Origin: Eubacteriaceae bacterium
Lineage (GTDB): Bacteria > Bacillota > Clostridia > Eubacteriales > Alkalibacteraceae
Reading direction: 5' to 3'
Length of the DNA stretch: 64,000 nt
Assembly: GCA_003446375.1 (NCBI GenBank)
Contig: DMAW01000007.1
Location: 1,863 to 65,862 of the forward strand
A model generated the notes under the pieces. It was given only the letters and a program-made list of their open reading frames with translations. It had not been told where the DNA came from and did not search any database. This document shows positions 1 to 64,000 of the stretch, in pieces. Numbering within the stretch: the stretch's first letter is position 1; each line of letters starts with the position of its first letter. The translations under genes were made by a program, and so were the position numbers.

Positions 1-272
1 TTTACATTTTGATCTTCAGAAGCTTTTGAAAGCTTTCTTCTAGTGCTTCCAAAAGCAACAAGTTTAGAGTTTTCAAGCTTCATCGTATTTATCTTTTCGA
101 AATACTCTCTATCCTTCTGATTTGAACCGGGGTTTCCCGCCTCAATATAATCAACTCCCAGGCTGTCAAGCTCCATAGTTATTTTGATCTTGTCATCTAA
201 TGAAAAGCTTATGCCGCTGCTTTGGGCGCCATCTCTCAATGTGGAATCGAATATTTCTATTTTCCTTCTCAT
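1..272 (-). CDS. cimA: Citramalate synthase, N-terminal part only (runs off the window); absent from ORF track
   Basis: Manual translation from ATG at 272: MRRKIEIFDSTLRDGAQSSGISFSLDDKIKITMELDSLGVDYIEAGNPGSN...LVAFGSTRRK; DxTLRDG plus AFGSTRR is the CimA-type DRE-TIM signature; start overlaps leuA stop (ATGA). Confidence 0.85.
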   Translation of the reverse strand, partial: MRRKIEIFDSTLRDGAQSSGISFSLDDKIKITMELDSLGVDYIEAGNPGSNQKDREYFEKINTMKLENSKLVAFGSTRRKLSKASEDQNV

Positions 273-1792
273 TTTTCATCACCCTTTTGATCATCCAAAA
301 CCTTGTTAACCGCTCCAAGATAAGCGTTTATGCTGGACTCGACTATATCGGTGCTAAGTCCCCTTCCAGTGTACATCTTACCTTCATAGCTAACTTTGAC
401 AACAGCTTCACCCAAGGCGTCCGTTCCTTCAGTAACTGCTTGTAAAGAATAATCTTCAAGTTTTATATCCAAGTCTATAAACTTTGCTATTGCATTAAAA
501 GATGCATCTACCGGTCCGTCTCCTGTGGCCACCTTTTCAAGTTTTCCGCTTTCACATTCCAAGGTAACCACTGCTGTAGAAGTGATCGTGTTTCCGCTGT
601 TTATGACGTATCTGTCTAACTTGTACGTTTCTGTAAGCTCTATGGCCCTCTTCGCTACAATCGCTTCTATATCTCTATCATAAACCTGCTTTTTCTTGTC
701 TGCCAAATCCTTGAATTGCTGAAACGCAATGTCCAAATCTTCTTTTGTTAATTCATAGCCCAAACTTTCAAGCCTTTCTTTAAATGCATGCCTTCCGGAG
801 TGTTTGCCTAAAACCATCTTGCTCTTTGAAAGCCCTATGGTCTCTGGTTTCATTATTTCGTATGTATTTTCGTGGCTTAGCATTCCGTGCTGATGTATTC
901 CGGATTCGTGTGCAAAGGCATTTGCTCCTACAATCGCCTTATTCGGCTGAACGTGCACGCCGGTAATCATAGTTAGAAGATTACTCGTCTTCATGATCTC
1001 TCTTGTATTTATTCCAAAATCAAAGTTGTACAAGTCTCTTCTTGTATCCAAGATCATTGCAAGCTCTTCAAGTGCAGCATTTCCGGCGCGTTCGCCTATT
1101 CCATTGATCGTACACTCAAATTGAGTAGCTCCCGCTCTTGCTGCAGCCAAAGTATTAGCAACGCCCAGTCCCAAGTCATTGTGGCAATGCACAGATATCA
1201 CTGCTTTGTCTAAATAATCCGATCTAATCTTTATTTCATTGATAAAATTATAAAACTCATCCGGAGTAGTATACCCCACGGTATCCGGTATGTTTATGAC
1301 TTTTGCGCCGGCTTGTATCACTTTGTCAAAAATCCTTGCCAAAAAAGCCGGTTCGCTTCTGGTTGCATCTTCAGCTGAAAATTCCACCTCAGGCGCAAAG
1401 CTCGCTGCATAAGCGACCATTTCTTCCGCTCTTTTTATGACATCTTCGGGATCCATCTTAAGCTTGTACTTCATGTGGATATCAGAAGTTGCGATAAATG
1501 TATGAATTCTCGGATTGGCTGCATTTTTAACAGCTTCCCAACCCTTGTCTATGTCATTTTTCACCGCCCTAGCCAATACGGCCACGCCTGAGTTTTTTAT
1601 TCCTTCAGCTATGCTCTTTACTGATTCAAAATCTCCAGGTGAAGATGCGGCAAACCCCGCTTCTATAAAATCTACCTTGAGTTTTTCCAGCTGCTTTGCC
1701 ATTTGCAGCTTTTCTTTATTATTCATGCTGCAGCCCGGAGACTGCTCTCCATCACGCAGCGTAGTATCAAAAAAGATTATTCTTTTCCCCAT
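269..1792 (-). CDS. leuA: 2-isopropylmalate synthase
   Basis: DTTLRDGEQ, HCHNDLGL, GIGERAGN, C-terminal regulatory domain (GDGPVDA); start moved to ATG 1792 after AAGGAG RBS. Confidence 0.95.
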   Translation of the reverse strand: MGKRIIFFDTTLRDGEQSPGCSMNNKEKLQMAKQLEKLKVDFIEAGFAASSPGDFESVKSIAEGIKNSGVAVLARAVKNDIDKGWEAVKNAANPRIHTFIATSDIHMKYKLKMDPEDVIKRAEEMVAYAASFAPEVEFSAEDATRSEPAFLARIFDKVIQAGAKVINIPDTVGYTTPDEFYNFINEIKIRSDYLDKAVISVHCHNDLGLGVANTLAAARAGATQFECTINGIGERAGNAALEELAMILDTRRDLYNFDFGINTREIMKTSNLLTMITGVHVQPNKAIVGANAFAHESGIHQHGMLSHENTYEIMKPETIGLSKSKMVLGKHSGRHAFKERLESLGYELTKEDLDIAFQQFKDLADKKKQVYDRDIEAIVAKRAIELTETYKLDRYVINSGNTITSTAVVTLECESGKLEKVATGDGPVDASFNAIAKFIDLDIKLEDYSLQAVTEGTDALGEAVVKVSYEGKMYTGRGLSTDIVESSINAYLGAVNKVLDDQKGDEK

Positions 1793-1874
1793 TTTCCAAA
1801 GCTCCTTCCCCTGAAAATTCTCCAGTTGAAAAATCAACCCTTTTTCCGAAGAAAAAGAGTCTGACTTTTGTACA

Positions 1875-3542
1875 TCAATATGTTTCTGTTATAAGCTCAT
1901 CGATGGCTTCTCCCGGAGGAACCATCGGCATTACGCAATCATCTTTATCAATTTTACACTCTATGAGAGTAGGTTCTGCGATTTTACCTATTTCTGCGAC
2001 AGTTTTTTGCAATGTTGAAAGATCCTTGACTCTGCTGGCTTTTATTCCGTATGCCTCTGCAAGTTTTATATAATCAACATCTTCTCCGATATCGGTTTCC
2101 ATATACCTTTTATTGCTGAACAATTTTTGCCACTGCCTGACCATTCCCAGTGTACTGTTGTTGATCAATATGATCAATATCGGAATCTTATACTTTGATA
2201 TAGTGACAAGCTCTTGGGAACTCATCCTAAAACCACCGTCGCCTACAAAAAGTATGACGTTTTTATCAGGATTTCCTACTTTGCTGCCATAAGCCGCACC
2301 TAAACCAAAGCCCATAGTTCCAAGTCCACCCGATGTGACGAATTCAGTCTTTCCGTTAAAATCCCAATACTGCGCCGTCCACATCTGATGCTGCCCTACA
2401 TCGGTCACCACGATATCTTCGCCGTCATAGAAACTGTTTACGGTCTTGATAATATTCTTGGCTCCAAAGAAATCTGCAGGAGAGTTGTCTTCCAACTTCC
2501 ACCCTTGTATTTTTTTGTGCCACTCCTCTCTGGGATCATCATCAAGATTTTTGTATATGCTTTCTAGGGACATCTGAACGTCACATACATGTGAATAATA
2601 GGAGGGCATATTCTTATCGATTTCCGTCTCATCGATATCTATGTGTATTATTTTAGCACCAGGGGCAAACCTGTCTTTTTTCCCTATTACTCTGTCGCTG
2701 AACCTGGCTCCTATGGCTATGATAAGATCACTGTTGGTTACTGCGAAATTTGCTTCCCTGAATCCGTGCATCCCCACAAGCCCTAAAGAAAGCCTGTGCT
2801 TCCTCGAAATGCTCCCTAGCCCCATCAGGGTATTGACTACCGGAATAGAATTTTTTTCAGCCATGCGCACCATTGCCTTTTGAGCCTTTGAAATCTTTAC
2901 TCCTCCACCGGCATAAATGACAGGTCTTTCGCTTTCATTGATAAGTTGTGCTATCTTTGCCGATTTCTCATCTATCTCGGGAGCCGATTTACAGGTTGCA
3001 TCCTCTTCTACAAAATAAGAAATGAATTTGCCTTTTCCCATAAATACATCCTTTGTGATATCAATCAAAACAGGTCCAGGTCTTCCCGCCTTGGCAATCT
3101 TAAACGCTTTAGCCATTGCTCTGGAAAGCTGATTGATATCTTTAACCAACATATTATACTTTGTTATAGGCATTGTTATTCCTGTTATATCTATTTCTTG
3201 GAACGAATCCTTGCCAAGAAGCCCTGAGGCTACTTGCCCGGTTATTACTACCAAGGGAACTGAATCCATATACGCATTTGCTATGCCTGTTACCGTATTG
3301 CTGGCTCCAGGCCCTGAGGTTACTATGCAAACTCCTGTCTTGCCTGTAGTTCTTGCATAGGCATCTGCACCATGAACAGCATTTTGCTCATGGGCAGGTC
3401 TTATAATATTAAAAGTATCCTTCTCGTCATACAAGGCATCAAACAACGGGATAACCGCACCACCTTGATACCCGAATATCGTATCTACGCTTTGTTCTTT
3501 CAAGCATTCAATTACAATTTGCGCTCCCGTCATTTTTGTCAC
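1875..3542 (-). CDS. ilvB: Acetolactate synthase large subunit
   Basis: HEQ motif, TSGPGASN, DVGQHQMW, SGGLGTMGFG, GDG...NN ThDP motif. Confidence 0.95.
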   Translation of the reverse strand: MTKMTGAQIVIECLKEQSVDTIFGYQGGAVIPLFDALYDEKDTFNIIRPAHEQNAVHGADAYARTTGKTGVCIVTSGPGASNTVTGIANAYMDSVPLVVITGQVASGLLGKDSFQEIDITGITMPITKYNMLVKDINQLSRAMAKAFKIAKAGRPGPVLIDITKDVFMGKGKFISYFVEEDATCKSAPEIDEKSAKIAQLINESERPVIYAGGGVKISKAQKAMVRMAEKNSIPVVNTLMGLGSISRKHRLSLGLVGMHGFREANFAVTNSDLIIAIGARFSDRVIGKKDRFAPGAKIIHIDIDETEIDKNMPSYYSHVCDVQMSLESIYKNLDDDPREEWHKKIQGWKLEDNSPADFFGAKNIIKTVNSFYDGEDIVVTDVGQHQMWTAQYWDFNGKTEFVTSGGLGTMGFGLGAAYGSKVGNPDKNVILFVGDGGFRMSSQELVTISKYKIPILIILINNSTLGMVRQWQKLFSNKRYMETDIGEDVDYIKLAEAYGIKASRVKDLSTLQKTVAEIGKIAEPTLIECKIDKDDCVMPMVPPGEAIDELITETY

Positions 3543-3558
3543 AAGACCACCTCCTGTG

Positions 3559-5214
3559 TTATTTCACGATTGCGCCGGTGGAAGCCGAAGTCACCATATC
3601 GGAATATCTCTTCAAACATCCCTGAGCCTGCGGTGATTTCATCGCCTGCTTTTGTTTCCTTTCTTCCAGCGTCTTATCGTCAACTTCAAGTTCCAGCTTT
3701 CCGTTTATTATATCTATATTGATGATATCACCATCTTCAACCAATCCGATTATGCCGCCTTCACTAGCTTCAGGTGACACGTGCCCGATGGCCGCTCCTC
3801 TTGTTCCTCCAGAAAATCTTCCATCGGTCACAAGGGCAACGTCCTTATCCAGCCCCATGCCTGCCAAGGTAGATGTAGGTGTAAGCATCTCTCTCATGCC
3901 CGGTCCGCCTTTGGGTCCTTCGTATCTAATAACTACGCAATCGCCTTTTTTTATCTTTCCTGCCAATATAGCTTCAACTGCAGCTTCTTCACAGTCAAAC
4001 ACAACTGCATTTGTAGACTTCTGCATCATTTCTTTAGCAACCGCAGACTGCTTTACAACAGCCCCGTCAGGCGCCAAGTTCCCTCTGAGAACCCTTATCC
4101 CTCCGGTTTCACTATAAGGTTTTTCTATATCAGCTATTATGGCACTTCCCTTTTTCTCTCTTCCTTTGTAAAGCTCTCCAATGTTCATGGCGCTTACAGT
4201 AATTAAGTCTCTATTTAAAAGATTCTTTTTGTCAAGCTCATTCATAACTGCCATTATTCCACCAGCAGCATAAAGGTCTTGAATATGGTATGGTCCTGCT
4301 GGACTCAATCTGCAAAGATTTGGGGTCTGCAGGCTGATTTTATTTATCTTGTCCAAATCGAACTCCACTCCCGCCTCATTTGCGATGGCAGTAAGATGCA
4401 GTACAGTATTGGTAGAGCATCCAAGGGCCATATCTACAGTAAGGGCGTTTTCGAAAGCTTTTGGAGTCATTATGTCTCTTGGCTTGATATCTTTTTCCAC
4501 AAGCTCCATTATCTTTATTCCTGATGCTTTAGCAAGCCTCTTTCTGTCAGAATAGACTGCCGGTATTGTTCCGTTTCCCGGAAGAGCCATTCCCAATACT
4601 TCGCTTATGCAATTCATGGAGTTTGCAGTAAACATCCCTGAACACGAACCACACGTAGGGCATGCGCTATTTTCAAGCTCTAGGAGCTCTTCTTCATTCA
4701 TGTTGCCTGTTGTTACGGCACCGACGCCTTCAAATACAGTTATAAGGTCTGCGGCATCTCCGTTGTATTTGCCTGCTAGCATAGGGCCACCGCTTACCAC
4801 GATAGCCGGAACGTTGAGTCTCGCCGCTGCCATAAGCATCGCCGGAACCGATTTGTCGCAGTTCGGAATCAAAACGATTCCGTCAAGTCCATGGGCCTTT
4901 ACCATTATCTCAATGCTATCTGCTATAAGCTCGCGACTAGGAAGAGAATATCTCATGCCTTCATGGTTCATCGCAATTCCGTCACACACTGCTATCGTAG
5001 GAAATTCCATTGGAGTTCCCCCCGCCATAAGCACGCCTTTTTTCGCTGCCTCAGCAATGCTCCTTAGCTCTATATGTCCCGGCACTATCTCGTTAAACGA
5101 GTTTGCTATCCCTATTAATGGTTTATTTATCTCTACATCGCTATATCCGCTTGCTTTCAGCAGCGACCTGTGGGGAGCTTTTGATACTCCGCTTTTCATG
5201 TTTTCACTGCGCAT
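3559..5214 (-). CDS. ilvD: Dihydroxy-acid dehydratase
   Basis: [39 protein letters not shown]. Confidence 0.97.
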
Positions 5215-5229
5215 CTATTTCACTTCCTT

Positions 5230-6231
5230 TTATTCTTCTTCAGATTTTAACCAAGGCATCATCTTTCTAAGCTTTTTACCTACAGTTTCTACTTGATGCT
5301 CGCTTTCAATTCTTCTCTTTGCCAAGAAATACGGTCTGTTCACGCTGTTTTCAACCAGCCATTCTTTTGCAAAAGTTCCTTCTTGGATTTCTTTAAGAAC
5401 TTTTTTCATTTCTTTCCTAGTCTCGTCAGTGATAATTCTGCTTCCGATTTTGTAATCTCCATATTCTGCTGTATCGCTGATTGAGTATCTCATTTGACTG
5501 AATCCACCTTCAGCTATAAGATCTACTATTAGCTTCATTTCATTTACACACTCAAAATATGCGCTTTCAGGCTGGTATCCTGCTTCAACCAAAGTTTCAA
5601 AACCTGCCTTCATAAGCTCTGTAACGCCACCGCAAAGTACCGCTTGCTCTCCAAATAAATCTGTCTCCGTCTCTTCCTGGAAAGTAGTCTCCAAGATACC
5701 TGCTCTTGCTCCACCTACGCCTGCTGCATAAGAAAGCGCGATATCCAATGTGTCATTGCTTGGATCTTGGTGAACCGCTACCAAACAAGGTGTTCCTTTT
5801 CCTTCTTCGTACATTCTTCTAACGATATGTCCCGGTCCTTTTGGCGCTACCATGAACACATTGATGTCTTTTGCAGGTGCCACTTGATTGTATAGAATGT
5901 TGAATCCGTGAGCAAATGCAAGGTATTTTCCGCTGGTTAAGTTTGGTTCGATCGACTCTTTGAATATTGTCGGTTGCTTCTCGTCGTTTACCAAAAGCAT
6001 AATTACGTCTGCAGCTTTTGTAGCATTTGCCGCAGTGTCAACTTTAAGACCCGCTTTTTCGGCCTTTGCCCAAGACTTGCTGCCTTCGTATAGTCCTACT
6101 ATCACGTCTACGCCACTTTCCTTAAGGTTTAGCGCATGAGCATGTCCTTGACTTCCATAACCTATGATCGCTACCGTCTTTCCTTTTAAAGCATCCAAAT
6201 TACAATCTTGTTCGTAATACATTTTACTCAT
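5230..6231 (-). CDS. ilvC: Ketol-acid reductoisomerase
   Basis: [33 protein letters not shown]. Confidence 0.97.
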
Positions 6232-6273
6232 TTCTTGTTCCTCCTGTTTATAAATTATTAATCCTTAGATTTT

Positions 6274-6565
6274 GTAAAAAAAAATCTCCCGCCTCTACAA
6301 GTATCTCTATACTTATAGGGACGAAAGATATTATCTCGTGGTACCACCCTAATTCACAGCTTTTTTGCCGCCTCGTTGTCGGATCTGCCTCAAACCGCCA
6401 AATCCTTATCCCTTTATCGGAGGATACCGCTTTCACCTACTAAAATCCATGTTTTTCAGCAAAAGTGCTCTAAAGTGAGTATTACATACCGCCTTGACAC
6501 CGCCTTTCACCAACCGCCGGCTCTCTAAGTCAAAACAATGGTACTTTTCTCTTCGTCATCGCATT
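6274..6565 (-). ncRNA. T-box riboswitch leader, probable Leu (CUC) specifier, upstream of ilvC operon
   Basis: T-box AATTAGGGTGGTACCACG at 6354-6337; stem I AGAGA and GGTGAAA motifs; CTC at 6479-6477; terminator GGCGGGAGA plus T-run before ilvC RBS. Confidence 0.9.
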
Positions 6566-6589
6566 ATCTATTATTCCATATTAGAAATA

Positions 6590-6618
6590 ATTATAAGCCT
6601 AGACTTTGGCTCTGTCAA
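6590..6618 (-). promoter_or_regulatory. Consensus sigma-A promoter for the ilv-leu T-box leader
   Basis: TTGACA (6618-6613), 17 bp, TATAAT (6595-6590); the -35 lies inside the thioesterase 3' end. Confidence 0.8.
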
Positions 6619-7381
6619 CACATTTTTTGTTAAACTCGGCTTTTTCCCACTTACATTCAATCAAGGCTAGGATCTCTCCATTTTCTAAACACACTTGATG
6701 CGTCGAATGCAGATCTTTTCCTTTGGGCAAAGTTCCTTCCACTTTTATGCGCTCACCAAGCAATGCTTCTTTTTTATAAGCTATATTCACTCTTTTTACA
6801 TTTCCCGTACTAAGCATTTCAAAAGGCATTGAATCTGTAACCCAGCCTAGGTACTTTCCATTGTTCACGTGTCTGTTGAAGTCGATGTCTCCATTGCATG
6901 CCCTAATATCTATGCCGTAGTCAGGATATTCTACAGAATCAACCTTATCGTATTTGATCCTGATGTTGTCATCAAAGTCAAAGTCGTAGGCTTTAGGGTA
7001 ATAATCATCTATTTTCTTTATTCTTCCTCTTATCGCATCGACCATGGCCCATTGTGAATTTATGGTTACAACGGCGTTTCCCTCTGCATCGTAAAAATTG
7101 AAGGTCCTGTCTGCCAATAGCCTATGAAATCCTACGGGCTGCGTCTCTATCGTAATTACTTCATTAAATGCAGGATATCGTTTGACTGCAATGTCGAATC
7201 TAGATACGACCCAAGCAACGTTTTTGCTTTCAAGATGAGTCTGTCCAATCCCTAGTTCTTCTCCTTGTATCATCGCTATATCCTGCGCATAATTTACCAT
7301 CTTCTCAAGCGTGAGCCTATTGTATCTGTCTACCTCGTAGCTGTGCACCAGATAATCTTTTCGTTTCTTTAGTCCTGCCAA
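6599..7381 (-). CDS. Acyl-ACP thioesterase (FatA/FatB-like)
   Basis: Double hot-dog pattern, DIDFNRHVNNGKY catalytic motif; likely TTG start at 7381 after GAGGTG RBS. Confidence 0.85.
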   Translation of the reverse strand: MAGLKKRKDYLVHSYEVDRYNRLTLEKMVNYAQDIAMIQGEELGIGQTHLESKNVAWVVSRFDIAVKRYPAFNEVITIETQPVGFHRLLADRTFNFYDAEGNAVVTINSQWAMVDAIRGRIKKIDDYYPKAYDFDFDDNIRIKYDKVDSVEYPDYGIDIRACNGDIDFNRHVNNGKYLGWVTDSMPFEMLSTGNVKRVNIAYKKEALLGERIKVEGTLPKGKDLHSTHQVCLENGEILALIECKWEKAEFNKKCVDRAKV

Positions 7382-7394
7382 GTAAAACACCTCT

Positions 7395-8348
7395 TTACAG
7401 ATCGCTTTTGTACATGTGCCTTCCTTCAAGCGTCATGCTCTTATCGGCAAAGCTTCCCTTTTCGGCATCTTTTAAGACTTTGTTCATAGCATACATCCTT
7501 GAATCTATAAGATCGATATAATGTAAAAGTTCCGCTTCCGGTATCAAAGGTTTTTTAGGGCTGCCGTATTCAGGATGGTAATGGTGCGCAAGTATCATAT
7601 GCTCCAGCAACAGCTTTACCTCTTCATCGATTTCAAGTTCTAAAGATGCCTGGTCGATTTCTTTTATTCCTTGAATGATATGGCCCAAAAGCTTGCCTTC
7701 TTTAGTGTAATCATCCACTATTCCCAGCTCTGTAGATTCCATTTCATCTACTTTTGATAAATCGTGCAGTATTACTCCAGCATACAAAAGATCTTTATTG
7801 ATGAATTCATATACAGGCGCTATCTTCTGTGCAATATTAAGCATAGTTTCCATATGGTATAGAAGTCCGGATTTAATGGCGTGGTGATGAGTTTTCGCCG
7901 CCGGATAATAAGTCAGCTTATCACGTTTTTGATTCAATAGATATTTAGTTATCTTTTTTATATCGTGGTTTTCAAAATTTTCTATAGCCGCCTCTAGGTA
8001 AAAAAACATCTCTTCAGGATCGCGAGGAGCGGATTCTATGAAATCCTCCAAGCTGACTTGGTCTTCTTCTTTTATCTTTCGCAGCTTATTTATCCTTAAC
8101 TGCAATTTGCCGTTGAATTTTTGAACTAAAGCATCTACCAAAACCACCTCTCCGCTTTTATAAGCGACCATTTGCGGGTCGGCATTCCAAAGCTTAGCAC
8201 TAGCTTCAACGCCTTCAGTATCTCCCAACACCATATCTAGATAGAGGGAATCGTTTTTCGCCTTCTTTAGGTCTGTATTCTTTATCATTAAAAAGGTTGT
8301 GATGCTCTGCCCGTACTCCATCTTTTTTATCGGTATAACTTCAATCAT
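7395..8348 (-). CDS. yhaM: 3'-5' exoribonuclease YhaM family (OB fold plus HD)
   Basis: N-terminal OB fold, PAAKTHHHA..GLLYH, LHDLSK, GHI, HH..PEYGSP, DLID. Confidence 0.9.
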   Translation of the reverse strand: MIEVIPIKKMEYGQSITTFLMIKNTDLKKAKNDSLYLDMVLGDTEGVEASAKLWNADPQMVAYKSGEVVLVDALVQKFNGKLQLRINKLRKIKEEDQVSLEDFIESAPRDPEEMFFYLEAAIENFENHDIKKITKYLLNQKRDKLTYYPAAKTHHHAIKSGLLYHMETMLNIAQKIAPVYEFINKDLLYAGVILHDLSKVDEMESTELGIVDDYTKEGKLLGHIIQGIKEIDQASLELEIDEEVKLLLEHMILAHHYHPEYGSPKKPLIPEAELLHYIDLIDSRMYAMNKVLKDAEKGSFADKSMTLEGRHMYKSDL

Positions 8349-8366
8349 TTAAACACTCCTGTCTTA

Positions 8367-8678
8367 TCACACCAACAATCCTAAGAGACCAAATACGCTC
8401 AAGAAGCTTATGTAAAACAGCTTTCTGAACAGAGGATTGGAATTCTTATAAAAGCCTATCGCTCCCAAAGCCCCAAACCACGCAAATTCAGGATTGTATT
8501 CCTTTAAAAAATAAAGGGCGCACAAAGGCGTGAGCCAAAGGTATGGATTCCTAAAAATAAGTCCTTTCGCTTCTCGATATTTTTCCTCTTTGTATTCATT
8601 TTTTAACCGTTCTTGCGGCTTGCTGGTTTTCTTTTGATTTATTCCTTGGATTTTTTTTCTTTTTTTACCCTTTCCCAT
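8367..8678 (-). CDS. Hypothetical small membrane protein
   Basis: 103 aa, AAGGAG RBS, Lys-rich N-terminus and hydrophobic C-terminal segments; upstream TTGTAA-17-TAGAAT. Confidence 0.6.
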   Translation of the reverse strand: MGKGKKRKKIQGINQKKTSKPQERLKNEYKEEKYREAKGLIFRNPYLWLTPLCALYFLKEYNPEFAWFGALGAIGFYKNSNPLFRKLFYISFLSVFGLLGLLV

Positions 8679-8757
8679 GACCTGCTCCTTTTATATATAG
8701 AATTGCTCTTATAATTCTACCCCATAAGAAAATATCTTACAAGCGTCCAGACACAAC

Positions 8758-8785
8758 AAAGTCCCGTTTTATTTGGCGGGACTTT
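8758..8785 (-). terminator. Intrinsic terminator after tetR
   Basis: AAAGTCCCG...CGGGACTTT inverted repeat. Confidence 0.7.
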
Positions 8786-8796
8786 ATTTATCGATT

Positions 8797-9417
8797 TTAT
8801 TTTTTCCCAATTCCGGATTTAAGCATCTCTATCATGCCCTCAACCAGATTGAACACCTGCTTTTCCTCTCCTGTATCAAAAAATTCAATAAAGTCATTCG
8901 AAAGAGAATTACCAAGCTGAAACAGAAAATAAGCACTCATATCTAGGTTTATGTCACTGCGGATATCTCCTCTTTTTATCCCAAGCTCCAGAATCTGCTT
9001 ATAAATCTGTATTCCTTCACCTTTTTTTTCATCAATTACTTCATTGAAGACTTCTTGTCCGGAATCCCTTAGCATATGGTAGCCGATCTTTGCCAACTGG
9101 GGATTATCCTTAGCAAACTTAAGTCCGCTAGCGTATATATCTCTAAGCAAATCAAAAAAATTCATGTCGAAAGGATTCTTCATGGTAGGCGTGAGATAGG
9201 TTATCTTTTTTTTATAGATTTCATCAATAAGATATTTATATAAATCCTTCTTGTCTTTAAAATACTGATAGAAGCTACCCTTGGCTATCCCTGCATTTTT
9301 TACGATTCTATTGACGCTGGCCTGCTTAAACGGATGATTAGAAAACTCATCCAGTGCAGCCCCGTATATTTTCATTCTCTTTTCTTCTGCTAAGTTATAG
9401 AATGTATCTTTCGGCAT
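8797..9417 (-). CDS. TetR/AcrR family regulator
   Basis: N-terminal HTH: ASVNRIVKNAGIAKGSFYQYFKDKKDLY. Confidence 0.93.
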   Translation of the reverse strand: MPKDTFYNLAEEKRMKIYGAALDEFSNHPFKQASVNRIVKNAGIAKGSFYQYFKDKKDLYKYLIDEIYKKKITYLTPTMKNPFDMNFFDLLRDIYASGLKFAKDNPQLAKIGYHMLRDSGQEVFNEVIDEKKGEGIQIYKQILELGIKRGDIRSDINLDMSAYFLFQLGNSLSNDFIEFFDTGEEKQVFNLVEGMIEMLKSGIGKK

Positions 9418-9434
9418 ACGACTCCCCTACCTTG

Positions 9435-9448
9435 TGACCGCCAAGTCA
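9435..9448. promoter_or_regulatory. Probable TetR autoregulatory operator TGAC-N6-GTCA
   Basis: Palindrome TGACCGCCAAGTCA between the TTGACA-17-TATACT promoter and the tetR RBS. Confidence 0.55.
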
Positions 9449-9530
9449 TTTTATAGCTAAAGTATATTACTGCTTTTCTTCTTTGTCAAGAAAAAGAGCC
9501 CCTAGGGACTCTTTGCTCCATATAATTGAT

Positions 9531-10757
9531 TTAGTTTGCATTTTCTGCAGATAACTCGACATTGGCTGTATGCCTTTGTCCATTTCTTTCGTATGATACC
9601 TCTACCGATTGTCCTGGTTGTTTGGCATATAGTATTTCCCTGAGCTTTAGCATCGTGTTTACTTCCTGTCCGTCTACTTCGATTATTATGTCATTTTCCT
9701 TAAGCCCGGCTCTAGCAGCGCCTGATCCTTGCTGAACTTCCATTATCAATATCCCTTTATCTAAAACTATATCGCTATTCCCATAATATCTTGCTATTTC
9801 CCTATCAAGGCAGCTGATTCCCATAACCGTAGGAGTAAATTCGCCATTTCTGATTATTTGATTTATTATTGGCTTAGCTACATTTATGGGAATTGCAAAG
9901 CCCATTCCCTCACCTGTGTCTATCTTGTATGTATTTATCCCGATGACCTCTCCGTTTCTGTTTAAAAGAGGTCCTCCGCTGTTCCCACTATTTATTGAAG
10001 CATCTGTTTGAATAAGATCTTCCGCTATGCTCGAAGCGCTTATCATTATGCTTCTGTTGAGAGCGCTTATTATGCCGGACGTTACTGTTCTCTCAAAAGT
10101 CAACCCTAATGGATTTCCAATAGCTACAGCAAGCTCTCCCACCTTTAAGCTATCTGAGTCTCCCAAAGACGCCGTCGGAAGATTATTTGCATCTATCTTA
10201 ATAACTGCCAGATCCAGGTCTGCATCGGACCAGATCTTTTGACCTTCATATGACGAGCCATCTTTTAATGATACGGTGATGCTTCGCGGGTTATCCGTCA
10301 CTACGTGTTGGTTCGTAATTATATAACCGTTTTCCGTTACGATAACTCCCGATCCTACCCCGGTCTGTTCAAATTGCTGTGAAAATCTATTCTGTGCTAT
10401 CTCGACTGTAGTTATCCCTACGACTGCAGGAGTCACAAGCTCCGCAACCGCCTCTACAGTAGTCGGAGGGTTGTCTTGAGTGTTTATCACTTGCTGAACG
10501 TTGTCTTGGTTTACTATAGAATCGATTCGATCGTCAGAATCGCCATTAAAATAAGATAAAGCCACATATCCCATGATCAAGCTACCTAAAAGGGCTCCTG
10601 CCAAACCTGCAGCAAAGTACTTTATAGCCGATCTTTCGGTTTTTTTCTTTTTCAGAGGCTTAAGCTCATTTTGATATTGGTAATTATAATCTTCAGTTGT
10701 CTGTTTCATATCCTCCGGCTTGCTATTTAGTTCAAACCTCTCATCATCTTTATCCAT
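9531..10757 (-). CDS. htrA: HtrA-family serine protease (TM, trypsin, PDZ)
   Basis: TNQHV, DLAVIK, QTDASINSGNSGGPL, C-terminal PDZ. Confidence 0.95.
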   Translation of the reverse strand: MDKDDERFELNSKPEDMKQTTEDYNYQYQNELKPLKKKKTERSAIKYFAAGLAGALLGSLIMGYVALSYFNGDSDDRIDSIVNQDNVQQVINTQDNPPTTVEAVAELVTPAVVGITTVEIAQNRFSQQFEQTGVGSGVIVTENGYIITNQHVVTDNPRSITVSLKDGSSYEGQKIWSDADLDLAVIKIDANNLPTASLGDSDSLKVGELAVAIGNPLGLTFERTVTSGIISALNRSIMISASSIAEDLIQTDASINSGNSGGPLLNRNGEVIGINTYKIDTGEGMGFAIPINVAKPIINQIIRNGEFTPTVMGISCLDREIARYYGNSDIVLDKGILIMEVQQGSGAARAGLKENDIIIEVDGQEVNTMLKLREILYAKQPGQSVEVSYERNGQRHTANVELSAENAN

Positions 10758-10773
10758 AGCATTTCACCTCAAA

Positions 10774-11556
10774 TTATAGATTGTACATGTTGCTTGGAGA
10801 AAATCTGCCTGCTACCTCCACGCATACACAGTCATCGAGCTTGTGCTCTCTAAGCTTGTTACTTGTCGTTTCCATTGCTAATTGGGGAAAGTTGTTTTCT
10901 TCGCTTAAGTGAGCTAAAACAACCTTTTCCAAACCTTCCTGAGCAAGTCTGACTACCGTGTCCGCTGCGCACTCGTTTGACAAGTGACCTTTATTTCCTG
11001 CAACTCTTTTTTTTAGAAAGTACGGGTATCTGCCTGCCATCAGCATGTTGACATCATGATTTGATTCCATTACCACCAAATCGCTGCCCTTGATATTGTC
11101 ATAGATGACTTCATCCATTATGCCGGTGTCTGTAACTATGCTGACCTTGGTTTTATTAGACGTTATTGAAAACCCAACAGGATCTGCTGCATCGTGATGT
11201 ATTGAAAATGTCTTGACTAGCAAATCTTCTACTTCTATTAAACCACCATTTTCAAACAGCCTTATATTGTCCTCTTTTACCTTGCCTATATTGCCTTTGA
11301 CCCCATTCCAGGTCCCTTCGTTCATATAAAGGGGAATGTCGTATTTCCTGGAAAGCACTCCTATGCCCTTTACATGGTCAGAATGATCATGAGATACAAA
11401 TATCCCCTTGATCGTATTTATGTCAGATCCTATCTGCTTTAATGCAGTGGAAATCTTAATCCCACTTAGCCCGGCATCTACCAAGATTTTCCCGTGGCTT
11501 CCTTCTACGTAAAGGCTGTTGCCGCTGCTTCCGCTGTATAAGCTGCAAAATTTCAT
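10774..11556 (-). CDS. walJ: MBL-fold hydrolase YycJ/WalJ
   Basis: SGSSGNS, SHDHSDH, ESNHD, GHLSN, LAHLSEENN. Confidence 0.88.
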   Translation of the reverse strand: MKFCSLYSGSSGNSLYVEGSHGKILVDAGLSGIKISTALKQIGSDINTIKGIFVSHDHSDHVKGIGVLSRKYDIPLYMNEGTWNGVKGNIGKVKEDNIRLFENGGLIEVEDLLVKTFSIHHDAADPVGFSITSNKTKVSIVTDTGIMDEVIYDNIKGSDLVVMESNHDVNMLMAGRYPYFLKKRVAGNKGHLSNECAADTVVRLAQEGLEKVVLAHLSEENNFPQLAMETTSNKLREHKLDDCVCVEVAGRFSPSNMYNL

Positions 11557-11676
11557 CCCTTTTCCTCCAATATCCTCTTACGACTAAGCTTAGACAGATT
11601 TGGATACTGTCCTTTTATCATAGACAAATTTTCTTAAACAAAGCTTAAAACAGGCCCCATAGTCTAGGGCCTGCCT

Positions 11677-12933
11677 TCAGTCGCTTATTCTGATGATCTT
11701 AGCTCCCAAATCAAGAAGCTTTTTTTCCATATTCTCATAACCTCTATCCAAGTGCTTAAGCTCTGTAACTTCGGTTTTTCCGTCCGCAACCAAACCTGCA
11801 ATTACCATGGCCGCGCCGGCTCTTAAATCCGTTGCGCTCAAAGTAGTCCCCGAAAGTTTTTTCCTTCCATTGATCATTGCAGCTCTTCCATTTACGAGAA
11901 TTTCAGCTCCCATCTTGATAAGTTCGTCTACGTATTTGAACCTGTTTTCAAAAATACTTTCCGTTATGGTTCCGGTCCCTTCCGCCATGCACATCAGCAC
12001 AGCCATTGGCTGTTGAAGGTCCGTTGGAAATCCAGGGTATGGAAGTGTCTTTATGTTGACGGCCTTAAGTGGTTCCTTCCCGATTACTCTTATCGCATCA
12101 TCGTATTCTATTATTTCAGCTCCCATTTCCATCAGTTTCGCAGATATGGACTCCAAGTGCTTCGGTATCACATTTTTCACTAACACATCGCCTTTTGTCG
12201 CCGCTGCGGCAATCATGTACGTCCCAGCCTCTATCTGGTCAGGTATTACCATATACTCGCAGCCATGCATCTTTTCTACTCCGGTTATCTTTATTACATC
12301 CGTGCCGGCGCCCTTGATATTTGCTCCCATCAAGTTTAAGAAGTTTGCCACGTCTACTACATGGGGTTCCTTTGCCGCATTTTCGAGCACGGTGACTCCC
12401 TTTGCTTTTACTGCAGCCAACATTATGTTTATAGTAGCACCTACGCTGACCACATCAAGATATATCGGCGCTCCTATTAGTTCTTCTGCCTCAGCGCTTA
12501 TTATTCCATGCTCTAAGCTCACCTTGGCTCCTAAAGCTTCAAAGCCTTTTATATGCTGGTCTATGGGCCTTACTCCAATATTGCAGCCTCCCGGGAAAGG
12601 TATGACTACTTTTTTGAATCTCCCCAGAAGCGCGCCTATGAGATAGTATGAAGCTCTCATTTTTTTTGTCTCATCATCAAGCATTTCGTATCTTTCAACA
12701 CTGGAAGTGTCAAATACCACCGTATTTTCACTTTCCCTTTCAACGCTTGCTCCCATTCGTCCCAATATGTTAATGAACCTGTTTACATCCTTTATGTTCG
12801 GCAGATTTTCTAACCTGCATTTTCCTTCGGCTAAAATGACCGCCGGTATCAAACCAAGTGCCGCATTCTTTGCGCCTGCAATTGTTACTTCTCCACTTAG
12901 CGGATGCCCGCCCTCTATAATCAAACGATCCAT
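11677..12933 (-). CDS. murA: UDP-N-acetylglucosamine 1-carboxyvinyltransferase
   Basis: [36 protein letters not shown]; start moved to MDRLII at 12933. Confidence 0.96.
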
Positions 12934-13183
12934 GTTTAACTTCCCTTCAATTGAAATCTTTCTCACTGGGATGCATTATATCATATTTTTATTCAACTTA
13001 AAACACAAAAAGATGTCCTGACCCTCAAAGAAGATGAGTAATCATAACCTTTATCCAACCTTTGCTTTTATTGGATTTTCACGGATTCATTTGTTGAAAA
13101 TCAATTATTTATATCCTCTTAAGAATTAGCTGTTGTATGTTATAATGAATTAGATAACTTTTATTTAAGAAGGTGTGTTTTAA

Positions 13184-14137
13184 TTGAACCATTTTGAAAT
13201 GATTCGAAACAATGATGATCTTTCCGTAACCTTGATTGAAAATATTTTTATAAACCATTATATGCCAAAAGCCCCCGGCGACTTTGTCAAAGTCTATCTT
13301 TTAGGATTAAAGTACTGTCAAAGCAACAGCTTGTCGGCAATTAGCGACAAGGTCATAGCAAAAAGCTTGAATCTTCTCGAAAGCGACGTCATAAAAGCTT
13401 GGAAATATTGGGAGTCTGAAGGCATAGTAAAAGTGGAATCTCCAGACGAAGAAAGCACTCGCATCAATTACTTCAATATTGCTTCGTTGATGCTTGAAGG
13501 CAAAAAGCTTCCTTCAAAAAAATCTGTAGAAGATAAAAACACCAATTTGACCAGAGAGATGTACAAGGCCATAGAGTATATGTTCTCACGTCCATTAAGT
13601 ACCAAAGAACTGCAGATCATAAACAGTTGGATCGAGGATTTATTTTTTACCCCTCAGCTTGTGACGCTTCTTGTGGAATACTGCCTCGGAAAACAAAAAA
13701 AAGATTTTAACTACATGAATAAAGTCGCCCTTACCTGGTATGATAAAAAAATCAAAACATACGATGATGCTATGTCCCACATCGACTCAACAAATACAAA
13801 GTGGGCAAATTATTACAAGATAATGCATTTTCTCGGCTTTAACCGGCAACCTTCCAAGGCAGAAACCGAGTATATGGATAAATGGCTTGATGAATACAAA
13901 ATGTCTCTTGACATGATATTAGAGGGCTGTCGCAAGATGACCGGTCTTAGCAAGCCAAACTTCCGTTACTTGGATACGGTTTTAAAGAGCTGGCATGAAA
14001 AAGGCTATACCGCTCCGGATCAAGTCGTAGATGACAGGCCTGCAACCAAACAGTCTCCCGAAGAGAAGGATTCCAAATACGATTACGATCTTATACAGAA
14101 AAAACTGCGAGAAAAAATGTGGAGTGATAAAAAATGA
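13184..14137 (+). CDS. DnaD/DnaB-domain primosomal protein
   Basis: FINHYMPKAPGDFVKVY N-terminus and two DnaD-like repeats (NYMNKVALTW, FRYLDTVLKSW). Confidence 0.8.
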   Translation: MNHFEMIRNNDDLSVTLIENIFINHYMPKAPGDFVKVYLLGLKYCQSNSLSAISDKVIAKSLNLLESDVIKAWKYWESEGIVKVESPDEESTRINYFNIASLMLEGKKLPSKKSVEDKNTNLTREMYKAIEYMFSRPLSTKELQIINSWIEDLFFTPQLVTLLVEYCLGKQKKDFNYMNKVALTWYDKKIKTYDDAMSHIDSTNTKWANYYKIMHFLGFNRQPSKAETEYMDKWLDEYKMSLDMILEGCRKMTGLSKPNFRYLDTVLKSWHEKGYTAPDQVVDDRPATKQSPEEKDSKYDYDLIQKKLREKMWSDKK

Positions 14138-15114
14138 AAGACCCTGTTTACAACGATACTTTAATTGAGTTCAACGAAAGAATAATGCGGCGAAAGCGGT
14201 TGCATCAGCAAAAGATTGACGATCTTTACAGAGCCGTGCCACAGATCAAATCCCTACACGATGGAATCAACAGAGCAGGGCTAAAGCTGGCTTTGTCTTC
14301 AATCCCGGGAGAATCAAATGCCAAGCTTGAAAGCATAAAAAGTGAAATCTCCCTTTTAAAAGAAGATGAGCGCTCTCTTCTTAAATCCAAAGGATACCCT
14401 GAGGATTATCTGGAATACAAGCCCTCATGTAATATCTGCATGGATGAAGGCTATGTGCATGGCCAAAGATGCAGATGCTTTAACAACTTATTGATAGAAA
14501 AATACTACGACCAGTCAAACCTGAAAAACATTCTCTCTAAAGAAAATTTTGATACTTTTAAGATGAATTATTATTCCGAAGAAAAAGGATCCTATCCTGT
14601 ATCTCCTAAAATGCAAATGGAAAAGATACTCCATGAAAGCATAAGCTTCGTCAAAGACTTTAACGATGATAGCCCAAACCTCTACTTTTTCGGAGATCCG
14701 GGACTGGGAAAGACATTTCTTTCCCACTGCATAGCCAAGGAACTTTTGGATAAGGGGCATGTAGTCATTTACCAGACGGCTTCAGACATAATGGACATCG
14801 TCAGAAGAAGCAAGTTTTCTTCAAGCCCTGAAGACTCTCAAAATCATCCTTCAAGCTATCTTTATAAATGTGATCTCTTGATTATTGACGATTTGGGAAC
14901 AGAGACTCTTACTGAGTTTGCCAACAATGAGCTTTTCAATCTTATAAACAGGCGGTTAAAAGATGATAAGAAGATGATAATATCTACCAATCTTTCAGTC
15001 AATCAGTTGGAAAAGCGCTACTCGACCAGATTGGCATCGAGAGTAATCGGAAACTTTCTTTTCCTCGAATTTTTTGGAGAAGACATTCGCATGAAAAAAG
15101 CCGACATATTATGA
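14134..15114 (+). CDS. DnaC/DnaI-like helicase-loader ATPase
   Basis: CNICMDEG...CRC zinc motif, Walker A GDPGLGKT, LLIIDDLG, RLASR; ATGA overlap with upstream gene. Confidence 0.88.
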   Translation: MKDPVYNDTLIEFNERIMRRKRLHQQKIDDLYRAVPQIKSLHDGINRAGLKLALSSIPGESNAKLESIKSEISLLKEDERSLLKSKGYPEDYLEYKPSCNICMDEGYVHGQRCRCFNNLLIEKYYDQSNLKNILSKENFDTFKMNYYSEEKGSYPVSPKMQMEKILHESISFVKDFNDDSPNLYFFGDPGLGKTFLSHCIAKELLDKGHVVIYQTASDIMDIVRRSKFSSSPEDSQNHPSSYLYKCDLLIIDDLGTETLTEFANNELFNLINRRLKDDKKMIISTNLSVNQLEKRYSTRLASRVIGNFLFLEFFGEDIRMKKADIL

Positions 15115-15131
15115 TCATAGTCGGCTTTTTT
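15094..15131. terminator. Bidirectional terminator between dnaC-like gene and yabE
   Basis: AAAAAAGCCGAC...GTCGGCTTTTTT. Confidence 0.75.
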
Positions 15132-15149
15132 AGGTTCAATTATTTTAAA

Positions 15150-16190
15150 TCAATCAAGCACATAGACCTTCAAGGTCCTTCTGCCAAATTTTAATGCTTC
15201 TTCATGAGTGTTGAAGTATATGTCTATCCTATTCCCTTTAATGGCTCCGCCACGGTCTTCAACTTCAAATATCCCTCTGTTTGAATTCTTGCTGAAATAC
15301 GGAATATAAAACTCCGTGCCAAAAGAAAACTGAGAAGATGCAGCAATAGTGTGGTTTGCTTTTGTCCTTGCTCCGCTGGCTGTGACAGTCCCGTCTCCTG
15401 GACCGGTGCACTGAGAACAGGAACAGTATCCTGTAGCTGTTACATACATTACCATGTCAAAGCGGGTCTGTCCCCTAGACGTGGCAATATAGACGTTTGT
15501 TCCCACCTCTTGAATTTCTTCAACAGGCTCTTTTTCTACCTTTTCTTCTAATACTGTTCTGCTGAATTCTTCTCCGTCATGGTATACTACTTTCTCCGTC
15601 ACGCTTCTAAGCCCGTCTTTTCCACTTTGGACAGTCTTTACGACCCCTTTATCGAGGCTTTGGTTATTTCTTGTTACTTTGCTGTACTTTACAGGCTGTT
15701 TGGCAGTTACGACTTCTTCTACTACTCGGGTTATTTTTATTTCTCCGAGAAAGTCATCCCCAATTTCCTGCTCTAGGCTTGGTTGCACCATATCTAGCTC
15801 CTCAAGCCTCAGTCCCAACTGGCGGATTATATCATCTACCTGACGCTGAGCTGTGACGAATTCATACTCTTTACCATCTGCTACAACAGTTATCTCTCTT
15901 GCTCTGTTTATTCTGATCTCTTGTCCGTTCTCTAAAATGTCAGTTACCGGCTGAGAAACTTCGTCCATTTCTCCTAAACTAATCTCATTGTCCAAAAGGG
16001 CATCCCTTATGCTTCTTTCTCCTCTGAATGTATATTCAATAGTTTTTTCTCCGTCTACAATAGTTGCTGATTTTTCACTTGTTTGGAAGACGATAAATGC
16101 CGCTGACATTGCCAAAATCAGCAATGCGATGATTAAAAGATTACGGCTGCTTGCCCACATACCTTTCAATCTCTTTAAGTTAACATTCAT
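15150..16190 (-). CDS. yabE: YabE-like cell-wall protein (TM, DUF348 repeats, G5, 3D)
   Basis: N-terminal TM, ubiquitin-like repeats, G5 (QSGKDG...EVGT), 3D domain with EDRGGAIKGNRIDIY. Confidence 0.85.
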   Translation of the reverse strand: MNVNLKRLKGMWASSRNLLIIALLILAMSAAFIVFQTSEKSATIVDGEKTIEYTFRGERSIRDALLDNEISLGEMDEVSQPVTDILENGQEIRINRAREITVVADGKEYEFVTAQRQVDDIIRQLGLRLEELDMVQPSLEQEIGDDFLGEIKITRVVEEVVTAKQPVKYSKVTRNNQSLDKGVVKTVQSGKDGLRSVTEKVVYHDGEEFSRTVLEEKVEKEPVEEIQEVGTNVYIATSRGQTRFDMVMYVTATGYCSCSQCTGPGDGTVTASGARTKANHTIAASSQFSFGTEFYIPYFSKNSNRGIFEVEDRGGAIKGNRIDIYFNTHEEALKFGRRTLKVYVLD

Positions 16191-16265
16191 TTTTTACCTC
16201 CTAAGAATTTGAACCTAGTCTGCATTTAACAGACATTTGACGCACACTCCCGTCAAATATCAGAC

Positions 16266-16294
16266 ATCATACCCCAAAAAAAAACTTTTGTCAA
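16266..16294 (-). promoter_or_regulatory. Sigma-A promoter of yabE
   Basis: TTGACA (16294-16289), 17 bp, TATGAT (16271-16266). Confidence 0.7.
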
Positions 16295-16433
16295 ACTTGT
16301 TACTATTTTGTTTCATTTTGTTTACGTTTTATATACATAATTGCTCCCTTTGCTATTGACTTTTTTGATTAGTTTTTCGTTTACATCCGTTAAGTAAACG
16401 CTATCTTGAGCAATCAAAAAAACGAGCTTGCTG

Positions 16434-17210
16434 TCAGCTCGTTTTTTTGATTTTTTTGAACAGTCGATATGTATTTTTTTCTATATTCTCCATTAAGTCT
16501 TCCACAGAGATGCCTCTTATCTCAGCGACTTTTTCTATAACATATCTTACATAACTAGGGTTGTTCCTTCTTCCTCTGTAAGGCACAGGAGTCAAATACG
16601 GGCTGTCCGTCTCAACTAAAATCCTATCTAATGGAACATTTGCAGCAACTTCAGGAAGCTTGCGCGAATTTTTAAACGTCAACGGTCCTGATAGGGATAT
16701 GTAATACCCTAAATCTAAATACCTCTTAGCCATTTCCCAGCTTCCGGAATAACTGTGCATGACGCCTGTTACCCTTCCTTTGAAAGACTCAAGTACTTTA
16801 AAAGTATCTTGGTGAGCATCTCTTGAATGTATTATTACAGGCAGCATTTGTTTATCAGCTATTTCCATCTGTCTTTTAAAAACCTCCATTTGAACAATTC
16901 TCGGCGAGTTATCGTAGTAGTAATCAAGACCAATTTCACCTATAGCTACTACCTTGTCTTCATGAGAATTATTGAGCATAAACTTATAAAACTTTTCATC
17001 AGCTGCTGAAGCATCGTGGGGATGCATTCCTAAAGCAGCATATACCAGCTTGTATTCATGGGATAATTTCAGTGCATTTTCAGCTGATTTTCTATCATAG
17101 GAAGGATTTATGATCAGTTTCCCTCCTTCTTTTTTAAAATTTTCAATGATTTCTTTTATATCATCTTTGAATGCCTTATCATCAAGATGAGCATGCGTAT
17201 CGATCAACAT
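16434..17210 (-). CDS. tatD: TatD family DNase
   Basis: IDTHAHL, AIGEIGLDYY, IIHSRDAH, VMHSYSG, ETDSPYLTP. Confidence 0.95.
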   Translation of the reverse strand: MLIDTHAHLDDKAFKDDIKEIIENFKKEGGKLIINPSYDRKSAENALKLSHEYKLVYAALGMHPHDASAADEKFYKFMLNNSHEDKVVAIGEIGLDYYYDNSPRIVQMEVFKRQMEIADKQMLPVIIHSRDAHQDTFKVLESFKGRVTGVMHSYSGSWEMAKRYLDLGYYISLSGPLTFKNSRKLPEVAANVPLDRILVETDSPYLTPVPYRGRRNNPSYVRYVIEKVAEIRGISVEDLMENIEKNTYRLFKKIKKTS

Positions 17211-17229
17211 CTAGCACCTCCACTGTAAA

Positions 17230-17856
17230 TTATTTAACCTGTTTTCTAATTATCGAAGGTCTTCCTTCTATAATATAGTGTTCATCACCAATAAATCTTG
17301 CTTCTTCCATGTTATGCGTTACAAACACTATGGTCTTCATCTGTTTCTTTTGAAGTTTTTTTATGTCCCTCATCATTTGCATCTTCAATTTCTCGTCAAT
17401 CCCGCTAAAGGGTTCATCCATTAAAATCAAATCTCCCGGGTAAGCAAAGGCCCTTGCAATCGACACTCTTTGCTTCATCCCGCCGCTTAGCTCATTTGGA
17501 TAAAAACTTTTATATTCTGTCAGCTCGACCGTTTCCAGCACTTTATTTATTGTTTCTTCTATCTTGTCAAAATCCAATTTTTTATTTAGTACAAATTTGA
17601 TATTTTCATATGCTGTCAAGTGGTCTAAAAGCCTCGGTTCTTGAAACACATATGATATTTTTTCTTTATCTACTCCTAAAACTGTTCCTTCATAATCATT
17701 ATCAATACCTGATAAAATATTTAGAATTGTGGTTTTGCCGATACCGGAAGGCCCGGAAATCACTGATATCAATCCTCTTTTAAAAACCATATCCACACCG
17801 TTGAATATTACCTGTCCGTTGTATTTCTTTATCAGATTCTTAATTTTTATGTCCAT
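17230..17856 (-). CDS. NitT/TauT-family ABC ATP-binding subunit
   Basis: GPSGIGKT, YVFQEPRL, LSGGMKQR, LMDEPF. Confidence 0.9.
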   Translation of the reverse strand: MDIKIKNLIKKYNGQVIFNGVDMVFKRGLISVISGPSGIGKTTILNILSGIDNDYEGTVLGVDKEKISYVFQEPRLLDHLTAYENIKFVLNKKLDFDKIEETINKVLETVELTEYKSFYPNELSGGMKQRVSIARAFAYPGDLILMDEPFSGIDEKLKMQMMRDIKKLQKKQMKTIVFVTHNMEEARFIGDEHYIIEGRPSIIRKQVK

Positions 17857-18595
17857 CTCTGATTCTCCTGCTCTTTTTCTCTATCAGACATTTTACTATT
17901 TTTTCCATGAGCATGCTCAATATGACCACAGTCATAGTCCAGGCAAATAAATCTGTAGTTTCTAGGTAAATTTTAGAATTATATATCATCCTGCCCATTG
18001 CATAGGGCGCTGAAGAAAGAAGCTCTGCTGTAACAGTGCTTTTCCAACCTAGCCCAATAGATATGGACAAGCCTGAAAGCATGTAAGGACTTAAATGGGG
18101 CAAATATATATTTTTTAATATGTCAATCCACTCAACCTGATATACCCTTGCCATTTCAATCTTTTTTTTGTCAACTGTATTCATCCCCTGGAAAGTGTTG
18201 GACCAAATTGGAGGGAAGCAAAGCAAAAAACATACAGCTACAGGAGCAATATTCTCATCAAACCATAATAATATCAATATACTTACAGATATAACAGGTA
18301 TAGACTTTAAAAAGCCTACCAGTGGTTCGATTATATAGAAGATCTGTTTTTTCATAGAACTGGCAATTCCTAAGAAAATCCCTGCCACCATAGATAAGCC
18401 TACTCCTGATACGATCCTTACAACTGTAGTTGCGACAGATAAACGAAAAACCTCCTTGGGCATAAGCTCCAACAAGGCTTCAATCGTTTCAACAGGCGAT
18501 GGCAGAATCAGAGAGCTGGATACTTTTAATGCCCCAAGCTCCCATATAAATAAATAAAACAAGATCACAAGAGGCGTTTTAATTCTCCTTGCCAT
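17840..18595 (-). CDS. NitT/TauT-family ABC permease
   Basis: ILPSP, six hydrophobic segments, EAA-like loop; likely start MARRIK at 18595. Confidence 0.88.
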   Translation of the reverse strand: MARRIKTPLVILFYLFIWELGALKVSSSLILPSPVETIEALLELMPKEVFRLSVATTVVRIVSGVGLSMVAGIFLGIASSMKKQIFYIIEPLVGFLKSIPVISVSILILLWFDENIAPVAVCFLLCFPPIWSNTFQGMNTVDKKKIEMARVYQVEWIDILKNIYLPHLSPYMLSGLSISIGLGWKSTVTAELLSSAPYAMGRMIYNSKIYLETTDLFAWTMTVVILSMLMEKIVKCLIEKKSRRIRDGHKN

Positions 18596-18596
18596 A

Positions 18597-19586
18597 TTAC
18601 TTTGAGTAGTAGAACTCATCATCCGGCATTTCTCCTCCTATTGAGCCCGGATTGAATTTAAACAGCACATCATAATACGATTCCAAGCTGTCCTTGGCTT
18701 CCTGAGCCGAAATATATACAATATTGCTTCCATCAATTGCATTTTCAGCTATTTCTTCCTGGGGCAGTATTCCTTGCTGTACAATAAGAGTTGCTGCCTG
18801 AGCCGGATTTTGTGTCACGTATTCAATGGACTCTTCATATTTTTCAAGGATATAAGAGAGAGCCTCGGGATATGTCGAAGCAAACTCCTTGCTCACAACT
18901 ATGCACCCCATCGGAAGGCTCTTCCCCTGGGTTGCCTTCTCCCACTCGATAGTCAAGTCGAGCACAGTTTCAATCCCATCCATCTTAATTAAGGTAGATG
19001 TCACAAAAGGTTCCGGCAAAACGACTACATTTTCTAAATCTTGCGCAAACTGCGATGCTGCCTCAGCATGTTCTTGAAAAAATCTGATATTTACATCATT
19101 ATCCGGATCAATCCCATTATTTTCCAAAATATACCTGAGTATGTACTCCGGTGTCGCACCTTGTCCTGATGAGTATATGGTTTTTCCCGCTAAATCCTCA
19201 ACGGATTCTATTTTTGCATCTTCCTTTGAAATGACGTATAGGGTTCCTAATGTATTGACTGCTCCCAACAAAACCTCTCCGTCAGTTTTATTGTACAAAA
19301 CAGCAGCCAAGTTTGTAGGCAAAGCCGCAATATCCAGGGTGCCATTTATTATATCTGCACTGATTTGATCCGGAGCGGCATACAAATTAAACTCTAGTTT
19401 TGCATTCTCACCAAGGTTCACGCCTTCATCCATTAGCTTGGCCGCCCCCATTCCGGTAGGTCCTGACAATAGACCCATTGTTATCGTTCTTTCATCTTCG
19501 ATAAGGTCTTTTTGTCCACATGCCGTAGCAAAAAATATTACAGTAAATGCAATTACAAGTGTTAAAATCAATTTTCTTTTTTTCAT
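18597..19586 (-). CDS. ABC substrate-binding lipoprotein (NitT/TauT family)
   Basis: Lipobox FATAC, GPTGMG, DIAALPTNLAA, GQGATPE. Confidence 0.85.
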   Translation of the reverse strand: MKKRKLILTLVIAFTVIFFATACGQKDLIEDERTITMGLLSGPTGMGAAKLMDEGVNLGENAKLEFNLYAAPDQISADIINGTLDIAALPTNLAAVLYNKTDGEVLLGAVNTLGTLYVISKEDAKIESVEDLAGKTIYSSGQGATPEYILRYILENNGIDPDNDVNIRFFQEHAEAASQFAQDLENVVVLPEPFVTSTLIKMDGIETVLDLTIEWEKATQGKSLPMGCIVVSKEFASTYPEALSYILEKYEESIEYVTQNPAQAATLIVQQGILPQEEIAENAIDGSNIVYISAQEAKDSLESYYDVLFKFNPGSIGGEMPDDEFYYSK

Positions 19587-19604
19587 ATTATTGCCTCCGA
19601 ACCT

Positions 19605-20291
19605 TTATTGTTTGCCCATCATGATCTGTAGCCCTTCTTTTTCAAGCCATTCTTTTTTTGAATGATAATCCGGCATTACGCTCTCTACTTTCTGCCAGTA
19701 TTCCGGACCATGATTTAAATGAATCAAGTGGCACAGCTCATGAACCACCACATAATCTAAGATATCATCGGGAAGCATCGCACATTTCCAGTGGAATTTC
19801 ATGTTCCCAAAATTGGAACAAGCCGCCCACCTTCCAAACATCTTCTCTACCTTTATTTCTCCAGGACTCACTCCAACAAGGCTTTTATAATGATCGATTC
19901 TAGGTCCTATCATTTCAAGTGTCTTTTCCTTTAAAAATTCAATAATGAGCCTTTTTATAGTCACTTGATTTTCTGTTTTATTTTCAAAAATAAAATGGTT
20001 GCCGTCAAATCTCAGCCTTTCTTTTGCATCATCGTATATAACCGTCTCTAAAAGGTGCTCTTTTCCGTTAAATAATATGCTTCCTCCCAATGCTGCAAAA
20101 ACATCTCTTTGTTTGTATTTTAATATAAAATCGAAGTTTTCTTCCAAGAATCTTTCGACTTTCGATAAAGGCATATTTTTAGGTGCAGCTACTCCTATTT
20201 CGCCCCTGTCGACAGTCAGGAGAATATCTTGTCTTCTTTTATATTTGACTATAAATTCAATTCCCTTTAATTCTATAGCTGTTTTTGCCAT
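19605..20291 (-). CDS. M48/YgjP (DUF45) zinc metallopeptidase family protein
   Basis: RWAACS...DYVVVHELCHLIHLNH; likely ATG start 20291. Confidence 0.85.
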   Translation of the reverse strand: MAKTAIELKGIEFIVKYKRRQDILLTVDRGEIGVAAPKNMPLSKVERFLEENFDFILKYKQRDVFAALGGSILFNGKEHLLETVIYDDAKERLRFDGNHFIFENKTENQVTIKRLIIEFLKEKTLEMIGPRIDHYKSLVGVSPGEIKVEKMFGRWAACSNFGNMKFHWKCAMLPDDILDYVVVHELCHLIHLNHGPEYWQKVESVMPDYHSKKEWLEKEGLQIMMGKQ

Positions 20292-20342
20292 CGCTTTCAC
20301 CCCGCATATGTTAATTTTAGCTTATTTGCGATGTCTAGACAA

Positions 20343-21200
20343 CTATTTACCCATTTCTGTTCTTTTCTTTCCTATTAAGTCAAACCTGTTTTTGATATCA
20401 CTATAATTTTCATTTTCGATACAATCCTTAAAATAACTTATGCTTGAAATAAATTCATCTAAAATATCTACAAGCTTATCTTTATTGGCTATAAACAACT
20501 CCGCCCACATGGCAGAATTGATCATAGCTATCCTTGTCATGTCCTGAAAGCTTCCACCTCCAAACTGGGTAACCTTGTCATCTTCACTGATATCAACCAT
20601 CGATGCTGCTATTATATGGCACAATTGGCTTGTGAATGCGATTTTTTCATCATGGGTTTCAGGATCGGTTTCAATAATTTTGCCAAATCCCATTTTAGAT
20701 ATTAGGCTGCGCATCATATCTAAATTCTCAGGCATATTAGTATGAATCGGGGTAAGTATATAGTTCTTGCCTTCAAATATCTTTGCAGAAGTAAAGTCTT
20801 CTTCATTCTTTTCTCTGCCAGCCATAGGATGCCCGGGCACAAAGTCAATATCCGCTCTTAAATGCTTCATGATATCCTCCACCATTTTGCGTTTTAAGCC
20901 TACGATATCCGTAACCACTGAATTTGCTTTGAACATATCCATATTCTCTATTATGAATTTTAAGGCGTCGTGTAGGTAAAGGCATACAAATACAATATCG
21001 CATTGCGGCAATACGTCTTTGGGGTTTTGGAAGCCTTCGTCTATTAGTTCGCAGGCTTCAGCTCGCCTGAGCACTTTTTGATCCCTATCAATAGCATAAA
21101 TTTTATCAAACCCTATTTCTTTAAAACTTGCCGCATATGCGCTTCCCATGAGACCTAAACCTACAATGGCAACTTTCTTGTCCTTAAAGTCAATTTCCAT
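20343..21200 (-). CDS. tyrA: Prephenate dehydrogenase
   Basis: VGLGLMGSA Rossmann fold, GHPMAGRE, HD..IAFTSQLCH. Confidence 0.9.
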   Translation of the reverse strand: MEIDFKDKKVAIVGLGLMGSAYAASFKEIGFDKIYAIDRDQKVLRRAEACELIDEGFQNPKDVLPQCDIVFVCLYLHDALKFIIENMDMFKANSVVTDIVGLKRKMVEDIMKHLRADIDFVPGHPMAGREKNEEDFTSAKIFEGKNYILTPIHTNMPENLDMMRSLISKMGFGKIIETDPETHDEKIAFTSQLCHIIAASMVDISEDDKVTQFGGGSFQDMTRIAMINSAMWAELFIANKDKLVDILDEFISSISYFKDCIENENYSDIKNRFDLIGKKRTEMGK

Positions 21201-22217
21201 CTATTCCATTACCCTCCCCTCAATTTGAGCATACTGTTTTAAAACCTTCATCATCTGATCGAATTTTTCCGGTTTCAGAGATTGTGCTCCGTCGCATAAC
21301 GCAGTTTCGGGAGAGTTGTGAACCTCTATCATAAGCCCGTCTGCTCCTGCCGCCAAAGCCGCTTTAGCCATAGGCTCCACCATCCACCACATGCCCGTTG
21401 CATGGCTTGGATCTACGAAAACCGGAAGGTGGCTTTTTTTCTTTACAGCTGGTATGGCGCTCAAATCCAAGGTATTCCTTGTGAATGTTTCAAAAGTCCT
21501 TATTCCCCTTTCACATAATATAACCCTCTCGTTTCCTTCTTTCATAACGTATTCCGCAGACATTATCCATTCTTCTATAGTGGCCGCAAGGCCTCTTTTT
21601 ATCATTACAGGCTTATCGCACTTTCCAAGTTCCTTTAATAGCACAAAATTTTGCATGCTTCTGGCTCCCACCTGAATTATATCTACATCTTCAACAAAGG
21701 CATCGATCACATCCGTAGACATTATTTCAGAGACTATTGGCAACCCGGTTTCTTGCCTAGCAAGCTTTAAAAGCTCTAAACCGTCAAGGCCCATTCCCTG
21801 AAAACTGTAAGGTGACGTTCTAGGCTTGAATGCCCCGCCTCTTAAAAAAGCCGCTCCGGAAGCTTTAACGCTCTTAGCTACGTTAATTACCTGTTCCTCG
21901 CTCTCTACAGAGCATGGCCCGGCTATTACGCTAAATGCACTTCCCCCGACTTTTCTTCCCTCAACTTCAAATACGCTGTCTTTAGGATGAAACAACCTAT
22001 TTGCTTTTTTGTAAGGCTCTTGGACCCTGAGTACCTTTTCGACTATTTCATTTGAAGCTATGCTATCTACGTCAACAGATCTTGTATCTCCAATCAAGCC
22101 CATTACGATATGATCCACCCCTTTTGAAAAGTTGATCTCCATTCCTCTTTTAATTAAATTTTCTTTCAGCTTTTCCAATTCACTTTGCGGAGCATCCGCT
22201 CTTACCACGACTATCAT
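21201..22217 (-). CDS. aroF: DAHP synthase class I-beta with N-terminal regulatory domain
   Basis: IAGPCSVES, GGAFKPRTSPYSFQG, ILCERGIR, DPSHATG, CDGAQSL. Confidence 0.96.
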   Translation of the reverse strand: MIVVVRADAPQSELEKLKENLIKRGMEINFSKGVDHIVMGLIGDTRSVDVDSIASNEIVEKVLRVQEPYKKANRLFHPKDSVFEVEGRKVGGSAFSVIAGPCSVESEEQVINVAKSVKASGAAFLRGGAFKPRTSPYSFQGMGLDGLELLKLARQETGLPIVSEIMSTDVIDAFVEDVDIIQVGARSMQNFVLLKELGKCDKPVMIKRGLAATIEEWIMSAEYVMKEGNERVILCERGIRTFETFTRNTLDLSAIPAVKKKSHLPVFVDPSHATGMWWMVEPMAKAALAAGADGLMIEVHNSPETALCDGAQSLKPEKFDQMMKVLKQYAQIEGRVME

Positions 22218-22237
22218 TTCTTCTCCTCCTTTGTAAT

Positions 22238-22262
22238 AAAAAAAGAGACCCCATCGAGTCTC
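22238..22262 (-). terminator. Intrinsic terminator in the aroF leader (attenuator candidate)
   Basis: GAGACTC-GATG-GGGTCTC followed by T7, just ahead of the aroF GGAGG RBS. Confidence 0.8.
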
Positions 22263-22316
22263 CTTAATTTTTATCCATTAATTTCCATCTATTCTCACAA
22301 GGGCACTCCATGCCTT

Positions 22317-22433
22317 TTAACACTTATTTTTTTGTACGTCAAAATAACCAAAGCCATAATAATAGCTCCAGCTAAATCCGTAAAAATAAAAAGCGCTATC
22401 AAGTTTTTTTGCACTAAAAACCTGTTTTGACAT
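22317..22433 (-). CDS. Putative aromatic leader peptide MSKQVFSAKKLDSAFYFYGFSWSYYYGFGYFDVQKNKC (38 aa)
   Basis: GGAGG RBS 7 nt before ATG; 12 of 17 consecutive codons are Phe/Tyr/Trp; lies between promoter and terminator upstream of aroF. Confidence 0.7.
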   Translation of the reverse strand: MSKQVFSAKKLDSAFYFYGFSWSYYYGFGYFDVQKNKC

Positions 22434-22461
22434 GGTATTTCCTCCAAGATAAATTTATATC

Positions 22462-22490
22462 ATTATACTTTTAAACAATTCAATTGTCAA
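22462..22490 (-). promoter_or_regulatory. Consensus sigma-A promoter for leader-aroF-tyrA
   Basis: TTGACA (22490-22485), 17 bp, TATAAT (22467-22462). Confidence 0.85.
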
Positions 22491-22507
22491 CGCATCTTTT
22501 TTATAAA

Positions 22508-24136
22508 CTATAGTTTGTGCTTTTTGACAAATGCCTGAATGAATTCTTTATTGCTGTTTGTTCTGCCCATGGTTTCAATGAGCTTCTCAGCCACATCTGC
22601 TGAAGAATGGTTTGAAAAAACTCGGCGTATCCCTATTACAAATTTCATCTCTTCATCCGTCAATAGCTTATCTTCTCTTCTTGTACCCGATTTATAAATA
22701 TCTATTGCCGGGAAAATCCTCTTTTCTGTAAGGCTTCTATCTAGGTGCAACTCCATATTTCCAGTCCCTTTGAACTCTTCGAATACCACATCATCCATCC
22801 TGCTGCCTGTATCAATAAGAGCCGTAGCTAAAATAGTTAGGCTTCCACCCTCTTCGATATTTCTTGCAGCTCCGAAGAATTTCTTGGGAAGATAAAGCGC
22901 CTCGGGATCCAAACCACCTGAGAGAGTCCTTCCCGATGGCGGAACGACTAAATTGTTGCCTCTGGCAAACCTTGTTATGCTGTCCATCAGTATTACTACA
23001 TCTTTTCCTTGCTCTACCAGCCTTTTGGCACGTTCCAATACGATTTCTGCGACCTTTATGTGATTTGCCGGCAATTGATCAAATGTAGAATAGACTACGT
23101 CTGCTTTTACATATCTTTGTATATCTGTAACCTCTTCCGGTCTCTCATCAATCAAAAGGACTATCAGTTCGATTTCAGGATTGTTTTTTGTTATAGAATT
23201 TGCAATCTCTTTTAGAAGTATGGTCTTTCCTGCTTTTGGCGCCGCTGCTATCATCCCTCTTTGTCCTTTGCCAACAGGTGCAAAGAGATCGATTATCCTA
23301 GTAGATACTGGGAATTTCCCTGTTTCAAGCTTTATTCTTTCATCCGGGAATACCGGGGTCAGCCTCTCAAAATTCGGTCTGTTCACAACTTTTTCCGGGA
23401 CATCTCCATTTACAGTCTCTACATATAAAAGGGCATCGAATTTTTCACCTTCGTTTGGAGTCCTTATCTTTCCCACTATCTTATCTCCGGTTCTCAGCTT
23501 AAACCTTCTTATTTGAGATGGAGATACGTAAATATCGTTGTCTCCAGAGAGATAGTTGTTAGTCCTTAAAAAACCAAAGCCGTCACTTAAAACATCCAAT
23601 ATTCCCATCTGAGACTTGCCATATCTGCTCATATCATTTTTTTCGGGATTATTCATGAGATCTTCTTCTTCCTTCATGATCTCACTGGTGCTTCTGCCAT
23701 TTACGCTTTCGACAAAAAGCATGGCATAGTATTTTTCTCCCTCTCGGGGACTTCTTACTTTTCCTTTGATTTCATTTCCGGACCTGAGCTTAAATTTTTG
23801 AATCTGAGATGCAGAGACGTAAACGTATTCTTCCGGAGACTCCATGCTGTCGTTTTTTAAGAATCCAAAGCCTTCGGGAAGTACCTGCAATGTTCCGGAA
23901 AGATCGAAAGCAGAATCTACAGGATCTTTTAATCTGGCATATTTGCCTCCGTTTTTTTCTTCTACATTGATTGTTGAAACCTTTTCATTTAAGTCGAGCT
24001 TCTCCTTGGGCGCAGTTTCCTTAAGAAGCTCCACGAGTTCTTCTTTTTTGAGCTTAGTGTAGTTTTTAAGTCCTGCATCTTTTGCTTTTTGCCGCAATTC
24101 TGCTACGGTCATGCTATCGAGATCGATCTTGCTCAA
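22508..24136 (-). CDS. rho: Transcription termination factor Rho with duplicated RNA-binding domain
   Basis: Rho_N helices, two GFGFL...YVS.SQI OB domains, GKGQRG, APKAGKT, DERPEE, FGAARN, GNMELHL. Confidence 0.97.
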
Positions 24137-24319
24137 GCAAACACCTCCTATTGAATTTTTATTGAATTTATTTGGAATATATGATTTCTAAAGAAATTTA
24201 TAATATTTTGCAGTAATTCTGAGAGTTGGAACAATATTTGAACTAAAAATTCAGACATCATTGTTATGATATAATAAATAATCTTGCAATGTCAATAGCG
24301 CTTTTTAATGGCAATTAAC

Positions 24320-24574
24320 TTATCCACAACCTGTGATTAACTTGTTCTTAACATCTTGTGAACAACTCTTGTGCCTCAAATTTTGTTAAATACAACATCC
24401 TGTTTATCTGTGGGTAGTTTTTGCTCAAAAATCGGAGTTATCCACATTGTCCACAGTTTCGCCCCTCCTTATCCACATTCAGTTGAGATTTTGTGGGTAA
24501 ATGCTGTGGAAAACTATATTTATCAACAGAAACGTCCCACCAACATATTGTATGTTGGTGGGACTCTGTTCACA
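24320..24574. promoter_or_regulatory. DnaA-box cluster
   Basis: TTATCCACA at 24320, 24438, 24469; TTTTCCACA (minus) at 24505; about 7 further 1-2 mismatch boxes in both orientations. Confidence 0.85.
24534..24564 (-). terminator. Probable pyrG terminator hairpin (14-bp stem)
   Basis: GTCCCACCAACATA-TTG-TATGTTGGTGGGAC about 20 nt after pyrG stop. Confidence 0.7.
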
Positions 24575-24584
24575 ATATCCATAT

Positions 24585-26183
<1,599 letters not shown>

Positions 26184-26233
26184 TTATCCTCCAGATATAT
26201 TTAAATTATTTTGCTTTTCTCACTATAGTAATC

Positions 26234-26262
26234 ATTATATATTTTATTTAACATTCCTTCAA
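26234..26262 (-). promoter_or_regulatory. Probable pyrG promoter
   Basis: TTGAAG, 17 bp, TATAAT. Confidence 0.55.
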
Positions 26263-26364
26263 TGAATTCTTGCTTCAAATGCTTTTAATTACTACTCGCT
26301 TCAACAATCAAACCGTTATATTTTACATTATCCAGGGGTAAAAGTAAAGGGGAAATAAAAAAGA

Positions 26365-26397
26365 AATGCCCTGAAAACCGTTGGTTTTCAGGGCATT
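26365..26397 (-). terminator. Terminator after transketolase
   Basis: AATGCCCTGAAAACC...GGTTTTCAGGGCATT followed by T-rich run on minus strand. Confidence 0.75.
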
Positions 26398-26400
26398 GTA

Positions 26401-27339
26401 TTACTTTCTTGCGATTGCTTTTTTTGCAGCTTCTACAATATCTTTTGCAGTAAGCCCGTACTTTTCTAAAAGTTCATCCGGGGTACCGGATTCACCAAAA
26501 GTATCGTTGATGCCCACCATCTCAAGAGGCGCAAATTCTTTTTTCACAAGAACTTCTGCAACAGCAGAACCCAGTCCTCCAATTATGCTATGCTCTTCAG
26601 CTGTAACAATAGCTTTAGTTTCCTTAGCAGCCTTTACTACAGCATCTTCATCAAGAGGCTTGATTGTTCCCATGTTTATTACTCTTGCAGAGATTCCTTC
26701 TGCTTCAAGGGTCTTTTGAGCTTCCATAGCTGTTGAAGTCATTATTCCTGTAGCAATTATAGTCACATCGTTTCCTTCTTTAAGCTGAGCAGCTTTTCCA
26801 ATTTCAAATTCATAACCCTCATCAAACAGAACAGGAAGATTTGGTCTTCCTAACCTTAAATAAACCGGTCCGTTATATTCTGCTGCAGCTTTTACCATCT
26901 TCTTAGTCTCGACTCCGTCTGCCGGACAAAGCACGACCATATTCGGGATTGATCTCATAAGGGATAAATCTTCAACTGATTGGTGCGTAGCTCCGTCTTC
27001 TCCAACAGTAAGTCCTGAGTGAGTCAACGCTATCTTTACATTAAGCTTAGGATAAGCTATCGAGTTTCTGATTACTTCAAAAGCTCTTCCGGCTCCAAAC
27101 ATTGCAAATGTCGAAGCAAAAGGAATTTTTCCTGTTGCTGCAAATCCCGCCGCAATACCCATCATGTTCTGTTCAGCAATGCCGCAGTTAAAATGTCTTT
27201 TAGGAAATTCTTTTCCAAAGGTTGCTGTATTTGTAGATTTGGAAAGATCCGCATCCAGTACAACGATATTTTCATTTTCCTTGCCCAGTTCCGCGAGGGC
27301 GTTACCATAAGCCGCTCTAGTTGCTATCATATCCGCCAT
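26401..27339 (-). CDS. Transketolase C-terminal subunit
   Basis: DADLSKST, GIAEQNM, DGATHQS, EEHSIIGGLG. Confidence 0.93.
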   Translation of the reverse strand: MADMIATRAAYGNALAELGKENENIVVLDADLSKSTNTATFGKEFPKRHFNCGIAEQNMMGIAAGFAATGKIPFASTFAMFGAGRAFEVIRNSIAYPKLNVKIALTHSGLTVGEDGATHQSVEDLSLMRSIPNMVVLCPADGVETKKMVKAAAEYNGPVYLRLGRPNLPVLFDEGYEFEIGKAAQLKEGNDVTIIATGIMTSTAMEAQKTLEAEGISARVINMGTIKPLDEDAVVKAAKETKAIVTAEEHSIIGGLGSAVAEVLVKKEFAPLEMVGINDTFGESGTPDELLEKYGLTAKDIVEAAKKAIARK

Positions 27340-28163
27340 TACAGTGTACCTCCCAACTCTTCTAATTCTTTAAGCGCCTGTGCAGTTTGGTCTGCATTAG
27401 GAGCAGAACCGTGCCATCCAGCCTGGTCTTCCATAAAAGACACGCCTTTTCCTTTTACTGTCTTACATATTATTGCAGTCGGTTTTCCAAAGACTGTCTT
27501 CTTTAAAGCCTCTCTAAGTTCATCCATGTCGTGGCCGTCTTCAACCACAACCACATTCCAATTAAAGGCTTCAAATTTCTTGTCTATTGGTTCAGGTCCC
27601 ATTACATCGCAGATTTTTCCGTCTATTTGCAGTCCATTGTAGTCGATAAATGCAACTAGGTTGTCTACATAGTAGTGGCCCGCAGCCATTACTGCTTCCC
27701 ATATCATACCTTCCTGAAGCTCGCCATCTCCTACTAGCGCGTACACTTTGTAATCTTTTTTATCCATTCTTGCCGCCATGGCCATTCCAATTGCAGCAGA
27801 CAATCCTTGACCTAAGGATCCGGTGCTCATGTCTACTCCCGGAACTCCCTTCATGTCAGGATGTCCTTGAAGCTTGCTGTTTATTTTTCTAAATGTCATA
27901 AGTTCGTCCTTGCCAAAGTAACCTCTCTCTGCCAATGTTGCATACAGCAGTGGAGATGCATGTCCTTTTGACATTACGAATCTGTCTCTGTCTGGATTTT
28001 TAGGATCCTTTGGGTCATTGTTCATTACCTCAAAGTATAGCAGGGACATAATTTCCACCCCTGATAACGATCCTCCCGGATGACCGGATTTTGCATTGGA
28101 AATCTGCTTGATGATGCTTTGCCTGATGTTATTGGCAACAACCTTTAAATCAGCCATTTTCAT
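27339..28163 (-). CDS. Transketolase N-terminal subunit
   Basis: GHPGGSLS, SKGHAS, LQGHP, GSLGQG, GDGELQEG. Confidence 0.93.
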   Translation of the reverse strand: MKMADLKVVANNIRQSIIKQISNAKSGHPGGSLSGVEIMSLLYFEVMNNDPKDPKNPDRDRFVMSKGHASPLLYATLAERGYFGKDELMTFRKINSKLQGHPDMKGVPGVDMSTGSLGQGLSAAIGMAMAARMDKKDYKVYALVGDGELQEGMIWEAVMAAGHYYVDNLVAFIDYNGLQIDGKICDVMGPEPIDKKFEAFNWNVVVVEDGHDMDELREALKKTVFGKPTAIICKTVKGKGVSFMEDQAGWHGSAPNADQTAQALKELEELGGTL

Positions 28164-28171
28164 ACCTCCTG

Positions 28172-29035
28172 TTAGTTTTCTATTTTTTTAAAGCCTTCGC
28201 CTAAAACTTCATAGACATCGGCCAAAATGACAAACGCATGTGGATCTATCTGCTTTACTATATCCTTCATCTGAAATACCTGTGCTCTGTGCACGATGCA
28301 AAATACTACTTCTTTGTCTTCACCAGTGTAGCCGCCGCGACCTTTGAGCATGGTAACTCCCCTGTCAAGTTCTTCTATTATAGCTGTTCCTATTTCATCG
28401 GATTTTTTGCTAATTATATAAAATGCCTTTGCATAGCTGATTCCTTCCTGAATCAAGTCGATCATCTTCATCGATAGGTAGAGAGTCAAAGTCGAGTACA
28501 GAGATATCTCCATGTTCTTAAAAGCCAATCCTGCAGTTACTACGACCATGAAGTCAATTAGCATAAGCCAAGTGCCTATGGATATTCCTTTAAAATACTT
28601 GTGCATTATCGATGCCAATAAATCCGTTCCGCCTGTAGTTCCTCCAAACTTAAATACTATGCCTATTCCAAGGCCCAATACCACTCCCCCAAAAACAGAA
28701 GCAAGGAATATATCGTTTGTCAGCACCGGCGTTCTCATTATTATATCTACATTTAGCGAAAAAAGAACCGTGCCAAAAAACGTCTTGACCCCAAATCGAC
28801 CACCCAGTATTTTAAAAGATACAAAAAAGAGAGGGATAGTAAATATAAGTGTCACCAAGCCTACCGGATAACCTGTCACGTGATACAAGACTGTGGCCAG
28901 TCCGCTAAAGCCTCCGGGAGCAATTTTATTTGGTATGCTCAAAGAATTGAATCCAAGAGCCATTATCATCGTTCCCAGCGTAATCCCCAGATAATCTTTA
29001 ATTTCACTTTTAACGGATTTGAATCTACTTTTCAT
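28172..29035 (-). CDS. YitT family membrane protein (DUF161/DUF2179)
   Basis: APGGFSG, GGTTGGTD, C-terminal IDPHAFV; likely start MKSRFK at 29035. Confidence 0.88.
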   Translation of the reverse strand: MKSRFKSVKSEIKDYLGITLGTMIMALGFNSLSIPNKIAPGGFSGLATVLYHVTGYPVGLVTLIFTIPLFFVSFKILGGRFGVKTFFGTVLFSLNVDIIMRTPVLTNDIFLASVFGGVVLGLGIGIVFKFGGTTGGTDLLASIMHKYFKGISIGTWLMLIDFMVVVTAGLAFKNMEISLYSTLTLYLSMKMIDLIQEGISYAKAFYIISKKSDEIGTAIIEELDRGVTMLKGRGGYTGEDKEVVFCIVHRAQVFQMKDIVKQIDPHAFVILADVYEVLGEGFKKIEN

Positions 29036-29293
29036 GACAAGCACCTCTCTATCCAAAATCCAACGTCATTATATCACACAAAATTCCTAGCGGATATAGT
29101 ATAACACTTTGTAAACGTACTCAACTTTAAACTTTTGCTCAAAACGTTATTTTTTTGGCATTTATTTCTATAAACCGTTCAATTCTTTCACACTATCAAC
29201 ATTGTATACAATGTCCTGTATTATCAAGGTTTTCTTGGTACTGCTAAAGCATTTAATGCTATGATATGCCCTTATACTGACATACATAAAGCA

Positions 29294-29321
29294 AACAACC
29301 TAGCTGATTAACCAGGTTGTT
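29294..29321 (-). terminator. Probable terminator after alr
   Basis: AACAACCT...AGGTTGTT inverted repeat. Confidence 0.55.
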
Positions 29322-29387
29322 ACATAAATTTATCGCTTTGATTCTTATATTGTCAATCTAATAAAATTAAATGTGACCTACTATTTC

Positions 29388-30527
29388 TTATTCAACAATT
29401 GGGTTGACGACTTTATGAACTACACCTTCTTTTATATATACTTTAGGCACCCGCTCTTTGGTCATGCAGCTTATTTCATAGTTTATGGTCCCCATATGCT
29501 CAGCAATTTCCTCAATAGGCAACCCTTCACCGTACAACACGACCTTGTCACCCACGGCGAGGTCTTTTGAGCCTGTTATATCAACGATAATCTGATCCAT
29601 GCAGACAGTCCCTATCACCGGATATCTCTTGCCTTTAATCACTACCTGGGCTTTATTTGACAAAAGCCTGCTGTAACCGTCAGCGTATCCAACCGGCAAA
29701 GTGGCGACCAACATCTTCTTTTTTGCAATATATGTCCTGCCATAGCTTACGCTTTCTCCTGGATATATATATTTGATATGTGCTATTCGCGTAAAGAATG
29801 CCTTTACAGGCTTTAGCTTTACTGAATCCCTTCCGACCTCTTCTGAGGGCATCAAGCCATAGAGCATTATTCCTGGTCTGACCATATCGTAGTGGCTTTC
29901 TTTTATATCTATTATCCCGCCACTGTTAGCCATGTGCTTTATAGGAATATTCAATCCCATTTTTTCAAGATCTAAAATCGTTTCTTCAAAAATTCTAAGC
30001 TGCCTGTACGAATACGTCTTGTCTCTTTGATCAGAAACAGCAAAATGAGAAAATATGCCTTCAATCTCAATATTTTTCATACCGGCTATTTCCATTATTG
30101 CGCTTATGCTTTCTTCTTTCCTAAACCCAAGCCTTCCCATCCCGGTATCCAATTTTACGTGTATCTTTACAGCTTTACTTGCTCTTTTAGAAAGCTCTCT
30201 GGCAAAGTCCACTTGATATACAGTTGGTGTCAAACCCCATTTTATTATCTTGTCAATATGATCTTTTGGCGTGTATCCCATTATCAGTATCGGCGCCTCT
30301 ATTCCGTTTTTTCTAAGCTGTATTCCTTCATCATCAACAGCGACTCCAAAACATTTGCTGCCTTCTTCATATAGGGCTCTTGCACATTCCACCGCACCAT
30401 GACCATATGAATCAGCCTTTACAATGGGCATTACCGTAACGTCTTTTCCAACATGCCTTTGAATGTTGCAATAATTTTCTATTAGGTTATCTAAATTGAT
30501 TTCACACCAGGTTGGTCGGTATTCCAT
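29388..30527 (-). CDS. alr: Alanine racemase
   Basis: VKADSYGHG (PLP lysine), DTGMGRLG, MVRPGIMLYG, GYADG, VCMDQ. Confidence 0.97.
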   Translation of the reverse strand: MEYRPTWCEINLDNLIENYCNIQRHVGKDVTVMPIVKADSYGHGAVECARALYEEGSKCFGVAVDDEGIQLRKNGIEAPILIMGYTPKDHIDKIIKWGLTPTVYQVDFARELSKRASKAVKIHVKLDTGMGRLGFRKEESISAIMEIAGMKNIEIEGIFSHFAVSDQRDKTYSYRQLRIFEETILDLEKMGLNIPIKHMANSGGIIDIKESHYDMVRPGIMLYGLMPSEEVGRDSVKLKPVKAFFTRIAHIKYIYPGESVSYGRTYIAKKKMLVATLPVGYADGYSRLLSNKAQVVIKGKRYPVIGTVCMDQIIVDITGSKDLAVGDKVVLYGEGLPIEEIAEHMGTINYEISCMTKERVPKVYIKEGVVHKVVNPIVE

Positions 30528-30543
30528 TTTGCTTCCTCCAAAC

Positions 30544-31227
30544 TCACATAGCTAAAAGCATCTTTTCCAATATGATACATGACTTCTTTGCCGATTCTTC
30601 CATAAACGAACCATAGTCAAGCTCAACCTCTTCATTGGCCTTGTCAGAAATCGCCCTGATAACTATAAATGGTATGTCGTTAAGATAGCACACATGAGCT
30701 ATGGCTCCCCCTTCCATCTCAACGCACCACCCCTTAAAAGCATCGTGTAAAAATTCCTTTGTAACGCTGTCACCAATGGCTTGATCGCCGGTTAGTATCC
30801 TTCCCTTATGCAGGTGTCCGCTTCCGTTAATGCTGTCGCACGCATTAAGGAATCTCTTATCAGTCTTGAATATGCTTACATCCATTCCGGGTATTACCCC
30901 CCTTGGGTCTCCAAATATCGATGCATCTATATCATGCTGCATCACTTCCGTTGCAATTACGATATCTCCTACTTCAAGGTCCGGATGCAACGCCCCTGCC
31001 ACTCCACTGTTTATAATTGCTCCTACATTAAATATATCAATCAATATCTGCGCGCACATAGTTGCATTTACTTTGCCGATTCCGGATTTGACAAGCACTA
31101 TGGGGCTTTCATTAAGCATGCCTTCATAAAACACCAAGGTTGCTACCGTCCTTTGGCTCTTAAGCTTCATCTTTTCCTTTAACATGGCTATCTCTGTTTC
31201 CATTGCTCCGATTATTCCAATTCTCAT
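30544..31227 (-). CDS. mtnN: 5'-methylthioadenosine/S-adenosylhomocysteine nucleosidase
   Basis: IIGAMETE, SGIGKVNA, VEMEGGAIA, RAISDKA. Confidence 0.95.
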   Translation of the reverse strand: MRIGIIGAMETEIAMLKEKMKLKSQRTVATLVFYEGMLNESPIVLVKSGIGKVNATMCAQILIDIFNVGAIINSGVAGALHPDLEVGDIVIATEVMQHDIDASIFGDPRGVIPGMDVSIFKTDKRFLNACDSINGSGHLHKGRILTGDQAIGDSVTKEFLHDAFKGWCVEMEGGAIAHVCYLNDIPFIVIRAISDKANEEVELDYGSFMEESAKKSCIILEKMLLAM

Positions 31228-31241
31228 GCTTTAAGCCTCCT

Positions 31242-32168
31242 CTAAACTACCAAAGTAAATATCCAAACCACTAAAGGTATGGTAAAAAGGGAAAAAAAGG
31301 TCGTCATAAATATTCCTTCTGAAGCAAGATCTACGTTATTGCCATAAGTCTTTGCCAATATTGCGCAAAGAGCCGCTACAGGCATTGCTACAATTATTAC
31401 CGGTATCCCGATCAATAAATCATTGGAGACAAAATTCTTAAGGGCAAACAGCAACGCTACAGGCATTAGCACGAGCCTAAAAATGCTTACTATGTACAGG
31501 TTTCGATTTGAGAATATATTTTTAAAACTAACCGTAGCCAAAGAAGCACCTATAAATATCATCGACAAAGGGGTAGTAAGATCTCCCATCATGGTCAATG
31601 GCTTTAATGCTATTTCAGGTATCTCCACTGAAAACAAGAACAATGCAAAACCTATTACCGTTCCAATCAGCGCCGGAGATAAAAGACTTTTAAATTCAAA
31701 CTTGCTCTTGCCTTTTTCCATAAGGTAAACGCCTACTGTAAATACCAGAGCGTTAAAGGGCAGGTTGAATAGCGCTGCATAAAATATGGATTCTTGGCCG
31801 AATATAGATATAAGCACAGGGAATCCCATAAATGCAGCATTTGAAAATATCATCATAAATTGATATACGCCTTTGTCCCAGCTATTTCTGACACCTAATA
31901 TCCAAGGCATCATCCAGGCCACCAAAAACTGAAGTCCATATGAAGGGATAGCAATTAACATTATTCCCCCTACATCACCTAGCCTGTCCCATGAAAACGG
32001 AAGCTGCATCGAAGATACTATAAGAGCCGGCATGGTTACATGAGTGATGAATTTGGGAATATTGTCCGCCATCTCTTTACCGATTAGATTTATCTTTCTT
32101 GTTAAGTATCCAATGATTCCAATTGCAAAAAGTGTGAATATCGAAATAAAAACATTGTAAAAATTCAT
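31242..32168 (-). CDS. AEC (auxin efflux carrier) family transporter
   Basis: About 10 TMs; SNAAFMGFP, GDLTTPLSM, AMPVA motifs. Confidence 0.88.
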   Translation of the reverse strand: MNFYNVFISIFTLFAIGIIGYLTRKINLIGKEMADNIPKFITHVTMPALIVSSMQLPFSWDRLGDVGGIMLIAIPSYGLQFLVAWMMPWILGVRNSWDKGVYQFMMIFSNAAFMGFPVLISIFGQESIFYAALFNLPFNALVFTVGVYLMEKGKSKFEFKSLLSPALIGTVIGFALFLFSVEIPEIALKPLTMMGDLTTPLSMIFIGASLATVSFKNIFSNRNLYIVSIFRLVLMPVALLFALKNFVSNDLLIGIPVIIVAMPVAALCAILAKTYGNNVDLASEGIFMTTFFSLFTIPLVVWIFTLVV

Positions 32169-32200
32169 TTGCCTGTTATTCCTCCCAAGCTGTTCAACTT

Positions 32201-33124
32201 CTATACCATGAGCAATAAAGTTGCCACGATGGGTATAGTCACCATGGACAGTAAAGTCGTCATAAACACTCCCGAAGACGCAAGATCCACATTGTTGTCA
32301 TACTCTTTTGCAAATATGGTACAAAGCGTGGCTACCGGCATTGCGTGTATGATAACAGGCACGCCTCTTGCTATTTCGTTTGTCACAAATCCTTTTATCA
32401 CAATCAGCAAAATTATTGGTATAGCTAAGAGCCTGATAAAAGAGATAATGTACATTCTCTTATTGACAAATATTTTTTCAAATTTCAAATCAATCATCGA
32501 TGCGCCAATAAAAAGCATCGCAAGAGGAGTCGTCAAGCCTCCCACTATTTCTAAAGGCTGATTAATAAAATCCGTTAGCTTTATCTGCGTAAAGAACAAA
32601 AAAAGTCCAATCACTGTGGCCGCCATTCCGGGGTTCAACAATTCCTTATAATTAAATTTCCTAATCCTGCTATCCATCATTTTAACCCCTAAGGTCATTA
32701 TCAAAACCCTGTAAGGAATTATATATATAGCTCCGAAAAAAATCGCCTCTTCACCAAAAATCGTCGCCAATACAGGAATCCCTATGAATCCTGAGTTTTG
32801 AAACATCACCATGAACTGATATATTCCTTTTTCATGCTTGTCGGCCAAACCAAAAATACCCGGGATCAAAGCGACAAAACCATATTGTATGACGAAAGCC
32901 ACGACTCCTACCAGAAGCATAAGTCCCATATCTGCTACCTTGTCCCAGGTATACTCTATCTGCATCGAAGATATGATCAGACAAGGCAAAGTCACTTCTG
33001 TGATAAGCTTCGGTATGTTTGAATTAGCTTCATCTTTTAGAACATCTTTTTTTCGTATTAAATAGCCTACGGCACCCAATATAAAAAGGGTTGCTATGGC
33101 AACGAACATATTATAAAAATTCAC
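32201..33124 (-). CDS. AEC family transporter (tandem paralog)
   Basis: QNSGFIGIP, GGLTTPLAM, AMPVA motifs. Confidence 0.88.
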   Translation of the reverse strand: MNFYNMFVAIATLFILGAVGYLIRKKDVLKDEANSNIPKLITEVTLPCLIISSMQIEYTWDKVADMGLMLLVGVVAFVIQYGFVALIPGIFGLADKHEKGIYQFMVMFQNSGFIGIPVLATIFGEEAIFFGAIYIIPYRVLIMTLGVKMMDSRIRKFNYKELLNPGMAATVIGLFLFFTQIKLTDFINQPLEIVGGLTTPLAMLFIGASMIDLKFEKIFVNKRMYIISFIRLLAIPIILLIVIKGFVTNEIARGVPVIIHAMPVATLCTIFAKEYDNNVDLASSGVFMTTLLSMVTIPIVATLLLMV

Positions 33125-33324
33125 CCTTAATCTTTACCTCCACAATTTATAATCGACTAACTATACAATTATCTCATTAATTCCCTTGAAAATGAAGCTT
33201 ATTATCATTTTAATTCAATTTGAGATTTAATGTCAACGAAACTGTATACAAAATTCATTTATTTGCTTTATCTATTCAATTCTGTTATATATAAAGTATA
33301 AAAAAAATGAAAAGAGGCGATTGC

Positions 33325-34023
33325 ATGACAGTACATATCGGAGCTAAAAAAGGAGACTTTTCTAAAACGGTCCTAATGCCTGGAGATCCACTAAGAGCAA
33401 AGTTCATTGCCGAACATTACTTATCTGAAGTCTCTCAGATAACATCGGTTCGTGGCATGCTTGGGTACACAGGTAAATACAAAAATAAAAAAGTATCCGT
33501 AATGGGATCTGGCATGGGGATGCCCTCTATGGGGATTTATTCTTATGAACTTTATACGGAATACGACGTGGAGAATATCATTAGGATAGGTTCCTGCGGC
33601 TCATTCCAAGAAGACGTTAAAGTACGGGACATAGTACTTGCCATGGGTGCCTGCACAAACAGCAATTTTGCTTCACAATACGGGTTGCCTGGAACATTCA
33701 GCCCGATAGCGGATTATGGCCTGTTAAGCAGATCCGTAGAAATTGCCAATACAAAAAATATCCCTGTAAAAGTGGGCAATGCATTGTCTAGCGATATCTT
33801 TTACGATGACAATCCAAAGGCTTGGGAGAAATGGGCAAAGATGGGCGTAATGGTGGTGGAAATGGAAGCCGCCGCTTTGTACATGAATGCAGCTCGACTA
33901 AATAAAAACGCTTTAGCCTTACTGACTGTAAGCGACAGCTTGGTTACAGGGGAGCTTACTACTGCCCAAGAGCGTGAAAAGACTTTTACGGATATGATGG
34001 AAATAGCTTTGGAACTAGCATAA
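33325..34023 (+). CDS. deoD: Purine nucleoside phosphorylase DeoD-type
   Basis: MPGDPLRAK, RGMLGYTG, GMGMPS, VEMEAA, TVSD; start moved to MTVHIG. Confidence 0.96.
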   Translation: MTVHIGAKKGDFSKTVLMPGDPLRAKFIAEHYLSEVSQITSVRGMLGYTGKYKNKKVSVMGSGMGMPSMGIYSYELYTEYDVENIIRIGSCGSFQEDVKVRDIVLAMGACTNSNFASQYGLPGTFSPIADYGLLSRSVEIANTKNIPVKVGNALSSDIFYDDNPKAWEKWAKMGVMVVEMEAAALYMNAARLNKNALALLTVSDSLVTGELTTAQEREKTFTDMMEIALELA

Positions 34024-34043
34024 AAGGGAGCTTAGCTCCCTTT
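34022..34043. terminator. Bidirectional terminator
   Basis: AAAAGGGAGC-TTA-GCTCCCTTT between convergent genes. Confidence 0.7.
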
Positions 34044-34729
34044 CATCTACTAACATCCATCTCAATTTTCCCGTCTTTTATCTCCACTATTCTATCGGCC
34101 TTTTCAGCTATCCGCCTGTCATGTGTTATGATTACAAATGTAGTCTCAGATCTTTCATTTATCTCCCTTAAATTTTTATAGATATTTTCCGTAGAATCCG
34201 AATCTAAATTGCCTGTAGGCTCATCTGCCAGAATTATTTCAGGATTGTTCATGAGTGCCCTGGCGATAGCTGTTCTTTGTTGCTGCCCCCCTGACATGTT
34301 GTTTGCAGGATTGTTCTTAACCTTTGACAAGCCTACCATGTCCATAAGCTCCTCTGCTTTTTTAAAAGTACTCTTATCAACACCTCCACCCTTGATCCTG
34401 TGTGGCATCAAAACGTTTTCAAGCGCCGTGAATTCAGGTAGTAGATAATGAAACTGAAAGATAAACCCCAACGTCGAATTTCTTAGATCTGCCAATTGTT
34501 TCTTGGCAAGGATGCTAACGTCCCTATCACCTATTAATACCTTTCCGGCAGTAGGTTTATCGAGAGTTCCAATTATGTTTAAAAGCGTGCTCTTCCCGCT
34601 TCCTGAAGCTCCAATTATGCTGTTGAAACTCCCTCTTTCAAATGCCAAGTCTAAATCAAATAGCACTTGAGTCTTTATTTTATCTCCGTAAATTTTGCTC
34701 ACTTTTTCAAGTTTTATAATATCAGCCAT
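34043..34729 (-). CDS. ABC ATP-binding subunit, LolD/MacB family
   Basis: GASGSGKS, FQFHYLL, SGGQQQR, ADEPTGNLD. Confidence 0.92.
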   Translation of the reverse strand: MADIIKLEKVSKIYGDKIKTQVLFDLDLAFERGSFNSIIGASGSGKSTLLNIIGTLDKPTAGKVLIGDRDVSILAKKQLADLRNSTLGFIFQFHYLLPEFTALENVLMPHRIKGGGVDKSTFKKAEELMDMVGLSKVKNNPANNMSGGQQQRTAIARALMNNPEIILADEPTGNLDSDSTENIYKNLREINERSETTFVIITHDRRIAEKADRIVEIKDGKIEMDVSR

Positions 34730-35879
34730 TTCTGATCACCTCTATTGGATTGAGTTTAAGGGATTTTCTTGCGGGAATAAAAGAAGCTACTAGGCTTGCA
34801 AGTATGGCAATGCCTCCTGACAATGCAATAAATCCGTAGTTTATGTAAAACGCGATGACTGGAGTCCCATCAGGGTTTAATGCAAATGTAGTAAAAGCCA
34901 CTGAAAGCCCCAGCCCCAAAGCTACCCCTAGCATTGCACCGAATACCCCCAATATCAATCCTTGAAGCAAAAATATCCTGCTGGCATCTCCGTCTCTTAT
35001 TCCCATTGCCTTTAGAATTCCAATTTCTTTGGATTTTTGCATTACTGTAATTGCAAGAACACTGGATATGCCCAGCACTACAGATATCATAACGAAAACC
35101 TGAATCATTATGCTGGATATGCTTTGACCGTTTAGTCCGCTCAAAAGCTCCTGGTTTTGAGCTTTCCAATTATCGATTATCAAATCCTCATTATCTATCC
35201 TATTGTTGATGGAATCTGCAATAATATCCGCCGCAAAGACATCCTGCACCTGCATTTCAATAGAAGTCACTTCATCCCCATAATCAAATAATCCTTGAGC
35301 AGTTTTGATGTCTGTAATTACCCATGAGGAATTTATTGAGGATACCCTAAAGTCATAAAAACCTGAAATTCTATATTCCTCTATACGTCCGCTTGCAGTA
35401 GCCAGTTTCATCTCTTCGTTTAACGACAATCCCAATTCATCTTTTAAGTTTAATCCGGCTATGACTTCGCCTTCTTTAGGCAATCTTCCTTCAACAAGCT
35501 TTTCTTCGATGGAATATATCCCCTCAGCGTCTTCAAAAATCCATCCCCTGACAATAACCGGGTCGCTTCTGTCATCCTTCAACAGAAATGCCGGTCCATC
35601 CGCTGCAGCGCTTATAGCGCTTAAACCCGGTTCATTTTCTTTTATTTCATCAATCGCTTCTTCCCAATTTTCAATAACAGCTGCTTCTTTAGTAGCACTT
35701 ATGGTTATTTGAGGCGAGTTTCCTATCGTGGTATTTACAAGATCCTGCTGCAATCCCTGAATGAGAAGTCCAATAAAAACCTGGACAGAAACACCTATAG
35801 CTATCCCAGTAACGATCAAAAAAGTCTGCGCTAGATTGAATTTTAAAAATCGAGCTGCAATTTTAAACGAAAGTCTCAT
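34722..35879 (-). CDS. FtsX/LolE-type ABC permease
   Basis: TM1, large extracellular domain, three TMs; EIGILKAMG, PARKSLKLNPIEVIR. Confidence 0.9.
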   Translation of the reverse strand: MRLSFKIAARFLKFNLAQTFLIVTGIAIGVSVQVFIGLLIQGLQQDLVNTTIGNSPQITISATKEAAVIENWEEAIDEIKENEPGLSAISAAADGPAFLLKDDRSDPVIVRGWIFEDAEGIYSIEEKLVEGRLPKEGEVIAGLNLKDELGLSLNEEMKLATASGRIEEYRISGFYDFRVSSINSSWVITDIKTAQGLFDYGDEVTSIEMQVQDVFAADIIADSINNRIDNEDLIIDNWKAQNQELLSGLNGQSISSIMIQVFVMISVVLGISSVLAITVMQKSKEIGILKAMGIRDGDASRIFLLQGLILGVFGAMLGVALGLGLSVAFTTFALNPDGTPVIAFYINYGFIALSGGIAILASLVASFIPARKSLKLNPIEVIRNG

Positions 35880-36535
35880 TGAAAGTCACCTCCGTTTAAA
35901 AGCTTTTTCAAATCTTCAAAGTTAAACACATATCCATCTACGTCCATTTGCCGCTCATTTTTAATATCCTTTGAAAAAGCGCTTCCACCGACAAAAATCT
36001 TCACTTCTCCGTCAAGCTCTTTTCTTAACAAGTCTACTGTTTTCCTTGCAGAAAATAAATTGTAGGGGTTTGTAACGCTTATGGCAACTATATCTAGATC
36101 TAGTTGTCTGGCAATACTTATAAACTCGTAATCAGGGGTGCTGCTTCCTACAAAGACTGCTTCCCAGTTAAGGAGTGTAAAGTAATCTGCAGCTATTCTG
36201 GCTCCCATATCGTGATATTCACCATCAGGGCATAAAATTGCCACCTTCTTTACGGGTGCCTCGCCAAAATTTTTTGCCCTTTCTTCCAATACATATGGAT
36301 AAAGGCTCTCAATCACAGTTCGCGCTATGGCGTTTCTTACGTGTTCCTTCCATATGCAAAGGTCGTGCTCATCGTTGTGGCACCTTATATTGTTCATTGC
36401 CTTGGCAAGAACCTTTTCATAAAACTCCACTATTTCTATTTGCTTATTCTTAATAAGTGAAATAGAAAATGTCACCGCTTCGCTTTTGCTTTCGTCTTCT
36501 AGCAATTCTTTAAACTTTTCATAAAACGCCTCCAT
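35876..36535 (-). CDS. Stand-alone cobalamin (B12)-binding domain protein
   Basis: Helical cap with EH (WKEH), then EYHDMG (ExHxxG), ISV and VGG motifs; no DNA-binding domain. Confidence 0.8.
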   Translation of the reverse strand: MEAFYEKFKELLEDESKSEAVTFSISLIKNKQIEIVEFYEKVLAKAMNNIRCHNDEHDLCIWKEHVRNAIARTVIESLYPYVLEERAKNFGEAPVKKVAILCPDGEYHDMGARIAADYFTLLNWEAVFVGSSTPDYEFISIARQLDLDIVAISVTNPYNLFSARKTVDLLRKELDGEVKIFVGGSAFSKDIKNERQMDVDGYVFNFEDLKKLLNGGDFQ

Positions 36536-36562
36536 GGGCGCACCTGCCTTTCTAAAAAGAAG

Positions 36563-37456
36563 TCACCCCACTCTGATTTGATCTCTTCTTTTTTTCAGGT
36601 TTTCTACTATCTTGTAATCCATAATCCCAAGCTGTCCCAGCCTAATACTTGGTTTGTATCTTCCGTGAAAATCGCTTCCGGTAGTGTAGATCAAATCCCT
36701 TTCCAAGCAATATTTAAGGTATGTCTTGATATCGTCCTCAGTGTGGGTAGTGTAGTATACTTCTACCCCCTCTAGGCCTTCTTGAACCAAAGAATCCATA
36801 AACCTTTTATCATTAAAATCAACTCTCATCTGATCGTATCCGGGATGAGCAAGTACAGGTACTCCTCCACTTGCCTTTACTGCTTTGATGAAGTCTGATG
36901 TATCCGGAATATAATGTGGCGTATAAAAAGGTTTTCCGTAAGCCAAAAGCCTTACGCTTATCTGATGCACCGGATTTTCATATTTTTTATATTCATCTAT
37001 AAGAGGATGATTTGCGTTTCGCTCATCATAAAACATGGCATATGCCGCCGAAGAAAATAGAGGCGGTGTATCTCTGCAAAACTCCCTAGCCTTATCCTCT
37101 TCAGCATAAAGGCCCTTTTTCCTAAACAATTTTATTTGTTCTGTAAGCCACCGATCTCTGTCCGCTGCAATGTTTTTTATCAATCTGTTTATCTCTAAAG
37201 CATCAGTATCAAAACAGTATCCCAGCATATGCAAAAACTTTTCGTCCTTCTTGCAAAAGAGCTCTGTTCCCGAAAGAGCTTCTACACCGTATTGAGGCGC
37301 CTTTTTTATCGTCTCTGAAACGCAGTCGATGGAATCGTGATCTGTAATGGCAATAACTCCCACACCTTCATCAACGGCCAGCATTAGTATCTCATCCGGA
37401 GAAAGCTCTCCGTCACTGCTTGCTTTGGTATGAACATGCAAATCTATCTTATTCAT
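36563..37456 (-). CDS. PHP-domain metal-dependent phosphoesterase
   Basis: DLHVHT, ITDHD, LAHPG, GSDFHG. Confidence 0.9.
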   Translation of the reverse strand: MNKIDLHVHTKASSDGELSPDEILMLAVDEGVGVIAITDHDSIDCVSETIKKAPQYGVEALSGTELFCKKDEKFLHMLGYCFDTDALEINRLIKNIAADRDRWLTEQIKLFRKKGLYAEEDKAREFCRDTPPLFSSAAYAMFYDERNANHPLIDEYKKYENPVHQISVRLLAYGKPFYTPHYIPDTSDFIKAVKASGGVPVLAHPGYDQMRVDFNDKRFMDSLVQEGLEGVEVYYTTHTEDDIKTYLKYCLERDLIYTTGSDFHGRYKPSIRLGQLGIMDYKIVENLKKRRDQIRVG

Positions 37457-37609
37457 CACGCACCTCCAAAATTATCTTGATTAAATCCTACCACAATGGA
37501 ATAACCCAAGCAACAGAGGTATTTTTAATTTGGTTTTAATTATTGGATAATGGGTATTTAATACTACTGAAAGATAATAAAATCAAATCCATGAAGGGAA
37601 TGAATTTAA

Positions 37610-37843
37610 ATGAAAAGACTCTACAAAAATAAGGCTCAAGGAAAAATTTCAGGTGTTTGTCAAGGAGTAGCAGAATATTTTGATATCGATCCTTCCATCG
37701 TCAGGGTAATCTGGGCAATTACTTTCTTTTGGGGTGGCGCAGGTTTGTTTCTCTATATCATCTGTGCGATAGTTCTGCCGGATAAAAGCGAACTTGACTT
37801 TAACGACTATACCGTTAAACCCCTAGACAAGGAAGAGGAGTAA
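37610..37843 (+). CDS. pspC: PspC-domain protein
   Basis: KRLYK...ISGVCQGVAEYFDIDPSIVR...YIICAIVLP. Confidence 0.9.
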   Translation: MKRLYKNKAQGKISGVCQGVAEYFDIDPSIVRVIWAITFFWGGAGLFLYIICAIVLPDKSELDFNDYTVKPLDKEEE

Positions 37844-37853
37844 TCGGTAATTT

Positions 37854-38591
37854 ATGAAAATAATTCCCTTAGCCAACACAGGTTTTTTACTAAAAAGCAC
37901 CGCAGAGGATAAGACGATATTGATCGATGCCATCAACACGGAAAAGGTATACCCTTTTGCCTCTTTGCCCGAGGCTACCTTACAGGATATGATATCAGGC
38001 AACTATCCTTTTGAAAGCATCGATCTAATTTTATTTACTCATCATCACAAGGATCATTTTAATGCCGAAAACACCCTCAAGGTCTTAGACGCACATCCGG
38101 AATCCATGGTGTTTTCAACCATCCAGACTTACAATATTCTGATTAATCATGATAGGTGCTCATCCGAACTAAAAAAAAGGATATTTTTTGGCGAAGTTCC
38201 TCTAAAGAAGACCCTTGCTTTTAATGTAAATAAAGTCTCATTTTATGCAACCAGGCTTATGCATTCAGGCGATCAGTACAAGGATGTGCAAAACTACTGC
38301 TTTAGCTTAAACCTTAACGATGAGATTATATTTCACTGCGGAGACGCTCATCATTCAATTGAAAACTATCAGGATACAGGGATATCCAAGCTAAATATAA
38401 CTATTGCCCTTCTTGACTTTCCTTATATTACTCTTTCATCAGGGCGAAATGTTATAAAAGATTATATTAAACCAAAAAAAATCCACCTGATGCATCTCCC
38501 TTTAGCTTCAGAAGATAAATTCGGATGGATTAAAGCTGTTGAAAAAGCTGTTGAAAAATTTACATATGAGTTACCTGAAATAATTGTATAA
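37854..38591 (+). CDS. MBL-fold metallo-hydrolase
   Basis: THHHKDHF, LMHSG, HCGDA, LMHL. Confidence 0.8.
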   Translation: MKIIPLANTGFLLKSTAEDKTILIDAINTEKVYPFASLPEATLQDMISGNYPFESIDLILFTHHHKDHFNAENTLKVLDAHPESMVFSTIQTYNILINHDRCSSELKKRIFFGEVPLKKTLAFNVNKVSFYATRLMHSGDQYKDVQNYCFSLNLNDEIIFHCGDAHHSIENYQDTGISKLNITIALLDFPYITLSSGRNVIKDYIKPKKIHLMHLPLASEDKFGWIKAVEKAVEKFTYELPEIIV

Positions 38592-38594
38592 TTC

Positions 38595-39539
38595 TCACCT
38601 GCGTCCATTTTTGTATTCTTTGATGCTTTTAAGGGTTTTTGCAAATCGCTTTGATTTTGATTTCGGGTAAGCTTTAGTAAGGTGGGATCTTGATAGACGC
38701 TTTCTTAGCTGTTCGTACCTGCTTAAGCTATTGCTTCCATTTTCTTTCTTTGCCTGCCTCAACTCCATGAAGTCTTTTTTCAGCTCTTCTCCTATTTCAT
38801 TCATACTGATATTGCCAAGGTATGTGACGTATTTTTTATACACATTATCGTGGAAATATTCTGTCTGAGATTTTATGTCAGCCTTAAGGTCTTGAAACCT
38901 GGCATAAAGCTCTTCTGTAAAGAGAAGGCCTTTTTCTTCAAGTTCTTCGATATTTTCCAAAATATTTTCTGTTATATCTTTAGATAAATGCTGCATTTTT
39001 TCGATTATGACTTTGTAATCTACCATAGCTTTTACGGTAAATACAATGTCTATCAGTATATATGCAACTAGAATGCTAATAACTATTTCCCCAATATTTA
39101 ATGGAATCATGTCTATGAAACCTTCCACCAAGGGATGCACTGCCTTAATAACAAATATGCCTCCGATTCCCCACATAATCGAAAACCTCAGGCATATAAA
39201 GCCGTTTAAGTTGTATTTTCTTTCCGAATAATCCCACCATCTAGTATGAAACATCTTGTCTAATATCATGCCAACTAGATATTCAACCACGGACGAAAAG
39301 AAAAAAATAAAAATAAATATTCCGATGTAGCTGTCATAAAGGTTGAAAATTCCATTTTCCTTCAAGCTATCAAATATTAAAAGCAAAAATGCCATCCCTG
39401 TGCCATAGATAGGACATAGCGGACCATACAAAAAACCTCTATTGATGAATCTTTTATGATAAATGAAGGCATATATCACTTCAGTTATCCATCCTAAAAA
39501 TGAATAGAGAAAAAAGTGAAATAAAAATGAATAAAGCAT
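38595..39539 (-). CDS. DUF1113-like membrane protein (putative ABC permease)
   Basis: YSFLGWITE, NRGFLYGPLCPIYG, RWWDYS...NLNGFIC, charged C-terminal tail. Confidence 0.8.
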   Translation of the reverse strand: MLYSFLFHFFLYSFLGWITEVIYAFIYHKRFINRGFLYGPLCPIYGTGMAFLLLIFDSLKENGIFNLYDSYIGIFIFIFFFSSVVEYLVGMILDKMFHTRWWDYSERKYNLNGFICLRFSIMWGIGGIFVIKAVHPLVEGFIDMIPLNIGEIVISILVAYILIDIVFTVKAMVDYKVIIEKMQHLSKDITENILENIEELEEKGLLFTEELYARFQDLKADIKSQTEYFHDNVYKKYVTYLGNISMNEIGEELKKDFMELRQAKKENGSNSLSRYEQLRKRLSRSHLTKAYPKSKSKRFAKTLKSIKEYKNGRR

Positions 39540-39659
39540 ATATGTCTTCAGCTCCTTTTCCCTATAGTGTGATGATTATATTATAACACAATTTGATAAA
39601 ATCCAAACTCCTATGATTCTATGATTGACTTAGTCTTATGAAAACAACGCTCAATTTTG

Positions 39660-39673
39660 CGAACATATGTTTG
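39660..39673. promoter_or_regulatory. LexA (SOS/Cheo) box
   Basis: CGAACATATGTTTG fits Firmicute consensus CGAAC-RNRY-GTTYG; overlaps -35 of TTGTAT-17-TATATT promoter. Confidence 0.85.
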
Positions 39674-39720
39674 TATTTTGTCTTTTTTTATGCTATATTT
39701 AAGTTGCAGAGGTGATTTTA

Positions 39721-40956
39721 ATGGATGATGTTTTAATGAACAAGCTTGCCATATTGGCTGAAGGGGCAAAATACGACGTATCATGCTCTTCTAGCGGCAT
39801 CGAAAGAAAGAACAGCGGCAAAGGCATAGGCAGCGCACGAAGTTTTGGCGTATGTCATACCTGGGCTGCCGATGGACGCTGCATATCTTTGTTAAAGCTT
39901 TTGATGACAAATGATTGCATTTACGACTGCAGCTACTGCATAAATAGAAGCTCAAACGACGTTAGCCGTGCATCGATGTCCCCTGAAGAAATAGCACTCA
40001 TAACCATAGAATTTTATAGACGCAACTACATAGAAGGCTTATTTTTAAGTAGCGCTATCGAGAAGAATCCAACTGATACCATGGAAAAAATGTACCAAAT
40101 TTTGAAATTGCTTAGACGCACCTACGAATTCAACGGCTACATCCATATAAAAGCAATTCCCGGAGCAGACCAGGCATTGATAGAAAAATGCGGCTATCTC
40201 GCAGATAGGATGAGCGTGAATATAGAGCTTCCGTCGACCTCATCTTTAAAGCTACTGGCTCCTCAAAAGAACTATAAGCAAATTATAGCTCCAATCGAGA
40301 ATATCAAAATAGGAATTTCCAGGAATTCCGATGAGCGCAAGCATTTTCGCAAAGCTCCAAAATTTGTTCCTGCGGGTCAATCCACCCAAGTAATTATCGG
40401 TGCTACTCCTGATTCTGACAAAAGCATACTTCGAGTCAGCGAAAAATTATACGGAGAGTATAATTTAAAAAGAGTTTACTACTCTGCATATATGCCTGTA
40501 AATAAAGGTTCTAATCTTCCTGCGCTGCTCACGCCCCCGCCTCTGCTTAGAGAACACAGGCTTTATCAGGCTGATTGGTTGTTGCGTTTTTATAACTTCA
40601 GCGTTAATGAACTTTTCTCTTCTGGTGAAAATAACATGGATATTCAGATGGATCCAAAGCTATATTGGGCCCTTAAGAATCTAAATTTGTTTCCTTTTGA
40701 AATAAATAATGCATCCTTTGAAGAGCTCATTAGGATTCCAGGCATCGGCCACACTTCGGCCTACAGAATAATACGGGAAAGAAAAATTGCTCATTTAGAC
40801 TTTGACGGCTTAAAAAAGACCGGATGCGTCATTGGAAAATCCAAATACTTCGTAACTTGCAAAGGTAAGTACTACGGCGATAACCTGGATGAAAAGCATA
40901 TACATAAGAGCCTAGTCAAAAATAACGATTATAAACAAATAAGTTTTTTCGGGTGA
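39721..40956 (+). CDS. Putative DNA modification/repair radical SAM protein (TIGR03916-like)
   Basis: AKYDVSCSSSG, CIYDCSYC, REHRLYQADWL, HhH RIPGIG. Confidence 0.9.
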   Translation: MDDVLMNKLAILAEGAKYDVSCSSSGIERKNSGKGIGSARSFGVCHTWAADGRCISLLKLLMTNDCIYDCSYCINRSSNDVSRASMSPEEIALITIEFYRRNYIEGLFLSSAIEKNPTDTMEKMYQILKLLRRTYEFNGYIHIKAIPGADQALIEKCGYLADRMSVNIELPSTSSLKLLAPQKNYKQIIAPIENIKIGISRNSDERKHFRKAPKFVPAGQSTQVIIGATPDSDKSILRVSEKLYGEYNLKRVYYSAYMPVNKGSNLPALLTPPPLLREHRLYQADWLLRFYNFSVNELFSSGENNMDIQMDPKLYWALKNLNLFPFEINNASFEELIRIPGIGHTSAYRIIRERKIAHLDFDGLKKTGCVIGKSKYFVTCKGKYYGDNLDEKHIHKSLVKNNDYKQISFFG

Positions 40957-41687
40957 TTGAAATGGATTATCTATACGACGGAACATATGAAGGTCTTTTA
41001 TGTTGCCTCTACTGCCACTTTTTAAAAATACCGGCAACCGGCATCTACCAAAAACATATATACCAAAGACATTTGATAAACCCATACAGGGAAGTTCCTT
41101 CTCTAGAGAAATATTCAGATTATATGGACCAAAAACTTAAACAGCATCTTGGAGAATTGATATCTTCTCAAATATTTCAATGCTTCCTGTACGAAAAAGG
41201 GGAAACTGAAAACATCATACTGCGTTTTGTGGACTTATGCTTTAAAAAAGGAGCTAAATACGCCGGCTTTCATACTCATCCGATTGTATCCTCCTTCGAC
41301 GAGGCCGTGAGGAAGGTAAAGTACGAAACGCACAGATATGTTGGATATGTCCGTTTTATACAGATGGGTGAGTATCTCTACAGCTCAATACATCCCCAGT
41401 ACAACATCCTTCCCCTTATAGGAGGCCATTTTAGCGATCGATACAAGGGCGAAAAGATAATAATACACGATGTAGAGCGTAAAATTGCTTTGGCTGCAAA
41501 TGACGGGAATTTTCTAGTTATTCCTTTTGACAAAACCGATCTTTCAAAACATGCTAAAAATAATTTTTTCGAGATTCTCTGGAAGACTTACTTTGACCAC
41601 ATTGCAATAAAAGACCGAATAAATCCAAAGCTGCAACGCAATTTTGTTCCTCTTAAATATCGCAAGGACTTGACAGAATTTAAATAG
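40953..41687 (+). CDS. TIGR03915/DUF4130-like putative DNA repair protein
   Basis: YLYDGTYEGLL, HRYVGYVRF, HFSDRY, LWKTYF, P.KYRKDLTEF; adjacent to the radical SAM gene. Confidence 0.85.
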   Translation: MIEMDYLYDGTYEGLLCCLYCHFLKIPATGIYQKHIYQRHLINPYREVPSLEKYSDYMDQKLKQHLGELISSQIFQCFLYEKGETENIILRFVDLCFKKGAKYAGFHTHPIVSSFDEAVRKVKYETHRYVGYVRFIQMGEYLYSSIHPQYNILPLIGGHFSDRYKGEKIIIHDVERKIALAANDGNFLVIPFDKTDLSKHAKNNFFEILWKTYFDHIAIKDRINPKLQRNFVPLKYRKDLTEFK

Positions 41688-41717
41688 GCCATGAGATATC
41701 TTCTCATGGCCATGGCT

Positions 41718-42899
41718 TTAATTCTTCGAATCCATATATTCTTTTATCGCCTCTACGTCCTTGTCTCCTCTTCCTGAAAGGTTGAGTATTATAACTTGGT
41801 CCTTACTGAGAGTCGGCGCAAATTTCATTGCATAGGCTATTGCATGGGAGCTTTCAATCGCTGGGATTATGCCTTCCTTTTCAGATAGATATTTAAAGGC
41901 ATCAACTGCCTCGTCATCAGTTGCAGGAACATACTGAACCCTTCCCATCTCTTTTAGATATGCATGCTCCGGGCCTACTCCCGGATAATCCAGGCCTGCA
42001 GATATGGAATAAACAGGTTTTGGAGTTCCATCTTCGTTAAATATAGCTATTGTCTTCATCCCATGAATGACCCCTTCGGTTCCCTTGGTCATAGTAGCTG
42101 CATGAAGATGTGTATCCACTCCCTTACCGGCACCTTCAACGCCTATGAGCTTAACATCCTCATAAGGCACGAAAGCGTCAAAGAGACCTATTGCATTGCT
42201 GCCTCCTCCCACGCATGCGATACAATAGTCCGGAAGCCTTCCTTCCTTCTCCTTGATCTGCTCTAGAGCCTCTTGCCCGATTATCTTTTGAAACTCTTTG
42301 ACTATCGTCGGATACGGGTGAGGACCTACTGCTGAACCCAATAGATAAAATGAGTTCTCTACATCGTCTACCCATGCCTCAATTGCTGCATCCACAGCAT
42401 CGCTTAACGTTTGGGTCCCTCTCTCGACAGCATGAACCGTCGCTCCTAAAAGCTCCATCCTAAATACGTTGAGCTTTTGCCTTATGATATCTTCCTTTCC
42501 TTGGTAGACATCACATTGCATCCCAAACATTGCCGCAGCTGTTGCAGATGCTACCCCATGCTGGCCTGCTCCGGTCTCAGCTATAACTTTTTTCTTGCCC
42601 ATCCTCTTTGCTAAAAGTATCTGCCCGATAGTATTATTTATCTTGTGGGCTCCAGTATGATTCAAATCTTCTCTCTTTAAATAGATCTTCGCCCCGCCCA
42701 AGTCTCTTGTCATGTTTTCGGCATAGTAAAGAGGACTTGGCCTTCCAACATACTCCCTTAAGATATAGTTGTATTCTTCCCAAAACACAGGATCTTTTAT
42801 CGCCTTTTCAAACTCTGCTTCCAGTTCCTTTAATGCTTTTACAACAGGTGGCGGAACAAATTGTCCTCCAAACCTTCCAAATTGCAAAGTATCTTCCAC
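41718..42899 (-). CDS. trpB: Tryptophan synthase beta chain (monocistronic)
   Basis: [51 protein letters not shown]. Confidence 0.97.
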
Positions 42900-42920
42900 A
42901 CTGATTCCTCCTTAATATTA

Positions 42921-43172
42921 AAATAAAAAACTCCCGCTCCGACGCATATGCGCCAGGGCGGAAGCAATATCCACGGTGCCACCTGACTTGAGCAAATTCT
43001 TGCTCGTCTTTACCGGACTTTAATGTCCGTTCCCATTAACGAGGGAAACCGGTCTTGGCTACTTTTTTCGCCAAGCCTCTCATGAATCCATTCATATGCC
43101 CCATCTTACCGAACTCCCACCAACGCCGGCTCTCTTTAAAGACCATAAGCAGACTACTATTTTCAATCATCG
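42921..43172 (-). ncRNA. T-box riboswitch leader, Trp (UGG) specifier
   Basis: AAGTCAGGTGGCACCGTGG at 42989-42971; GAA-TGG-A at 43090-43088; GCGGGAG plus T-run terminator. Confidence 0.9.
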
Positions 43173-43213
43173 AGTTTGATTATTTTGTCCATTATACACC
43201 CTTTTCAAGGATT

Positions 43214-44686
43214 TTAAAAGCTTAATTCGCTGTAGTTTCGCAAAAATTCCATCATCTTTTCTTTTATCTCGCCGCAGCCTCCGGCTTTGTCAGATTCTGA
43301 GTTTATTGCCATTACAGGATCGTGAAGAGACAGCCTTATAAGCACCCAGCCTTCTTCATCTTCACAGTTGACCCTTACTCCTTCAAAATTAGGAGTAACG
43401 ATGCTCCAACCAGCTTGTCCTTGTACATAAGCCGTAAAATCATCCAATACCTTTTGACCATAGCTCTTAAAATCTTCAACTTTGATCTTTGTCCTGAATT
43501 CGTCAGCTTCTACCGGCTCTTTTAAATCTGAGATTAAATCCGTTAGCGTCTTGTCCTGAGTCTTTAACTTTGCAAATTTAATAAGCACCTTAGTTATGAG
43601 GTATGCTCCGTCATCAAGAAAGAAATTTTCTTTAAATGCACAGTGGCCGCTAGTCTCTATTGCAAGCTGGCTGTCTATATCCTCACTGTTTAATCTTATT
43701 GATTCGTTTATGACGTTCTTATAGCCTCTTTTAAATCTGTGATGTTTTCCTCCAAGGTTTTCTATAAATTCAGTTAATCCTTTTGATGTTACTGAATCTG
43801 TTACTATTGTAGTATCTGGAGTTTCTTCCAGCACTATGGCAGCCATCAACGCAACTAATGGGTTCCTGTTTATTGACTTTCCGCTTCCGTCTACCACTGC
43901 TGCCCTATCTACATCTGTATCAAAGATTATGCCTAGATCTGCCTTGCTCTTTTTTACAGCATTTTGGATAGCCTCCATTGCTTCCTTATTTTCAGGATTT
44001 GGTTCATGGTTTGGAAAGTTTCCGTCCGGTTCTAAAAAAACGCTGCCTTCTGTGTCTGCACCCAAAGGTTCCAGTACTTTAGATGCAAAAAATCCACCTG
44101 CGCCATTACCTGCATCAACTATGATCTTGGTATTTGCAAAAGGTTTTTTCTGACCTGTTTTTTCAACGATCATATCTACTAGATTTTGAGCATACTTGCT
44201 TATAAAATCAAATTCTTCAATCGCTCCCTTATCTCCAGAAGCAAATTCAATAGTTTCTGCAATGGCCAGTATCTCTTTGATGTCTTTGCTGTCCGCTCCA
44301 CCTTCTTTGGTAAAAAACTTAAGTCCGTTTCTGTTAAAAGGCAGGTGGCTGGCAGTAATCATTATTCCCCCGTCAGCATCAATTTCATCATCCTTGGTGG
44401 TCATAAACATAGCCGGTGTAGAAGCCATCTTACAGTCGAACACTTTGCACCCTTTAAGTGCCAGCCCTTCAATGGCGCCCTCTGCAAGGTCCGGACCTGA
44501 TAGCCTGCTATCTCTACCTACTGCTATAGTCAAATTCTTATTTCCGGTTTTTTCAGACAACCACACAGCAAATGCCCCACATATGCTTTTAGCTATTTCT
44601 GGCGTCAGATTGACCTTTTCCCCTTCGATCCCCTCTAGAGCAACACCTCTGACATCTGATCCGTTTTGCAGCTTCAACAAACTCAT
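43214..44686 (-). CDS. Phosphoglucomutase/phosphomannomutase
   Basis: QNGSDVRG, ITASHLP, FDTDVDR, ETSGH. Confidence 0.92.
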   Translation of the reverse strand: MSLLKLQNGSDVRGVALEGIEGEKVNLTPEIAKSICGAFAVWLSEKTGNKNLTIAVGRDSRLSGPDLAEGAIEGLALKGCKVFDCKMASTPAMFMTTKDDEIDADGGIMITASHLPFNRNGLKFFTKEGGADSKDIKEILAIAETIEFASGDKGAIEEFDFISKYAQNLVDMIVEKTGQKKPFANTKIIVDAGNGAGGFFASKVLEPLGADTEGSVFLEPDGNFPNHEPNPENKEAMEAIQNAVKKSKADLGIIFDTDVDRAAVVDGSGKSINRNPLVALMAAIVLEETPDTTIVTDSVTSKGLTEFIENLGGKHHRFKRGYKNVINESIRLNSEDIDSQLAIETSGHCAFKENFFLDDGAYLITKVLIKFAKLKTQDKTLTDLISDLKEPVEADEFRTKIKVEDFKSYGQKVLDDFTAYVQGQAGWSIVTPNFEGVRVNCEDEEGWVLIRLSLHDPVMAINSESDKAGGCGEIKEKMMEFLRNYSELSF

Positions 44687-44828
44687 TAACTCATCCCCTT
44701 TGTTTTTAATTGTATTTATATTGTATATTTAATAGGAGCATTTGACCATACCTTACTGCCAAGTAGTCGTTTTCATGTTTTTCAACAAATAGAGCGGCCC
44801 TTTAAAGGACCGCCCTGTAGCCAAGTTT

Positions 44829-47800
44829 TTATTTCTTTTCAACCTTGATTCCCGTCTCATGACCGTTAATATTCTGCACTGTCAGCTCTTCATCTGTTAT
44901 AAAAAGTTCTGCAGTAAGTGTCTCAGCCTTTATGAAATCCCCAAAAGCTTCCACAGCTCTTATGATATCTTCATCTCCATTGATATAAAGATTTATTTGA
45001 TCGAGCACTTCATAACCGCTTTGCTTTCTCATTTGCTGTACCTTTGATACTATCTCTCTGGCGCAGCCTTCTGCTATGAGCTCATCATCAAGAGCCGTAT
45101 CGAGTATTACAAAGATATTGTTTTCCATCTGAACATTAAATCCTTCTTTTGCAGATATCCTAACATCTAAGTATTCTTCTTTTATCAATGTCTCTTCGCC
45201 TTCAACATCTAATTTTATGCTTCCCTGCGCTTTCACATTAGATACTACCGCTTGGGCATTTACCTGGGACAGAGCCTTAGCTAAAGATTTTACTTTAGGA
45301 CCAAAAACGGGTCCTGCGACTTTAAAATCAGGCTTTAGGCTGAAATCTAAAAATTCATTTAAGTTATCTTCAAAGCTTACTTCTTTAATATTTAGCTCTT
45401 CCTTTATTAGCGGAACCAAGTAACCTATTGAATCTTTATATTTTCCGTCAACCAAAATCTTCTTAAGCGGTTGCCTTACCTTGATTTGAGCTTCTTCCCT
45501 GGCACCTCTTCCAAGGCTGACCAAAGTCCTTACAGTATCCATCCTCTCCTCTACGCTTAAGTCTACAAGCTTTTTATCACATCTTGGATAATCTGCAAGA
45601 TGTACCGATTCATTTTTTGTCAGGCTTGTATAGAGCTCTTCAGCTATGTACGGAGCAAATGGGGCTATCAGCTTTGCCAATCCTGTCAAGACTTCATAAG
45701 TCGTATTGAATACGGCTTTTTTATCCTCTGTTAACTCCTTAGCCCAAAATCTTCTTCTGTTTCTTCTTATGTACCAGTTTGATACGTCTTCGTTTACGAA
45801 TTCCTGCACTTTTCTGGCTACCCTGGTAAGATCGAATATTTCCATTTCTTCTTCTACATCTTTTAAGAGGCTATTGTATTTTGAAAGTATCCATCTGTCG
45901 ATTTCAGGTCTTTTTTCGTATGCTATAAAGAAGTCATTTGGATCGATTCCATCAGTATTTGCATAAAGGGCAAAAAATGCATAGACGTTTTTAAGGGTAT
46001 TGAAAAACTTGCTCTGTACTTCTTTTAAACCCTCTATATCAAACTTAGTCGGAGTCCATGCCGGAGATACGTATAATAAGTACCACCTTAATGCATCAGC
46101 TCCAAATTTATCGAACATCTCAAAAGGATCTACCGTGTTTCCTCTTGACTTAGACATTTTTCTTCCTTCAGAATCAAGTATCAAGTCATTTACAAGCACT
46201 CTCTTATATGGAGCCTTTTTCATGATAAATGTCGAAATAGCTATAAGGGAATAAAACCAACCTCTAGTTTGATCGATGCCCTCGCATATGAAATCCGCTG
46301 GAAACTGCTCTTCAAAGAGCTCTTTGTTTTCAAATGGATAATGATATTGGGCAAAAGGCATGGAACCTGAATCGAACCAACAATCTATAACTTCTGTCAC
46401 CCTGCTCATGCTCTTTTGGCACTTGGGGCATGGTATATGGACTTCGTCCACGTAAGGTCTGTGAAGCTCTATATCTTCTGATATATTTTCTATGGCCTTG
46501 TCCTTAAGCTCCTGTCTGCTGCCTATGGACTCTAAGTGTCCGCATTCGCACTTCCAGATATTAAGAGGAGTTCCCCAATATCTGCTTCTTGAGATAGCCC
46601 AATCGTTTAAGTTCTCAAGCCAGTTTCCAAAACGTTTTTCCCCTACGTAATCAGGATACCAGTTCACAGTATCGTTATTTTTAATAAGCTCATCTTTTAT
46701 CTTTGTCATTTCAATATACCAGCTAGGTTTTGCATAGTATATCAGAGGAGTCTTGCATCTCCAGCAGTGAGGGTAATTGTGGGCTACCTTTTCTTTTTTA
46801 AATAGCTTGTTGTTTTCCTTAAGCCACTTGATGATCTCAATGTCGGCATCCATGACGAACGTGCCTTTCCATGGCGTATCCGTATACTTGCCTTCTTCGT
46901 CAACCGGATTGAACACTGGCAGTCCGTATTTTCTTCCTACCTGATAATCGTCCTCTCCAAATGCAGGCGCCATGTGGACGACGCCGGTCCCGTCATCAGT
47001 GGTTACAAATTCTGCACAGGTAACGTAAAACGCCTTCTTATCCGTAGACAAAAACGGCATGAGCTGTTCATATTCTACGTATTCAAGCTCTTTTCCGGGC
47101 ATTTCTTCTAATATCTCATAGCCTTCTCCAATCACTTTTCCCAGAAGTTCCTTGGCAAGTATGTACGTCTTTCCTTCATAAGATGCTTTTACATAAACAG
47201 CCTTTGGATTAACTGCCAAAGCTACGTTTGAAGCTAACGTCCACGGAGTAGTAGTCCATACCAAAAAGTACGCTTCTTGATCTTTTAGCTTCATGGGAAC
47301 TACAACAGTATTGGATTTTATCTCTTGATAACCCTGGGCAACCTCATGGGATGCAAGCCCTGTTCCGCACCTAGGGCAATAAGGCAATATCTTATGCCCC
47401 TCATAGATCATGCCTGCATCAAAAAACTGCTTTAAGAGCCACCATACCGTTTCAATATAATTGTTGTCTAAAGTTATATACGGGTCTTCCATATCTACGA
47501 AATAGCCCATCCTCTTGGTCATTTCACGCCATTGGGCCTCATAGGTAAATACCGACTCCTTGCACTTTTTATTGAATTTGTCTAATCCATAGTTTTCTAT
47601 TTCAGTCTTGCTAGAAAGGTTGAGAGCTTTTTCAACTTCTATCTCAACGGGAAGTCCGTGAGTATCCCAGCCGGCTTTTCTAAGTACCCTGTAACCTGAC
47701 ATCGTTTTATACTTGCATACTGAATCCTTTAAAGTCCTTGAAATTACGTGATGAATCCCCGGCCTGCCATTTGCAGTAGGAGGGCCTTCATAAAATACAA

Positions 47801-47924
47801 AGTTCTCTTTTCCTTCTCTATTGTCAATGCTTTTTTTAAGTATGTCGATTTCTTCCCATTTGTCTGAAATCTGCTTCTCTCTTTCTGCAACAGGCAAGCT
47901 TGATAATTCTTTAAATTTGCTCAT
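44829..47924 (-). CDS. ileS: Isoleucyl-tRNA synthetase (IleRS2-like)
   Basis: GPPTANGRPGIHH, GWDTHGLPVE, WTTTPWTL, DQTRGWF, KMSKS; long C-terminus without type-1 zinc finger. Confidence 0.96.
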   Translation of the reverse strand: MSKFKELSSLPVAEREKQISDKWEEIDILKKSIDNREGKENFVFYEGPPTANGRPGIHHVISRTLKDSVCKYKTMSGYRVLRKAGWDTHGLPVEIEVEKALNLSSKTEIENYGLDKFNKKCKESVFTYEAQWREMTKRMGYFVDMEDPYITLDNNYIETVWWLLKQFFDAGMIYEGHKILPYCPRCGTGLASHEVAQGYQEIKSNTVVVPMKLKDQEAYFLVWTTTPWTLASNVALAVNPKAVYVKASYEGKTYILAKELLGKVIGEGYEILEEMPGKELEYVEYEQLMPFLSTDKKAFYVTCAEFVTTDDGTGVVHMAPAFGEDDYQVGRKYGLPVFNPVDEEGKYTDTPWKGTFVMDADIEIIKWLKENNKLFKKEKVAHNYPHCWRCKTPLIYYAKPSWYIEMTKIKDELIKNNDTVNWYPDYVGEKRFGNWLENLNDWAISRSRYWGTPLNIWKCECGHLESIGSRQELKDKAIENISEDIELHRPYVDEVHIPCPKCQKSMSRVTEVIDCWFDSGSMPFAQYHYPFENKELFEEQFPADFICEGIDQTRGWFYSLIAISTFIMKKAPYKRVLVNDLILDSEGRKMSKSRGNTVDPFEMFDKFGADALRWYLLYVSPAWTPTKFDIEGLKEVQSKFFNTLKNVYAFFALYANTDGIDPNDFFIAYEKRPEIDRWILSKYNSLLKDVEEEMEIFDLTRVARKVQEFVNEDVSNWYIRRNRRRFWAKELTEDKKAVFNTTYEVLTGLAKLIAPFAPYIAEELYTSLTKNESVHLADYPRCDKKLVDLSVEERMDTVRTLVSLGRGAREEAQIKVRQPLKKILVDGKYKDSIGYLVPLIKEELNIKEVSFEDNLNEFLDFSLKPDFKVAGPVFGPKVKSLAKALSQVNAQAVVSNVKAQGSIKLDVEGEETLIKEEYLDVRISAKEGFNVQMENNIFVILDTALDDELIAEGCAREIVSKVQQMRKQSGYEVLDQINLYINGDEDIIRAVEAFGDFIKAETLTAELFITDEELTVQNINGHETGIKVEKK

Positions 47925-47967
47925 TTTTTCCTCCTGTAATTAGTTTATTTCACATATACATCTTATA

Positions 47968-48185
47968 AATAAAAAAAACACTTCCGCTCATATAAGAACG
48001 AAAGTGTCTGACTTCGTGGTACCATCTTACTTCGCACCCAAAGGGTGCCTCTTTTGTTAACGGATTTACCGGATCTTATCGATCTGGCTCAGAGTTGATA
48101 TTCGATATGCTTCCACTGACGATCTTTCAGCCTAGGATCATTTCTCTAAAAGCTTTGTCATATCTACTGGTCTCTTCACAGCCTT
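47968..48185 (-). ncRNA. T-box riboswitch leader, Ile (AUC) specifier
   Basis: AGATGGTACCACGAAG at about 48027-48012; GAAT-ATC-A at 48099-48097; terminator before ileS. Confidence 0.88.
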
Positions 48186-48392
48186 TTTATATGAATTTGT
48201 ACGATATATTTTATACAGATTATTTGAGAAATGTCAAGGCTTTTAAGTTTTGTTTTGGTTTGAGTTATACAATTATTAGTTATGTCCCTTATCTTGAATA
48301 AATTTAATCGACTATAATTTGTTCGCTGCAACTTTACATAAATTCATGTATTCATGTTATAATGTCAATAAAATATCTGATAGGAGATTAGC

Positions 48393-49205
48393 TTGATGGA
48401 CATTACAAACAGTAACATTTTTTTTGCTCTCGCGCTGACTGTTTTTGCAGGACTTTCTACCGGTATCGGAAGCGCACTTGCATTTTATACAAAACAGACC
48501 AATACTAAATTTTTATCCGCTGCCTTAGGTTTTTCTGCCGGTGTCATGATCTACGTATCTTTTGTAGAAATTTTGCCAAAAGCTTTCGAATCCCTCGAAG
48601 GCGTATACTTGGGAAACGGCGGCAAACTCGTAGCTACTTTAGCTTTTTTTGGTGGTATTGCGCTTATAGCATTAATAGACAAATTTGTGCCCAGCGGCGA
48701 AAACCCTCATGAAATAAGAGATGTATCTGACATGAAAAACTCCAAAGAAAACCATGAACTTATGCGCATGGGTTTATTTTCAGCCTTAGCCATAGCCATA
48801 CACAACTTCCCTGAAGGCATCGCCACTTTTATAAGTGCCCTTAAAGATCCTGCGCTGGGAATAAGTATAGCCATAGCTATAGCCATACACAATATTCCGG
48901 AAGGCATTGCTGTCTCAGTTCCTATTTATTATGCTACCGGAAGTAAGAAAAAAGCTTTTAAGTATTCTTTCTTATCAGGCTTAGCAGAGCCTTTAGGCGC
49001 TTTAATAGGGTTTTTCTTTCTGATGCAGTTCATCAGCGACCAGCTTTTTGGAGTTATCTTTGCCGGCGTCGCGGGCATAATGGTCTATATCTCACTTGAC
49101 GAACTTCTTCCTACTGCTGAAAAATACGGAGAACATCATATCGCAATTTACGGACTTATCTCAGGAATGGTCGTCATGGCTGCCAGCATCCTTTTGCTGG
49201 GATAA
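48393..49205 (+). CDS. zupT: ZIP family zinc transporter
   Basis: IAIHNFPEG and [15 protein letters not shown]. Confidence 0.93.
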
Positions 49206-49769
49206 AGCTTCTCTAACCTTTATCCCGGCTTTTTTTAGTTCAGAAGCTGCAGCTTTATTGTCTCTTATCATAACCTCATCAGTCTTGTTATATTTAAGAT
49301 ATTCAAGAACGTCGGCATTTATATTCCCAAGAAAATGCTTAAGCTCTACCATAATTCCGTCAAACTGCCCCAAGTATTTTGGTGCCCCCCCATTAGATAG
49401 TATGACCACGCTCTTCTTTTCTTTAAATATTGGATCTTTAAAGTTGTACTTGGCATTATAGAGTATCTGAGTCCTGTCGATAAATATCTTGAACCTGCTG
49501 GTTACACTGTTAAAATACAAAGGTGTAGCCAATACGATAAGATCGCTTTTTTTAAATATGTCTATTACACCCTCCATATCGTCTTTTAATATGCAATGAC
49601 CGTAATTTCTTCTGCAATAGTCGCAAGCCAAGCATATCTCTATTTTCTTATCGAGAAGATCCACAAATTCAATATCGTTGCCTTCTTTCAAGCCTTCTAA
49701 GAAAAAATCTGCCATCTGCCTAGTATTTTTATTTCTTCTGTGGCTACATAAAAGAACCGTAATTTTCAA
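49161..49769 (-). CDS. Flavodoxin-family / iron-sulfur flavoprotein
   Basis: [15 protein letters not shown]...C, DDM, ATPLYF. Confidence 0.82.
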
Positions 49770-49904
49770 ATCACAAGCCTCCTTAAGATATTCTACTTTG
49801 ATTATAACATCTTTATAACGTGTCCATGTACTGCAAGCATGTTGATTTCATTTTCAGTTTGATTTACAATGATAACAAAACAAATAATTTTAAAGGAGCA
49901 TGCA

Positions 49905-50558
49905 ATGCTTAAAAATAAAAAATGCGTAATATTCGATCTTGACGGCACATTGATAGATTCTCTTTGGGTTTGGAGGCAAATCGATGAGCTGTATCTTGAA
50001 AAGAAAGGCCTAATCTGCAATGATAACTTACAGGAGGCTTTAAACGGCAAAAGCTTCACTGAGGCCGCGATGTTTTTTAAAGAAAAATTCTCAATGCCCG
50101 AAAGCATTGAAGAAATCAGCAATGACTGGATCGACATGTGCCTGGATGTGTATATAGACGAAGTTATATTAAAGGAAGGTGCTCTTCGATTCGTACAAAA
50201 GGTACACTCCATGGGCATAAGCCTTGGTGTCGGAACAAGCAACAACAAGACTATCGCTCAACAGTACCTTCAATCTAAAAATATGACAAAGTACTTTAAA
50301 ACCATCCGCACTTCCTGCGAGGTAGGCAAGGGCAAGCCTAATCCTGATGTATTTTTAAAAGTGGCACAAGATTTAAATACAAGACCTGAGGAATGCTTGG
50401 TCTTTGAAGACACCTTAGAAGGCGTCATGGCAGCAAAAAACGCAGGCATGCAGGTTGCAGCCGTCTACGATAGCGCTCACGTCAAGTTTGAATCAGATAT
50501 CAGAAATCTCGCAGATTACTATTTTGAAAGCTTATTTCAAGCCGAAAAAGCTATCTAA
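49905..50558 (+). CDS. HAD family phosphatase
   Basis: IFDLDGTLIDS, KPNPDVF, VFEDT; start moved to MLKNKK. Confidence 0.9.
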   Translation: MLKNKKCVIFDLDGTLIDSLWVWRQIDELYLEKKGLICNDNLQEALNGKSFTEAAMFFKEKFSMPESIEEISNDWIDMCLDVYIDEVILKEGALRFVQKVHSMGISLGVGTSNNKTIAQQYLQSKNMTKYFKTIRTSCEVGKGKPNPDVFLKVAQDLNTRPEECLVFEDTLEGVMAAKNAGMQVAAVYDSAHVKFESDIRNLADYYFESLFQAEKAI

Positions 50559-50570
50559 TCATTTGACGGC

Positions 50571-50602
50571 TTGACGATTCGAGCCGTCAAATTTATAGGA
50601 TC
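50571..50602. terminator. Hairpin between convergent HAD and MocR genes
   Basis: ATTTGACGGCTTGA...TCGAGCCGTCAAAT. Confidence 0.6.
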
Positions 50603-51939
50603 TTTTCGATCACTTCCAGAGGGATTCCACTGTAGGTAAGAAGAATAAGCTTATAATCCTTTTTATCTCCTGATTCAATCTGCTCAGTGAATATATGGTT
50701 GTCGCAAAATATGCTTTCCAACTCTTCTTTTGCCCTTTGATTATTTAATTGAATAATCAAGTGCAATCCGCTATTCCCTCCGATTATCGTTATTTGGTCA
50801 CCAAATCTTTTCTTTAGTCTTTCTTTTATCATCATATTTTTTTTATAGTATATCTTATTTATTTTCTTAAGATGTCTTTCAAAATGGCCATCCTTCATTA
50901 ACTGTCCCAAAGTAAGCTGTTCTAGCTTGGATGCAGTTTGAGTGAATCTGTTTTTATTTTTGTTATACGTTTCAATTAAGCTTCTCGTCAGCACCATGTA
51001 GCTTATTCTGATCGAAGGCGTCAGAAGCTTAGAAAATGAGCCCAGGTAAATCACGTGCTCCCCTTCATCAAGGCCCTGGAGAGATGGTATTGGTTCTGTT
51101 TCATATCTTATTATGCTGTCATAGTCGTCTTCTATTATCAAGCTGTCCTTTTCTCTCGCCCAGTTGAGCACTTCAAGCCTTCTCTTTATAGGCATTACTG
51201 TTCCCATTGGATACTGGTGTGATGGACTTATGTATGCAATATTTCCCACAGAATCATATAAAAGATCGGTCTTTATTCCGTCTTTGTCTACGCTGACAGG
51301 CTCAATATTAAAGCCGTAGTCTTCAAAAGTCTGCCTGGCCTGTACAAATCCAGGATCCTCAACAATAACTGAGTCGGTTTTTTCCCTTACCAGCGCCGAT
51401 ATGATTCCTAAAAGATACTGGCTCCCCGAACCAATGATTATTTGATCTGGCGTACAGTAGACTCCCCTGCTTTTTGAGATGAATTTGCTTATTTCCTGTC
51501 TTAAAATCGCTTCTCCTTGAAGTTCTCCACCATCAAAGATTTCATCCTCTTTTTCCCTTAATACCCAACCGTAATGCTTGCGCCACAGCTTAATATCAAA
51601 ACTTTCCTTGTCAACTCCGGTATTAATATGTACCTTCCTTTTTTCATAGCGTATCTCCTGCTTTGTTTTTTTCTTAAAGGCGTACTCATTTAACTCTACA
51701 GCAAAATACCCTTTTCGGGGAACATTTTCAATATAACCTTCTGCAACAAGCTGATTATACGATGCCTCAACGGTTATCTTGCTTACATTAAGCCCCTTTG
51801 CCAATTCCCTTACCGAAGGCAGTTTTTCGTCTTTCATTATTTTCCCGTTCATAATTTCGTCTTTATAATGCTTGTAAATCTGCAGATAAAGCTTCTCTTC
51901 ACTTTTCTTATCCAGTATAAACCTATCAATCACTTGCAT
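50593..51939 (-). CDS. MocR/PdxR-type GntR regulator with PLP aminotransferase domain
   Basis: LPSVRELAK HTH, SPSHQYPMG, IIEDDYD, SFSK. Confidence 0.92.
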   Translation of the reverse strand: MQVIDRFILDKKSEEKLYLQIYKHYKDEIMNGKIMKDEKLPSVRELAKGLNVSKITVEASYNQLVAEGYIENVPRKGYFAVELNEYAFKKKTKQEIRYEKRKVHINTGVDKESFDIKLWRKHYGWVLREKEDEIFDGGELQGEAILRQEISKFISKSRGVYCTPDQIIIGSGSQYLLGIISALVREKTDSVIVEDPGFVQARQTFEDYGFNIEPVSVDKDGIKTDLLYDSVGNIAYISPSHQYPMGTVMPIKRRLEVLNWAREKDSLIIEDDYDSIIRYETEPIPSLQGLDEGEHVIYLGSFSKLLTPSIRISYMVLTRSLIETYNKNKNRFTQTASKLEQLTLGQLMKDGHFERHLKKINKIYYKKNMMIKERLKKRFGDQITIIGGNSGLHLIIQLNNQRAKEELESIFCDNHIFTEQIESGDKKDYKLILLTYSGIPLEVIEKIL

Positions 51940-52030
51940 CTGTCCTTATCGAATTATTTTAATTTGTATATTTTAATATGGTCATACTTATTGTACTATA
52001 AATAAAGAAATAATTCAAAGGAGAGAACTA

Positions 52031-52516
52031 ATGAACACTACACTTAAAAAACTTATTTATACATCCCTTATGCTAGCTCTTGTTTTTGTGGCAACAGTTG
52101 TAATAGCAATACCTATGCCTTTGGGCTATATAAACCTTGGCGATGGTGCAATCTACATAGCCGCAGCCCTTCTTGGCCCAAAATTCGGATTTTTGGCTGC
52201 AGCTCTTGGATCCGCTCTAGGCGATTACTACTTAGGCTATTTGATATACATGATACCCACATTCATTGTCAAGGGTTGTATGGGTTATGTTTCGGGACTT
52301 TTGTTTCAAAAATCAAAATATCTTCAAGGCGTCATTGCCGGATTCGTTATCTTGATTGCCGGATACTATATTGCGGAAGTGATTATTTATTCCAACTTTA
52401 TTTCCCCATTGTCAAGCATCCCTTTTAACGGCATTCAAGGAGCTGTAGGCGCTATTGCAGGATACTTGTTTGCAACAAGATTTAAAAAAATATTTTCCGG
52501 CAAAATCAATTTCTAA
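52031..52516 (+). CDS. ECF transporter S component
   Basis: GYINLGD, GSALGD, TFIVKG; about 6 TMs. Confidence 0.85.
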   Translation: MNTTLKKLIYTSLMLALVFVATVVIAIPMPLGYINLGDGAIYIAAALLGPKFGFLAAALGSALGDYYLGYLIYMIPTFIVKGCMGYVSGLLFQKSKYLQGVIAGFVILIAGYYIAEVIIYSNFISPLSSIPFNGIQGAVGAIAGYLFATRFKKIFSGKINF

Positions 52517-52517
52517 A

Positions 52518-52546
52518 TTGCAAAATAAATGACATTCATTTATAAT
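52518..52546 (+). promoter_or_regulatory. tRNA promoter
   Basis: TTGCAA, 17 bp, TATAAT. Confidence 0.7.
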
Positions 52547-52556
52547 TGTTAATGTT

Positions 52557-52633
52557 CGGGGTGTGGCTCAGCTTGGTAGAGCGCTTGGTTCGGGACCAAG
52601 AGGCCGGAGGTTCAAATCCTCTCACTCCGACCA
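52557..52633 (+). tRNA. tRNA-Pro(CGG)
   Basis: Cloverleaf; anticodon arm CTTGG-TTCGGGA-CCAAG, T-loop GGTTCAAATCC, encoded CCA. Confidence 0.97.
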
Positions 52634-52795
52634 TTATTGCCATAAAAATCAATGTTAAAATATAATACTATGTTAGCTTTATGACCCAAACAGGACAATG
52701 TCTTAGTATACCAACGATTACTATGTCCCAAATTGTTAATTTTTATATTTTTAAATTTTCTTAGTTTTATAGTTTGACTGGTTTATTTTTTAATT

Positions 52796-52817
52796 GAGGG
52801 GTAAAATCCCTCTTTTT
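52796..52817 (+). terminator. Intrinsic terminator downstream of tRNA
   Basis: GAGGG-GTAAAAT-CCCTC-TTTTTT. Confidence 0.55.
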
Positions 52818-52832
52818 TAACATCATTTTGAT

Positions 52833-52872
52833 AAATCGACAATGCAGACCACCTGCATTGTCGATTTTTTTA
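52833..52872. terminator. 15-bp stem hairpin with T-run
   Basis: AAATCGACAATGCAG-ACCAC-CTGCATTGTCGATTT. Confidence 0.65.
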
Positions 52873-52997
52873 TTACAATTACATACATTTTAAACTCCGG
52901 CTCTACGTCTATATTCATAAGATATGGTGAATTTTAAGATCTAGACAAAATCATCTATGGTATAATTAATCCAATTACTATTCCAAGGAGATTTGTC

Positions 52998-53891
52998 ATG
53001 TCGCTAATTCATGTTAAGGGAAATACTTACTGCATAGATCTAGGGTATTCATATGCAGGCTTATATAAAATAGGAAATAACGATGCTGTTCTTCTCGATA
53101 CCGGTAGACCCGGCAAAGAGGGAGCTATTTTGCTTAATGCAATAAGTGAAAATAACCTTGCGATCAAGGCCGTCATCTCAACTCATGCCCACATCGACCA
53201 TGTGGGCAACAATTCTTTATTGAAAAGCCGTTTCAACTCCATCACTGCCATGCACTTTAGCGAGGCGGGCTTGTGCTTTTCAGATCTTTCTATTAAAAAT
53301 GTAAATCCAAGCTTGGATCTGTGTCACGCCAAGAAATTTTATTCAAACATGGTGTGCAACACCGATCGACTGATACTAGACTCTGACGAGAGCGTAAATA
53401 TCGAAGGGGCCGATTTTTCCATATTTCATACCCCGGGTCATTCTCCAGGTCATATCTGCATAATAAGCCCTGATGGCATAGCATACCTTGGAGACGCATT
53501 GCTTGGCGAAAAATCTCTCAGAGCCGCCAAGCTTCCCTATGCCTTTTCCCACAGCGCCGACATTAAAAGCAAGGAAAAACTACAGGGTTTAAAGGCGGAT
53601 GGGTACATACTTTCTCACAAAGATATTTTAGGAGACATATCCCCCCTTATAGATTCGGGCATAAAAAAAATTAATGATACATCCACTAGGGTTTTGAGGC
53701 TCATTGGATGTGAAATGGAATTTGGAGCTATCTTAAAAAAAGCTATTTCTGAATTCAATATCCGAATGGACTCATATGAAAAATACGCTCGGATCGAAAG
53801 ACTCTTTAGGCCATTTCTCGAATACCTTGTAGAGACCAATCAAGTCATTGTTTACTCCAAAAACGGTAGCCTTTACTATTGTGTCAAATAA
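52998..53891 (+). CDS. MBL-fold metallo-hydrolase
   Basis: LLDTG, THAHIDHVG, TPGHSPGH, GDAL. Confidence 0.85.
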   Translation: MSLIHVKGNTYCIDLGYSYAGLYKIGNNDAVLLDTGRPGKEGAILLNAISENNLAIKAVISTHAHIDHVGNNSLLKSRFNSITAMHFSEAGLCFSDLSIKNVNPSLDLCHAKKFYSNMVCNTDRLILDSDESVNIEGADFSIFHTPGHSPGHICIISPDGIAYLGDALLGEKSLRAAKLPYAFSHSADIKSKEKLQGLKADGYILSHKDILGDISPLIDSGIKKINDTSTRVLRLIGCEMEFGAILKKAISEFNIRMDSYEKYARIERLFRPFLEYLVETNQVIVYSKNGSLYYCVK

Positions 53892-53943
53892 CAAAGAGCG
53901 GCTTCTCAACCAATACAGGTCTAGAAGCCGCCACTTAATTTGA

Positions 53944-54468
53944 TCAGTATTTTTTATCTGCGTAGCCTACCCATCCGCCTTCTCTAACTAAAGTCTTATC
54001 AAATCCTCCGATGGAAAACTCGATTTCTTCTGACTTCTCAGGCGAGCTCACGATTATCTTATCATTGTCTATGTCAATCTCGATCGATGTGTCCTTGCCG
54101 GCATAATTTTCAAACAGATAGTCTATCTTTTCCTTTGGAAGCTCAATTGCAAACATCCCGCAATTGTACATATTCTGCCTGAAGATCCTTGCGAAGTTTT
54201 CAGCAATTACCACATTTATGCCGTTTACCTCTAAAGCCCAGGGAGCATGCTCCCTGGAAGATCCACAGCCAAAGTTTTCTCTGGTAACTATAACTGCTTT
54301 GTCCTTTATGTCCGTTGCGCTGTCAAATCCGGGCAAGCTTAAGTCTTCCAATAAAAATGGCTTTAGAGCTTCTTTTGTAATTTCAGTAAGATACCTTGCA
54401 GGTATTATTTCATCAGTATTTATGTCGCTTCTATCTAAAAACAGTACTTTTCCACTAAAATTCTTCAT
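53944..54468 (-). CDS. leuD: 3-isopropylmalate dehydratase small subunit
   Basis: DINTDEIIPARYL, NFGCGSSREHAPWAL, FARIFRQN. Confidence 0.92.
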   Translation of the reverse strand: MKNFSGKVLFLDRSDINTDEIIPARYLTEITKEALKPFLLEDLSLPGFDSATDIKDKAVIVTRENFGCGSSREHAPWALEVNGINVVIAENFARIFRQNMYNCGMFAIELPKEKIDYLFENYAGKDTSIEIDIDNDKIIVSSPEKSEEIEFSIGGFDKTLVREGGWVGYADKKY

Positions 54469-54483
54469 ATTGACCTCCCTTTA

Positions 54484-55770
54484 CTAAGCTTCGAAAAGCT
54501 CGGAATTTGTAATCATACCTGCTATGGCAGTTGCTGCTGCTGTGGCAGGGCTCATAAGATGAACCGTACCGCCCTTGCCCATCCTGCCGTTAAAGTTACG
54601 GTTAGTAGTGGAAGCACAGACTTCCCCCTCTGCCAAAACTCCGTTGCTCATTCCCAGGCAAGCTCCACATGTAGGATTTGTTACACAGAAGCCAGCATCC
54701 TGAAAAATATCTATAATGCCTTCCTTAAGTGCCATGGAGTAGATCTTGGGAGTTGCCGGGCTGACTATGCCACGGACATCGTCGCTTATTTTCTTTCCTT
54801 CAAGAACTTTAGCCGCCACTCTTAAGTCTTCGATTCTTCCATTGGTACAGCTTCCGATATATATCTGGTCGACCTTTGTACCTTCCATATCCTTGACAGA
54901 CTTAACTTGATCCGGCTTATAGCCGAAAGTTACCATTGGCTCAAGCTCTGACATGTCGTATTCGTAAATTTCTTCATACTCGGCATCTTCATCGGATACC
55001 CATTTCGAATAATCTGCAAGGGCTTCTTCCTTTGTAGCATACTCATCCTTGATGAAATCCCACAAATAATCAACTGTAGTCATATCCGGATAACAGATGC
55101 CGCAGGTTCCACCAGCCTCGATGGCCATGTTGCAGATTGTCATCCTAGACTCCATAGACATCTTTTCTACTATCGGTCCGGTAAACTCTATTACCTTGTT
55201 AGTTGCTCCATTAACTGTAAGCTGCTTTATGATAAATAGTATAACGTCCTTTGCATAAACTCCCGGCTTTAGCTCTCCATCGAGGACGAACTTGATGGTC
55301 TTGGGGAAGTGGAATGAGCATACCCCTTTAAGTATTCCTACCTCTAGATCTGTTGTTCCTACACCCGCTGCAAAAGCCCCAAATGCTCCATGGGTACACG
55401 TATGAGAATCACCCATTATAACGGTGTAACCCGGTCTTACAAATCCTTTCTCCGGAAAAATAGCGTGACATACACCGTTTCTTCCTACGTCAAAGAAATC
55501 TTTTATACTGTGTCTTTTAGCCCACTCTCTCATTATCTTTCCCTGTTCTGCTGTCTTTGAATCTTTGGCAGGTGTTACATGGTCTATTACCGCTTTTATC
55601 TTTGTAGGATCAAATACTCTGTCCATTCCTCTTGCCATAAGATCTGTAATGGCAATCGGCGTAGTGATTTCATGACAAAATACTCTGTCCAGCTTTAAAA
55701 CATGGGTATCCGGAAACGGCTCTTCTACCCTGTGAGCATCAAAAATCTTTTCTGCAATTGTTCTTCCCAT
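54484..55770 (-). CDS. leuC: 3-isopropylmalate dehydratase large subunit (short type-2/HacA-like)
   Basis: DHVTP, GDSHTCTHGA, IGSCTNGR, CGACLG, STTNRNFNGRMG; 428 aa. Confidence 0.9.
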   Translation of the reverse strand: MGRTIAEKIFDAHRVEEPFPDTHVLKLDRVFCHEITTPIAITDLMARGMDRVFDPTKIKAVIDHVTPAKDSKTAEQGKIMREWAKRHSIKDFFDVGRNGVCHAIFPEKGFVRPGYTVIMGDSHTCTHGAFGAFAAGVGTTDLEVGILKGVCSFHFPKTIKFVLDGELKPGVYAKDVILFIIKQLTVNGATNKVIEFTGPIVEKMSMESRMTICNMAIEAGGTCGICYPDMTTVDYLWDFIKDEYATKEEALADYSKWVSDEDAEYEEIYEYDMSELEPMVTFGYKPDQVKSVKDMEGTKVDQIYIGSCTNGRIEDLRVAAKVLEGKKISDDVRGIVSPATPKIYSMALKEGIIDIFQDAGFCVTNPTCGACLGMSNGVLAEGEVCASTTNRNFNGRMGKGGTVHLMSPATAAATAIAGMITNSELFEA

Positions 55771-55918
55771 TTTTATTTCTCCTTTTTATTGATTTATAAC
55801 CTTGATATTTTTTTCTCAACTTAAGTTACATTATATAGTTTTTTCGGTTATTTTAAAATCCATTTCACCATAATCCCTTAACTTAAAGACAATTATCGCA
55901 TATAATGAAAATAAAGAA

Positions 55919-55934
55919 TGTAAACTATGTTACA
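55919..55934. promoter_or_regulatory. Crp/Fnr-type palindrome TGTAA-N6-TTACA
   Basis: Perfect 5-6-5 inverted repeat downstream of TATAAT (55901-55906) of the Crp/Fnr gene. Confidence 0.55.
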
Positions 55935-55958
55935 TTCCAAAACTTTGGAGGCGTTTTT

Positions 55959-56609
55959 ATGGACAAGATACCCGTCATTCAAGAACATATCCTAGATCTT
56001 CCTGAAGAGCTATATGAAATATTCAAGACCAGGCCTGTAAGATTCTATAATAAAAATCAGATGATTTACAGGCAGGGAGAGGCTGCGGAAGGATTCTACT
56101 TTTTAAAAAAGGGTAAGATAAAAGTATTCGTAAACTCTCCTGAGGGCTTGGAAAAAAACCTTACAGTATACAACAGGGGAGATGTCTTTGGCGAGGCATC
56201 TTTTTTTGACGGATATCCACGGATTTCTTCTGCCAAGGCCATAACCGATTCTGAAATAATAATGATGGATAAATCGGATATATTGGAACTTTTTAAGAAG
56301 AAGCCTTTGCTTGCATTAAAATTCATAGAGACCCTATCTAAAAAAGTGCGTATGCTATCAAACGAAATAGATAATATGTCTTTTTTGTCTGCCGACAAAA
56401 GGATTGCAGGGTTCTTGTTGGATCTATCCCAAAACTCATCCGGAGAAATAGAAATCAGCCAGGATGATATTGGGATAGCTATCGGAGTAAGCAGAGTCAC
56501 GGTAAGCAAAATCCTTGGAAGCTTTGCCTCAAAGGGCTGGATAAAGACGATGTATAAGAAAATTTTGATTATTGATCATGAAGCACTCTTAAATTTCACC
56601 CGGGCCTAA
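55959..56609 (+). CDS. Crp/Fnr family regulator
   Basis: cNMP-binding fold (GDVFGEAS...RISSAKA) and HTH SQDDIGIAIGVSRVTVSK; start moved to MDKIP. Confidence 0.92.
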   Translation: MDKIPVIQEHILDLPEELYEIFKTRPVRFYNKNQMIYRQGEAAEGFYFLKKGKIKVFVNSPEGLEKNLTVYNRGDVFGEASFFDGYPRISSAKAITDSEIIMMDKSDILELFKKKPLLALKFIETLSKKVRMLSNEIDNMSFLSADKRIAGFLLDLSQNSSGEIEISQDDIGIAIGVSRVTVSKILGSFASKGWIKTMYKKILIIDHEALLNFTRA

Positions 56610-56652
56610 TAATAGAAAAGGCCTCGCTAAAAGCTAGGCCTAAATATATTCT

Positions 56653-58044
56653 CTAAAATTCTGCATTGCCGACTGTTCTTGGAAATGGTATAACGTCTCT
56701 TATGTTGCTCATGCCTGTTAAGTACATGATAAGCCTTTCAAACCCCAGACCAAATCCTGCATGCTTTACTCCACCGTATTTTCTAAGCTCCAAGTACCAC
56801 CAGTAATCTTCCTCCTTCAGACCGTTTTTAAGCATCTTTTCTTTAAGCACCTCTAAGCGCTCTTCCCTCTGACTACCTCCGATGATCTCTCCAACCCCGG
56901 GAACCAACAGATCCATTGCGGCGACGGTTTTTTCATCCTCGTTCAGGCGCATATAAAATGCCTTTATGTCCTTTGGATAATCTGTTACAAATACGGGTTT
57001 TTTAAAAACCATTTCAGTCAAATATCTCTCATGCTCCGTCTGAAGATCGCTACCCCATTCCACCGGATATTCAAACTCCTTTTCCGACTCCTTTAAAAGT
57101 CGGATAGCTTCAGTATATGTCACTCTTTCAAAATCACTTTTTAATATTCCCTCTAATCTATCCTTCAAACCCTTGTCTATGAAGGAGTTGAAAAACTCCA
57201 TTTCTTGAGGGGCATTATCCAGGACGAATCTAATTAAATATTTGATCATTTCCTCTGCAAGGTCCATATCGTCTTTAATGTCTGCAAAAGCTATCTCCGG
57301 TTCGATCATCCAAAACTCGGCAGCATGCCTTGGAGTATTTGAATTTTCAGCCCTAAACGTCGGACCAAATGTATATATGTTTCTAAACGCCAGGGCAAAT
57401 ATCTCCCCTTCGAGCTGGCCGCTGACAGTTAGACTTGCAGGCTTTTCAAAAAAATCCTTGGTGAAATCCACTTCTTTCCTGTCATCTCTTGGAATATCCA
57501 AAAGATCCAGGGTGGTTACCTTAAACATCTCTCCCGCACCTTCTGCGTCACTTGCGGTAATTATTGGAGTATGGACGTTGACAAAACCCTTCTCTTGAAA
57601 AAACTTGTGGACAGCGTAGGACGCCAAGCTTCTAACCCTAAAAACTGCAGCAAATGTGTTGCTCCTAGGTCGCAAGTGGGCAATAGTCCTTAAGTACTCC
57701 AGAGTATGTCTTTTTTTCTGCAAAGGGTACTTTGAATCCGATGGCGCTTCCAACGATATGGATGTTGCCTTTATCTCAAATGGCTGTTTGCTTTCCGGCG
57801 TGAGGACAAACTTTCCTTTTACGACAATGGCCGTAGCTACGGGATACTTTCCTATATCTGAGAAATTTTCAAGGCTGTCATCGTAAACTACTTGAATTCC
57901 TTTAAAAGACGTGCCATCGTTTATTTCAATGAATCCAAACTTGTTAGAATCCCTGATAGTCCGTATCCATCCGCTTATTGTGACTTCCTTTTCAGAGTAT
58001 GCTTCTTTATTTTCATATAAATCTCTGATTAGATTATATTTCAT
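56653..58044 (-). CDS. asnS: Asparaginyl-tRNA synthetase
   Basis: [38 protein letters not shown]. Confidence 0.97.
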
Positions 58045-58186
58045 GGAATCTCCTCACTTTATCGTTTATTTAATTACAAAATTATTATATCATAAAACAA
58101 GGCATATTATACCTACGATGGTTGCTCCATCATCGGTCTCGTACGCTCACCCATATAAAGTATAATTTTGAAATGAGGCGAATATT

Positions 58187-59074
58187 ATGAAACTTGCAAA
58201 TTACAGCATCAAGGGCTCAAGTGATATGAAGCTTGGCTTGCTTACAGACAATGGAATAGTCGATTTAACAGAACTGGGCGTGTCCATGCCTCACCAAAAC
58301 ATGATAGAATTCATAGAAAGATACGAAGAATTTAGGCCACGGCTTCTATCTGCTTTGGAGAGGAATGATATTAACTATATCTCAGAAGATAAGATAAAGC
58401 TTGAAAGCCCTATCCCCTACCCCCGAAGAAACGTATTTTGTGTAGGAAAAAACTACTTGGATCACGCTGAAGAAATAAAATCCCTGCCTGGAGCGACTTC
58501 ACAAGTTCCACAGTTTCCCATCTACTTTACAAAAGTTGCGTATCCTTCGATAGGTCCCGAAGATACGATCCTTAACCACAGTGATTTAACTGATTCAATC
58601 GATTATGAAGTGGAGCTTGCAGTTATTATAGGCAAAAAAGGCATAAACATCCCCACAGAAAAAGCCGAGGAGCATATTTTCGGATATACCATCGGAAACG
58701 ATATCTCCGTAAGAAACATCCAGATGAAACATACCCAGTGGTTCAAGGGAAAGAGCCTTGATACCAGTTGTCCTCTTGGGCCTGTGATAGTTACTGCAGA
58801 TGATATTTCATATCCCCCTGACCTAGCTATTTCTTCTAAAGTAAATGGAGAGATTCGCCAAGATTCAAGGACTTCTAAGCTCATCTTTAGCATTTCCGAG
58901 CTTATCAGCGACTTATCAAGGGGCATGACATTATACCCTGGGGACATAATACTATCAGGCACGCCGGCCGGCGTTGGCTTCGGCTTCGATCCCCCTAAAA
59001 CCTTAAAGCCGGGGGATGAGATCATCTGTGAAGTTGAAGGCATCGGAAAACTTGTAAATTACATAGAAAAATAG
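58187..59074 (+). CDS. Fumarylacetoacetate hydrolase family protein
   Basis: CVGKNY..H, DYEVEL, NDISVR, KSLD, GTPAGVG. Confidence 0.92.
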   Translation: MKLANYSIKGSSDMKLGLLTDNGIVDLTELGVSMPHQNMIEFIERYEEFRPRLLSALERNDINYISEDKIKLESPIPYPRRNVFCVGKNYLDHAEEIKSLPGATSQVPQFPIYFTKVAYPSIGPEDTILNHSDLTDSIDYEVELAVIIGKKGINIPTEKAEEHIFGYTIGNDISVRNIQMKHTQWFKGKSLDTSCPLGPVIVTADDISYPPDLAISSKVNGEIRQDSRTSKLIFSISELISDLSRGMTLYPGDIILSGTPAGVGFGFDPPKTLKPGDEIICEVEGIGKLVNYIEK

Positions 59075-59084
59075 CATCTAGTTA

Positions 59085-59122
59085 AAAGGACTCTGCAATA
59101 AATAACTGCGAGAGTCCTTTTT
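59085..59122. terminator. Bidirectional terminator
   Basis: AAAAGGACTCT...AGAGTCCTTTTT between convergent genes. Confidence 0.7.
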
Positions 59123-59125
59123 GTA

Positions 59126-59983
59126 TCATTTTATTTTAGCAAATGCCTCAGAGAGCATTTTAAAGTCTTCAAAGGAAAGGGTCTCTGCTCTTTTGCTTTC
59201 TTCTATGCCTGCCAGTAAAAGGGCTTTTTTGACTTCAGCCTTATCATAATCCAGATTGTTTGAAAGGGTGTTTAAAAGAGTCTTCCTTCTATTGGCAAAG
59301 CCGGCTTTTACCACTGAAAAGAACCTGTCTTTGTCGTCTTTATCCATAAGCCTATCCTCTCTTACCAGCATATGGATGACTGCCGAATCTACCTTTGGCC
59401 TAGGCACAAACACCCTTGAGGGAACTATGAATGAAAGCTGGGGCCTAGTGTAGTATCCGCAGGCTACGGTCAAAGCTCCGTATTCCTTTCCTCCTGGAGT
59501 GGCCGCTATCCTTTCAGCTACCTCCTTTTGAATCATCACAGTTATGCTCTCCATTGGCAGATCTTTTTCCAAAAGCCCCATTATTATAGGGGTAGTTATG
59601 TAATATGGAAGATTGGCCACAACCTTGAATTTCTTATGAGTATATTTTTTGATTTCGCTGCCTATATCCAGCTTTAATATATCTTCATTTATTACTGTAC
59701 AATTTTTGTACTCGGCCAATGTCTCTTTAAGTATGGGTATGAGCATCTTATCTATTTCAACGGCTATTACATGCTTTGCCCTTTCACAAAGCTTAGCAGT
59801 CATTGCCCCAATGCCGGGACCTATCTCAAGAACCACGTCTTCTTCAGAGACTTCGGCTACATTTACTATCTTTGATACTATGTTTTCATCCGTCAAAAAA
59901 TTCTGACCGAACTTCTTGCTCATCTTAAATCCGTGTCTCTTTAATATCTCTTCGATTATCTTTGGAGATGTAAGCTTTTGCAT
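59126..59983 (-). CDS. rsmA: 16S rRNA m6A1518/1519 dimethyltransferase
   Basis: FGQNFL, EIGPGIG, ANLPYYITTP, PRPKVDSA. Confidence 0.97.
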   Translation of the reverse strand: MQKLTSPKIIEEILKRHGFKMSKKFGQNFLTDENIVSKIVNVAEVSEEDVVLEIGPGIGAMTAKLCERAKHVIAVEIDKMLIPILKETLAEYKNCTVINEDILKLDIGSEIKKYTHKKFKVVANLPYYITTPIIMGLLEKDLPMESITVMIQKEVAERIAATPGGKEYGALTVACGYYTRPQLSFIVPSRVFVPRPKVDSAVIHMLVREDRLMDKDDKDRFFSVVKAGFANRRKTLLNTLSNNLDYDKAEVKKALLLAGIEESKRAETLSFEDFKMLSEAFAKIK

Positions 59984-59987
59984 ATAA

Positions 59988-60527
59988 TCAGACCTTCTCT
60001 TTTATTTTGTTTACAGCAGCAAATAAAGCTTCTTCTTCTATGCCGTATGCATTTAGCCTTTGGACAAGCTGTTTTCCGTTGACGTATCCAATCCCCAAGG
60101 CTTCACCTGCCTTTTGCCTTAAGAGCCTTGAATTTTTACCATTAAGCAGGCCCAGCTTGCCAACGCTTTCAACCGTATGTATGATCTTTCCTTCAACCAC
60201 CGTCTTTACATCTTCCAATGCTCTTGCAATAGCTTCTGCTGAAGCGTTTTCGATGCCTACATTTCCCTTTTTGGTTCCTTCTTCCTTAGTGAGATAAGCA
60301 TGCTTGCATCCCGGTACCCTTTCATTTATCATCCTTCTTATCTTTTCACCGGCATAATCAGGATCGGTAAATATTATGACCCCGGTCCTTTTTACTGCAT
60401 TTTTAATTATCTCATAAGTCTCCTCTTCAATTCCCAGTCCGCTAGTCTTTATTATCTGGGCATTTACCACTCTTTTAACAGCGGCTATATCATCCTTGCC
60501 TTCGACTACTATCAGCTCTTTTATCAT
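59988..60527 (-). CDS. rnmV: Ribonuclease M5
   Basis: IVVEGKDD, FTDPDYAGEKIR, GIENAS; real start MIKELI at 60527. Confidence 0.93.
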   Translation of the reverse strand: MIKELIVVEGKDDIAAVKRVVNAQIIKTSGLGIEEETYEIIKNAVKRTGVIIFTDPDYAGEKIRRMINERVPGCKHAYLTKEEGTKKGNVGIENASAEAIARALEDVKTVVEGKIIHTVESVGKLGLLNGKNSRLLRQKAGEALGIGYVNGKQLVQRLNAYGIEEEALFAAVNKIKEKV

Positions 60528-61081
60528 ATTATCGCTAAACCTTCCAAAAGAATCTTTCCACCAATTAAAATCAAAACCGTCCCGCCGAATATCTCGGATC
60601 CTGCCTGAAACTTGTGTCCCAAGTTGTGTCCAAATCTTGCTCCTATAAAACTGATAATAAACGTAGTCAGAGCTATTATTCCGGCAACTAGCCATATGTT
60701 TATGTCTAAAAAAGCAAAGCCTATACCCGATGCCATTGCATCGATACTAGTAGCTATAGCCAATGTCAAAAGATATCTGTTGCTAAGTCTTCCTGTACCG
60801 CACCTGTCTTCTTCTCTAGATTCCAATATCATCCTGACTCCTATAAAGCCCAGAAGTCCAAAGGCTATCCAGTGATCTATAGCTCTTATCCTATCGGCAA
60901 ATGCCGATGCCAGAAAATATCCCAATATGGGCATCAGGCCTTGAAAAATTCCGAAAAAAAGTGCAATCTTGCCTTGTATTCCAAAAGTTTTTGCCTTGTT
61001 AGAAATTCCGCATGAAGCGGCTACTGCAAATGCATCCATAGAAAGTGCCACAGCAGTGCTCATCATTACAAAAGTGCTCAT
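60524..61081 (-). CDS. mntP: Manganese efflux pump MntP
   Basis: ALSMDAFAV, DHWIAF, ATSIDA repeats. Confidence 0.92.
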   Translation of the reverse strand: MSTFVMMSTAVALSMDAFAVAASCGISNKAKTFGIQGKIALFFGIFQGLMPILGYFLASAFADRIRAIDHWIAFGLLGFIGVRMILESREEDRCGTGRLSNRYLLTLAIATSIDAMASGIGFAFLDINIWLVAGIIALTTFIISFIGARFGHNLGHKFQAGSEIFGGTVLILIGGKILLEGLAII

Positions 61082-62284
61082 CTATAATTTCTCTCCTAAT
61101 TTTATTCTGTCCACCAACTCAATCAATACTTCTTTTTTGTTAATCTCAGGGGACTTGATGGCAAGACGAAGCAACTGATTTAGTGTACTGCCTATATCCT
61201 CCCGAACAAATCCCCTATCTTTAAGATCGTTGCCGTTTATATCAAGGTCAACTACCTTACGCGGCAGTTCATATTCAAGAAATTTTATAATCATTCTCCT
61301 CCACGCTGGATTTCTACCTAACGCATTATCCAACTTCAAGAAAAGCTCTAATATCTCATCTGTGTATTCAGCTACTCTGTTTATAAAATCCTCTTCACTC
61401 TCGAGCTTCTCGTAATCAAAAAGAGCCAATACTTGGTTTATTATTATCCTTTGATACTTTAGCCTCTCAAGTATTTTTTTAATCAAGCATTTATCCGCTA
61501 ATGGATGCAGCAAAAAATAAACCCTAAGGGACAATTCTGGTGCAGACTCCTCAAAGTATTTAACATAATCATCCCACATATCTTCTCCAGGTGTCACTAC
61601 ATCGTCAAGTTCAGGTATTATCACACGCATAAGATGAAGTCTAAACAAGAGCTCAACGCCCCTCTTTGCTCCTTCACATATAAAAATTCGGTCAAACTCC
61701 GCTTTTATCCTCTCGCTGCTGACCCCAGGCAAATCCGGATCACTCATTATTGATTTGATGATATCTTCGTGAATCAGATAATTATTTTCGCAAGCTATTC
61801 TCACGGCTCTTAATTTTCTAAGCCGGTCTTCTTTAAATCTTACTTTCGCCCTTCCTATGGTACGCAAGAGCTTGTTCTTTAAATCTTCCATTCCGTTAAA
61901 GTAATCGTAGACATTAAGGTCCTTATCCAAGGCAATCGCATTCATTGTAAAATCTCTCCTGCTGAGGTCGCTCAGCAATGAATCCGAATAAAAGACCATA
62001 TCCGGCCTTCTTCCGTCAGAATATCTATGCTCAAGCCTAAATGTCGTAATCTCAAAAGCTTCATCATTAAACAGCACTGTTATCGTCCCAAAGTCTATCC
62101 CTGTTTCGATATGGCGCTCAAACATAGCTTTTATCTCATCCGGTTTAGCATCCGTCGTAAAGTCAAAATCCTTAGGCTTTTTGTGAGACAGAATATCCCT
62201 TACAGCGCCTCCTACCAAGTAACATTTATACCCTTTGGATTCAATATAATTCATCAACTGATAAACATTTTTCGGCAGGTTCAT
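61082..62284 (-). CDS. cca: CCA tRNA nucleotidyltransferase
   Basis: VGGAVRD, DFD, EITTFR, DLSRRDFTMNA, EDRLR.LR. Confidence 0.9.
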   Translation of the reverse strand: MNLPKNVYQLMNYIESKGYKCYLVGGAVRDILSHKKPKDFDFTTDAKPDEIKAMFERHIETGIDFGTITVLFNDEAFEITTFRLEHRYSDGRRPDMVFYSDSLLSDLSRRDFTMNAIALDKDLNVYDYFNGMEDLKNKLLRTIGRAKVRFKEDRLRKLRAVRIACENNYLIHEDIIKSIMSDPDLPGVSSERIKAEFDRIFICEGAKRGVELLFRLHLMRVIIPELDDVVTPGEDMWDDYVKYFEESAPELSLRVYFLLHPLADKCLIKKILERLKYQRIIINQVLALFDYEKLESEEDFINRVAEYTDEILELFLKLDNALGRNPAWRRMIIKFLEYELPRKVVDLDINGNDLKDRGFVREDIGSTLNQLLRLAIKSPEINKKEVLIELVDRIKLGEKL

Positions 62285-62297
62285 ATTCTCTCCCTCG

Positions 62298-62924
62298 CTA
62301 ACTTACGATTTCAATAAGACTCGACAAATCATCTATCATGTAATCTGGATTTTCTTTTAAAAGTGCTTCCGGATAATTATATCCCCATGTGACTGCAGCG
62401 CACTTAACCCCTGCTCTTTTGCATGCAGCTATGTCTCTGCTCTCATCGCCTACGTAAAGTATATCACTTTTAGGGATAGAATATTTTCTGGCTGTGGCAT
62501 TGATCTTGATCTCCTTGCTCATTAAAGGAGATGATTCTATAAAATCAAAGCTATCTATATTTTGATTTTTCATAAAAGCCTTGACATTCCTGTTTGAGTT
62601 CGAAGTAATTATTCCAATGTACTTGACCCGTTTTTTCAACTGCAACAAGATCTCGTCCAATTTATCATCAAATGGTTTTATAGAGTTCATCTCGTTTTTA
62701 AGCAGCTTCTGTCCGTGTTTAATTATTTTGGGCAATTTTTTTAGAGGTATTTCTACCGTCTCGATTATTTCCTTAATATTGAGATGCTTTATCTTATGAA
62801 GCTCATCTCTTGTTATGCTCTTGTAGCTATATTTCTCCGCAAGACTATTGTATATGTGAAGGGCCCTTTCTTCAGTATCAGCCAAAGTTCCGTCAAAATC
62901 AAATATGACGCATTGAAATGCCAT
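62298..62924 (-). CDS. HAD family hydrolase
   Basis: IFDFDGTLADT, ITSN, YVGDESRDI. Confidence 0.88.
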   Translation of the reverse strand: MAFQCVIFDFDGTLADTEERALHIYNSLAEKYSYKSITRDELHKIKHLNIKEIIETVEIPLKKLPKIIKHGQKLLKNEMNSIKPFDDKLDEILLQLKKRVKYIGIITSNSNRNVKAFMKNQNIDSFDFIESSPLMSKEIKINATARKYSIPKSDILYVGDESRDIAACKRAGVKCAAVTWGYNYPEALLKENPDYMIDDLSSLIEIVS

Positions 62925-63002
62925 TTTATCAAATCCTTTTGTATTTATTCCTTTTGAATAGTACTATTATAATATAGTTTGATTAAAATACTATGATTTT
63001 TA

Positions 63003-63031
63003 TTGACTTTTTTATCTGTTGCCTATATAAT
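63003..63031 (+). promoter_or_regulatory. Sigma-A promoter of hisZ
   Basis: TTGACT, 17 bp, TATAAT. Confidence 0.7.
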
Positions 63032-63077
63032 TTTCGTATACTTTATCACACTAAAGTAATAAAGCGGAGGGTTGTTT

Positions 63078-64000
63078 ATGATTAACTACTATATAGACGG
63101 TGTCAACGACATACATTTTCAAGAGCTTCTAGGCTATGAGCGTATTAATGAAGAAATCGAGCAGGTTATGCGTAAATTCGGATACAAACCTATTTTAACA
63201 CCAAATTTTGAATACTACGATATGTACAGCATGGATCAATCCCTATCAAGAGACAAAATGTTCAAGCTGGTTGATAGGACAGGCAAAGTGCTTGTTTTAA
63301 GGCCAGACGCTACCATACCTATATGCAGGATGGCTGCCAATACTTTTAAGGATCCAAATGAAATCCTTAAATTCAGCTATGTAACCACCATATTCAGAGA
63401 AGATAACAGCAAGACCAACTACAAAAAAGATTTTATCCAAGGCGGCGTAGAATATTTTGGCAATAATTCACCTGATTGCGATGCCGAAATCATAGCTGTT
63501 GCAATTTCAATGCTTCTTAATCTCGGCATGGACAAGATCCATATCGATATCGGTCAAGTAGCTTTTTTAGAAGGGTTATTTCACGGTCTTGACCTTTCAA
63601 GTAAGGAAAAAGAACGCATAAACGAACTAATAGAAAATAAAAACCTAGGAGATCTCAAGCTTTATTTAAACAAGCTGCAGATATCTTCAGAAGTCTTTGA
63701 AACGATAATAAAAATTCCAATGCTGTTTGGTTCCTACCAAAAGGTAATTCCACAAGCTGAAAAATTATGTATAAACGACTCAATGAAAAAGGCCCTATCC
63801 AACATAAAAGAAGTATACGATATCCTCAAGCTCTATGGATTCGAAAAGTACATCTATTTAGACTTTGGCTTTACCAATCAGCTAAACTACTATTCTGGTC
63901 TTATATTTAAGGGATACGCAGAAGATTGCGGGGATTCCATACTTTCCGGTGGACGTTACGACCAACTTTCCTCCACATTTGGAGTAGATAGACCGGCAAT
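63078..64000 (+). CDS. hisZ: ATP phosphoribosyltransferase regulatory subunit (runs off the window); absent from ORF track
   Basis: Manual translation: MINYYIDG...TPNFEYYD...LVLRPDATIPICR...QGGVEYFG...YYSGLIFKGY...SGGRYD; GGAGG RBS. Confidence 0.85.
   Translation, partial: MINYYIDGVNDIHFQELLGYERINEEIEQVMRKFGYKPILTPNFEYYDMYSMDQSLSRDKMFKLVDRTGKVLVLRPDATIPICRMAANTFKDPNEILKFSYVTTIFREDNSKTNYKKDFIQGGVEYFGNNSPDCDAEIIAVAISMLLNLGMDKIHIDIGQVAFLEGLFHGLDLSSKEKERINELIENKNLGDLKLYLNKLQISSEVFETIIKIPMLFGSYQKVIPQAEKLCINDSMKKALSNIKEVYDILKLYGFEKYIYLDFGFTNQLNYYSGLIFKGYAEDCGDSILSGGRYDQLSSTFGVDRPA

Follow-up and report, generated by a model that had tools for sequence, protein, structure and literature searches.

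A probable leader-peptide attenuator with a run of aromatic codons upstream of aroF-tyrA, and its relatives in Clostridia and Negativicutes

RESULTS

Organisation of the aroF-tyrA leader

The window analysed here is a 64,000-nt stretch of DNA from a 2.55-Mb Eubacteriaceae genome with a G+C content of 38%. Its reverse strand carries aroF, encoding DAHP synthase, the entry point of the shikimate pathway, and tyrA, encoding prephenate dehydrogenase. Upstream of aroF are a promoter, a short open reading frame (ORF) with its own Shine-Dalgarno (SD) sequence, and an intrinsic terminator. The features are listed below in the order in which they would be transcribed, with their coordinates in the window.

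22462..22490, minus strand: sigma-70-type promoter; TTGACA (22490-22485), 17 nt, TATAAT (22467-22462); 12 of 12 consensus positions match
22441..22445, minus strand: SD sequence GGAGG, 7 nt ahead of the leader ATG at 22433
22317..22433, minus strand: leader ORF of 38 codons plus TAA, encoding MSKQVFSAKKLDSAFYFYGFSWSYYYGFGYFDVQKNKC
22341..22391, minus strand: proposed regulatory codon run, codons 15-31; 5 Phe (TTT), 6 Tyr (5 TAT, 1 TAC) and 1 Trp (TGG) in 17 codons
22335..22382, minus strand: hairpin inside the ORF; conserved core of 22374-22362 paired with 22357-22345, its loop containing Tyr codons; candidate for pausing or synchronising
22342..22347, minus strand: TTATTT directly 3′ of the codon hairpin; matches the B. 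subtilis NusG pause motif
22298..22312, minus strand: predicted antiterminator 5′ strand, CAUGGAGUGCCCUUG, starting 5 nt past the stop codon (folding and duplex score)
22252..22266, minus strand: predicted antiterminator 3′ strand, UAAGGAGACUCGAUG, formed by the terminator 5′ arm and its loop (folding and duplex score)
22238..22265, minus strand: intrinsic terminator; 10-bp stem (22265-22242), AAGGAGACUC-GAUG-GGGUCUCUUU, with T7 at 22244-22238
21201..22217, minus strand: aroF, DAHP synthase whose N-terminus is a ferredoxin-like regulatory domain; Pfam DAHP_synth_1 (4e-81) and DAHP_snth_FXD (7e-18)
20343..21200, minus strand: tyrA, prephenate dehydrogenase, abutting aroF; Pfam PDH_N and PDH_C

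An earlier note on this DNA had described the promoter, the ribosome-binding site, the ORF, its codon run, the terminator and the promoter-free gap that follows, and each of these was found where it had been placed. Over its whole length, the leader contains six TTT codons (five of them within the 17-codon run), five TAT, one TAC, and one TGG. The terminator folds at −13.7 kcal/mol (z −4.3). No promoter was found between the terminator and aroF, where only 18 nt separate the T-run from the aroF ATG (22217) and there is thus no room for a second one. When the regions upstream of aroF were compared, most relatives showed a TTGAC-type −35 box and a TATAAT-type −10 box at the same place as the promoter in the window.

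The gene upstream of the leader, rho, ends at 22508 (minus strand), and 17 nt (22491-22507) lie between its stop codon and the −35 box of the leader. There is no terminator in this gap, and rho transcription may continue into the leader and so come under its attenuator. The gene order rho-leader-aroF is kept within the genus and in eight metagenome contigs. The Rho protein of the window has two Rho_RNA_bind stretches (Pfam). Elsewhere in the window, three T-box leaders, all on the minus strand, were detected at the Rfam gathering score (6314-6568, 42951-43179, and 47991-48188); the genes below them are ilvC (KARI), a gene for a PALP-family enzyme (trpB-like), and ileS.

Uniqueness and sequence accuracy of the codon run

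We counted aromatic residues in the 2.29 million stop-free 17-codon segments that the six frames of the genome contain, and at least 12 Phe, Tyr, or Trp residues were found at only four places. At three of these places, the opposite strand encodes ORFs of 594, 687, and 400 amino acids, and the aromatic runs there are therefore composition artefacts; the fourth, the leader codon run, is the genome's only intergenic place with at least 12 aromatic residues in 17. A chance origin of the run is excluded.

The identical 38-aa ORF is recorded from many assemblies. Eight independent metagenome assemblies (Logan, JGI, and ENA), one of them from an oil-production-facility metagenome, contain the same rho-leader-aroF DNA with the same run of seven A residues (A7); the sole difference among the eight is one promoter-spacer substitution, in one assembly. 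At the A7 position, two genomes of the same genus read GCACAAAAACTT, which is of equal length.

Conservation of the aromatic reading frame

The earlier note had pointed to a second, +1 frame that encodes a hydrophobic peptide, LIALFIFTDLAGAIIMALVILTYKK, and had asked which frame the relatives conserve. This frame exists as described and is open in the window; however, it is the aromatic frame that the relatives keep. Frame statistics were calculated for 42 distinct homologous sequences, and start codons and SD motifs were counted over 45 homologues. The aromatic frame has no stops in its core, and its ATG is preceded by an SD-like motif in all 45 homologues. The +1 frame contains stops in 17 of the 45, is stop-free across the core in 28, and has a start codon with an SD in only four; in the window, the sole start it offers is a TTG that falls within the aromatic ORF's SD and has no SD of its own. 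The +2 frame is never open, and none of the 45 homologues provides it with a start codon and an SD.

Changes within the codon run follow the same frame. Indels inside the run are multiples of three, and the codon differences are mostly interchanges among Phe, Tyr, and Trp, with variability highest at codon position 2. This substitution pattern is the signature of selection for an aromatic codon at this place and not for a particular peptide. The fraction of synonymous substitutions in the homologue alignment did not discriminate the frames, since it is raised by Leu codons in the +2 frame; the stop counts, the start/SD counts, and the indel phase are the informative measures.

Distribution of the leader and its association with aroF

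We searched for further members with R1, a covariance model of the 73-nt codon run. Exactly one match per genome was obtained in 48 of the 102 genomes of the order, including Alkalibacter and Acetobacterium; 22 further genomes were matched in other orders (seven other families of the class), as were four genomes of other classes. Among the matches outside the order that were fetched with their surroundings, 13 of 15 lie directly upstream of an aroF homologue. Among the named members are Acetobacterium, several Clostridium species, Cellulosilyticum, and the Negativicutes Pelosinus, Succiniclasticum, and Avacidaminococcus. The aroF locus found at 80% identity is that of Alkalibacter mobilis M17, which assigns the window to the genus Alkalibacter. 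In most relatives in the family and order, aroF is preceded by a short ORF with many Phe, Tyr, and Trp codons and, after it, a terminator. One match outside the class (L080) lies inside a coding region and was rejected as a false positive.

Some members differ in their surroundings. In Acetobacterium-type loci (L009-L015), an extra 120-410 nt lie between the leader terminator and aroF, and a small hairpin-like element, CTTCAGTGCACGGGAGATG or GGTCTTCGGTGCACAGAAGATAAAAA, is conserved in this spacer just ahead of the aroF ribosome-binding site; it may be a second regulatory layer. Another R1 leader (L063, G263:C10) has no aroF within 1.5 kb downstream; the first long ORF after it resembles part of another aromatic-pathway gene, so that the leader may gate other genes in some lineages. 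One genome (G005) has the leader on two contigs, C13 (L056) and C170 (L006), and its aroF-adjacent copy is interrupted by an N run; this double leader could be a duplication or an assembly split.

A wider survey covered 75 named aroF loci with enough upstream DNA and recorded upstream ORFs (uORFs) that had an SD, were followed by a T-run, and contained at least 7 aromatic residues in 17 codons. Such a uORF was found at 39 of the 75 loci, compared with 2 of 75 reverse complements and 4 of 375 dinucleotide shuffles; with the threshold raised to at least 9 of 17, 24 loci remained and both controls fell to zero. The expectation that the element recurs upstream of aroF is thus borne out in many genera by the R1 matches and by this survey. 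The survey also returned aromatic uORFs of unrelated appearance before aroF in Veillonella (...KQYFYWFF...), Treponema (MNKNYFYYYYFSQ...), Fusobacteria, and Oscillospiraceae. In Acholeplasmatales, aroF is preceded by uORFs of 13-17 codons with a Tyr run and two hairpins, for example MLNYKTVSYAYYYYR. Other Acholeplasmatales and an Erysipelotrichaceae MAG have T-box-like leaders before aroF (AGAGA ... GGTGGTAACGCG ... terminator; L136, L107, L162, L165, L171, L176, and L179), whereas peptide leaders precede it elsewhere; the same gene is therefore under either control in different lineages.

Competing terminator and antiterminator folds

When the window transcript was cut at the terminator loop, the minimum free energy (MFE) fold paired 22312-22298 with 22266-22252 (−13.2 kcal/mol, z −2.55), and when the terminator 3′ arm was added, the fold switched to the terminator. 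The two structures have similar energies (−13.2 vs −13.7 kcal/mol). Scored as a duplex, the antiterminator reached −13.3 kcal/mol (z −3.3, p 0.005); its 1x1 and 2x2 internal mismatches count against it. The antiterminator that the earlier note had proposed, GAGUGCCCUU:AAGGAGACUC, is contained in the MFE fold of the loop-cut transcript and has counterparts in other lineages.

For each of 44 homologues, we then took the strongest duplex that the upstream sequence can form with the terminator 5′ arm and loop. The median z was −2.0, and p was at most 0.05 in 25 of the 44. The loop sequence varies, and its upstream partner varies with it, as in UCCUAAUGAGUUA:AGGCUCAUUAGGG and CCUUUUAGUGAGU:ACUCAUUAAAAGG; further lineage-specific pairs are UUUUGAUGAGUUUA:AGGGCUCAUCAGGG and UGUAUAAUGGGCUG:GAGCUCGUUAUACG. 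Every homologue has its upstream strand either in the 3′ part of the ORF or at most 22 nt past the stop codon, a position from which it follows that a ribosome completing the leader would cover or unwind it. In the window, the aromatic run ends 31 nt upstream of this strand. The terminator itself is at the same place in 44 of the 45 homologues analysed.

Other pairings were scored across the family as well. A second pairing suggested for the window, UUAUUUUGAC:GUGAGAAUAG, did not hold up: its median z over the 44 homologues was +0.37, and it is absent in same-genus relatives. No complementarity was found between the regulatory-codon region and the antiterminator strand (median z +0.13), so that the classical 1:2 pairing is not evident. 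The SD/start region of the leader is complementary to the antiterminator strand, with a family median z of −1.06 and 39% of members below −1.65. In the window, 22298-22312 pairs with 22421-22458 (minus strand) through CCAUGUC/GGCAUGG and GGAGG/CCCUU (−12.2 kcal/mol, z −2.4). Folds of transcripts cut before the 3′ arm were mixed, and in the modelled folds of the window the antiterminator strand prefers the SD/start region unless the latter is masked. As modelled, this preference would complicate a simple two-state picture. The pairing may provide default termination on untranslated leaders, or the complementarity may be a by-product of the SD-like terminator arm.

Equilibrium folding with a ribosome footprint placed at every codon always gave at least 90% terminator, as would be expected of a kinetic switch, which this kind of folding cannot reveal. 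Since equilibrium favours the terminator at every ribosome position, the switch would have to rest on co-transcriptional kinetics, and we infer a kinetic decision step between the terminator and the antiterminator.

A covarying hairpin within the regulatory codons

The hairpin inside the ORF (core 22374-22362/22357-22345, outer 22382-22335) folds at −16.5 kcal/mol (z −3.3), a value equalled by none of 200 shuffles. Across the 42 distinct homologues, 89.8% of the cells are paired, compared with 26-45% in slid-register controls; compensatory changes occur in four of eight pairs, and the covariation score was reached by none of 500 shuffles. RNAalifold run on a plain MAFFT alignment returned the same stem. 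The amino acids change and the pairing stays, for example UGG-GGC with GCG-CUGG vs CAA-AGC with GCU-UUGG.

The NusG-dependent pause of B. subtilis has TTNTTT at −11 to −6 and a hairpin 11-12 nt upstream of the pause (PMC11602163). A TTNTTT-type motif stands at exactly the post-hairpin place in 22 of the 42 family members, although it overlaps Tyr-Phe codons there and its conservation need not reflect pausing. By analogy with B. subtilis, the geometry of the TTATTT in the window would put a predicted pause near 22337, and the covarying hairpin together with TTATTT may be a pause signal. A 1-nt indel just after Gly-Tyr-Phe leaves CGTACAAAAA conserved in two frames, which means that this segment is conserved as RNA and not as peptide.

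Alternative readings of the locus

Other readings of the leader were weighed against these data. It is unlikely, but not negligibly so, that the leader works by another translational route, either as a TnaC-like arrest peptide that senses free aromatic amino acids or mainly through aroF translation or mRNA stability. An arrest peptide would suit the fair conservation of the motif S-W-G-Y-Y-Y-S-A-G-Y-F, which includes an invariant Gly, and the complementarity of the antiterminator strand to the SD/start region in many members also speaks for such a route. However, Phe, Tyr, and Trp residues swap freely, the terminator and its competing antiterminator are conserved, and the aroF SD lies outside the terminator stem; moreover, a biosynthetic operon needs induction at low amino acid levels, a need that fits tRNA sensing and not ligand-induced arrest.

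We regard it as improbable that a protein- or ligand-dependent attenuator (TRAP-, PyrR-, or riboswitch-like) operates here, with the conserved hairpin and its flanks as sensor and the ORF incidental. The covariation of the hairpin and the conservation of the segment after Gly-Tyr-Phe in two frames would be expected of an RNA sensor, but an incidental ORF sits badly with an ATG and SD in every homologue, an absence of stops, codon-run indels in multiples of three, and differences dominated by swaps among the aromatic residues. Moreover, the aroF uORFs of Veillonella, Treponema, Fusobacteria, and Acholeplasmatales are unrelated in sequence and have only their codon content in common, and there is no Rfam match. 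That the product is instead the +1-frame hydrophobic peptide, a small membrane protein or type I toxin, and the aromatic frame a miscount of the A-run was rejected as extremely improbable on frame conservation and on the start/SD counts: no stop closes this frame in the window, nor in the core of most homologues, but A7 is identical in the eight assemblies, a start with its own SD is mostly lacking, and the changes preserve aromatic, not hydrophobic, residues.

DISCUSSION

A proposed attenuation mechanism

The leader upstream of aroF-tyrA has an ORF with an SD and a start codon, a cluster of codons for the end products of the pathway, a terminator without a promoter behind it, and an antiterminator strand that a ribosome could mask, as is found in leader-peptide attenuators. 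This anatomy, the conservation of the aromatic frame, the association with aroF, the covariation of the hairpin, and the alternative folds support the reading that transcription of the aroF-tyrA operon is, very probably, controlled here by a ribosome-mediated (leader-peptide) attenuator.

Under this attenuator model, RNA polymerase would start at the consensus promoter and a ribosome would translate the 38-codon leader. When charged Phe-, Tyr-, and Trp-tRNAs are plentiful, the ribosome would reach the TAA and cover the strand CAUGGAGUGCCCUU, which begins 5 nt downstream; with this strand covered, the terminator hairpin would form and RNA polymerase would stop before aroF. The predicted response to starvation is the reverse. 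When a charged aromatic tRNA is scarce, the ribosome would stall in codons 15-31; the antiterminator strand, 31 nt or more downstream, would stay free and pair with the emerging terminator 5′ arm and loop, so that no terminator would form and aroF-tyrA would be transcribed. In this scheme, the codon hairpin and the T-rich tract probably pause the polymerase until the ribosome arrives, as the likeness to the NusG-dependent pause would suggest.

The earlier note proposed that the leader would sense all three aromatic aminoacyl-tRNAs. Only one Trp codon is present in the leader of the window; Trp codons occur in 28 of 40 family peptides, and the other 12 have none. This Trp content would count against three-input sensing.

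A broader reading, which we put forward tentatively and hold to be rather doubtful as a whole, joins four propositions: an ancient and very widespread family in Clostridia and Negativicutes, an OR gate for Phe, Tyr, and Trp, a NusG-type pause at the codon hairpin and TTNTTT, and an initiation region that acts as an anti-antiterminator. If all of this were true, the family would have analogues in Veillonella, Fusobacteria, Treponema, and Acholeplasmatales, and scarcity of any one of the three charged tRNAs would be enough to induce DAHP synthase, with which the common pathway begins. The regulatory codons would themselves form the covarying hairpin, and this hairpin with TTNTTT would couple the polymerase to the ribosome; the translation-initiation region of the leader, as anti-antiterminator, would cause default termination when the leader is untranslated. 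Both of these design features would then be ones undescribed for classical attenuators.

Implications

Control of DAHP synthase is poorly described in anaerobic Firmicutes, including the gas-fermentation acetogens Acetobacterium and Eubacterium. Bacilli use T-boxes or TRAP, and the family suggests that many anaerobic Firmicutes use a ribosome-sensing attenuator in their place. Deletion of the leader or of the terminator would offer an engineering handle for aromatic production. For annotation, dozens of mini-ORFs listed as 'hypothetical protein' could become leader peptides, and the covariance model could join Rfam.

Comparison with known systems

The leader was compared with catalogued families and with published leaders. 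In 22100-22600, no Rfam model (Phe_leader, Trp_leader, the Leu/phe, His, and Thr leaders, and T-box) reached its gathering score, and relaxing the threshold to E ≤ 10 brought up nothing meaningful. Four leader peptides scanned against Pfam and NCBIfam matched no family, and no description of this leader family was found in the searchable literature. The locus had been called unannotated, which was overstated: the leader ORF carries the label 'hypothetical protein' in some public records. The novelty claimed for it was likewise overstated: the family itself is uncatalogued, but leader peptides of aroF are described in Corynebacterium, as cited in PMC11802643, and proposed in Acholeplasma (PMC8632094). 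In Firmicutes, 'regular' leader peptides have been noted for hisS (PMC2965389).

The aroR leader peptide of Corynebacterium glutamicum precedes the aroF operon, and its attenuation was shown experimentally, with a response to Phe and not to Tyr (Neshat et al., 2014, as cited in PMC11802643). As far as it is described there, aroR is alike in that mixed aromatic codons (Phe-Tyr-Phe) gate a DAHP synthase operon through ribosome stalling and attenuation; it differs in that it belongs to the Actinobacteria and has three regulatory codons, whereas the window element has 12 aromatic codons, Trp included, and a covarying codon hairpin. By description, the resemblance is functional only.

Another related case is uORFC-13-1, a computational uORF motif with a promoter, an RBS, and a terminator that occurs exclusively upstream of aroF in a lineage related to Firmicutes, for which ribosome-mediated attenuation was proposed (Brewer et al., 2021, PMC8632094); all 24 sequences reported for it are from Acholeplasma or from environmental DNA. 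The window likewise has a uORF and a terminator immediately upstream of aroF. The Acholeplasmatales aroF uORFs seen in the present loci are much shorter (13-17 codons) and differently built, and an R1 search of one Acholeplasmatales genome gave no match. In Clostridioides difficile 630, premature termination was mapped experimentally in the aroF 5′ UTR (Fuchs et al., doi 10.1101/2020.08.10.244764); this UTR was listed without similarity to known riboregulators, and neither a mechanism nor a uORF was put forward for it. Together with the experimentally shown aroR, the mapped termination lends outside support to the attenuator reading. Compared by description, that locus also has a short terminated transcript upstream of aroF and also belongs to Clostridia, and the family described here offers a candidate mechanism for this unexplained termination.

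The enterobacterial leaders pheL, trpL, and pheM share with the window element the regulatory codons, a stop codon beside the antiterminator strand, a terminator that competes with an antiterminator, and a leader hairpin at which polymerase can pause. Each of them, however, senses one amino acid, and they have no similarity to the window element in sequence or model. The mechanism proposed here is that of trpL and pheL, in a family that is absent from the catalogues searched and widespread in Clostridia and Negativicutes; what is gained is breadth and annotation rather than a new principle.
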